In this document: piece after piece, positions 1 to 37,622 of the stretch | Position numbering within the stretch: the stretch's first letter is position 1 | Layout of the letters: each line of letters starts with the position of its first letter | The notes under the pieces: model-generated | Told to the model about the DNA's origin: nothing | The model's database searches: none | What the model saw: only the letters and a program-made list of their open reading frames with translations | IMG/VR virus record: IMGVR_UViG_3300032274_000023 | Coordinates: 1-37,622 of that record | Direction: 5' to 3' (one strand) | DNA length: 37,622 nucleotides | Source of the DNA: a virus | Taxonomy: Duplodnaviria; Caudoviricetes | Program-made: the position numbers and the translations under genes

Positions 1-127
1 TATTCTGGCATAAAATCACGCAATACGAGGCGCATAGAAAAATAACAGGCAGATACTTTCAATGGGTCAAACTCCCGAATAGAGAGATAGTTCCTGATGT
101 GCTCTCGTTTCAGCTTGATACATGGAA
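1..127. repeat. Terminal direct repeat, copy 1 (identical to 37496-37622); circular assembly overlap
   Basis: The first 127 nt match the last 127 nt. 127 is a common assembler k-mer size, and an ORF reads through the junction. Confidence 0.95.
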
Positions 128-177
128 TGAGATTGAGTAATTATGAGCGAACAACTTAAAATGTTAAAGGGGGGATT

Positions 178-363
178 ATGAAAGACAGAAATTTAGAGAA
201 TTACTTAGTTGGTAGAAAGTTTGCACGGGAAGGTAAATTGTGGGTTATTACATGGAGTGACAAATCATCTATTCGTGCTACTCCGATGGATTGTAAAGAC
301 GGATTAACCTCATTAAGTTTTAAGATTGATGATATTGGCTTAGTTAATATGCATAAGGAATGA
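178..363 (+). CDS. Hypothetical protein (nin-like region)
   Basis: 61-aa ORF with GGGGG SD-like motif upstream, in a tightly packed operon. Confidence 0.65.
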   Translation: MKDRNLENYLVGRKFAREGKLWVITWSDKSSIRATPMDCKDGLTSLSFKIDDIGLVNMHKE

Positions 364-366
364 ATT

Positions 367-543
367 ATGAGCGAAGAACTTAAGCCTTGCCCATTTTGTG
401 GCGGTAAAGCCGAGAAAATAACAGAGGGTATTAATTATATTATCGTTGGTTGTAGGAGCTTAGCTTGCGGAGCTAGGCCGATAACTACCTGCTACGAGTC
501 AATTGACGGGTTTAATTTATGGCCTTGGAATAAACGAGCATGA
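367..543 (+). CDS. Lar-family restriction alleviation protein (58 aa, not in ORF track)
   Basis: Translated by hand: MSEELKPCPFCGG...VGCRSLACGA...WNKRA. The LKPCPFCGG and WNxR motifs are typical of Lar. Confidence 0.85.
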   Translation: MSEELKPCPFCGGKAEKITEGINYIIVGCRSLACGARPITTCYESIDGFNLWPWNKRA

Positions 544-728
544 GCCCATCAGTAAAAGACTACCTATCCAAGCATACTGTAACGCAATCTCAAGTCATCC
601 AAGACCAAAAGCGGTATACATGGGAAATGATTAAACAGGATATGCCTGAGATTGCGAATTTCGTACTGTTGATTAATAAAGCATTTGGAAAACCAGCGAG
701 GGTCGAATATGAAAGATTTCCTAAGTGA
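540..728 (+). CDS. Hypothetical protein
   Basis: 62-aa ORF with ATGA overlap to the Lar-like gene. Confidence 0.65.
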   Translation: MSPSVKDYLSKHTVTQSQVIQDQKRYTWEMIKQDMPEIANFVLLINKAFGKPARVEYERFPK

Positions 729-1041
729 AAAAGAAATTGAACGTGCTGTACGCTATCTAGCCACAAGTGCAGAGGAATTTGCATTAGCAAAGGCTAATAT
801 GAAATACCTTGAACACAAAAGAAAGTCAGTAAGAGCGGTTATTTCATTGAGGCAAACAGGTAAAAGTCAGGCTGAAAATGGCACGAGGGCAGAGGCTTCT
901 CAGGAATACCAAGATTTACTTGAAGAATTAAAGGATTCTATCGCTATATTCACTATTATTGACGCTAAACGAGCAGCGGCAGAGATTTGGGTAGAGGTAT
1001 TCAGGACTCAGGAAGCGAGTAAAAGACGTGGAAATATCTAA
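709..1041 (+). CDS. Helical/coiled-coil conserved phage protein
   Basis: GAGG at 698-701 precedes ATG 709. All-helical sequence (AEASQEYQDLL...WVEVFRTQEAS). Confidence 0.7.
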   Translation: MKDFLSEKEIERAVRYLATSAEEFALAKANMKYLEHKRKSVRAVISLRQTGKSQAENGTRAEASQEYQDLLEELKDSIAIFTIIDAKRAAAEIWVEVFRTQEASKRRGNI

Positions 1042-1237
1042 CAACCCCATATTCCAAAAGTATGCCTATGAGAAGTTTATAGAAAAGTATCCAAATATAA
1101 GACGAGAACAAGGCGCTCCACTAGCAAGGAATTTTATTTATAGAAGCTGCAAGGCGAAAAGGATTGTTGAGTTAGAAAATAACCCAATATTAGATAGATT
1201 AATGAAAGCCTACGAGAAATGGTGTGATGATGAATAA
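1028..1237 (+). CDS. Hypothetical protein
   Basis: 69-aa ORF overlapping the upstream stop. Confidence 0.5.
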   Translation: MEISNNPIFQKYAYEKFIEKYPNIRREQGAPLARNFIYRSCKAKRIVELENNPILDRLMKAYEKWCDDE

Positions 1238-1318
1238 ATGCAGCTTAATATGTTTCGGTGCAATGTTATATCTAGCTATCTGTTTATTATTTGTGGTAAT
1301 GTAACTAAAATCCCTTTT

Positions 1319-1362
1319 CCCTACATTCAATTGCTCCCCTGCTTTAGTTTGTAGGGTTTTTT
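1319..1362 (+). terminator. Possible intrinsic terminator ending the nin-like operon
   Basis: CCCTACA...TGTAGGG followed by T6, but the loop is long (24 nt). Confidence 0.45.
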
Positions 1363-1380
1363 ATGTTATATCCTTACCTA

Positions 1381-1408
1381 TTGCTAATTAAGCTCATTCC
1401 ACTATAAT
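1381..1408 (+). promoter_or_regulatory. Candidate sigma70 promoter for the late operon
   Basis: TTGCTA-16 nt-TATAAT, with a second TATAAT at 1414-1419. Confidence 0.45.
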
Positions 1409-1435
1409 CATTCTATAATCTAATAGAGATACTTT

Positions 1436-3088
1436 ATGCCTAGTTATTCAATAGCATTCACGGGAACGGCTTATGCCAATGGCAACTACTATCTTAATGA
1501 TACGTCGGCGGCCAATGATTTTACAGGAAGGCTAAAGCAGGGGCATTTTGTCGAAGGTGTTCCGTGGACTTCTGTTGCTTACGCTAGTCAAGTAGCATTA
1601 GATACTACTCCTTTTGTTACTTACCCAAGACCCGACGCAGAAGTAAGTGCAAATGCAATGCATCGATGGGCACATAGCTCACTTGATTATATTGTTGAGT
1701 GCACGCAAAAAAGTGGAGCAAGGCCTTACTATTCAGAAATTGATACTACAAACACTAATGCCGCTTTAACAGCAGCAGCAACGATGACCTTGGTAACCCC
1801 CGCTGACACACAATTGCACCCTTATTACTTATTTCGTATCCCTGCTGCGACAATTGCAGGGCTCAGCACACTAACAGATTACGCTGTTTACATTAAGACG
1901 AAAGGTCAAGACGGAAAAGAGCTTAAAACATTCTGGTCTTTTAGAAAAGAAGCCGCAGAATTAGATCATTTTTTCTTTGTAGACAAAACCAATGCTGGAA
2001 CAGCCGACGGTAAGTTTTTAACTCCGTTCACAAATTTGAGTCAAGTTGGCTGGCTAGATAGTGGAGGCGGGTTAAGTTCAGCCGGTAAAATCCTTGTGAT
2101 TAAAGAAGGGGACTCTCAAACAACACCCTATACTAAGTCTGCGAATTGGAATATATCCACAACAAACTTTCCTATTGGGATACAAAATGTTTACGGCGAA
2201 CGTCCAAAAGTTGATTTGAGAGCCTTAAACGTAATGTACGCGCTTTCAACGGGTTCAGATGATTTTGCTATGCATGGTATTGAAGTCATTAATGGTATTG
2301 TCGGCACAGGTGTAGGGAGAGGCGCGTTTTCAAATGGATTTAACAACCCATTCAGTCGAATACATATATCAGATTGCATATTCGATACCGTGGCCGCATG
2401 GGATGCAGGAGCAAATAATAGTAGTGGATTGCAATTAGAGAGTAATAGCGCACGCCAACATATCTCTTATCACAATTTAACCTTCAAGAACTTTGCAGGG
2501 TCAACCATTATCAACAATGGTGCGCCTTTTATCGTGTCAGGCGTCAAGTATAGTTCATTCGATAACATATCAGTGACTAATATAGGGACAGCCATTGACT
2601 CTGTTGCCGCGGTTGTAGTGATAAAACATGCTGTAACCGATACATCAATTACTAATGTAACTGCAATTACAGGTATTTATGTTGGATGGAATGGGGGTAT
2701 TATATCAGACGATACAAGTGACACTATTTATAAAATGAATAATATAGAAATCAATCATAACAATCTCTACCTTCAAGATAGTTTGAAAGGGATAACTCTT
2801 CCAGGAACTATTTCACTGACACAAACAGACGGGCCGCATTATGTTTTTAGAAATACGCTTAGAGGGTCAGGGATAAGAATCGGAGCAACAAATGCGTCTC
2901 AAATAGATATTAAAAACAATGTAACAACTTCACTAAATATATTTGATGATGCCTCACAATCAACCGTCAGCAGCAAAAATACGGATAGAGCTGTTTTAGC
3001 AGATATGAATGCAGACGGCACTTTAACCGCTGCATACCTCACAGCCAATGGGTTGGAACGTGGTGAAATTGGAGATGAGGATGCATAA
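1436..3088 (+). CDS. Large right-handed beta-helix (pectin lyase-like) protein, probably virion-associated
   Basis: FFVDK...G.ADG....PF...AGKILVIKEG beta-helix cap, then Asn-ladder strands (ISDCIFD, IEINHNNLY, VFRNTL, IKNNV). No signal peptide. Confidence 0.65.
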   Translation: MPSYSIAFTGTAYANGNYYLNDTSAANDFTGRLKQGHFVEGVPWTSVAYASQVALDTTPFVTYPRPDAEVSANAMHRWAHSSLDYIVECTQKSGARPYYSEIDTTNTNAALTAAATMTLVTPADTQLHPYYLFRIPAATIAGLSTLTDYAVYIKTKGQDGKELKTFWSFRKEAAELDHFFFVDKTNAGTADGKFLTPFTNLSQVGWLDSGGGLSSAGKILVIKEGDSQTTPYTKSANWNISTTNFPIGIQNVYGERPKVDLRALNVMYALSTGSDDFAMHGIEVINGIVGTGVGRGAFSNGFNNPFSRIHISDCIFDTVAAWDAGANNSSGLQLESNSARQHISYHNLTFKNFAGSTIINNGAPFIVSGVKYSSFDNISVTNIGTAIDSVAAVVVIKHAVTDTSITNVTAITGIYVGWNGGIISDDTSDTIYKMNNIEINHNNLYLQDSLKGITLPGTISLTQTDGPHYVFRNTLRGSGIRIGATNASQIDIKNNVTTSLNIFDDASQSTVSSKNTDRAVLADMNADGTLTAAYLTANGLERGEIGDEDA

Positions 3089-4791
3089 TGAGTTCTTATA
3101 ATGTTGGCGTAGGCCAAACGTATACAACCTTTTCCGCTTTAATTGCAACACTCACATTGCCAGAAGCAGGAGGGACAGTATTTAATGTCTTTGGGACAAT
3201 CACCGAAGATGTCACATTTTTAGCCGCAGACTTTCCTACGAACTTAACTTTTAATGCTGCGACAGGTGAAGAAGTTAATGGCGTAGGAGTGGGCGCAACG
3301 ATTGCAGGGACAATAACTTGTCAAAGTACTGACACAGTTTTTAATAATCTAAGAATATGGCAAGCTGTTTGTTTTCAGGTAAGAAACGGAACAGCCGACA
3401 ATTGCTTTTTCGGAAATTATGCTGAAACGAGTGGGCTTCGTGGTGGTACTGCGGCAGGAATGGTGGTAACGAACTGTATTTTTGCTTTTTCAGATAGACC
3501 CTGGGACTCTAACGGGCCGACTACCGGAATTTCTTTTGTAAACTGCACTGCATTAAATCATGCAACGGTAGGTTGGCGTAGATGTGGCGTAACAAATTGT
3601 CATTCTTATAACAATACAGGTGCAGATTATTCTACGGATATAAATGCAGGGTCAACTTATTGTTCAGACAGTGATGGCACGGCTTCTACAGCAGGTGTTA
3701 CAACAACTTTCCCGAATCGAACTGATACAGACTTTTTTGATTTCTACAGCAACAACTTTGACACAGCAAGAGAATCCACTTTAAGTACCGCTAATGCCAG
3801 CGGAGGGCCGATAGGTGCAGTTCTTTCTAAGCTTTATACGTTTAGAACTGTAGCGAGAGGTGATACTCTTGTAAAATTAGGGATTAAAAATGGATCGGCA
3901 GCTCAAGGTACGGCAACGGTAACATTAAATAGCCAAGCTTGTACTATTACAACTTATCCAGGAAGTAATGGCGATGTTGAAGTAACAGTACCAGCCACAC
4001 TAGCTAGTTTATACGGTAGTTTCCCCTTCGTTTACACAGATAACGATGCAACTACACGTACAAGTACTGTTATCCCCTTTACCCCCGCCGCTGGAAGACA
4101 GTATGTAGACCTAGTTGGCCCAATCACAACAAGTCCTTACGGGCTATATAATTATGAAGGGACTCCAGCGCCAGTAACGGGTGACCAATACGAAGTGAAC
4201 GCGGCAACGTCTCCAACAAGCATAGGCATAACGGCTTTAGCAACAAGTGAAATTGTACTCGATAGTGCCCCAACGGTTACACAGACATGGGATAATCAAG
4301 TATTACGCGCTGCAACTGGCGTGAGAAGTGCTACATGGACAACCACGTTAGTTGTTGGAGCTATTTTAACGGGGACTGCAAACGACAGCATTACAGAAGA
4401 TACTATAGATGGCTCAACCAGTATTATCACGTTAACGGCTGATACCTGGATTGCAGCAGGAACGGGAGCTATTGGTACAGCCGCTCAAACTCAATCAATT
4501 ATCGATTTATTCGTAGCTGCGCAAATTGAAACATTAGGCTGGAATAACCAGGTTACTGGGGTCTTGGTAAGAACAAGTCCCACAATTGCTACGATTACAT
4601 GGACTTCAAACGCCCATGATATAACAGCTCAAGAAACAGTGACACCTGGGAATATCCCTAACGCCGTATTAACAACAGGTATAGTTGATTTAGCAATAAC
4701 GGGTAGTTTTACGGTTGATATTGTTGCTGCTGTTGGTGGTGGTATTGGAGGATTTATATCAAACTTTGGAAAATTAGGATTAAGAGGATAG
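3088..4791 (+). CDS. Beta-helix plus Ig-like/beta-sandwich Thr-rich protein, probably virion-associated fibre
   Basis: YNVGVGQTYTTFSALI cap, repeated NC motifs (DNCFF, TNCIF, VNCTA, TNCHS), Thr-rich beta C-terminal half. TAATG coupling to the upstream gene. Confidence 0.65.
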   Translation: MSSYNVGVGQTYTTFSALIATLTLPEAGGTVFNVFGTITEDVTFLAADFPTNLTFNAATGEEVNGVGVGATIAGTITCQSTDTVFNNLRIWQAVCFQVRNGTADNCFFGNYAETSGLRGGTAAGMVVTNCIFAFSDRPWDSNGPTTGISFVNCTALNHATVGWRRCGVTNCHSYNNTGADYSTDINAGSTYCSDSDGTASTAGVTTTFPNRTDTDFFDFYSNNFDTARESTLSTANASGGPIGAVLSKLYTFRTVARGDTLVKLGIKNGSAAQGTATVTLNSQACTITTYPGSNGDVEVTVPATLASLYGSFPFVYTDNDATTRTSTVIPFTPAAGRQYVDLVGPITTSPYGLYNYEGTPAPVTGDQYEVNAATSPTSIGITALATSEIVLDSAPTVTQTWDNQVLRAATGVRSATWTTTLVVGAILTGTANDSITEDTIDGSTSIITLTADTWIAAGTGAIGTAAQTQSIIDLFVAAQIETLGWNNQVTGVLVRTSPTIATITWTSNAHDITAQETVTPGNIPNAVLTTGIVDLAITGSFTVDIVAAVGGGIGGFISNFGKLGLRG

Positions 4792-4795
4792 AAAA

Positions 4796-5095
4796 ATGGC
4801 TACAATTGAAATTACGGAATACGATACACTTACCAAGGATTTAAAAGGGTATGAAGTACAAGCCCCTCAAGAGCCTTCGTTAATTGTTCAAAATGTAACA
4901 TACACGACAGCAACGAACTCGGCTTTGTTACAAGCAACAACCAAGTTGGTACGCATTAAAACATCAGCAATTGCTTATATAAAGTTCAATGGAACAGCCT
5001 CCGCATCTGGATGCACAAGTTTAGCGGCCGATACCGTTGAATACTTTGGCGTGAAGGGCGGAACATTTATATCAATTTATGATGGAACAAGCTAA
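4796..5095 (+). CDS. Small all-beta protein, candidate capsid decoration protein
   Basis: 99 aa, beta-rich, GAGGA SD, directly upstream of terS, where P22-like phage L has dec. Function inferred from position. Confidence 0.5.
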   Translation: MATIEITEYDTLTKDLKGYEVQAPQEPSLIVQNVTYTTATNSALLQATTKLVRIKTSAIAYIKFNGTASASGCTSLAADTVEYFGVKGGTFISIYDGTS

Positions 5096-5137
5096 AATAG
5101 TAGAACGCCCACAGATAGCGTATATCTGGCCGGCCTT

Positions 5138-5623
5138 ATGGCCTATAACTACGAGTACAAGAAAGTGGAAGAAACAAACCCTGTAGGAAGACCGCTAAAG
5201 TATACATCTGCTGCCGATATGCAGGACGACATAGATCTATATTTTATTGCTTGCCGGTTTAATCGACTTGCTGACGATGAAGCAATCAAAGGTTTATCAG
5301 ACGAACAAAAAGAATCAATTAAACAGATAGAAGAATTAACACCAATAGTCTCAGGGCTAGCTTATTGGCTTGACATGGCCACAGAAACACTAAGGGCTTA
5401 CGGGTTAAAGGATGAATATTCTGCGACTATAAAAAGAGCAAAGCAAAGAATTGAGATGTCACTAGAGCAAAGTCTAGCAGGTACGGCGGTTACAGGCTCA
5501 ATATTCAACCTTAAAAATAACTTCGGCTGGAAGGATAAAACCGAGACAGACCTCACAAGCGGAGGGAAAGCCATTAAGAATGATTGGCATATCTACCCCG
5601 TAACAACACATGCCAAAGATTGA
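5138..5623 (+). CDS. terS: Terminase small subunit (P22 gp3-like DNA-packaging protein)
   Basis: GRPLKY, GLAYWL...TL..Y and IFNLKNNFGWKDK motifs; directly upstream of TerL. Confidence 0.9.
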   Translation: MAYNYEYKKVEETNPVGRPLKYTSAADMQDDIDLYFIACRFNRLADDEAIKGLSDEQKESIKQIEELTPIVSGLAYWLDMATETLRAYGLKDEYSATIKRAKQRIEMSLEQSLAGTAVTGSIFNLKNNFGWKDKTETDLTSGGKAIKNDWHIYPVTTHAKD

Positions 5624-7070
5624 TCTACAGATAACCGATAAACTCGCATGGTTACTCTCTAAACCTAAACGAATAAAGATAGCTGTTGGTGGGCGTGGAT
5701 CTCAAAAGTCTACTGGTGTCGGTGATATTATGATTATGTTCGCCGATAAAGGTGAGCGTATATGCTGCTCAAGAGAATATCAAAACTCCATAGATGATTC
5801 AGTCCATGAAAACCTAAAGCAAGAAATTGATAGATTAGGCGTGGAAGGGTTTACTTGCCTTAATAACGAGATACGAAGCCAAAGCACCGGCGAGATATTT
5901 TACAAGGGATTAGCCAGGAATATTACCTCTTTGAAGTCTTTAGCTGGCGTTCAACGGCTTTGGATAGAGGAAGGGGAGTCGGTAAGCCATAAATCATTAA
6001 AAGTCCTCACACCCTCTATTCGCTCAAGTGCTGCTAGTAATTTAGAAGGGGAGGATTCACCAGAAATATGGATTACCATGAATCGGGGTAATTCATCGGG
6101 CGCTATCGCTCAGAAGTACTTAAAACGTGCTGAAGCATCTCTTAAAAAGATCGGCTACTATGAAGACAATTTAATTATGGTTGTCCAGGTTAATTGGCGT
6201 GATAATCCTTGGTTCCCGCCTGAGTTGGAGCAAGAGCGATTAGATGACTTTGAGAACAACTCCCGCGCTGAATATGATTCTATCTGGGAAAATGAGTACG
6301 ATGATACGGTATCGGGCGCGATTATCCCACCCGAATGGTTTGATGCTGCCATTGATGCGCATATTGTTAAAGGGTTTGAGCCTACAGGTATCGAGCTTGT
6401 TTCACATGACCCGTCCGACTTAGGCCCAGACTCTAAAGGATTAGTTCACCGACACGGCTCTGTTGTGTTAAATGTATTAGAGAAAGATGATGGAGATGTT
6501 AACGAAGGGTGCGATTGGGCTACTGATTACGCTATAAACAATCAAGTTGATGCCTTTATATGGGATGGAGACGGTCTAGGCGTTACGCTAAGGCGGCAAA
6601 TATCCGAAGCTCTAACAGGTAAGAAGATAGAGCCACACATGTTTAGAGGCTCAGAGGGTGCGGATAATCCAAATGTTTTATACATGCCTGCTGATAAAGG
6701 CAAGAAAGATATTAAAGGAAAGACAAATAAAGATACCTTCACCAATAAGCGCGCCCAGTACTATTGGGCTTTAAGAGACAGATTTTATAATACTTATCTA
6801 TCGGTTGTTAAAAACCAGTACATTAACCCTGATGATATGATTTCACTCTCATCTAGCATTGAATGCCTTGACAAGTTAAGGACAGAGGTATGCAAAATAC
6901 CAAGAAAGCCAAGCGGTAACGGTAAGATACAGATATTAAGTAAAATTGAAATGAAAAAACTTGAGATACCATCACCAAACCTCGCCGATAGCTTAATGAT
7001 GAGCCTCGATGCTCCGAATATTAGCAATTTAGCGAATATTGAATTAGAATTTGATTCATTATGGAACTAG
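5610..7070 (+). CDS. terL: Terminase large subunit (PBSX/Terminase_3-like)
   Basis: Walker A GGRGSQKS, CSREYQNSI, Walker B WIEEGE, NWRDNPWFP, nuclease HDPSD...D and SPNLADSLMM. Confidence 0.97.
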   Translation: MPKIDLQITDKLAWLLSKPKRIKIAVGGRGSQKSTGVGDIMIMFADKGERICCSREYQNSIDDSVHENLKQEIDRLGVEGFTCLNNEIRSQSTGEIFYKGLARNITSLKSLAGVQRLWIEEGESVSHKSLKVLTPSIRSSAASNLEGEDSPEIWITMNRGNSSGAIAQKYLKRAEASLKKIGYYEDNLIMVVQVNWRDNPWFPPELEQERLDDFENNSRAEYDSIWENEYDDTVSGAIIPPEWFDAAIDAHIVKGFEPTGIELVSHDPSDLGPDSKGLVHRHGSVVLNVLEKDDGDVNEGCDWATDYAINNQVDAFIWDGDGLGVTLRRQISEALTGKKIEPHMFRGSEGADNPNVLYMPADKGKKDIKGKTNKDTFTNKRAQYYWALRDRFYNTYLSVVKNQYINPDDMISLSSSIECLDKLRTEVCKIPRKPSGNGKIQILSKIEMKKLEIPSPNLADSLMMSLDAPNISNLANIELEFDSLWN

Positions 7071-7079
7071 GAGCCACTC

Positions 7080-9176
7080 ATGGCAGATTATGAAGATATA
7101 ACCGTTGTTAACAAACTGCTATCTGATGCTCAAGAGGTCGAACACGACAATAGAGAGCAAGTAAGGGAGGACACCCACTTTTTACAAAAAGAAGACGGGC
7201 AATGGGAGCCTAGCGTGGTTTCTAAAATGTCCAATCGACCACGATACACGTTTGATAAATGTAACCCGGTTGTCGATTCAATTGCCGGTGAAATGGAACA
7301 AAAAGAATTTGGTATAAAAGTTTCCCCCGCTGGCGGAGAATCATCACAGGACACCGCTAAGATATTAAACGGCCTTATTCGCAATATCCAATCTATGTCA
7401 GGGGCTATCCATACGTTTAACTCAGCAGGCCGTAAAATGGTTATGGCTGGCTTTGATGCATGGAGGGTTACGCAGGAATGGGGTGATTCATTTGACCAAG
7501 ATTTATACATTAGAAAGATTTCAAACGCTGTTGACCGGGTTTGGTTTGATACCGGAGCCGAATTGCAAGATATGTCCGACGCTAATCATGCCTTTGTTCT
7601 TCAAGCGCTAACAATAGATGAATATGAAAAGAAATTCCCCAAAGGTTCAAAGCAATCCGTTGGTGACTCGAAAACAGAACAAGTCTATTCATATAAGCCA
7701 AAGATAATAGTTGTTGGTGAAATTCTATACAAGAAGTCATTCAATAAAGAAATCGTATTAATGAGTAATAATAAGGTTTATGACGTTGATGATAAATATG
7801 AAAGCGTTGCCGAAGAGTTAAAAGCGGACGGTATTACCGAATCACGCAGACGCACAGTAAAATCACATAAGGTCATGAGTCGATTATTTGATGGTACGAC
7901 CTTCCTAAGTGATGCTAAAGAGACAGTATTCGACTTTATACCAGTTGTTCCTGTCTATGGTAACTTTGATATTTCAGAAGATAAAGTGGTATATCGAGGT
8001 GCGATTAATAAGTTAAAAGACTCTCAACGGGTTTTAAACTACGCACAAAGTAGAGAGATTGAAGAGGGCGCACTGGCTCCGCGTGGCAAGTACTGGATGA
8101 CCCGCGAACAAGCCGAGAAGGATAAGGCGAAGCTCCAGACATTAAATACAAATTCCGATCCAGTTCAAACCTATACCCATATTGACGGTGTATTACCTCC
8201 GTACTGGCAAGGCGGCGCACAAATCAACGCAGGACTTCAATTAACTTCTGCATCGATGAACCAGAACATTATGGAATCATCGGGCATATTCGCTGCTAAC
8301 CAGGGGAATGCGCCTGACCAATCAGGCTATGCTATTGAGTTACAGCAGGATAAAGGCGACACCTCCACTATTAAATACTTTACGTCTAAGCAAATAGCGG
8401 TAGAACACACCGCGCGCATTATAATCAATGCTATTCCTAAGATTTACGACACTAAAAGAACGGTGCGCATCTTAGGTGAGGACGACTCAAGCAAGATGGA
8501 GACGATTAACGATCAAGTTTGGGATAACGAAACGCAAAAGAATGTATCTCTTAATGATTTAAGAAAGGGTAAATATGACGTGACTTGTGACATCGGCGAA
8601 GCCTTTAAAAACCGTCAACAAGAAACAGACCGCGCCTTTATTGCTATTTCAGCTATTGACCCGTCTATTATCGGTCAAGGTAAGGATATTTGGTTAAATA
8701 ACCTATCTGCTCCAGGTATGGACTTGATGGCAGAGCGCGCGCGTAAACAGTTATTAGAAGCCGGTCAAATCCCCGACAGTCAAATGACGGATGAAGAGAA
8801 GACGCGCGCACAAGCTATCATTGACAACGCTAAGCAGAACCCACCACAGCCAACCGCAATGGATCAAGCTCTAATAGGCCAAACAGAGGCTAATACCGCT
8901 GATATTCAATCTAAGATGCAGGAAAGGGCTGATAAATCTATATTAGCCGCTGAGAAACTACGGCTTGAAGAGAACAAGCAGAATATGGCAATGCAACAGC
9001 AGATGTTCGACCAGCAAAAAGCTATTATTGAGGCTTTGAACACTCAGGCTGATACATTGAATAAACTCCGTGAAGGCATGACAACCGAGAAAGGCGCAGA
9101 GAATTACGAAGACCAGACCGAGATTATCGGAGAGACTCAGGATAGAATTGAATCCCCTGACGATGTTTCACGATGA
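7080..9176 (+). CDS. Portal protein (P22 gp1-like)
   Basis: 698 aa after TerL. GQW...RP..TFDK, IPVVPVYG, KDSQRVLNY and IPKIYDTKRTVRILGED motifs; Gln-rich C-terminal helical barrel. Confidence 0.95.
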   Translation: MADYEDITVVNKLLSDAQEVEHDNREQVREDTHFLQKEDGQWEPSVVSKMSNRPRYTFDKCNPVVDSIAGEMEQKEFGIKVSPAGGESSQDTAKILNGLIRNIQSMSGAIHTFNSAGRKMVMAGFDAWRVTQEWGDSFDQDLYIRKISNAVDRVWFDTGAELQDMSDANHAFVLQALTIDEYEKKFPKGSKQSVGDSKTEQVYSYKPKIIVVGEILYKKSFNKEIVLMSNNKVYDVDDKYESVAEELKADGITESRRRTVKSHKVMSRLFDGTTFLSDAKETVFDFIPVVPVYGNFDISEDKVVYRGAINKLKDSQRVLNYAQSREIEEGALAPRGKYWMTREQAEKDKAKLQTLNTNSDPVQTYTHIDGVLPPYWQGGAQINAGLQLTSASMNQNIMESSGIFAANQGNAPDQSGYAIELQQDKGDTSTIKYFTSKQIAVEHTARIIINAIPKIYDTKRTVRILGEDDSSKMETINDQVWDNETQKNVSLNDLRKGKYDVTCDIGEAFKNRQQETDRAFIAISAIDPSIIGQGKDIWLNNLSAPGMDLMAERARKQLLEAGQIPDSQMTDEEKTRAQAIIDNAKQNPPQPTAMDQALIGQTEANTADIQSKMQERADKSILAAEKLRLEENKQNMAMQQQMFDQQKAIIEALNTQADTLNKLREGMTTEKGAENYEDQTEIIGETQDRIESPDDVSR

Positions 9177-9195
9177 ACCAAAGCTAAGGTAGTTT

Positions 9196-9507
9196 ATGAA
9201 GAGCACATGTAGCAAATGCGGATCGATACACGAGAGGATTTTACAGCGGTATTGCTTATCCTGCCACGCTGAATATATGAGGAGTACTAGGTTAAAACAT
9301 TCTGAGCTATCTGATGAGCAGCGGAGGCGGGCAAACGCAAGAAGCTACGCAAACGTTTACAAGCAAAGGGGCAAGCTAATACAAGAAAGCTGTAAATGCG
9401 GCAATGAAAACACAGAAATGCATCATGAAGATTATAATAAGCCGTTAGAAGTAGTCTGGTTATGTCGAGACTGCCATTTGGATCATCATAATATGTACAA
9501 ATACTAA
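9196..9507 (+). CDS. HNH endonuclease-like protein
   Basis: CxxC pairs and [19 protein letters not shown] motif. Confidence 0.85.
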
Positions 9508-9578
9508 ATAACTGATATACTAATATACAAACTTACGTGAAGTTATCACGGCATACTTACTCGAAAGAGGCTACTACC

Positions 9579-10388
9579 ATGACTGAACTGCTACAAACCG
9601 AAGACGACATCATTTTAGATTCTGAAAGCGAAACTGATATTGATGAAACTAAACCGGAAATCACTGAAACCAGTGAGTCGGAGTTAGCAACCGAAACTGA
9701 TGACAAACAGGATAAAACAAACGATGGCGCGCAAAAGGCTATCAATAAGCAACATGCAAAGTATCGAGAAGAGGAGCGAAAGCGAATCGAAGTCGAGAAA
9801 GAAGCAAAAGAGCTTAGAGAAAAGCTAGCAGCGTTTGAGTCTGCCAAGGTGGAAACAGATATACCGCCTATTCCCGATCCTTATGATGATGATTATGAGG
9901 ATAAGATAAAGGCAAGAGACGAAGCTATCACGCGCAAAGCCTCTCAGGAAGCACAAAAAAGCTTCTTAACTGAGCAGCAAAACGCACAAAAGGAGACAGC
10001 GAAAAAGACGGAACAGGAGCGCATTAATACCCTGATTAGTGGGTACGATAAACACACTGTTACGCTTGGTTTGAATCCTTCTGATGTTGCCAAAGCAGGC
10101 AATAAGGTTGTTGAGTATGGAATATCTGGTGAGGTCGCCGAGTTCATTTTAGAACAAGAGGATGGCCCTTTAATCACCACATATTTAAGTGAGAATCCTA
10201 TTTTACTGGATGAATTGCGCCATATGACACCGATACAGGCTGCTTTTAAGGTGAGCTCAGATATTCGAGCTGCTGCTTCTGGATTAAAACCACAGGCATC
10301 GACCGCGCCTGACCCGGTAGAAATACTGACCGGACGCGGAGCAGGAGAAACGGAAGATCCTCTCTTGAAAGGTGCTACCTTTGAATAG
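9579..10388 (+). CDS. Scaffolding protein
   Basis: Acidic N-terminus and coiled coil, located between portal and coat. GAGG SD supports ATG 9579. Confidence 0.85.
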   Translation: MTELLQTEDDIILDSESETDIDETKPEITETSESELATETDDKQDKTNDGAQKAINKQHAKYREEERKRIEVEKEAKELREKLAAFESAKVETDIPPIPDPYDDDYEDKIKARDEAITRKASQEAQKSFLTEQQNAQKETAKKTEQERINTLISGYDKHTVTLGLNPSDVAKAGNKVVEYGISGEVAEFILEQEDGPLITTYLSENPILLDELRHMTPIQAAFKVSSDIRAAASGLKPQASTAPDPVEILTGRGAGETEDPLLKGATFE

Positions 10389-10402
10389 TTTAGGAGTTAA
10401 TC

Positions 10403-11683
10403 ATGGCTACAAGTAGCAATAGTACAACCAGTAACATTACGCAGAAAATCGCGCGTGTTTTTACAAAGAAGTTTGAAGCATCTCGCGTTTTATCAAAAAC
10501 AGTTGACACGCAATTACTAAAAGGCGAGTTCAATGCTCAGTCTGGTGACACGGTAAGTGTTAAGCGTGGACACGACTACAAGACAGACCGTACCTCAACA
10601 GGTGATATTTCAGCCGTAGATAAGTCTGACATCATCTCAGGTAAGGCAACCGGCACCGTTCAAGATTATTTCACAGTGCATATGGACTGGGATTCTCGCG
10701 CTGAAATGTTAGAGCTTGATCAACTTGAGGAAATCATAGCCCCTGCTGCTACTCGCATGGTGACTGATTTAGAGCTTGATTTAGGTTCTTACATGTACAA
10801 GAACTGTAATTTACATTATGGCGTACCAGGCACCGTCGTCGATGCATGGGGTGATGTTGCAGGCGCAGGCGCATTAATGGATTCAATGGGTATACCCAAC
10901 GATAGCCAGCGCTATTATGTGATGAATCCTTTCACAACCTCTAACCTTGCTAACACTCAATCCGGCTTAAGCTCGGGCGATAACTCTCTTGTGACTACCG
11001 CTTGGCAGAATGCGCAAATCTCTAGCAAACTCGGAAACTTGATGGCAATGACTTCAAACGCATTACCCTCTTATACTTCCGGTACTTTGACTGATAGAGC
11101 TGGCACGTTATCAGGCACCCCAACAGCAACATATTTAGCCCACAAAGACACTATGATTCAGTCTTTAGCGGTAACAGGCTTTGCTCTTGGTACTGATACG
11201 ATTAAAGCCGGTGAGATTATCACTGTAACAGGTCGTAACCGTATAGGTCTTTCTACTCGCTCTGCTTTCACTGATGCAACCGGCGCACAGATTCTATGGT
11301 CTGGTGTTGTTACTGCTGATGTTACGTTAGCAGGTGGAGCAGGTACTTTGTTAGTTGCTGGCGCTGGTATGTTTGAGGCTAACGGTCAATATAACACTGT
11401 TGACTCGGCCTTAACGTCTGGTGATGTTGTGACCCTTCTTGGTTCAGCTTCAACCGTTTATCAGCCTAATATGTTCTATCACAAGCAGGCGTTCGGTATT
11501 GCTGTTATCCCTCAGACTAAATTGTATTCAACAGATACAATTGCAACTACGCCTGACGGTATGCAAATCCGAATCAGTAAATACGCTGATGGTGACACAA
11601 ACAAGCAGAAGATTCGTTTCGATTTAGTTGCAGCATATGCAACCTTCGATCCGTTCAAAGCTGGCCAAGGCTTTGGTGTATAG
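10403..11683 (+). CDS. Major capsid protein (P22 coat gp5 family)
   Basis: 426 aa, GDTVSVKR, insertion domain with IKAGEIITVTG, YHKQAF, IRFDL. Strong AGGAG SD. Confidence 0.95.
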   Translation: MATSSNSTTSNITQKIARVFTKKFEASRVLSKTVDTQLLKGEFNAQSGDTVSVKRGHDYKTDRTSTGDISAVDKSDIISGKATGTVQDYFTVHMDWDSRAEMLELDQLEEIIAPAATRMVTDLELDLGSYMYKNCNLHYGVPGTVVDAWGDVAGAGALMDSMGIPNDSQRYYVMNPFTTSNLANTQSGLSSGDNSLVTTAWQNAQISSKLGNLMAMTSNALPSYTSGTLTDRAGTLSGTPTATYLAHKDTMIQSLAVTGFALGTDTIKAGEIITVTGRNRIGLSTRSAFTDATGAQILWSGVVTADVTLAGGAGTLLVAGAGMFEANGQYNTVDSALTSGDVVTLLGSASTVYQPNMFYHKQAFGIAVIPQTKLYSTDTIATTPDGMQIRISKYADGDTNKQKIRFDLVAAYATFDPFKAGQGFGV

Positions 11684-11689
11684 ATAACT

Positions 11690-11712
11690 AGAGGGGTGAA
11701 AGCCCCTCTTTT
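11690..11712 (+). terminator. Intrinsic terminator after the coat gene
   Basis: AGAGGGG-TGAAAG-CCCCTCT followed by a T-rich tract. Confidence 0.8.
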
Positions 11713-11728
11713 CTTAAGAGGATAATGT

Positions 11729-11887
11729 ATGCCTATTTTCATCAAAAAGAGCGGTGCTGAGATAATCATCAACGACCTCCCTGCAACATTAGAGAAAGCC
11801 AAAGAACTCGGCTGGAAACTAAAACCCGAATTTAAAGAAGAAGCTCCAAAAGAAACAAAGAAAGTAACCAAAAAAACTAAGGCGTAA
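11729..11887 (+). CDS. Small basic protein after coat (52 aa, not in ORF track)
   Basis: GAGGA SD at 11718-11722. MPIFIKKSGAEIIIND...LGWKLKPEFKEEAPKETKKVTKKTKA fills the coat-gp4 gap. Confidence 0.75.
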   Translation: MPIFIKKSGAEIIINDLPATLEKAKELGWKLKPEFKEEAPKETKKVTKKTKA

Positions 11888-11889
11888 TC

Positions 11890-12732
11890 ATGGAAAATGC
11901 TGGCGACATAATCAAAGATGCACTGATGGAAATTACCGTCCTTGGTGCCGAGGCCCCAGTAGAACCGTCTGACGCTCAATCATCTATTCGATACCTTAAT
12001 AGAATGATGGCCGCTTTTGATGCTGATGGCATCCACTTAGGTTACACAGAAGTTTCAAACTTCGCTGACTTCATCACCGTACCCGCTGGCGCTAATGCCG
12101 GCATTGTTTCACAATTAGCCGTTATGCTTTGGGATCAATTCTCCGAAGGTCAACCCGTCCCCCCTACTTTATTGGCCCGTGCTATTTCTGGCAAAAATAC
12201 CATGCGTAACTTGGTGGTTAATAGCATTGCATCATCTTTCCCATCTTCCCTGCCTATGGGTTCTGGTAATGAGTCAAATGACCGAGTAAGCCGATTTTAT
12301 ACCGCGGCAAAGAGTTCAATTATACAAACACAAGTTTCAAACGCTGTTAATACTGTCATTACAACTAAAGCCGCTCCTGTTAAATTATTAGGCGTTTGGA
12401 TTGTCGGGACTAATAGTGATTTTACGGGTGATGCAACCGGCAAGATGACTTATACCGGCACTGATAATATTCAAGTAAGCATTGCTATGTCGTTTACTGC
12501 CGAGCCTGTATCTGGTTCTGATAAGACATTAACGTTCTATGCTGCTAAGAATGGTAAGATTATCACTAACTCAAACTCAGCCGCTATTATCACGGCTGCT
12601 AGTGCTAAGCGAGTGACGTTAATCGCCTCTATACCTATGATTACTGGTGATTATATCGAGCCTTACGCCGCGAATGAATCCGATACTATTGATGTTCTAG
12701 TTTCCGATGCATCGTTACAGGTGACGACTTGA
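11890..12732 (+). CDS. Head-to-tail adaptor (P22 gp4-like) with C-terminal C1q/TNF-like extension
   Basis: AGDIIKDAL, LNRMMA.F...GI.LGY and LPMGSGN gp4 motifs, then about 140 extra beta-rich residues. Confidence 0.85.
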   Translation: MENAGDIIKDALMEITVLGAEAPVEPSDAQSSIRYLNRMMAAFDADGIHLGYTEVSNFADFITVPAGANAGIVSQLAVMLWDQFSEGQPVPPTLLARAISGKNTMRNLVVNSIASSFPSSLPMGSGNESNDRVSRFYTAAKSSIIQTQVSNAVNTVITTKAAPVKLLGVWIVGTNSDFTGDATGKMTYTGTDNIQVSIAMSFTAEPVSGSDKTLTFYAAKNGKIITNSNSAAIITAASAKRVTLIASIPMITGDYIEPYAANESDTIDVLVSDASLQVTT

Positions 12733-14171
12733 AGACCCCTATTCCAATCGCTAACGGGTTTTATCTATCTGAATCTTTGCCGATTTCAGCACAAGAATGC
12801 ACTAATTGGTATCCTAATATACTTCAATCCTTTGGCTTGTCTCAAGAAACGCTTTTAGGTACGCCCGGTATCTCTCAAGTAGTAACGACAGGTAATGTAC
12901 TGGAGGCCAATCGCGGCTCCCATGTTAAAAACGGTATTCCTTATTTCGTTAATGGCTCAAGCCTGTATAGATTAGATAGAACCGTCTCGGCTTCTGGCGT
13001 TGAAACATATTCAACCGTAACGCTCGGAACTGTAATCGGGACTGGCGGTGTATCAATGGCTGATAATGGTCAGCAGCTAATGATTCTAGTACCGGGCAGC
13101 AAAGGATATATCTACAATGAAGATGCTGGCACCCCTTTTTTAGAAATAACGGACGTGGATTTTACCGCTAACGGAGTGCCTCAATATTGTGTATTTATAG
13201 ACGGCTATTTTGCAGTAACAACGGATTCTAAAAAGTGGATTATCTCTGCTCTAAACGATGGTATGGCGTGGAATGCTTTGGACTTCTCCACGGCTGAATC
13301 TGACCCTGATTTAATTGTTGCGCCGGTCGTCTTTAGAAATCAGGTTTTCATCACTGGCTCTGAAACAACAGAAGCCTTCCAAAACGTACCTAATGGTGCT
13401 GGCTTTCCTTTTGTGCGCTCAAATATCTTTATGACTAAGGGCTGTTATGCTCCACTTTCTTTAATACCAGTCAATGACACCTTTATGATGATTGGAGGGG
13501 GTAGAAACGAGTCTCCTGCTGTCTGGGCTTATTCTGGCGGTAATTTTCAGAAAGTATCAACCACGCCCATTGATAATATTTTATCTAAATTAACGAATAC
13601 AGAATTAACCTCTGCTTTTTCTTTATCGTATGCCGATAAGGGCGCTTATTTTGTTATTTTCACCGCTGGAGTGTACACGTTCGGATACGATACGATTTCA
13701 AAACGATGGCACCAAAGAAAATCAACCTATGAAGAGCTCCAGTCGAATTGGCGTGTTTCTTCATTAGTAACCGCTTATGGACATGTTTTAGTTGGAGATT
13801 TAATAGATGGCCGTATCGGAATACTAAGCAGTGAATATTACACAGAATACGGGGAGAACATTCAACGTATTATTTCTTCTCAGCCGTTCGCTAATCTTGG
13901 CTATTCGGTAAAAGTGCCGATGATTGAAGTCACCATTGAATCAGGCGTAGGCAATGCGGCGAAAGTAGATCCGAAAATCTCACTGGATATTTCAGACGAT
14001 GGCAAAACCTTTAAATACCCAAGACTTCGCTCAATGGGTAAAGTTGGAGAATATTACCGGCGCGCTATTTGGTATAAAAACGGCCGGTTTCCACGTTTTA
14101 GAGTCATGCGGTTCACGATGTCCGAGCCGGTTAAGCCTGTAATGGTTAAATGTGAGGCCAGTTATGCCTGA
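12729..14171 (+). CDS. Packaged DNA stabilisation / tail hub protein (P22 gp10-like)
   Basis: 480 aa with VSMADNG, IDGYF, TAESDPD, SDDGKTF and GKVGEY..R motifs. TTG start overlaps the gp4 stop. Confidence 0.93.
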   Translation: MKTPIPIANGFYLSESLPISAQECTNWYPNILQSFGLSQETLLGTPGISQVVTTGNVLEANRGSHVKNGIPYFVNGSSLYRLDRTVSASGVETYSTVTLGTVIGTGGVSMADNGQQLMILVPGSKGYIYNEDAGTPFLEITDVDFTANGVPQYCVFIDGYFAVTTDSKKWIISALNDGMAWNALDFSTAESDPDLIVAPVVFRNQVFITGSETTEAFQNVPNGAGFPFVRSNIFMTKGCYAPLSLIPVNDTFMMIGGGRNESPAVWAYSGGNFQKVSTTPIDNILSKLTNTELTSAFSLSYADKGAYFVIFTAGVYTFGYDTISKRWHQRKSTYEELQSNWRVSSLVTAYGHVLVGDLIDGRIGILSSEYYTEYGENIQRIISSQPFANLGYSVKVPMIEVTIESGVGNAAKVDPKISLDISDDGKTFKYPRLRSMGKVGEYYRRAIWYKNGRFPRFRVMRFTMSEPVKPVMVKCEASYA

Positions 14172-14418
14172 AATAGTCCCAATTGATGCATATACCACAA
14201 TTACTCAAGACGACTTGATGACTGATGCTTTCCAAAGATGGATGAGCCAAGTCTCCCGGTTAGATTTAATTATTGGCACCGGAAGTCCTGAAGGCGTTAT
14301 TGAGGCCACAGTAGGACGGGATTACCTCGATACTACCGGCACTACGGGCGCGGTTAAGTTTGTTAAACAACTCGCAGACATTGGCGGAGACAGAAAACAA
14401 GGGTGGGTTGCGGTATGA
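14164..14418 (+). CDS. Very short tail needle/plug (gp26 position)
   Basis: Follows gp10. N-terminal MTDAFQRW helix plus GTGSPEGV.EA.VG..YLD...GW fibre-tip motif. GAGG SD. Confidence 0.6.
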   Translation: MPEIVPIDAYTTITQDDLMTDAFQRWMSQVSRLDLIIGTGSPEGVIEATVGRDYLDTTGTTGAVKFVKQLADIGGDRKQGWVAV

Positions 14419-15275
14419 ATGAGCTATTAATAACGCAATTAAATAACATGTTATCGAATGATAATATTGACTCGATTATAGAGAATACGCTTGATTATCC
14501 CCAAGCTGCTTGCCCTGTTCGCCATATTTTCGGCGGTGGTGTTTATATACGCGAAGTCTCTATCAGTGCCGGCGTGTTTAGTATTGGTCATATCCAGACT
14601 ACTAAACACATGAATCACATGATAAAAGGCCGCGTCATTATGTTAAATGAAGACGGGACGACATCAGAAGTTGTGGCACCTCAAATATTTGAAGGTAAGC
14701 CAGGACGTAAAGTCGGCTTAATTTTAGAGGATATGGTATGGCATAACATATACCCAACAAACGAGACCGATATTGAAACCCTTGAGAGTATGTTCCTTGA
14801 TAAAACAGGCGTATGGGAATTAGACAATAAATGCAAAGTTGATATTGAGTACCTTATGAACCATTCAGTTAGAGATGATTTTAATACCATGCTTAGCGAT
14901 TTAAACGTCACAGCAGAGACCGTCCGGCAACAGTCAGAAAACGAAATTGATTTAATCGATTTCCCTTCTGGATGCTACAAGGTAAAAGTTTCAGATTCTT
15001 ACATTCAAGGAAAAGGGCTTTTCATTACTTCGCCTGTTTTGCCGGGTGAGATTATCGCCCCTGCGCGGATTGATGGGAAAAGAACACCAGCAGGGCGTTT
15101 TACGAATCACTCACCAACCCCGAATGCAAAAATGGTTTTATTAACTAATGGGGATATGGATCTAGTGGCAATACAAGATATTGACGGGTGCTATGGTGGC
15201 GACCACGGCGAGGAAGTCACAGTTGATTATAGGCAAGTTATCAAAGAGAAAGGCGGTGTAAAATGTCAGGAGTAG
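14415..15275 (+). CDS. Cupin-like plus SET-domain fusion protein (putative lysine methyltransferase)
   Basis: C-terminal S.IQGKGLF...GEII, RFTNHSPTPN and GEEVTVDY are SET signature motifs. N-terminal HIFGGGVYIRE...AG...GH...H...KG is cupin-like. Confidence 0.85.
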   Translation: MNELLITQLNNMLSNDNIDSIIENTLDYPQAACPVRHIFGGGVYIREVSISAGVFSIGHIQTTKHMNHMIKGRVIMLNEDGTTSEVVAPQIFEGKPGRKVGLILEDMVWHNIYPTNETDIETLESMFLDKTGVWELDNKCKVDIEYLMNHSVRDDFNTMLSDLNVTAETVRQQSENEIDLIDFPSGCYKVKVSDSYIQGKGLFITSPVLPGEIIAPARIDGKRTPAGRFTNHSPTPNAKMVLLTNGDMDLVAIQDIDGCYGGDHGEEVTVDYRQVIKEKGGVKCQE

Positions 15276-15946
15276 CAACGGCAGCGGTTGTAGTTGGTTT
15301 ATATACCGCAGATGCTAATAGAACGGCAGCAACACGGGCAGCAGACGCGCAAAGAGAAGCCGCCCGGAAAAGTGCCTCGGCAATATCTGGCTCATCAGAC
15401 CAAGCGATAGCAGAGCAACGCCGACAGTTTGACCAAACGCAACGACAGGCAGAGCCTTTTAGACAGGCCGGTTTAAGCGCCTTAGAACAACAGCAAGCCT
15501 TATTAGGACTATCTGGCCAAGAGGAGCAATACACCGCTTTGGATAACTTCCAAACCTCACCCGGCCAAGCTTTTTTACGTGATAGAGGCGAGCAGGCATT
15601 GCTTAGAAACTCAGCCGCAATCGGTGGGTTGGGTGGTGGTAATGTACGGTCTGAATTGCAACAACAAGGCATTGGATTTGCGCAACAAGATTTACAAAAT
15701 CAACTTGCACGATTAGCAAGCATTGCAGGTCAAGGCCAAGCGATAACCGGAAACGTGGCTCAATTAGGGCAGCAATCAGCAAGTAATATCGGTAATTTAC
15801 TGAACACATCAGGCCAAGCTCAATCACAAGGATTTACTCAAGCAGGGCAGGCACAAGCTTCTGGTATACTCGGGCGACAAGAGGCCACTTCTGAGGGTAT
15901 AGGGCAAGCTGCACAGGCTTTCGGTTACGGCTATAGTAGGTTATAG
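15263..15946 (+). CDS. DNA ejection/transfer protein (P22 gp7-like)
   Basis: Ala/Gln/Gly-rich; PFRQAG and PGQAF...AAIGGLGGGN motifs; first of three ejection genes. Confidence 0.85.
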   Translation: MSGVATAAVVVGLYTADANRTAATRAADAQREAARKSASAISGSSDQAIAEQRRQFDQTQRQAEPFRQAGLSALEQQQALLGLSGQEEQYTALDNFQTSPGQAFLRDRGEQALLRNSAAIGGLGGGNVRSELQQQGIGFAQQDLQNQLARLASIAGQGQAITGNVAQLGQQSASNIGNLLNTSGQAQSQGFTQAGQAQASGILGRQEATSEGIGQAAQAFGYGYSRL

Positions 15947-15955
15947 GAGAACATC

Positions 15956-17233
15956 ATGGCGTTAATAGATACAAGAGGCTTCAACCTTAACCCGAATATC
16001 CTCGGTAATTTTAGCCAAGGAATGAACATTGGGCAGCAAGCCACTAACATGGAAGCTCAGAAAGCGCAGGCCGAAATAGAGGCGCAGGTAAGAAATATCT
16101 TAGGCGGTGCGCGTACGCCTGAATTTCAACCTCAGACACAACAGGAGCAGCAACTCGCCGAACAGTCTCAAGGGTTGGGCAGTGCTGTTGCGCAATCAGA
16201 GCAACCTAAACCCGTAACGACTCAAGAAGAAAAAATCAGACTAGCCCAACAGATTGACCCATCTATTGCTAATAAGCAATTAAAGGAATTAGGGTTAGAT
16301 GACTCAAGCAAACGCTCTGAAATGTCACGTTTTGCGGCTGAATTAGAAAGCATCCCTTTTGAAATGCGTTCAACCAAGATAAATGAGCGTGTACAGTCAC
16401 TAAAAGCAGAAGGGCGCGATTCCTCACATACTGAAATGCTGCTAGATATGGATCAAAAAACACAAGATAATGCATTATTAGGTGTTCAACTGATGGATTT
16501 AACTACTAAAGAACGTTTTTCAGTTAAGGATGCGGCTGCAAAAGGCGCAGAAGCCGGAACAAGTGAAAGAGAGTTTAATAATTTAATTAAAGACTTCTCT
16601 AAAGAAGACCAAGCAAAGGCACGCAAAATTAAAGCTGGATTAAAAGGCCGGGCTACTGGCTCAGCTATCCAGACGATTAACGAAGAGGGAACGGCTGTTG
16701 AAGTCGGAGAGACCTCCGCCATTATTAAACAGCGTGAGAAATTCGGAGAAATGACCGGCGCATCAAGAGCCAAGACTATCGATAAAGGATTCGAGAAGCT
16801 TGTCAAGATTGATTTAGGTATACGAAATATTGATAAAGCTATCAAAGCCCTCGATGAAGGCGCGAGTACTGGTGTAATGCAGAGCTTCTCCCCTTCAATT
16901 AGAGCTTCATCGGTTGAGCTTGATAACATTAGAAACATACTGGCGCTTGATGTGTTAAATGCTGCGACATTCGGCGCGTTATCTGAAAACGAATTAAGAC
17001 TTGTTAAAGAAACAGCCTTACCTACTAAATTGAAGCCAGCAGAGTTAAAAGTGTGGTTACAAGATAGAAAGGCCGCTGAACAAAAACTTAAGGCTTATTA
17101 TCAAGAGCAGATAGATTTCCTTGACCAAGGTGGCACCGTTGCTGGCTTCTTAAGAGCGAAGAGAAAAGAACGCGGCGTAGAAAGTACAGATAACACTCAA
17201 TCTATCGGACGATTTAAAGTAAGGGTTAAATAA
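15956..17233 (+). CDS. DNA ejection protein (gp20 position)
   Basis: 425 aa, helical, C-terminal FGALSENEL motif; synteny. Confidence 0.75.
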   Translation: MALIDTRGFNLNPNILGNFSQGMNIGQQATNMEAQKAQAEIEAQVRNILGGARTPEFQPQTQQEQQLAEQSQGLGSAVAQSEQPKPVTTQEEKIRLAQQIDPSIANKQLKELGLDDSSKRSEMSRFAAELESIPFEMRSTKINERVQSLKAEGRDSSHTEMLLDMDQKTQDNALLGVQLMDLTTKERFSVKDAAAKGAEAGTSEREFNNLIKDFSKEDQAKARKIKAGLKGRATGSAIQTINEEGTAVEVGETSAIIKQREKFGEMTGASRAKTIDKGFEKLVKIDLGIRNIDKAIKALDEGASTGVMQSFSPSIRASSVELDNIRNILALDVLNAATFGALSENELRLVKETALPTKLKPAELKVWLQDRKAAEQKLKAYYQEQIDFLDQGGTVAGFLRAKRKERGVESTDNTQSIGRFKVRVK

Positions 17234-19002
17234 TGCCATTATATGAAATAACCGACCCAAAGACCGGGAAAGTTCTGGAGCTTGAAGGTGATTCTCCGCC
17301 TACCGAGCAGGAATTAGAGCAGATTTTCTCGGCTCAGCAATTAGATCCCGTTGACCAAGAAATAAAAGACCGCTTACAGGCTCAGCAGCCGGTTAGTCAG
17401 GCAGAACCTAGTTTGAATCAACGTATAGGTAGTGCTATTGAAAGCACCAATGTTGGTAAGGCTGCGTCTGAATTGGCCTCTGCAATCAATCGAGGCGCGG
17501 TTAATATTGTTGATTTTTTAGGGCCGGACACAATTAATTCCGGGTTAAGTTTAATCGGTAGTGAAAAGCGTGTCCCATCTTTAAAAGACAGTGAGTTTAT
17601 ACAAAAAGCGACTGAGGGAAACGCAATGGAGCCAGGTCTTACCCGTAGAGCAGTAAGAACGGCTGGTGAATTTGTAGCCCCTTCTGCTGGTGTTGGCTCA
17701 GTGATCCGAGGTGTAGCGCAAGCCGCGCCGAAGATTGGCGCAAGTGTCACACAAAAAATCGCTCAAACAATGGCATCAAAACCTTTAACGGACGTAACAG
17801 CAGCCGCTACCGCTGGCGCTGGCTCCGAAATTGGTGCTGACGTTGGCGAGGCTGCTGCTGGAGATAAAGGGCGCTCTATAGGCCGTTTAGTTGGTGGCTT
17901 TGGCGCTCCCATCGGCGTAGCTATGGCTAAAGAAGCCGGAAAGACATTAATAACAAAAAGTGCTAAAAAACTTTTAACCGAATCAGCCCCTACTATTGAC
18001 GGACTGAAAAAAGCAGCAAGGAGTGTTTATCGTGATCTTGAAAATAGCGGTGTTAATATTAATAGTAGCAGCATTGGGAAATTGGCTGGATCGCTCTCCA
18101 CACTGGCGAAACAAAAAGGATTCCACAGGAAAATCCACAAAGAAGTGGACGTAGCTTTAACCGAATTTAAACGCGCCGCGGAATCAGGATTACCATTAAA
18201 GCTTTCTGAGCTTGATGCCTTGAGACAAATAACAGCAGAGTCCGCTAAAAGCATTAAGCCAAGCGAGGCGAGGCTAGGCGGTATACTAGTTACCCGTGTC
18301 GATGACTTCCTAGATAGTATAGGTAAAAACGAATTATCTAAAACAAGCTCTGATATTGGCGCTAAATACCGTGATGCCCGTCAATTATGGCGAAGAGTTA
18401 AAAAGTCTGAGCAATTATCTGAGGTTTTTGACAAGGCTCAGCTCCAGGCGACAGGTTTTGAAAATGGGATAAGAACGCAATTCCGCTCTATCTTGAATAG
18501 TAAAAAACAGCGAAAAGGTTTTACTCCTGATGAGATAATAGCAATGCGGAAAGTTGTTGAAGGTACTTCACTACAAAATATTGCTAAAATGCTTGGTAGG
18601 TTTGGCTTTGGTGAAGGACAGGCTTCTAATATGCTAATGGGCTACGCTGGAATAGCCGGCGGTGCTGTTGTTGGTGGCCCGGTAGGCGCAGTTTTTGTTC
18701 CATCTATTGGGCAGTTATCACGCAAATTAGCGCAGAGACTTACCCGTGAAGGCGGAAAGAACGCTGACTTAATTATTAAAGCCGGTAAAAATGGCCTTGA
18801 TATTGTTAAAGCATACATGAAAATAACGCCAGCAAAACAAAGATCGGCGAAAGAGTTGACGGAGTTGTTATTGCGTCCAGATATTAGTTTGGAAAGCTTA
18901 AAAATAGCTGTTAAAAACGCGCCACAACAACACAAACAAATTGTTAATGATGCCGCTTTCCTTGTGAATGCGATAAAATCTACACAAGAAAAGGAGCAAT
19001 AA
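17233..19002 (+). CDS. DNA ejection protein (gp16 position)
   Basis: 589 aa, helical, with Gly/Ala hydrophobic segments; synteny. Confidence 0.75.
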   Translation: MPLYEITDPKTGKVLELEGDSPPTEQELEQIFSAQQLDPVDQEIKDRLQAQQPVSQAEPSLNQRIGSAIESTNVGKAASELASAINRGAVNIVDFLGPDTINSGLSLIGSEKRVPSLKDSEFIQKATEGNAMEPGLTRRAVRTAGEFVAPSAGVGSVIRGVAQAAPKIGASVTQKIAQTMASKPLTDVTAAATAGAGSEIGADVGEAAAGDKGRSIGRLVGGFGAPIGVAMAKEAGKTLITKSAKKLLTESAPTIDGLKKAARSVYRDLENSGVNINSSSIGKLAGSLSTLAKQKGFHRKIHKEVDVALTEFKRAAESGLPLKLSELDALRQITAESAKSIKPSEARLGGILVTRVDDFLDSIGKNELSKTSSDIGAKYRDARQLWRRVKKSEQLSEVFDKAQLQATGFENGIRTQFRSILNSKKQRKGFTPDEIIAMRKVVEGTSLQNIAKMLGRFGFGEGQASNMLMGYAGIAGGAVVGGPVGAVFVPSIGQLSRKLAQRLTREGGKNADLIIKAGKNGLDIVKAYMKITPAKQRSAKELTELLLRPDISLESLKIAVKNAPQQHKQIVNDAAFLVNAIKSTQEKEQ

Positions 19003-19004
19003 AA

Positions 19005-21029
19005 ATGGCCCGCATGATCCCCGCATTTACACAGTTCTTCGATGATAATGGCGATCCATTAATCAGTGGATTCCTCCAATTCTATCAATCAGGCACCACA
19101 ACTGATAAAGACACTTTTTCCGATATTAACGAAACAATCCCCAATGCCAACCCGGTTCCTTTGGATGGTGCTGGCCGGTGCCCGAATGTCTTTGGCTCGG
19201 GTGCTTATAAGATTATTTCATACGATGCTAGTATGGTTCAATACCAGTCGTTTGACCCGGTTATAAGCGATTCAGTGGGCGGCGCATTTGCTTCCTGGGA
19301 TGCAGTCACTATTTATAGTGAGGGCAAGCTCGTTACTGGCTCAGACTTAAAACGATATTCATCTATTTTTAGCAGTAATCAAGGTTCTGATCCGGTAACC
19401 TCGCCAGCAGAATGGAAACCAATAACATTTATAAGCACTGGAATTGTTGATAATTCGGTTGCGGCAGCTATAACAATAGATGCGAATAGCAATATACATT
19501 TTGCGAGCACCTTGACGATTACTGCGTTAAAAGCTATGACTGCTCCGCTTTATGATAATGTAAACATTCATGTATTCGGGTATTCTGCCGAAGGTGATGG
19601 CGGCAATGGAATATTTAAATGGGATGCATCAAACTTATCAACAGAAGTAACAAGCGACACCTTAAACGGTATTTATGTTCCGCCTAACGCAGATAATACT
19701 GGCGCGAGTGGTGCATGGGTAAGAGAGCATAGCTCAATTATTAATGTTAGGTGGTTTGGTGCTACTGGTGATGGGGCTACGGATGATTCCGCAGCAATTA
19801 CCGCTGCAAATACTTATGCTGCTGCGCTTACTAACGGCGGAGAGGTTCTTTTCCCATCGGGCGTGTATAAGGTTAGCGTAAATACATCAATAAGCTCTAA
19901 TGTCGCTGCAAGCTTTTCGCAAGGTGCCAAGTTATCTGTAGATATTGCAAAAACATTCACAATTAACGGCCCTATTATATCTCCACTACAGCAAATATTC
20001 TCAGGAGTTGGGTCGATTAGCGTTGGCACTCAAAACGAATACATTCCTGAGTACCATGTGTCATGGTTCGGATTAAGCCCATCAAACTCAGATGCAGTTA
20101 ATGATGCCGCATTAGCTACTTTGATAGCATGTATTCCTTCTGGAAATACTATTCAATGGGGGTCTGGGGTCTATCAAATATCAACTCACGCATGGCCTTA
20201 TAATAAAGTTTTAACTTGGCGTGGGGTGTCCCCAATGGATACAGACACAACGCCGGGGACTGAAATATCTGGATCGGGCGCTGATGTAATATCTAATATA
20301 GAAGTCACGACCCGATATTCTGTTATTGAGAATATCAAGATTAAGGCTGCCGCTGGTAATACTGCTTTAAATTTGCAGAATCTCGGGACGATTTTATCAA
20401 ATGTATTAGCTTATGGTGGAGCGTATGGCATTAAAGCGCCTAACAGTGTTGGGGTCGAATGGCATAATGTAACAGCTTATGGAACAACGGCCGGACTATA
20501 TATTGTAACGAGCGGGTCAAATGTTTTTAACTTAAATACTTTAATAAATGTAGCGACTTCAAGCAGAAATGCAACGGGTACTGCTACTGTGTTAGGGGGA
20601 GCTGTAGCAGGATCTATTGTTGGCAATAATTTCATAGGGCTTGACGTTGAGACTTCAAATGTAGGGTTAAATATGAATGCTAACGCGCCCGAATTTAATA
20701 CATTCCATAACTTATGGGGTGAGAATATGACGGGTGGCTCAGAGGTATTATTAAATGATAGTAATACATCTAACTCTATCTTTATTAACCCGCATTTTAC
20801 TGGCGCAGGATCTATTACGTATGGAAATACAAGTAGCAAGCTGGCAGGTGGCGATATTCAAGTTGGGAGTCGATTATTTTTACCTCCCGTAACGGTAGCG
20901 ACATTGCCAGCGGCAGTGGATAATGAAGGGTCTGTCGTTTATGTATCGGATGAGGCTGGCGGGTCAACATTAGCTCTTAGTAATGGTACTGACTGGCGGC
21001 GTGTCCAAGATCGAGTTATTGTAACGTAA
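19005..21029 (+). CDS. Tailspike (head-binding domain plus pectate-lyase-like beta-helix)
   Basis: N-terminal QFFDDNGDPL..G...Y.SGT...NPVPLD..GR; GYSAEGDGGNG.F.W; INVRWFGATGDGATDDSAAITAA...FPSGVY. Confidence 0.9.
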   Translation: MARMIPAFTQFFDDNGDPLISGFLQFYQSGTTTDKDTFSDINETIPNANPVPLDGAGRCPNVFGSGAYKIISYDASMVQYQSFDPVISDSVGGAFASWDAVTIYSEGKLVTGSDLKRYSSIFSSNQGSDPVTSPAEWKPITFISTGIVDNSVAAAITIDANSNIHFASTLTITALKAMTAPLYDNVNIHVFGYSAEGDGGNGIFKWDASNLSTEVTSDTLNGIYVPPNADNTGASGAWVREHSSIINVRWFGATGDGATDDSAAITAANTYAAALTNGGEVLFPSGVYKVSVNTSISSNVAASFSQGAKLSVDIAKTFTINGPIISPLQQIFSGVGSISVGTQNEYIPEYHVSWFGLSPSNSDAVNDAALATLIACIPSGNTIQWGSGVYQISTHAWPYNKVLTWRGVSPMDTDTTPGTEISGSGADVISNIEVTTRYSVIENIKIKAAAGNTALNLQNLGTILSNVLAYGGAYGIKAPNSVGVEWHNVTAYGTTAGLYIVTSGSNVFNLNTLINVATSSRNATGTATVLGGAVAGSIVGNNFIGLDVETSNVGLNMNANAPEFNTFHNLWGENMTGGSEVLLNDSNTSNSIFINPHFTGAGSITYGNTSSKLAGGDIQVGSRLFLPPVTVATLPAAVDNEGSVVYVSDEAGGSTLALSNGTDWRRVQDRVIVT

Positions 21030-21098
21030 TGCAGCAGGACACGCATTATCAACTTTTTGGCTTAGATTAGCCGCTTATCAACTATATGGATTACTCTA

Positions 21099-21383
21099 AT
21101 GGTTACAGACACAAGACGCACCGTCCCTGTATCGGACAAACCGGCTGAAATGTGGGCTAAGGTTTTAGGTTGGGCGGCCACCATTATTATTGCCCTGCTT
21201 AGTATGTTCGGAACAATGACCATTCACGAGTTAAGAAAACTCAACGATTATATGGCAAAAAACAGCGTCATCATTGAGCGCCACGATGGGAAGATAATGC
21301 GTTTAGAGATGGACATGAATGCGGTGAGAGGAGATGTAAGCACTAACACGGAGAGCATAATTATGATGAGGAAAAGAAAATGA
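21099..21383 (+). CDS. Single-TM protein with C-terminal coiled coil (holin/antiholin/spanin-like)
   Basis: TM segment VLGWAATIIIALLSMFGTM; first gene of the lysis cassette. Confidence 0.55.
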   Translation: MVTDTRRTVPVSDKPAEMWAKVLGWAATIIIALLSMFGTMTIHELRKLNDYMAKNSVIIERHDGKIMRLEMDMNAVRGDVSTNTESIIMMRKRK

Positions 21384-21514
21384 AAACAGCGAGACCAATA
21401 GGCGGAACTAAGAAACCGGCTAAGAAACCAGAGACTAAAAAGCCGGAAAAAAAGAAACCAAAGAAGAAACCAAAGATTAAAGACCCTTATTCAAGTCCGT
21501 ACAGGTACGCATGA
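21380..21514 (+). CDS. Lys/Pro-rich 44-aa cationic peptide (not in ORF track)
   Basis: MKTARPIGGTKKPAKKPETKKPEKKKPKKKPKIKDPYSSPYRYA. ATGA overlaps at both ends, GAGGA upstream. Confidence 0.7.
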   Translation: MKTARPIGGTKKPAKKPETKKPEKKKPKKKPKIKDPYSSPYRYA

Positions 21515-21927
21515 CATTCTCATTAAGCGCAAGGTCTAGACGGCGACGGGAAGGTGTTAATCCACGGCTCATTGAGATTAACGACTTAGCTTTAACACTT
21601 AGCCCGATAGACTTTGGTATTCCTAATCATGGTGGGTTACGTACATCAGAGGAGCAAAACGGACTTTTTAAAACTGGAAAATCTAAAGCTGATGGGTATG
21701 TAAAAGAGGGTTACCACCAGACAGGTGACGCATTAGACTTTTATGCCTTTGTTAACGGCCATGCCTCATGGCAAGAAGATCATTTAACTATGGTTGCCGC
21801 GGCACATTTACAAGCTGCATCTATTCTCGGTTACGGGTTAGAATGGGGTGGTTTCTGGAAAAGCAATAAACTAATAAACGGTATTCCCTACGGCTGGGAT
21901 ATGGCTCACATACAACTCAAGGATTAA
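21511..21927 (+). CDS. Endolysin, M15 family L-Ala-D-Glu peptidase
   Basis: GLRTSEEQ..L...GKS, H..G.ALD, LEWGG.W and DMAHIQL zinc-peptidase motifs. Confidence 0.92.
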   Translation: MTFSLSARSRRRREGVNPRLIEINDLALTLSPIDFGIPNHGGLRTSEEQNGLFKTGKSKADGYVKEGYHQTGDALDFYAFVNGHASWQEDHLTMVAAAHLQAASILGYGLEWGGFWKSNKLINGIPYGWDMAHIQLKD

Positions 21928-21930
21928 GCA

Positions 21931-22368
21931 ATGAAAACACTACTAACAATCTTATTTATGATGGTATCAATATCAGTATTCGCTAATGATCGTCATGATG
22001 ACCACTCAACCCCAGTGGCCGGCCCCAAAGGGGACACAGGCGCACAAGGGCCAATCGGCAATACTGGCCCACAAGGGCCGCGCGGATTCGCTGGAAAAGA
22101 TGCCGAATCAATCGTTAATAACTACTCAGTAACTAATAACTACCGCGATAAAGGCTTGGCTACTTCGATGGCTTTATCTGGTCAGCAATATGACTGGTCT
22201 TCTGAGGCTATGCAATGGTCAGTGTCCGGATCAAGCTTTGATAGCCGCGAAGGTGCGGCAATTGGCTTAGCTCAACGATTCGGCGCTGTATTAGTTAATG
22301 TTAATATAGCTCAAGAAGAAAACTCTAATACACCCGCTTATGTAGTTGGTGTGTCGGGTCGGTTCTAA
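21931..22368 (+). CDS. Mini trimeric-autotransporter-like protein: signal peptide, collagen repeat, YadA-like anchor
   Basis: Signal ending VFA, eight Gly-X-Y triplets, GLATSMAL helix, four amphipathic strands (GAAIGLAQRF), terminal Phe. Confidence 0.75.
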   Translation: MKTLLTILFMMVSISVFANDRHDDHSTPVAGPKGDTGAQGPIGNTGPQGPRGFAGKDAESIVNNYSVTNNYRDKGLATSMALSGQQYDWSSEAMQWSVSGSSFDSREGAAIGLAQRFGAVLVNVNIAQEENSNTPAYVVGVSGRF

Positions 22369-22680
22369 ATGGTAAGCGAGAGAAGAGAAGCAGTTAGGTA
22401 TTGGGCAAACTTCATTGCTAAGAACTGGCCTTTTGTCATATCTTTTCTTTCGCTAGCAGGAATATCAATTTACAGCACTAACGATTCTATGAGTAAAGAC
22501 CAAATAATTACAGATACTCAGAACCAGGTCGTTGAGGTAGCGAAGCAGTATCGACAAGAGTTTATGCCCGCTGCTGTGAGAAAGTCCAAAACAATTATAG
22601 AAAAACACTATATTAATAACTGTGACTGTAAAAAATTAATACACGAAAACAATGTTAAATATCACGGAGTAAAACCATGA
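22369..22680 (+). CDS. Single-TM protein (possible i-spanin-like)
   Basis: N-terminal TM WPFVISFLSLAGISIY, soluble tail with CDC. Confidence 0.5.
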   Translation: MVSERREAVRYWANFIAKNWPFVISFLSLAGISIYSTNDSMSKDQIITDTQNQVVEVAKQYRQEFMPAAVRKSKTIIEKHYINNCDCKKLIHENNVKYHGVKP

Positions 22681-23084
22681 TTCAATTCTTACCCTTAATC
22701 GGAACCGTCCTAGAAAAGCTACTCCCTGACCCACAAGCACAAGCCGCAGCAAAGCTTAAACTTATTGAATTAGAGCAAGCTGGCGACCTTAAAGAACTGG
22801 ACGCAGCCGTACAACGTGATTTAGCTCAAATTGCTTTAAACACCAAAGAAGCCGAAAGCCCTTCATTATTTAAATCAGGCTGGCGACCAAGCGTAGGCTG
22901 GATATGCGTAGCAGGTCTTGCTTACTCGACCATTGTTTACCCATTACTTACATGGATGGCAGTCGTCTACAATATTACCCCGCCCCCAAACTTAAGCGTA
23001 GAAGTCTTAATGCCAATCCTGTTAGGTATGCTTGGCTTAGGTGGTATGCGCTCATTCGAGAAGTTCAAAGGCATTACTAAATAA
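22677..23084 (+). CDS. Holin of the 3TM (GTA-type) family
   Basis: LP.IG.VLEKL.PDP, N..EA, GWRPSVGWIC and LLGMLGLGGMRSFEK motifs. Confidence 0.9.
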   Translation: MIQFLPLIGTVLEKLLPDPQAQAAAKLKLIELEQAGDLKELDAAVQRDLAQIALNTKEAESPSLFKSGWRPSVGWICVAGLAYSTIVYPLLTWMAVVYNITPPPNLSVEVLMPILLGMLGLGGMRSFEKFKGITK

Positions 23085-23184
23085 ATTCTACTTATAACCC
23101 CCATAAAAACATTCTATCATTATCTACTTTCATTAACGCAAGTCCTCGCCTATTGTTTATTCAAACAAACAAAGGGGAAATAAA

Positions 23185-23442
23185 ATGAATAAAATAGTAG
23201 AAATAATGGATTCAGCGATAGAGCGCCTTAATAAAGTGCGCGAGAAGCTGCATAACCACGAAGTTAATTTAATGGCTATTAATATAATTATTGATAACGC
23301 TGATAGCCAGAACCCTATTTTCGTTGAGATTGAGAACGACCAAGGTGAAAGTATAAATATTGGTGAAGAGCTAGAGACTCAGGAAGGATTAAGGAAAATA
23401 CGGATAACTACAGGCGATATAATTACTAATTCTAAGATTTAA
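23185..23442 (+). CDS. Hypothetical protein
   Basis: 85 aa, AGGGG SD; FVEIENDQGESINIGE motif. Confidence 0.65.
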   Translation: MNKIVEIMDSAIERLNKVREKLHNHEVNLMAINIIIDNADSQNPIFVEIENDQGESINIGEELETQEGLRKIRITTGDIITNSKI

Positions 23443-23459
23443 CCCTGCAAGGGGGATTT

Positions 23460-23600
23460 ATGGAAAACTACAAAACACCATATCAACGCATGAAACGCCG
23501 ACAGCTCAAAGAACGTCTATTAGATATTGTTAATATAGTCGCAATGGCCGCTGTTATTGTAACCATGTTCTATTTCTCGCTTCCTGCTAAGGGGGAATGA
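23460..23600 (+). CDS. Small single-TM protein (46 aa)
   Basis: GGGGG SD; hydrophobic IVNIVAMAAVIVTMFYF. Confidence 0.55.
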   Translation: MENYKTPYQRMKRRQLKERLLDIVNIVAMAAVIVTMFYFSLPAKGE

Positions 23601-23698
23601 TGAACCACGCACACTCACTAGGACTACTCCTAATCCTCATATCATCAGCACTGGCTATTACGGTTTACATGGCCTTATATGACTGGTTAGCGTTATGA
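23597..23698 (+). CDS. Small single-TM peptide (33 aa)
   Basis: ATGA coupling; LGLLLILISSALAITVYMAL. Confidence 0.45.
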   Translation: MMNHAHSLGLLLILISSALAITVYMALYDWLAL

Positions 23699-23920
23699 AG
23701 GATATAAGGACTATTCACTACGAGCTACAGGCCGCACAGGGGCTTTCTTATCCAAAGGCTATAAAGCTATGGCTGAGGCATCCGGAAGGGCTGAGAGTAC
23801 GGTTGAGGGGTGGATATGCCCCTCTCGTAGCTGTCCTGACACGGTTTTGGAGTTATTAAACCTTAAGCTACTAAAATAAAGCCGCAGCTAGGCTTGTTAG
23901 TATTATGTATTGTATTAGTA

Positions 23921-24184
23921 TCATTTATTAAGCTCCGCATATTCTTGCTCGGTGTAATATGTCGCTTTAAAAATATCAAGCTTGCATGGATACTTTTCGC
24001 CCTTAATACCTGTAATAATAAAATCACCTTCCGCCACATGATAAGAACCTTCAAGGGTATCTATTGCGAATCCTGTTGGAGAATCTGAATCCTTGTAAAC
24101 GCCTAAAGGCCAACCGTCTAACGTATTTTCAAAAAACTGCATTGCTTCAATTGCCACTGGTTTTTTTATATATTTACTCATCAC
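23921..24184 (-). CDS. Conserved phage protein (PGDYG-like)
   Basis: KYIKKPVAIEA.Q...TLEG....GDFII.GIKGE.YPCK.DIF..TY. Confidence 0.85.
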   Translation of the reverse strand: MMSKYIKKPVAIEAMQFFENTLDGWPLGVYKDSDSPTGFAIDTLEGSYHVAEGDFIITGIKGEKYPCKLDIFKATYYTEQEYAELNK

Positions 24185-24193
24185 TCACCTCTA

Positions 24194-24544
24194 TTAGTCA
24201 TCATAAGTCTTGCATGGATTTGGATTTGTATCGAATCTCACAGCCTTGATTGTTTTTTTGTTTAAAATAATAGCCTTCATTATTCTATGCCGCCCGTCCA
24301 TTACCTCTCCATCTTCATCAAGGATAATAGGATATTTTAAGTCTACATTGTTCACGGATTTAATGTGACCCACTAGATCTCTTAAAGTTAAATTATTGTA
24401 TTTGTAATAAATATTTAGATGTTCTAAAGGGATATTCATTACCGGCAAGTTTTTAGATAATTCAAACAGCCGCGAAACAGACCATTCATGATTTCCAAGT
24501 CGAGCCATCTGCTTATCCGGTGAACAGAAAGAGCTTATTTTCAT
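24194..24544 (-). CDS. Stand-alone ParB/Srx N-terminal-like domain protein
   Basis: YPIILDEDGEVMDGRHRIMKA motif. Confidence 0.8.
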   Translation of the reverse strand: MKISSFCSPDKQMARLGNHEWSVSRLFELSKNLPVMNIPLEHLNIYYKYNNLTLRDLVGHIKSVNNVDLKYPIILDEDGEVMDGRHRIMKAIILNKKTIKAVRFDTNPNPCKTYDD

Positions 24545-24642
24545 CCCTTGCCTACCTTATATCCAAGCCAGAAAAACAAACAGGCAACGACAAGAATAGA
24601 GGCCAATCCGACTAAAATCTTAATTAATATTAAGTCGCTCAT
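24541..24642 (-). CDS. Small single-TM peptide (33 aa)
   Basis: MSDLILIKILVGLASILVVACLFFWLGYKVGKG; ATGA overlaps on both sides. Confidence 0.6.
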   Translation of the reverse strand: MSDLILIKILVGLASILVVACLFFWLGYKVGKG

Positions 24643-24710
24643 AATACCACCGGAAAAAAGCCACAACCCGATAGAAGTAAACAGGTTGTTATTGTTAATA
24701 GTTTATTCAT
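24639..24710 (-). CDS. 23-aa micro-lipoprotein ORF
   Basis: MNKLLTITTCLLLSGCGFFPVVL, lipobox LSGC, GAGGTG SD, ATGA overlaps on both sides. Confidence 0.6.
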   Translation of the reverse strand: MNKLLTITTCLLLSGCGFFPVVL

Positions 24711-24877
24711 TTCTTCACCTCATACAAATAAGACCATCTAACCTCTGTTAGTCCTGCCTTGTTGCCTTCTAATGCCTGACAGACATAAAAATTATCATCC
24801 ATGCGGATAAACTCACGCTCATGATAACAGGACGTATTCTCAACGTTATAGACTAGTATTGTGTCGCCTTGTTTCAT
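24707..24877 (-). CDS. Hypothetical protein (56 aa)
   Basis: MKQGDTILVYNVE...WSYLYEVKK, AGGAG SD, fills the gap. Confidence 0.6.
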   Translation of the reverse strand: MKQGDTILVYNVENTSCYHEREFIRMDDNFYVCQALEGNKAGLTEVRWSYLYEVKK

Positions 24878-24878
24878 G

Positions 24879-25232
24879 TTAAAAATTCTCCTTGAAAAAC
24901 GTATCTACACACTTATGAAACTTATCTATATCAAAGCTACCCGCTTCACCATCAATATTGCCTATCCATAATCGTGATTCAGTGTTGATAATTTGATAGT
25001 CTTTGACTGTTACACCTTTGGGTTCCTGTTCAATGTGCTTGATTAGTTTATTAATACACATAATAAAATCATAAGCCGAACTAACTGTATTTGATACCGT
25101 GAAGTTATCCATTAACGCGAGAGCCTTATCCATTTGGCCTTCTTCCATTAGAGTATGCGCCATTAAAATAATACTATTTGTTTCATCGTTAAAATCTGTC
25201 AGCTCTTTAGCTTCTTCTATTAAATCACTCAT
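24879..25232 (-). CDS. Hypothetical protein
   Basis: 117-aa ORF in a coupled operon. Confidence 0.7.
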   Translation of the reverse strand: MSDLIEEAKELTDFNDETNSIILMAHTLMEEGQMDKALALMDNFTVSNTVSSAYDFIMCINKLIKHIEQEPKGVTVKDYQIINTESRLWIGNIDGEAGSFDIDKFHKCVDTFFKENF

Positions 25233-25470
25233 GGCCGGCCTCTTTAACTAATCTATCAACATGGTCGAAAGCTTCTGGAACAGCACTGAAATTCTGATAC
25301 ATAAAATCAATAGCCTGTTTCAATTTCTCATTAGCCTCGGTTAAGGTAGTAACTTGTTGTTGTAGTGCTTCATATTCTTGCTCAACAACCATTATCATAT
25401 CTTTAATGCCCCGCGTATTTAAACCGTTCGCATATAAAATCGATATAGCTCTGTAAAAATTATCACTCAC
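25225..25470 (-). CDS. Hypothetical coiled-coil protein
   Basis: 81 aa, GGAGGTG SD. Confidence 0.7.
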   Translation of the reverse strand: MSDNFYRAISILYANGLNTRGIKDMIMVVEQEYEALQQQVTTLTEANEKLKQAIDFMYQNFSAVPEAFDHVDRLVKEAGHE

Positions 25471-25702
25471 AACTCACCTCCATTATTCTCAAACTGCAAT
25501 TCAGTACAGCTTCCATTGGGGTTTTGCCGTGCTCAACGACATTTAATTTAGTATCAAAACTGTGCGCTCTCCATCCGTCATGGTGAGCCATTACGTTGAT
25601 TCTAAAATGCTCCATAAGCTCAACCATTTGAGTAGGGCTTTCAAAATCAATAGGTATATTGACATACCCAAGCTCTTTAGCTAGTGCTAGTAGGTTATTC
25701 AT
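25463..25702 (-). CDS. Hypothetical protein
   Basis: 79 aa, G.TP..AV..C C-terminus. Confidence 0.65.
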   Translation of the reverse strand: MNNLLALAKELGYVNIPIDFESPTQMVELMEHFRINVMAHHDGWRAHSFDTKLNVVEHGKTPMEAVLNCSLRIMEVSCE

Positions 25703-25704
25703 TA

Positions 25705-25854
25705 TTATTCCCAGCCATTGCCATAATCAGTAACAACCTTTTTGCAGCAGCAGCAAGTTGCACGAGGATGCTCATAAAACCAAGGGTCACGAGGAAAATG
25801 GCCAATCACTTTACAAACTAAATTTAATATTTTTTGTTTAAAGCTGTATTCCAT
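25705..25854 (-). CDS. Small Cys/His protein (49 aa)
   Basis: AGGAG SD; CKVIGH...CCCCKK. Confidence 0.55.
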   Translation of the reverse strand: MEYSFKQKILNLVCKVIGHFPRDPWFYEHPRATCCCCKKVVTDYGNGWE

Positions 25855-25873
25855 ATCACTTACTCCTTCCAAT

Positions 25874-26110
25874 TTAATTATCTACTATTCGACGTTGTTC
25901 GGTAATCGCATCTTTCCCAGCAATTCGCCTACCATCCCAATACTGCACGTAAGCCTGACTATCATTTCCGTGACCACAACACGCGTTCATTACATTCGGC
26001 AAAGTCCCTAAACAACCGTCATAGCCTTCTTTTGTTGGGGCTTTTTTGCATTTAACACAAATCCCATATTGGCCGCTACCCGCATTTTCTGGTTTGTAAT
26101 ATTTCATCAT
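25874..26110 (-). CDS. Cys-rich hypothetical protein
   Basis: CVKC...GYDGCLG.LP.V.NACCGHG; AGGAG SD. Confidence 0.75.
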   Translation of the reverse strand: MMKYYKPENAGSGQYGICVKCKKAPTKEGYDGCLGTLPNVMNACCGHGNDSQAYVQYWDGRRIAGKDAITEQRRIVDN

Positions 26111-26124
26111 TCTCCTTACTGTAT

Positions 26125-26388
26125 CTATTTAGTTGTTAAGCTTTTATTCTCATACCCATAATAATCACTACGCTTTAAACACAGATAACCTTGGCTGTAT
26201 ATCTGCACAAATCCATCCTCGCAGCTATCCTCGATAACCTCTAAGGTTACTAGCACCCCAAAAGCAAAGAATGACGTACATATCACAATAGGACACGCCA
26301 ATGACTTAATCCAATCCCTTACTCTTATGAATCGTGGTTTAAACTTCATCAGCCACCATTTAGCATTAATTAGCCATATTTTCACCAT
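26125..26388 (-). CDS. Membrane-anchored hypothetical protein
   Basis: TM segment IVICTSFFAFGVLVTL followed by two Cys. Confidence 0.6.
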   Translation of the reverse strand: MVKIWLINAKWWLMKFKPRFIRVRDWIKSLACPIVICTSFFAFGVLVTLEVIEDSCEDGFVQIYSQGYLCLKRSDYYGYENKSLTTK

Positions 26389-26645
26389 TGCGGGTTCCTC
26401 TTGGCGCGTTCGCCTATCTCATCAATACGGTTTCGCGGTGCTGAGAAGTGAACCTTTGCTGATTTCTCAAGTCTGGAACGAAGTGTTCCAGGTGAAACCT
26501 TTCCCCACCTTCTCGCTTTATCCAGATTCCGGCATTTCTTACATACATTCTCTCGCCCGTCTGGATTGGTTAAATGTTTAGCAAAGGCATCTAGCCGTAA
26601 AAGAGTACCTTTAGTCTCACATGTTGGATTCTTGCACTGTTTCAT
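26382..26645 (-). CDS. Zinc-finger protein
   Basis: C..P.C...AF.......DG....CKKC. Confidence 0.7.
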   Translation of the reverse strand: MKQCKNPTCETKGTLLRLDAFAKHLTNPDGRENVCKKCRNLDKARRWGKVSPGTLRSRLEKSAKVHFSAPRNRIDEIGERAKRNPQW

Positions 26646-26865
26646 AAAACCCCCTATCTAGTCTTGGTTTAGGCCAATACGCTGCTAAAAGCTTATTACC
26701 CCCTTTTATATTGCTTAGTTCCGATTTCTGCCCTTTTCTCCATTCTTTCAGGTAGTCAGCCCTGCATTTTCTACACTCACCACGATGGCCGTCCTTAGCG
26801 GTAGTGCATAGCCCAAATGCATCAATATCTTTCGAGTCCTCGCATGTGATGCAGATTTTAGGCAT
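26617..26865 (-). CDS. Zinc-finger protein (similar to neighbour)
   Basis: CITC...K....F......DG....CRKC. Confidence 0.75.
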   Translation of the reverse strand: MPKICITCEDSKDIDAFGLCTTAKDGHRGECRKCRADYLKEWRKGQKSELSNIKGGNKLLAAYWPKPRLDRGFYETVQESNM

Positions 26866-27667
26866 CTTCCGGTAAATCCGGTAAATCTGGATAATGCGCC
26901 ACTCTAAAAGCGCGTGATTTAATCATATCCTTCTCTGTCTTGGTAAAGCATGAGCCTTTTGTGACCGCTACCCATAAATCCTTTTTAGTCTCGTCATCCA
27001 ATTCAAACCAAGCCTCTGCTGCTGCTTCAAGGTCATCAATCTTAATCCCTTCCTTAATGGCTATGATTGAATCAATATTATCCATCGTGGCCAGCATGTG
27101 CGCTGTGAACCGTTGGTATAAAACAGTCGGGGATTCAAACTCGCTCACTGATTGCGCGTCATCATCTTGGTCTCCTGTTAAGATTCCGAGAGCGTTGCAA
27201 AATGCATATCTTTTAGCAAATGTTGAGGCTGAGCCACCCTTTTGAGCGTCACCCATAAAAGCATCTTTATCAATAACAGTACTGAATGAGCTTGTTTCAG
27301 TGTGGCCGCTAATATGATGCACCTCACAATGCTGTATAATGCCGCCCTCTGTTGTTTCAGCTTTAAAGATATAACTTAACCCGTTATCTTTTAAAATCCC
27401 TGATACCTGCTGCACAATAGAATCAAGCGGGGCGAATTTATAGCGAACCGTCCGACCGTCTTTATTCTTAACTTCTTTTGTCTTTTTGATAATCGGGCAT
27501 TCAGACTGAAACTTAGCCAGAGCATTAAAAAACAGTTCCCTTGCTTGCTCGGCTTTCATATCTTTAGCTAAAGCGAATAGTCGCTCCATTGTCCCTACAT
27601 CTGCATTGCTTGTCATACCCTGCATCAATAAGGCTTGTGTGTCTATTACTTGTAATTCTTGTGACAT
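26858..27667 (-). CDS. erf: ERF-family ssDNA-annealing recombinase
   Basis: ALAKFQ, YKFAPLDSI, H.SGH, and Q..GSASTFAKRYA....LGI...DDDA ERF signature. Confidence 0.92.
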   Translation of the reverse strand: MSQELQVIDTQALLMQGMTSNADVGTMERLFALAKDMKAEQARELFFNALAKFQSECPIIKKTKEVKNKDGRTVRYKFAPLDSIVQQVSGILKDNGLSYIFKAETTEGGIIQHCEVHHISGHTETSSFSTVIDKDAFMGDAQKGGSASTFAKRYAFCNALGILTGDQDDDAQSVSEFESPTVLYQRFTAHMLATMDNIDSIIAIKEGIKIDDLEAAAEAWFELDDETKKDLWVAVTKGSCFTKTEKDMIKSRAFRVAHYPDLPDLPEDA

Positions 27668-27678
27668 TTTATTACCCC

Positions 27679-28038
27679 TTAAATTAATTCTTTGTTTTTT
27701 GCTTGCTCGAATCTCGCAGCCCGTAATACCAGCTTAACCGAATGAAGGAGTCCTTCGGTGTTATTGGCATCAGCAAAGTGGACTATATCGTCTGTATTAG
27801 CTTGTAAGGCTGTTTCTAGGTGGTCATCGTCAAACTCTTGGCTTTCCTCAAGACGGTCTAATTCAGCTTGTACGGCCTTCACAGCGTTACAATCATAGTT
27901 ATCTGTAACCATGCACTCGGGGTGCGCTTCTTCGTCGTCATGCTCAGGGAAGACCTTTCGGTGCCCGCAATCCGCGCAATGCTTAGACATGCCGCTCCAT
28001 GCCTCGTCCTTTAAAGTATCTGCTTGTTGTATATTCAC
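27679..28038 (-). CDS. Hypothetical protein
   Basis: 119 aa, GTG start with AGGGG SD, downstream of a predicted promoter. Confidence 0.7.
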   Translation of the reverse strand: MNIQQADTLKDEAWSGMSKHCADCGHRKVFPEHDDEEAHPECMVTDNYDCNAVKAVQAELDRLEESQEFDDDHLETALQANTDDIVHFADANNTEGLLHSVKLVLRAARFEQAKNKELI

Positions 28039-28070
28039 TTTGTTTCCCCTGTATTTAATTCGTATTAAAG

Positions 28071-28099
28071 ATTGTAGTATAAATAATACTAGTTTGCAA
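28071..28099 (-). promoter_or_regulatory. Leftward sigma70 promoter containing a 17-bp operator (28075-28091)
   Basis: TTGCAA-17-TACAAT on the minus strand; palindrome TAGTAT-N5-ATACTA. Confidence 0.7.
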
Positions 28100-28134
28100 G
28101 TAATGAATTAAATATTTATTTAATAATTTCTGCC

Positions 28135-28155
28135 TGTGGATAACTCTGTTAATAA
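28135..28155. promoter_or_regulatory. Tandem DnaA-box-like sites next to an AT-rich tract
   Basis: TGTGGATAA (exact reverse complement of TTATCCACA) and TGTTAATAA, 3 nt apart. Confidence 0.45.
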
Positions 28156-28281
28156 GTGGCAATATCTTAATATTATGATATGCTTACGTATAACTTACTT
28201 ATCCCCTTACGGGGTGACTTATGGAAATGGAACTACTTATTAAACTAGCTTCACAAGGCAATGCAGCCGCGATTCAAATCC

Positions 28282-29250
28282 TTATCGAGAAGGGAGTTCT
28301 TCACACGTCTGTACGAAAGGCTGCGTAGATTCAACTTCCATTATTGCTCTACCTATTAATTCAGGGATTTGGGGAACCACTGCATTTCCTAATCCTTTAA
28401 TTCTGTCCACCCGGTAGGAAAGCCCATCAGAGTCTCTACGAATTGTGGGTTTAATAGAATCGAGTAATCCAAAGGGGGTAAACCTTGTTTTATCAGTTTT
28501 TGATTCTCTAAGTAACTCGCGCAGTCTCCGAGTGAGTTTGTCATCGGGTTTCTGTTCGTTAATTCCATTGTCGTGTGTTTTCTCGGCCTGTTCTTGTCGC
28601 TGACTGTTGGCGTGGGCCATATTTTCTGCGTTACTTGGTCTCGAAGATTCGCCGGCTGACTTCTCCCCTTCCGTGTCACTTCCATCTCCCGCTTGATTGC
28701 CTTCTCTGATTTCGGCGGCATTCCATCCAATGTGTTTGGGGTAGCAAATAACCCAGACCCTATCTCTATGATGGTGCGCGTCAAGTTCGGAAGCCGATAT
28801 GCAGTGCCATTCGCAGTCATACCCGATCTCGGCCAAGTCTCCAAGAACTCTGCCAAACCACCGGCCTGAGTCTCCACTAATGAGTGCTGTGACGTTCTCC
28901 ACGATTGCGTATTTAGGTCGTACCTCGCTAATAATTCGGCAGAGTTCACCCCATAATCCACTTCTTTCGCCTGTGATGCCTTTTTGATTCCCTGCAACCG
29001 AGATGTCTTGACAGGGGAAACCTCCGCAAACAACGTCTGGTCGAATCCCATCTGCATCAAGTCTTCGTTTTGTGACATTTCTAACATCCTCATAAATCGG
29101 CACACCTGGCCAATGTTTAGCTAAAACCTTTCGCGGGAAATCTTCAATCTCACAAAAAGCAACTGTTTTCATTCCAGCGCGCTCTAACCCTAAAGAGAAA
29201 CCGCCTATCCCGCTAAATAGGTCTAACACATTCCCTTTAAACTCACGCAT
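28282..29250 (-). CDS. dcm: C5 cytosine DNA methyltransferase, large (alpha) chain
   Basis: Motif I DLFSGIGG, IV GGFPCQDIS, VI ENV, VIII HHRDRVW, X GLGNAVVP. No GFP-containing motif IX in this frame. Confidence 0.93.
   Translation of the reverse strand: MREFKGNVLDLFSGIGGFSLGLERAGMKTVAFCEIEDFPRKVLAKHWPGVPIYEDVRNVTKRRLDADGIRPDVVCGGFPCQDISVAGNQKGITGERSGLWGELCRIISEVRPKYAIVENVTALISGDSGRWFGRVLGDLAEIGYDCEWHCISASELDAHHHRDRVWVICYPKHIGWNAAEIREGNQAGDGSDTEGEKSAGESSRPSNAENMAHANSQRQEQAEKTHDNGINEQKPDDKLTRRLRELLRESKTDKTRFTPFGLLDSIKPTIRRDSDGLSYRVDRIKGLGNAVVPQIPELIGRAIMEVESTQPFVQTCEELPSR
28389..29078 (-). CDS. Nested alternative-frame ORF, putative beta chain of the methyltransferase (motif IX)
   Basis: Long open frame inside dcm; GAGGA 8 nt before ATG 29078; WPRSG, WPTP and LNPQFVETLMGFPTGWT. 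Confidence 0.75.
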   Translation of the reverse strand: MSQNEDLMQMGFDQTLFAEVSPVKTSRLQGIKKASQAKEVDYGVNSAELLARYDLNTQSWRTSQHSLVETQAGGLAEFLETWPRSGMTANGTAYRLPNLTRTIIEIGSGLFATPNTLDGMPPKSEKAIKREMEVTRKGRSQPANLRDQVTQKIWPTPTVSDKNRPRKHTTMELTNRNPMTNSLGDCASYLENQKLIKQGLPPLDYSILLNPQFVETLMGFPTGWTELKD

Positions 29251-29356
29251 AAAACACCACACCCCCTATCCAAGCAACCGCAATAAAAATAAGGGCTAAA
29301 CATATCCCGTCGAGTATGGGAGTAGGCTTTGGGTCTGGTTTGTTGAAATCAATCAT
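29243..29356 (-). CDS. Small single-TM peptide (37 aa)
   Basis: AGGA SD; ICLALIFIAVAWIGGVVFYA. Confidence 0.55.
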   Translation of the reverse strand: MIDFNKPDPKPTPILDGICLALIFIAVAWIGGVVFYA

Positions 29357-29689
29357 TTAACTATCCTTTTGGTTGTTTAGGGCTTGCTTCAGGTCGCGTA
29401 ATTCGATGCGCAGCGTTGCTTCTGGACAAGTTGATTCCATTACATTGTCAATAGCTCTTGTTTGATCGCACAAATTAAACGCGGCGTACTCTAGCCCTGA
29501 TATGCTTAAAGTTATTGCTCGTTGCAACCTCTCCACCTCAACCGTTAAAGCGGTGTTTTGGGCTTGGAGGTCTTCTGTTTCATTTTTAATCATCATTGAT
29601 AAGTCTTGCAGCTCAATTTCTAACGCGGAACCACAATAATTATCTAGCTGTAAACTTAAATCCCATGCTTTTTGCTTTGCTTCACTCAT
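29357..29689 (-). CDS. Hypothetical coiled-coil protein
   Basis: 110-aa ORF. Confidence 0.7.
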   Translation of the reverse strand: MSEAKQKAWDLSLQLDNYCGSALEIELQDLSMMIKNETEDLQAQNTALTVEVERLQRAITLSISGLEYAAFNLCDQTRAIDNVMESTCPEATLRIELRDLKQALNNQKDS

Positions 29690-29701
29690 AATCTTTAACC
29701 C

Positions 29702-29929
29702 CTAGTTGTTTAAAACTCTATCTTCAATAGCTTTCCATGTAGGCACATATTCAGGCCAGTCACTCTCAACAACTACACACTGAAAAGGCTTCTTCTCATC
29801 GTTGACGCGGCCTCTATCTATTTTTGCCGCGTAACCCTCTAGTCCAATTCGATCTAGTTCATTTAGATATCTTTCGGCATCAGATAACTTAATAACTAAA
29901 TATCTATTTTCTCGTTTAAACTCACTCAT
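29702..29929 (-). CDS. Conserved phage protein
   Basis: FKRENRYLVIK...CVVVESDWPEY...W..IE.R. Confidence 0.8.
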   Translation of the reverse strand: MSEFKRENRYLVIKLSDAERYLNELDRIGLEGYAAKIDRGRVNDEKKPFQCVVVESDWPEYVPTWKAIEDRVLNN

Positions 29930-29966
29930 CTTCTCTCTCCTGTAGGGCTATCCCCTTAGCTATCTG

Positions 29967-30338
29967 TTATTTATTAATATATTCATTTGCTACGTTCGCC
30001 CATATAACGGCTGCATTTTTTTCATTATCAACTTTTAGGGCTTGGATTCCCTTTGGCTCGAAACTAAACCCATCACCAATACCAAGAACCCATATGTGTT
30101 TTCCTTTCATTTCAGAGAAATCGTTAACATCTAAAGCGATTAATACTCTCCTGATCATTTCACACCCGTAAGCAGTACCAACCCTTTCTTTTTTTTCTGT
30201 ATTGTATTCATCTAACGCGATACCTCCTAAGCCTTGGGATAGTCCATCTTCGTAGTCAACCTGTATCCAAAAACTAAGGATGCCTCTCTCCTTGATATCT
30301 AATGCCGCGCTTGTTATTTTTGCTAATTTCTTATCCAT
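29967..30338 (-). CDS. Hypothetical protein
   Basis: 123 aa, GGGG SD. Confidence 0.75.
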   Translation of the reverse strand: MDKKLAKITSAALDIKERGILSFWIQVDYEDGLSQGLGGIALDEYNTEKKERVGTAYGCEMIRRVLIALDVNDFSEMKGKHIWVLGIGDGFSFEPKGIQALKVDNEKNAAVIWANVANEYINK

Positions 30339-30362
30339 TGTATTTCCCCTAGTTACTATTAC

Positions 30363-30563
30363 TTATCTGTTAATCGAAACCAGCCCTTCATCTTTTGCTC
30401 TTTGGAGTGCTTTATCAAAATCAGGTAACTTAGCCTCATTATTCAATTCACTCCACTCACTGTAAAATTCTTCGACGCTATCTATAAACTTCTGTGCAAA
30501 CTCATCTTTCGGCATAAAATCTATGTTCATATTAACTATTCCTTTATCTGTAATGGTGTTCAT
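30363..30563 (-). CDS. Hypothetical protein
   Basis: 66 aa, GAGGA SD. Confidence 0.65.
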   Translation of the reverse strand: MNTITDKGIVNMNIDFMPKDEFAQKFIDSVEEFYSEWSELNNEAKLPDFDKALQRAKDEGLVSINR

Positions 30564-30827
30564 TTAATTATCCTCTGTATCATTCAGGTAGAAATCGTCA
30601 TCCCCTTGTTTAGGTATTGTTGCGACTAAAGCGCGAACCGCATCAACGATGTCATCAACTTCAAATTCACGTCTGTTATCACCTAATGAGCACCTAATAC
30701 GATGTACGGCTGTTTTCCATCTATCCTTACGAACAACTAACCCATCGTCACGAAATTCATACTCGCTTGGATCTTTACCTTGAAATTCTGGCTTTCTGAA
30801 ATCATTTTCTGTAACTTCTCGCTTCAT
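30564..30827 (-). CDS. Hypothetical protein
   Basis: 87 aa, GAGGA SD. Confidence 0.75.
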   Translation of the reverse strand: MKREVTENDFRKPEFQGKDPSEYEFRDDGLVVRKDRWKTAVHRIRCSLGDNRREFEVDDIVDAVRALVATIPKQGDDDFYLNDTEDN

Positions 30828-30894
30828 AAATCCTCACTTATAAGTATATAGTTCACCTCTAAAGTCTTTAGGGGTTATCTCTTCTGTTATGGTG

Positions 30895-31296
30895 TTATTT
30901 AAAATACCGCTTTACAGCTAGATATAGCTTCATGTGCCAAGGTTTTTCAAGGTATTTAATGTGGCCTGCTAGCTTTACATTTCTATCTTTTAGGGTGACT
31001 ACTTCTCGTCTTACATGTTTTAGATGAGACTCAAAATACTTAATTTGTTTATCGCGTACGAACGGCATATAAATAACCGATTCAACGTAACCCCTATCTT
31101 CATAGGTCGTTGTTTTTATAAGGCCTTCTACGCTATCCAAGAGCTGCCGTTTAGTTCTCATTTCAGCCATTTCAGCCATATCCACAGAACAGTTCGGATA
31201 TTCTCTCTCAATATTGTATCGAGCGTGTAAATCCATTAACCCGATAACGACTTGTCTAATTTCTTCGGTTTCATTAATTATATATTCTGTATTCAT
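30895..31296 (-). CDS. Hypothetical protein
   Basis: GAGGG SD supports ATG 31296, just after the P-like stop. Confidence 0.7.
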   Translation of the reverse strand: MNTEYIINETEEIRQVVIGLMDLHARYNIEREYPNCSVDMAEMAEMRTKRQLLDSVEGLIKTTTYEDRGYVESVIYMPFVRDKQIKYFESHLKHVRREVVTLKDRNVKLAGHIKYLEKPWHMKLYLAVKRYFK

Positions 31297-31297
31297 A

Positions 31298-31753
31298 TTA
31301 CCCTCTAACCTTAAGCTGACTGAAAAACTCATTCGCTAACTTTTTACGTCTGTCCTTTACATCATCAGACTCTAATAATCTATTTGGTGCGAATTCACGG
31401 TGATAAGGTGGTGTATAATCCAATCCTAAGTCGTTTGCAACGGTTCCTAAGCAAGCCTTTCTAAATTCAGGTGCGCTAGGCGGCCAATCACCTTTCCAAG
31501 CCTCTAAGCCTGTCTTAACTTGCTCACCGGTCAATCCATCAAGTTCATTAGACCATTCTGTAATTGCTGTGTTTTCTATACCTTCGATACCACTTGTCCA
31601 TTTGTGAGAGTATCTAGCTTGGAATTTCTCGAATATCGCTGCTACCCACATTTTCGGCATACCCGTTCTGCTCGAAGTCTTCTCTTGCGATTTCTCTAAC
31701 CCTATCGCTAACTTTTTGTGCTCTTGATCTAAAGTTATCTTTATTTTGTCCAT
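31298..31753 (-). CDS. Replication protein P-like (helicase loader)
   Basis: W...L.GLT..Q...GL......WPPSAPEFR..C motif, downstream of the initiator. Confidence 0.75.
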   Translation of the reverse strand: MDKIKITLDQEHKKLAIGLEKSQEKTSSRTGMPKMWVAAIFEKFQARYSHKWTSGIEGIENTAITEWSNELDGLTGEQVKTGLEAWKGDWPPSAPEFRKACLGTVANDLGLDYTPPYHREFAPNRLLESDDVKDRRKKLANEFFSQLKVRG

Positions 31754-32372
31754 TACTATTTTCCTCTTTTAAATCGAATACGCCCTTCCATCCGTTTTCT
31801 ATGGATTGACTGAGTACCGCATTTGCTTGATGTGATTGTTTTTCAAGTTTGCCAATAATTAACGCTTTTGCTCTATCAGTCATTGGGGCTTTTAGTTTCT
31901 GCCTGTGTTCAACAAACGTTGCCCATATTTCAGAATCAATCCATTCAGGAAGAACAAATGTTTTCTTCTTTGGTCTTGTGTCTTGTGTCTTGTGTCTTGT
32001 GTCTTGTGTAGCATTGCCTTCGCATTCCGTTTGCAATGCGTTCGCATCACTAGAAGCCTTTGCCCATCTAGCTTTTGCCGATTCTCTTGCTTTTGATGAT
32101 TTTTCGTTTACTTTACTTATTTCCATAAAAACGCGTTTGTTAATGTAATTACCGTCTTTATCGGTAGTGAAAAATTCACGCAATACGGATGCAATGCAGT
32201 CGCTATGCGTTCGCATACGAATCAATCTAGCTATATCTTTTTTGTCTTTTGGTAATGGTGACTCGTGGAGATAGCACCAATCAAGCATTCGCCTATAAGC
32301 CAAATCTTCAAGTGGCTCTAGGTGTTCAGTGTGGCTTTTATAGTCACTAATATTGAATTGGTAATAATGCAC
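31614..32372 (-). CDS. Replication initiator (YdaU/DUF1376 family, O-like)
   Basis: MHYYQFNISDY...T.HL..LEDLAYRRMLD..Y..E.PL, A..RW; C-terminal LPEWID...W..F..HR...SIENGWKG.F. Confidence 0.9.
   Translation of the reverse strand: MHYYQFNISDYKSHTEHLEPLEDLAYRRMLDWCYLHESPLPKDKKDIARLIRMRTHSDCIASVLREFFTTDKDGNYINKRVFMEISKVNEKSSKARESAKARWAKASSDANALQTECEGNATQDTRHKTQDTRPKKKTFVLPEWIDSEIWATFVEHRQKLKAPMTDRAKALIIGKLEKQSHQANAVLSQSIENGWKGVFDLKEENSNGQNKDNFRSRAQKVSDRVREIAREDFEQNGYAENVGSSDIREIPS
31973..32007. repeat. 5 x GTCTTGT tandem repeat within the initiator gene; likely origin region
   Basis: Five exact heptamers. Nearby ATGCGTTCGCAT occurs twice (about 32036 and 32205). Confidence 0.85.
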
Positions 32373-32374
32373 GT

Positions 32375-32539
32375 CTACGCCTTGGTGCTAATTACTTGAG
32401 TTACCGCCAATCTAGTAAGCTCACCTATAGAAATACCCTTTTTATCTGCAAAGCTTTTAGCTTTCTTATGTAAATTCTCATCCCACATAACCAGAACACG
32501 TCTAGTTTTTAACTCTTCTTTTGGTTTAATGTCTATCAT
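32375..32539 (-). CDS. Ribbon-helix-helix (Arc/CopG-like) regulator, 54 aa (not in ORF track)
   Basis: RRVLVMWDENLHKKAKSFADKKGISIGELTRLAV fits the RHH pattern. Confidence 0.8.
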   Translation of the reverse strand: MIDIKPKEELKTRRVLVMWDENLHKKAKSFADKKGISIGELTRLAVTQVISTKA

Positions 32540-32569
32540 TTCTAATTACCTATAATTATATGTGTATGT

Positions 32570-32597
32570 ATAGTAGCACAAGAAAATTAGAATGCAA
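32570..32597 (-). promoter_or_regulatory. Leftward promoter for the RHH-O-P operon
   Basis: TTGCAT-16-TACTAT with TGn extension. Confidence 0.55.
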
Positions 32598-32677
32598 CTA
32601 CTATCTGTTATTCTATTTCACACACGTATTATCGCAACCGTCAGCTATTCGTAGCGGTCGGGTTTATAAGGAGGTTG

Positions 32678-32706
32678 TTGACAAAAGGAAGGAATTGATT
32701 GATACT
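32678..32706 (+). promoter_or_regulatory. Strong sigma70 promoter for an antisense small RNA
   Basis: TTGACA-17-GATACT, the same hexamers as lambda pL. Confidence 0.8.
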
Positions 32707-32712
32707 TTCTTC

Positions 32713-32784
32713 TGTCAGCGGCCACGAACCCGACAATTTAAAGATACCCTTGTTTCAGAGATGACTCAAGGGTTTTCTTTTTTT
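32713..32784 (+). ncRNA. Candidate ~70-nt antisense sRNA (OOP-like position)
   Basis: Lies between that promoter and terminator CCCTTG...CAAGGG-TTTTCTTTTTTT; no credible ORF. Confidence 0.6.
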
Positions 32785-32794
32785 ATAGTAATAT

Positions 32795-33367
32795 TTATTT
32801 CATAGTTACATTTCGGTTGTTCAAGGTTTCAGAATAATCTCCACCAAACTCCCTTTTATAACGCTCTATTATGTTCTCAGTGCAGGTAACAATTTCCACG
32901 TTATTTATTGAATAAGCGCCCTTATCACCATACCTGGACATCACAAATTGACCCTTATTCCGGCCTCTTTTATGGAACTTACCCTCCCAAACAGCCCACC
33001 ATTCAGTGAGCGTTAAATCCCATTTTATATTTCTTTTTCTTGCGTTTTTTCTTTGCTGTATAAATTTCCATAAGGGGGAGCGCCTATAATTATCTCCTTT
33101 TAGCTCTAAATACAAAGCTACAGAGCATCCAAACTGTGCATATGTTCTTTTTTCCTTGGCCTTTATTTCACGATGTTTATTCTTAATTTTCATAAGAGGT
33201 CTGCCGCCATCGAGCCTAGATATTCCATTCTCTTTTACAACCTGCCTAACTCTCTCGCGGTTTAGCGAATAAAAAGCGCCTATTTCTGTCAAGCAAAAGC
33301 CATATAGAAATAAATCTATCATTTCTAAATCTCTAGTTTGGCGCGCTAATTCTTTAATTGAAGCCAT
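32795..33367 (-). CDS. Sigma70-region-4-like HTH plus HNH-like nuclease domain protein
   Basis: LTEIGAFYSLNRERVRQV HTH; NARKRNI.W.LT..EWW and MSRYGDKGAYS..NV.I.T..EN. Confidence 0.75.
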   Translation of the reverse strand: MASIKELARQTRDLEMIDLFLYGFCLTEIGAFYSLNRERVRQVVKENGISRLDGGRPLMKIKNKHREIKAKEKRTYAQFGCSVALYLELKGDNYRRSPLWKFIQQRKNARKRNIKWDLTLTEWWAVWEGKFHKRGRNKGQFVMSRYGDKGAYSINNVEIVTCTENIIERYKREFGGDYSETLNNRNVTMK

Positions 33368-33440
33368 AGTAAACCCTCTCTTTTAAATGAAAGGCTTTTA
33401 GCGAATTGATTATTTACAGATAGGTGGTGTATAATTTCCC

Positions 33441-33547
33441 TATCAGGTGCTCGCTAAAGTTGCCTGATAAACCACATACTAACACCCCATCGCAATTCAT
33501 TGCAACTAGTATGTAAAGCCTCTTGATTAAACCCTTGAGGCTTTTTT
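33441..33547 (+). ncRNA. Candidate ~105-nt antisense RNA to the leader of the HTH-HNH gene
   Basis: Promoter TTGATT-18-TATAAT (33406-33435), hairpin TATCAGG...CCTGATA, terminator 33515-33547. Confidence 0.55.
33515..33547 (+). terminator. Intrinsic terminator
   Basis: AAAGCCTC...GAGGCTTTTTT. Confidence 0.75.
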
Positions 33548-33606
33548 AATGCTATAATAAAATTGAATCATAACCATTAATCTAAATAAATAATTGGAGA
33601 ATACAA

Positions 33607-33900
33607 ATGCAAGACTATGAAACAGAAATCAAAGAAAAGGGGCTAACTGCTGCCAGAGTAACCCCAGAGCGGTTAGAAGAAGTTATCAGTTCTGAGCAGT
33701 ATCATTTATTTGATGGTAGTCAGTTAACTGTCTGCGTGCTTACCCTTCAAAACGGCTTTACCGTTGTCGGTGAAAGTGCTTGCGCTAGCCCTGAGAACTT
33801 CAATAAAGAACTAGGCCGTAAAATAGCAAGAGACCATGCTAAAAACAAAATATGGGCTTTAGAAGGCTATTTGTTAAAGCAAAAGTTATCTGAGCAATAA
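33607..33900 (+). CDS. Gp49/66-family phage protein in a self-contained (moron-like) unit
   Basis: TVCVLTLQNGFTVVGESACASPENFNKELGRKIA...IWALEGYLLK; own TGCTATAAT promoter (33550-33558), GGAG SD and terminator. Confidence 0.9.
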   Translation: MQDYETEIKEKGLTAARVTPERLEEVISSEQYHLFDGSQLTVCVLTLQNGFTVVGESACASPENFNKELGRKIARDHAKNKIWALEGYLLKQKLSEQ

Positions 33901-33909
33901 GATGATAAG

Positions 33910-33939
33910 CCCCGTTCAATTCGTTGTTCGGGATTTTTT
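33910..33939 (+). terminator. Intrinsic terminator after the gp49-like gene
   Basis: CCCG..CAA-TTCG-TTG..CGGG followed by T6. Confidence 0.65.
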
Positions 33940-34072
33940 AATTGTGTTATAATTACACCGCAATCATACATAGCTCTACTGAAAAGTAGTGATTGTGCCG
34001 CCCGATGGGTTCCAGGCGACCTGGCATAACCAAGAGCAGAGCATTTTATTTAGTTATCACTGCTATAGGGGT

Positions 34073-34303
34073 TTATCCCTCAGCCTCGTTAATTAATCGG
34101 CTTATCAGCGTCTCATCTTCATCCGAGACATTCATAGGCCAATCACTATAGGCACGAGATAGAGCTAGTAACGCCTTGTTTAAATCTCTTATTCGTTTGC
34201 TTGCTTGCACATATCGAGAATAACGCTGCTGCTCATCAATAAACCCATTATCCCATAATTCCGGTGGCAGATTTAAAACGCCATGTAATATAAAATCACT
34301 CAC
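34073..34303 (-). CDS. Hypothetical protein
   Basis: 76 aa, GTGA overlap. Confidence 0.7.
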   Translation of the reverse strand: MSDFILHGVLNLPPELWDNGFIDEQQRYSRYVQASKRIRDLNKALLALSRAYSDWPMNVSDEDETLISRLINEAEG

Positions 34304-34635
34304 ACCCCACCCCCTACACTCTCAGCTTGTTTAATGGCTCTTTCAAGATTATCGTACACACTAAATCCTTCTTTGTAGTGCGGCAAATATAGCTTCATGT
34401 GTTCATGCGCTAACCATAAAGAGCCCTTCATTAAATCATGGTCATCCCCTATTGTAATGCTAGGGGTTACATCTATTGTCGTTAGGCTTGGTCTAATAAC
34501 CCATCTGTCGGATATATCTCCGTCTATAAAATGATCTCTATAACCTTTGCAACCACCAATTCTGCACGAACTGCAATAACGGTACACTCTATTATCAAAC
34601 AAGCATGTATCGCAATTTATTATTACTTTATCCAT
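34300..34635 (-). CDS. Cys-rich hypothetical protein
   Basis: CDTC...CSSC; GGGGG SD. Confidence 0.7.
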   Translation of the reverse strand: MDKVIINCDTCLFDNRVYRYCSSCRIGGCKGYRDHFIDGDISDRWVIRPSLTTIDVTPSITIGDDHDLMKGSLWLAHEHMKLYLPHYKEGFSVYDNLERAIKQAESVGGGV

Positions 34636-34903
34636 CCTAACCCCCTACACTTAAATAATTAACAATCTCTACAATCCAGTTAAATATCGACAAGCTAACC
34701 ACAGCCGATACCAGTAATATTAATACCAGTAAACATGAATCTTTAGGTTTTATTTGCTGCATTTTAATCCCCCTCATGAAAGAACAAGTCTATTTTATGC
34801 TCTTTCTCCATGTGAAGTAATAGCATTACCAAGCCATAGACCGCACAGCAAGATGCTAGCATTACCAATCCGTATATTAATTCCCATGTCATAAATTACC
34901 CCT

Positions 34904-35137
34904 TTATTTAATTAGTCCACAATGGCCGCCATTTGGATAAGCTCCCATTTCCTTAGTTTCTGGGTCTTGTCGTATCTCGTGGGTCTCTTTCCACATCATA
35001 CAATCAGAGGCTATGCAATTGCTCGCTGGCGGAATCCCTCCATCTATATATTTATTGATTGATACAGTGTTTTTATGCGAGTCTGACGTAAATCTTACTT
35101 GTGGACACCATTTAGTTTTTGCTTCATCTTCTGTCAT
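34904..35137 (-). CDS. Conserved Cys-rich phage protein
   Basis: MTEDEAKTKWCP...CIASDCMMW...GHCGL. Confidence 0.8.
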   Translation of the reverse strand: MTEDEAKTKWCPQVRFTSDSHKNTVSINKYIDGGIPPASNCIASDCMMWKETHEIRQDPETKEMGAYPNGGHCGLIK

Positions 35138-35168
35138 AAATTACCCCTTATTGATTAACTTCAAAGTA

Positions 35169-35197
35169 ACTATAGTACAAAAAATACTATAAAGCAA
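35169..35197 (-). promoter_or_regulatory. Leftward early promoter with 17-bp operator (35173-35189)
   Basis: TTGCTT-17-TATAGT; TAGTAC-N5-ATACTA. Confidence 0.7.
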
Positions 35198-35229
35198 AGT
35201 ATTAAATGTAAATAATTCAAATAAATAAT

Positions 35230-35269
35230 TTGACACTTGATAGAATGTAGACTAGTATTGGTTTTACTA
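35230..35269 (+). promoter_or_regulatory. Rightward early promoter with 17-bp operator (35253-35269)
   Basis: TTGACA-17-TAGTAT; TAGTAT-N5-TTACTA. Confidence 0.75.
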
Positions 35270-35284
35270 CCACGAGGAAATAAT

Positions 35285-35545
35285 ATGACACATAAACAAA
35301 GATTAAAGGCAGCTCTATGCGCTTGGAGAGACGAGCAAGTACGGCTAGGCATCTACAAGAATAAAATGACCTTATACAGTAAAGTACAAAAGCAACTATT
35401 TGGGTCGAACTCAGACGAGATAATGAAACGCTACATGTACGGCACTAGCTATCCGATATTAGAAAAGCATGTTATGCCGCTTCATAGATTATCAGGAATA
35501 CCCAAGCATATTCTTAACCCGCAAGCGTTTAAGAAGGGGGAGTAA
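35285..35545 (+). CDS. Cro/YdaS-like repressor
   Basis: First gene after the divergent promoters; GAGGA SD. C-terminal LHRLSGIPKHILNPQAF resembles YdaS/Cro-type tails. Confidence 0.6.
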   Translation: MTHKQRLKAALCAWRDEQVRLGIYKNKMTLYSKVQKQLFGSNSDEIMKRYMYGTSYPILEKHVMPLHRLSGIPKHILNPQAFKKGE

Positions 35546-35549
35546 AGAA

Positions 35550-35884
35550 ATGAGTGATAAATTACACGCAATTAAAATTAATTTTCCTTGTCTTGTGAAT
35601 TTACCAGAAGGATTTGAGCAAGTGCTAGACTCTTTGCTTGGAATGGTTTGCCAGCAATATGAAAAAGAAAACCCAGAGCAAGTATGTGGGTATCTGGCTG
35701 CGGTGGCGAGCCACAAGGAAATGTCTTTATAAGTGATGATGTTGATTATGATATGGATGTGCTTTGTATTGACATATCCGAGCGCGAAGACACTAATGGT
35801 AGAAATAAGCACAACCCTAACGGCGAATGGCTAAGAACAAAATACAGAGAAGAAAAGAAGGCACGAAAGCAACGCCGTAAGTGA
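35550..35884 (+). pseudogene. Possibly frameshifted hypothetical gene (35550-35732 plus 35684-35884)
   Basis: Two overlapping ORFs; the second lacks a clear SD; adding one base near 35683 would fuse them. Confidence 0.4.
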
Positions 35885-35912
35885 TGACAATAATAATCAC
35901 TTAACGATTTAT

Positions 35913-36045
35913 GGGCTTGCTGGAGCTATGGAGCATGGGTTAGAAATAGGTAGATTAGCGTTTACTGAAATATAACAGCTATCGGGTCGCTACCGTGATG
36001 CAAAATCTTGTTTCTTAGTGGGTTCGATTCCCATGAAGTCCACCA
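35913..36045 (+). ncRNA. tRNA-like element (T-arm, acceptor stem, ACCA)
   Basis: GTGGG-TTCGATT-CCCAT then GAAGTCC-A-CCA. 5' GGGCTT pairs with AAGTCC. At 133 nt it is non-canonical. Confidence 0.45.
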
Positions 36046-36103
36046 AATTCGCTAAGCCTACGAGCGAATAATTAACAAAGTAGGCAATAATAAGGGGAAT
36101 AAC

Positions 36104-36307
36104 ATGTCACAGAAAACAGAGATATTAAAAGCATTAAAGAAGGGTAGAAAATTAACCTCACTTGATGCCTTAGCTGATTTTGGTTGTTTCCGTTTGGGAG
36201 CGCGTATATTAGAAATACATTATATGGGCTATAACATTCTAAAGAGAACAGTCCGCTCAAGTAACGGCAAGAACTTCACGCAATACAGACTGGAGGTGAA
36301 GAAGTGA
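36104..36307 (+). CDS. Winged helix-turn-helix protein
   Basis: Q...IL..L..G..LT.LDA...FGC.RL.ARI.E....GY.I. Confidence 0.85.
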   Translation: MSQKTEILKALKKGRKLTSLDALADFGCFRLGARILEIHYMGYNILKRTVRSSNGKNFTQYRLEVKK

Positions 36308-36522
36308 GTAATTCAAGCCCTAATGTTTTTGATAGAAAGTTAAGAAATGATGCTTTATTGAGAATGGCCTACGATCAAGGTGAGCGACAAGGATTAACAG
36401 AATTGCAAATGCTTAAAGTTTTTGTTGTTGGTCTTCTGGACTTGAAAGATGAGACTTTTCAGGAAAAGGTGGATGAGTTAATGCGCTCTACAAAACCAAT
36501 TATAGGCACGTACCATGACTAA
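36304..36522 (+). CDS. Hypothetical protein
   Basis: GGAGGTG SD, GTGA overlap. Confidence 0.7.
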   Translation: MSNSSPNVFDRKLRNDALLRMAYDQGERQGLTELQMLKVFVVGLLDLKDETFQEKVDELMRSTKPIIGTYHD

Positions 36523-36721
36523 CTACGAAAAACTAAAGCAACTCTGCAAAGACCAAGACAGAGGCGTATACACCAGTTACTTTAATCATCGAACAAGTGT
36601 CACTGTAACAGAGCCAAACGATGCAGGAGCAGCCTGGGATTCTATAGGCGGAACTGATTCAGTCGAAGAATACGCCAGACTTATGATATGCGTTATGAGT
36701 CCAATGAAGGTGGTTAAATAA
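36515..36721 (+). CDS. Hypothetical protein
   Basis: 68-aa coupled ORF. Confidence 0.6.
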   Translation: MTNYEKLKQLCKDQDRGVYTSYFNHRTSVTVTEPNDAGAAWDSIGGTDSVEEYARLMICVMSPMKVVK

Positions 36722-36880
36722 TGATAATAAAAAAATGGCTTAAGGAAAGAATGAAAGTCCTTCATCTAGCGTGGTATTTAGAGGAGCGGGCGGCGGCTAG
36801 AAATAGATTGCTTCGCGGGCATCACTACTACTTAGAATGCGACACTCAAAGATTCATAGATAAAGCCGAGAAAGAATTAA

Positions 36881-37435
36881 ATGCTAAAAGCTAAGCCTAA
36901 ACTCAAATCTTGCCGAGTATGCAAAACTAAGTTTACTCCTTATAGCTCAACTGCCGTGGCTTGCTCATTAGATTGCGCTAAAACCGTGGCTAAAGAGGTA
37001 GAGGCCAAGAAAGCACGTAAACGGCTAAAGGTGGGTAGGGAGAAGTTAAAGACCCTTAGCGACCATCTAAACGAGGCTCAAACGGCTTGTAATTCTTACG
37101 TTAGATATAGGGATAGGAGTTTACCTTGTATCAGTTGCGGAACAAATAAACCAAATATCCAATATTGTGCAGGTCATTACAAGACAAGAGGCGCACATTC
37201 AGCTTTAAGGTTCCATCCATTTAACATAAATAAGCAGTGCAATAAAAATTGCAACTTGCAGTTATCAGGCAATATTAGCAACTACAGACCTAAACTTATT
37301 GAAAAGATAGGAATCTCGCAAGTTGAATGGCTAGAAGGGCCACACGAAGCACAGAATTATACAATTTCAGATGCTAAAGAAATTCGGGCTTATTACAAAG
37401 AGCAGCTAAAAACACTAAAGGAAGGGGAATTATGA
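36881..37435 (+). CDS. ninG: NinG/Rap recombination endonuclease
   Basis: C..C...F......CS..CA, AQ...N.YVR.RD...PCISCG, AGHY..RG....LRF...NI.KQC...CN...SGN...YR..LI.KIG...VEWLEG.H. Confidence 0.95.
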   Translation: MLKAKPKLKSCRVCKTKFTPYSSTAVACSLDCAKTVAKEVEAKKARKRLKVGREKLKTLSDHLNEAQTACNSYVRYRDRSLPCISCGTNKPNIQYCAGHYKTRGAHSALRFHPFNINKQCNKNCNLQLSGNISNYRPKLIEKIGISQVEWLEGPHEAQNYTISDAKEIRAYYKEQLKTLKEGEL

Positions 37436-37622
37436 AATTTGAACATAAAGAAGTAATTAACGGGAAATCAGTGATAACAACGTCAAAAAGATTTTTATTC
37501 TGGCATAAAATCACGCAATACGAGGCGCATAGAAAAATAACAGGCAGATACTTTCAATGGGTCAAACTCCCGAATAGAGAGATAGTTCCTGATGTGCTCT
37601 CGTTTCAGCTTGATACATGGAA
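37432..37622 (+). CDS. Hypothetical 67-aa protein that continues across the circular junction to TAA at 138-140
   Basis: ATGA overlap with ninG; MKFEHKEVING...FQLDTWNEIE is open across the repeat. Confidence 0.75.
   Translation, partial: MKFEHKEVINGKSVITTSKRFLFWHKITQYEAHRKITGRYFQWVKLPNREIVPDVLSFQLDTW
37496..37622. repeat. Terminal direct repeat, copy 2
   Basis: Identical to 1-127. Confidence 0.95.

What the first reader, a model, noticed from the sequence alone, without database searches (positions are those of the whole stretch)
14415..15275. Cupin-SET lysine methyltransferase fusion embedded in the virion assembly operon
Seen: the C-terminal ~85 aa (about 14976-15232) carry all three SET signatures (GKGLF, RFTNHSPTPN, GEEVTVDY with the catalytic Tyr). 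They are fused to a His-containing cupin-like domain, and the gene overlaps both the needle gene and the first ejection gene. Established: SET domains are SAM-dependent lysine methyltransferases; this slot holds P22 gp14 or a GNAT-like gene in many podoviruses. Inference: a virion protein-modification system in which methylation (and perhaps cupin chemistry) marks ejection or structural proteins, or an injected enzyme acting on host proteins. Lys-rich phage peptides at 11729-11887 and 21380-21514 are candidate substrates. This is my best candidate for an undescribed system.
Basis: partly seen in the sequence, partly recalled or inferred. Interest (0 to 1): 0.85.

Follow-up and report, generated by a model that had tools for sequence, protein, structure and literature searches.

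The report
Phage enzyme tags DNA-ejection protein tip
A short-tailed phage carries a cupin-plus-SET methyltransferase-fold gene that swaps among related phages together with the first few residues of the neighbouring DNA-ejection protein, so it likely recognises, and probably methylates, that protein's N-terminal tip, which would give a testable job to a long-unexplained phage gene slot.

Summary
The cupin-SET fusion is real: Pfam SET above cut-off, SET signatures intact in homologues, both folds predicted, 746 relatives. This scan already reported the family twice on other DNA; my searches found no paper on it. The slot is a swappable cassette (GNAT, cupin, cupin-SET, 2OG-oxygenase or empty), and the N-terminus of the downstream first ejection protein changes with it. 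Residue 3 is G/A/S in 69 of 79 SET-bearing representatives but in 3 of 77 cupin-only ones (mostly W/F), and it follows the enzyme rather than the ejection-protein body in 36 of 38 cross-type pairs. That tip has no lysine (1 of 71), and the SET domain lacks most of the usual peptide-binding insert. Best reading: a maturation enzyme that binds the Ser-Gly tip and likely methylates its alpha-amine (about 45%). Caveats: no activity or binding was shown; the strict tree-corrected test was not significant; 10 of 79 SET cases are exceptions; hitch-hiking contributes; 29 of 70 readable close relatives have an empty slot. The proposed Lys-rich substrates and the 'needle' label got no support.

The parts
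14415..15275 (+). Cupin-SET fusion gene, 286 aa, in the P22 gp14 / T7 gp13 slot
   Evidence: (phrog_34170)
14502..14804 (+). Cupin barrel (residues 30-130); R46 invariant across the family; Gln at position 61 where cupin-only relatives have His
14862..14963 (+). Two-helix pre-SET segment (residues 150-183) that travels with the SET domain, also in SET-cupin order and stand-alone forms
14976..15242 (+). Minimal SET domain (residues 188-276): GxG 15009-15017, family-specific RT 15081-15086, NH 15105-15110, Tyr272 15228-15230; SET-I insert nearly absent
15263..15286 (+). N-terminal tip MSGVATAA of the first ejection protein: proposed substrate tag
15263..15946 (+). First DNA-ejection protein, P22 gp7-like (227 aa)
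   Evidence: phrog_598 E 2.5e-27; PF25688 E 0.0045, below cut-off
14152..14418 (+). 88-aa ORF in the needle position, identity unproven
12729..14171 (+). Head-closure gp10-like gene, used as anchor for the slot survey

Best explanation
The gene encodes a cupin-SET protein that likely acts in the infected cell as a dedicated maturation enzyme for the neighbouring first ejection protein, predicted to bind its Met-cleaved Ser-Gly-Val-Ala-Thr-Ala tip and probably to methylate the free alpha-amine with SAM. Shown: both folds (as models), intact SET motifs, a fixed position directly before the first ejection gene, slot exchange among close relatives, and covariation of residue 3 with enzyme type. 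Inferred: Met removal by the host (general knowledge for Ser at position 2), direct binding, the cupin as the tip-reading part, and SAM-dependent chemistry. The alpha-amine is chosen by elimination, as the only nitrogen nucleophile in the covarying segment. The purpose is speculative: capping or tuning the hydrophobic tip for loading, protease resistance or outer-membrane entry, done in other phages by GNAT or cupin-only genes. I put recognition of the tip at about 0.7 and alpha-amine methylation at about 0.45.
For: Residue 3 is G/A/S in 69 of 79 SET-bearing and 3 of 77 cupin-only representatives. This holds when codon 3 lies outside the gene overlap (32 of 40 vs 3 of 46) and uses many synonymous codons. 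SET presence changes 16 times on the cupin tree; 16 all-branch independent pairs give about 9 same-direction, 0 opposite, median p 0.004. Ejection-protein bodies have their best hit across the SET/no-SET divide in 52 of 124 cases, and residue 3 follows the enzyme in 36 of 38 unique pairs, e.g. L217/L087 87% identical, MSGVATA vs MSVVAAA. Among 80 nearest gp10 relatives each slot class has its own tip type, and cupin-only goes with an aromatic residue 3 in 7 of 7. Lys occurs in residues 2-16 in 1 of 71 cupin-SET cases. Cupin position 61 is His in 74 of 74 cupin-only/large-residue cases but Gln 37, His 23, Tyr 9 in SET/small-residue cases.
Against: On well-supported branches only 7 independent pairs exist: 3.1 same, 0.1 opposite, 3.8 no difference, p 0.25. 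10 of 79 SET-bearing cases keep W/F/V/K at residue 3 with SET motifs largely intact, and 3 cupin-only cases have G/A (no SET elsewhere on those three contigs, which are only 38-59% complete). The tip codons abut or overlap the enzyme gene, so hitch-hiking contributes: in L081/L246 the first 15-18 residues differ as a block. The slot is empty in 29 of 70 readable close relatives, so no such enzyme is required in all of them. Related SET modules also occur away from this slot with no such tip downstream (L352, L410). The GNAT-slot phage H6/1 has MSWV, so that tip is not exclusive to cupins. The passages read from a review of N-alpha methylation (PMC10293735) name only seven-beta-strand enzymes. 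P22 gp7 lacking its 20-residue leader still gives about 60% burst (PMC8402733 passages), so tip processing can be non-essential.
Confidence: 0.45

Rival explanations
1. The cupin binds the ejection-protein tip as chaperone or adaptor, while the SET domain methylates a lysine further along that protein (around residues 20-28) or on another virion protein.
For: SET enzymes are normally lysine methyltransferases (established knowledge). The first Lys lies at 20-28 in 26 of 46 SET cases. Cupin position 61 covaries with residue 3. SET modules also sit between portal-like and scaffold-like genes.
Against: Cupin-only cases have a Lys there just as often, and the window's protein has its first Lys at 36. 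It does not explain why residue 3 changes when SET is gained on nearly identical cupins (L204/L206, 91% identical).
Confidence: 0.2
2. The covariation is hitch-hiking of adjacent codons with a mobile accessory gene; the SET target is unrelated, for example the Lys-rich peptides named by the first reader.
For: The genes overlap or abut in nearly all loci; block differences in L081/L246; strict pair test not significant.
Against: The same small-residue state recurs in separate cupin clades, with different junction spacings and codons. In L072/L167 and L012/L103 residues 1-9 differ little apart from residue 3. The 11729-11887 peptide does not track SET.
Confidence: 0.12
3. The SET domain is a non-catalytic or non-protein-methylating module (SAM sensor or structural part of a chaperone).
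For: The SET-I insert is 8 residues against 42 in MLL1; motif I to NH spacing is 30 aa in 72 of 76 measured, so the usual peptide groove and its first Tyr are probably missing (inference).
Against: SAM-binding and catalytic-Tyr motifs are kept in 76-79 of 79 representatives and 120 of 120 close homologues; the pre-SET helices or the cupin could supply the missing wall (inference).
Confidence: 0.1
4. The protein is packaged and injected, or acts late in infection, to methylate host proteins (counter-defence), like vSET on histones.
For: It lies at the head of the ejection genes; accessory, fast-swapping distribution; vSET is the viral precedent.
Against: It does not account for covariation with the phage's own ejection-protein tip. 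Packaging was not tested here.
Confidence: 0.08

Closest known systems
PBCV-1 vSET (A612L; PDB 1n3j) and MLL1/EZH2 SET domains
   Same: SET motifs GxG, NH, E-x-T-x-x-Y; profile hits at E 2e-6 (vSET) and 1.1e-8 (MLL1); fold matches to EZH2 and MLL1.
   Different: SET-I insert almost deleted, family-specific RT motif, own two-helix pre-SET segment, cupin fusion, bacterial virus, no histone, and the candidate substrate has no Lys.
P22 gp14 (DUF2824, PF11039) and T7 gp13 (PF11090); epsilon15 gp13 annotated GNAT-like
   Same: Same slot directly before the first ejection gene; exchanged for cupin or cupin-SET among phages with 55-72% identical gp10.
   Different: Unrelated fold; their partners start differently (P22 leader then KGGKG, T7 MCWAAA, epsilon15 MCSPAI). 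I found no report of their biochemical activity in the searches run.
Phage cupin family phrog_12032 / phrog_24280 / PHA00672 (labelled 'short tail fiber' or 'adhesin')
   Same: Homologous to residues 15-131; same slot in P22-like, T7-like and other podoviruses.
   Different: No SET; partner tip is usually S/T/A-W/F; His61 and His113 kept. The tail-fibre label does not fit a compact cupin fold.
N-alpha methyltransferases PrmA, NTMT1/2, METTL13
   Same: Proposed chemistry (alpha-amine methylation after Met removal).
   Different: These are seven-beta-strand enzymes (PMC10293735 passages), not SET; no homology claimed.

Membership tests
SET domain (PF00856) | Pfam score above the curated cut-off | tested here: met
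   23.3 vs 22.4 bits, residues 208-272
SET domain (PF00856) | GxG, NH(S) and E-x-T-x-x-Y motifs conserved | tested here: met
   120 of 120; 77, 79 and 76 of 79 by pattern
SET domain (PF00856) | SET fold | tested here: met
   AlphaFold model matches EZH2/MLL1 SET, E 1.7e-4 to 5e-4, rmsd 3.4-4 A over about 120 columns for the best rows; predicted model only
SET lysine methyltransferases | SET-I insert that forms the peptide groove | tested here: not met
   8 residues vs 42 in MLL1; fixed 30-aa spacing in 72 of 76
SET lysine methyltransferases | SAM binding and methyl transfer to a lysine | not testable with these tools
   needs an assay
Cupin superfamily | Double-stranded beta-helix barrel | tested here: met
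   Foldseek on the full model; a cupin-only homologue model gives Z 9.3, rmsd 2.1 over 86 residues to HP0902, with many cupins tied
Metal-dependent cupin enzymes | His-x-His...Glu...His metal set (motif recalled) | tested here: not met
P22 gp14 / T7 gp13 slot genes | Position directly before the first ejection gene | tested here: met
P22 gp14 / T7 gp13 slot genes | GNAT-like sequence (DUF2824 / PF11090) | tested here: not met
   only SET hit in Pfam at E up to 0.1
Tail fibre / adhesin (PHROG label) | Trimeric fibrous fold | tested here: not met
   monomer models are compact cupin barrels; oligomers not modelled

The most novel reading that the evidence does not exclude
Short-tailed phages carry a general, interchangeable enzyme-plus-tag cassette: the gp14/gp13-slot gene chemically tailors the N-terminal tip of the first ejection protein, with GNAT, cupin, 2OG-oxygenase and SET versions writing different marks on matched tips. 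The SET version would be an alpha-N-methyltransferase of the SET fold, aimed by a cupin that has given up its own His site. The marks would tune outer-membrane entry or shield the tip from host proteases or sensors.
Probability: 0.35. Interest if true: 0.9.

Novelty: new variant of a known kind. Interest (0 to 1): 0.74.

Why it matters
The gene before the first ejection protein (P22 gp14, T7 gp13) has lacked a biochemical function (own knowledge; none found in my searches). The enzyme-tip pairing names a substrate and a residue, so a short peptide assay and top-down MS of cultured phages (P26218, PH1, H6/1) can test it. If true it adds protein modification to DNA-ejection biology, adds a stripped-down SET enzyme with probable new acceptor chemistry, and corrects a widespread 'short tail fiber' label on the cupin family.

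Tried and rejected
Single-sequence PDB search of the protein: 0 hits at E up to 10; cupin-only profile vs PDB sequences: nothing significant. Single-protein scan of viral contigs: none confirmed. Search for short homologues gave only 2, probably cut. No cupin subfamily stood out in fold searches, so no cupin chemistry is assigned. The complex prediction (enzyme + SAH + tip) could not be run because the tool's queue was full; binding is untested by modelling. The wide structural alignment of the full model and a second Atlas search (SET part) were unavailable (not completed). Genome and metagenome collection scans did not run because those alignments had no stretch conserved enough, so prophage versions are sampled only through (one named Cupriavidus protein). 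Frame-overlap artefact: rejected, the pattern holds outside the overlap. Decayed SET in the exceptions: not seen. Lys-rich peptide as substrate: not supported. Upstream gene as gp26: no similarity. Literature: searches gave 0 papers; one gave one genome report; others listed nothing on this family by title or abstract; word searches inside seven phage papers and one review found no account of the slot gene's activity. Subscription papers and supplements were not seen.

Full report
Context. The window is a complete 37,622-base virus record with direct terminal repeats. It has a P22-like structural operon: terminase, portal, scaffold, coat, gp4-like adaptor, gp10-like head closure, an 88-aa ORF, the gene in question, a gp7-like ejection gene, two long ORFs in the gp20/gp16 positions and a tailspike. 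The closest cultured phage by gp10 is Pseudoalteromonas phage H6/1 (45%).

Observation. ORF 14415-15275 encodes 286 aa with the three SET motifs. Pfam SET passes its cut-off narrowly. PHROG gives an unannotated full-length family (phrog_34170) and two families for residues 15-131 labelled tail fibre. The protein search found 746 relatives among 1242 candidates. In the 120 listed, G199, G201, N231, H232, E267 and Y272 are invariant. The AlphaFold model (99 sequences, pLDDT 91.8) matches cupins and SET domains. A SET profile from 16 loci hits MLL1 (1.1e-8) and vSET (2e-6) and shows the insert between the first motif and the NH motif cut to 8 residues against 42; the spacing is 30 aa in 72 of 76 measured representatives. 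A cupin-only homologue folds as a generic cupin with no standout relative. The 'needle' label has no sequence support.

Slot. Full-length relatives in P26218, PH1 and a spring-water podovirus lie directly before the first ejection gene. Cupin-only relatives do the same in P22-like and T7-like phages; in Alteromonas H4/4 the cupin precedes a small pre-portal gene with the same kind of tip. P22, T7 and epsilon15 have gp14/gp13 there. In the 80 viral contigs nearest by gp10 (55-72% identity) the slot holds DUF2824-like GNAT in 24, nothing in 29 (27 plus L455 and L458, read and missed by the later script), cupin in 7, cupin-SET in 2, unclassified 120-133 aa genes in 7 and a 2OG-oxygenase plus GNAT pair in 1; 10 are cut. 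Slot class changes 16 times on a 45-row gp10 tree. The tips differ by class: often MSSV.D.LFG with GNAT, MDP/MP/ML/MSAE when empty, MSW/MSY/MAF with cupin (7 of 7), MSGVATA with cupin-SET.

Covariation. Five scans (best 80 kept from each of 109 to 594 confirmed matches) plus annotated phages gave 412 loci with a cupin or SET hit. 25 were dropped (19 with no usable downstream start, 5 without cupin in the locus, 1 frameshifted). The downstream start was taken as the longest ATG frame within -45..+40 of the stop with S/T/A/G at position 2, which constrains residue 2 but not residue 3. After clustering at 75% cupin identity, 156 representatives remain. Residue 3 is G/A/S in 69 of 79 with SET (cupin-SET order 66 of 71, SET-cupin order 2 of 6, split 1 of 2) and in 3 of 77 without (W55, F12, V6, L1). 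The split holds with codon 3 outside the overlap (32 of 40 vs 3 of 46). SET presence changes 16 times on the cupin tree. The built-in test on starred branches has only 7 pairs and is not significant (p 0.25); my pairing on all branches gives 16 pairs, about 9 same-direction, none opposite, median p 0.004, on a tree with many weak forks. As a tree-free check, ejection-protein bodies (residue 31 onward) find their best hit across the SET/no-SET divide in 52 of 124 cases, and residue 3 follows the enzyme in 36 of 38 unique pairs, which are not fully independent. L217/L087 are 87% identical in body yet start MSGVATA and MSVVAAA; L204/L206 have 91% identical cupins and start MSV (no SET) and MSA (SET). 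Conservation falls from 0.67 (residues 2-8) to 0.22 (37-43), and Lys occurs in residues 2-16 in 1 of 71. Cupin position 61 is His in 74 of 74 cupin-only/large-residue cases; with SET and a small residue it is Gln 37, His 23, Tyr 9, the substitutions falling mainly in two clades. This fits either a pocket reshaped around residue 3 or relaxation of a cupin active site once SET is attached.

Mechanism. The simplest account is an enzyme-and-tag cassette. After Met removal (general knowledge) the tip is Ser-Gly-Val-Ala-Thr-Ala. The protein would bind it, and the SET domain would methylate the only nitrogen available, the alpha-amine. None of these steps is shown. A review's passages list only seven-beta-strand N-alpha methyltransferases (PMC10293735, passages), which lowers the prior and raises the interest. 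N-terminal handling of this protein class has a precedent: P22 gp7 is cut by host OpdA, though loss of the leader costs only about 40% of burst (PMC8402733, passages). gp14-type proteins anchor in the outer membrane (PMC8954989, passages).

Against. Ten SET-bearing cases keep a large residue 3; three cupin-only cases have a small one, on incomplete contigs without a SET hit (no positive control among those five records). Adjacent codons hitch-hike (L081/L246). H6/1 pairs a GNAT with MSWV. The slot is often empty. SET modules with the same helical segment also occur alone between a portal-like and a scaffold-like gene (L352, L410, L412; neighbour labels are my reading), so the family has other settings. 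Sampling is biased towards the query clades.

The 52-aa peptide after the coat gene has homologues in GNAT-slot phages and none in 80 cupin-SET loci; the 44-aa peptide matched only itself. These are weak tests but give no support.

Prior work. Two earlier notes of this scan describe the same family on other genomes (I saw their short summaries only, which do not mention the tip); a word search for the covariation found none. Ten literature searches (listings and abstract starts) and word searches in PMC4657236, PMC9011153, PMC11784390, PMC13320782 and bioRxiv 2026.05.18.726046 (passages or zero hits) showed no study of the family. Subscription papers and supplementary proteomics tables were not seen and could bear on whether the protein is in virions.

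Verdict. A real, widespread, apparently unstudied variant of the SET fold in a known but unexplained gene slot, with a specific and cheaply testable substrate hypothesis. Interest 0.74.

Noticed in passing
L477:3704-4686: The same slot holds a DUF6445/2OG-Fe(II) oxygenase followed by a GNAT, a further enzyme type in this position.
   Followed up: partly
L352:2869-3267; L410:2703-3374; L412: Related mini-SET with its helical segment, without cupin, between a portal-like and a scaffold-like gene; in L410/L412 fused to a further C-terminal domain.
   Followed up: partly
L088:3860-4560 (Alteromonas phage H4/4): Cupin-only gene sits before a small pre-portal gene that starts MSFIATA, so the cupin-tip pair can move to another gene.
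   Followed up: partly
L361, L362, L389, L407, L414: SET-bearing loci whose partner starts MSGW, as if Gly were inserted before the Trp typical of cupin-only partners.
   Followed up: no
L454, L471, L482, L486, L488, L490: Unclassified 120-130 aa slot genes with no clear Pfam hit, mostly paired with MGI/MGM tips.
   Followed up: partly
window 1436-3088 and 3088-4791: Two long ORFs (550 and 567 aa) upstream of the terminase with no Pfam or PHROG hit.
   Followed up: no
window 21931-22368: Small ORF with collagen repeats and a weak YadA-anchor match inside the lysis cassette.
   Followed up: no
window 11890-12732: gp4-like adaptor extended to 280 aa by a second domain (phrog_16509).
   Followed up: no
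window 9196-9507 and 28282-29262: Endonuclease-like ORF between portal and scaffold; C5 cytosine DNA methylase on the minus strand.
   Followed up: no
L157:2833-3348 and 5501-5875: Two cupins of this family within 3 kb, each followed by a gene with a hydrophobic N-terminus.
   Followed up: no
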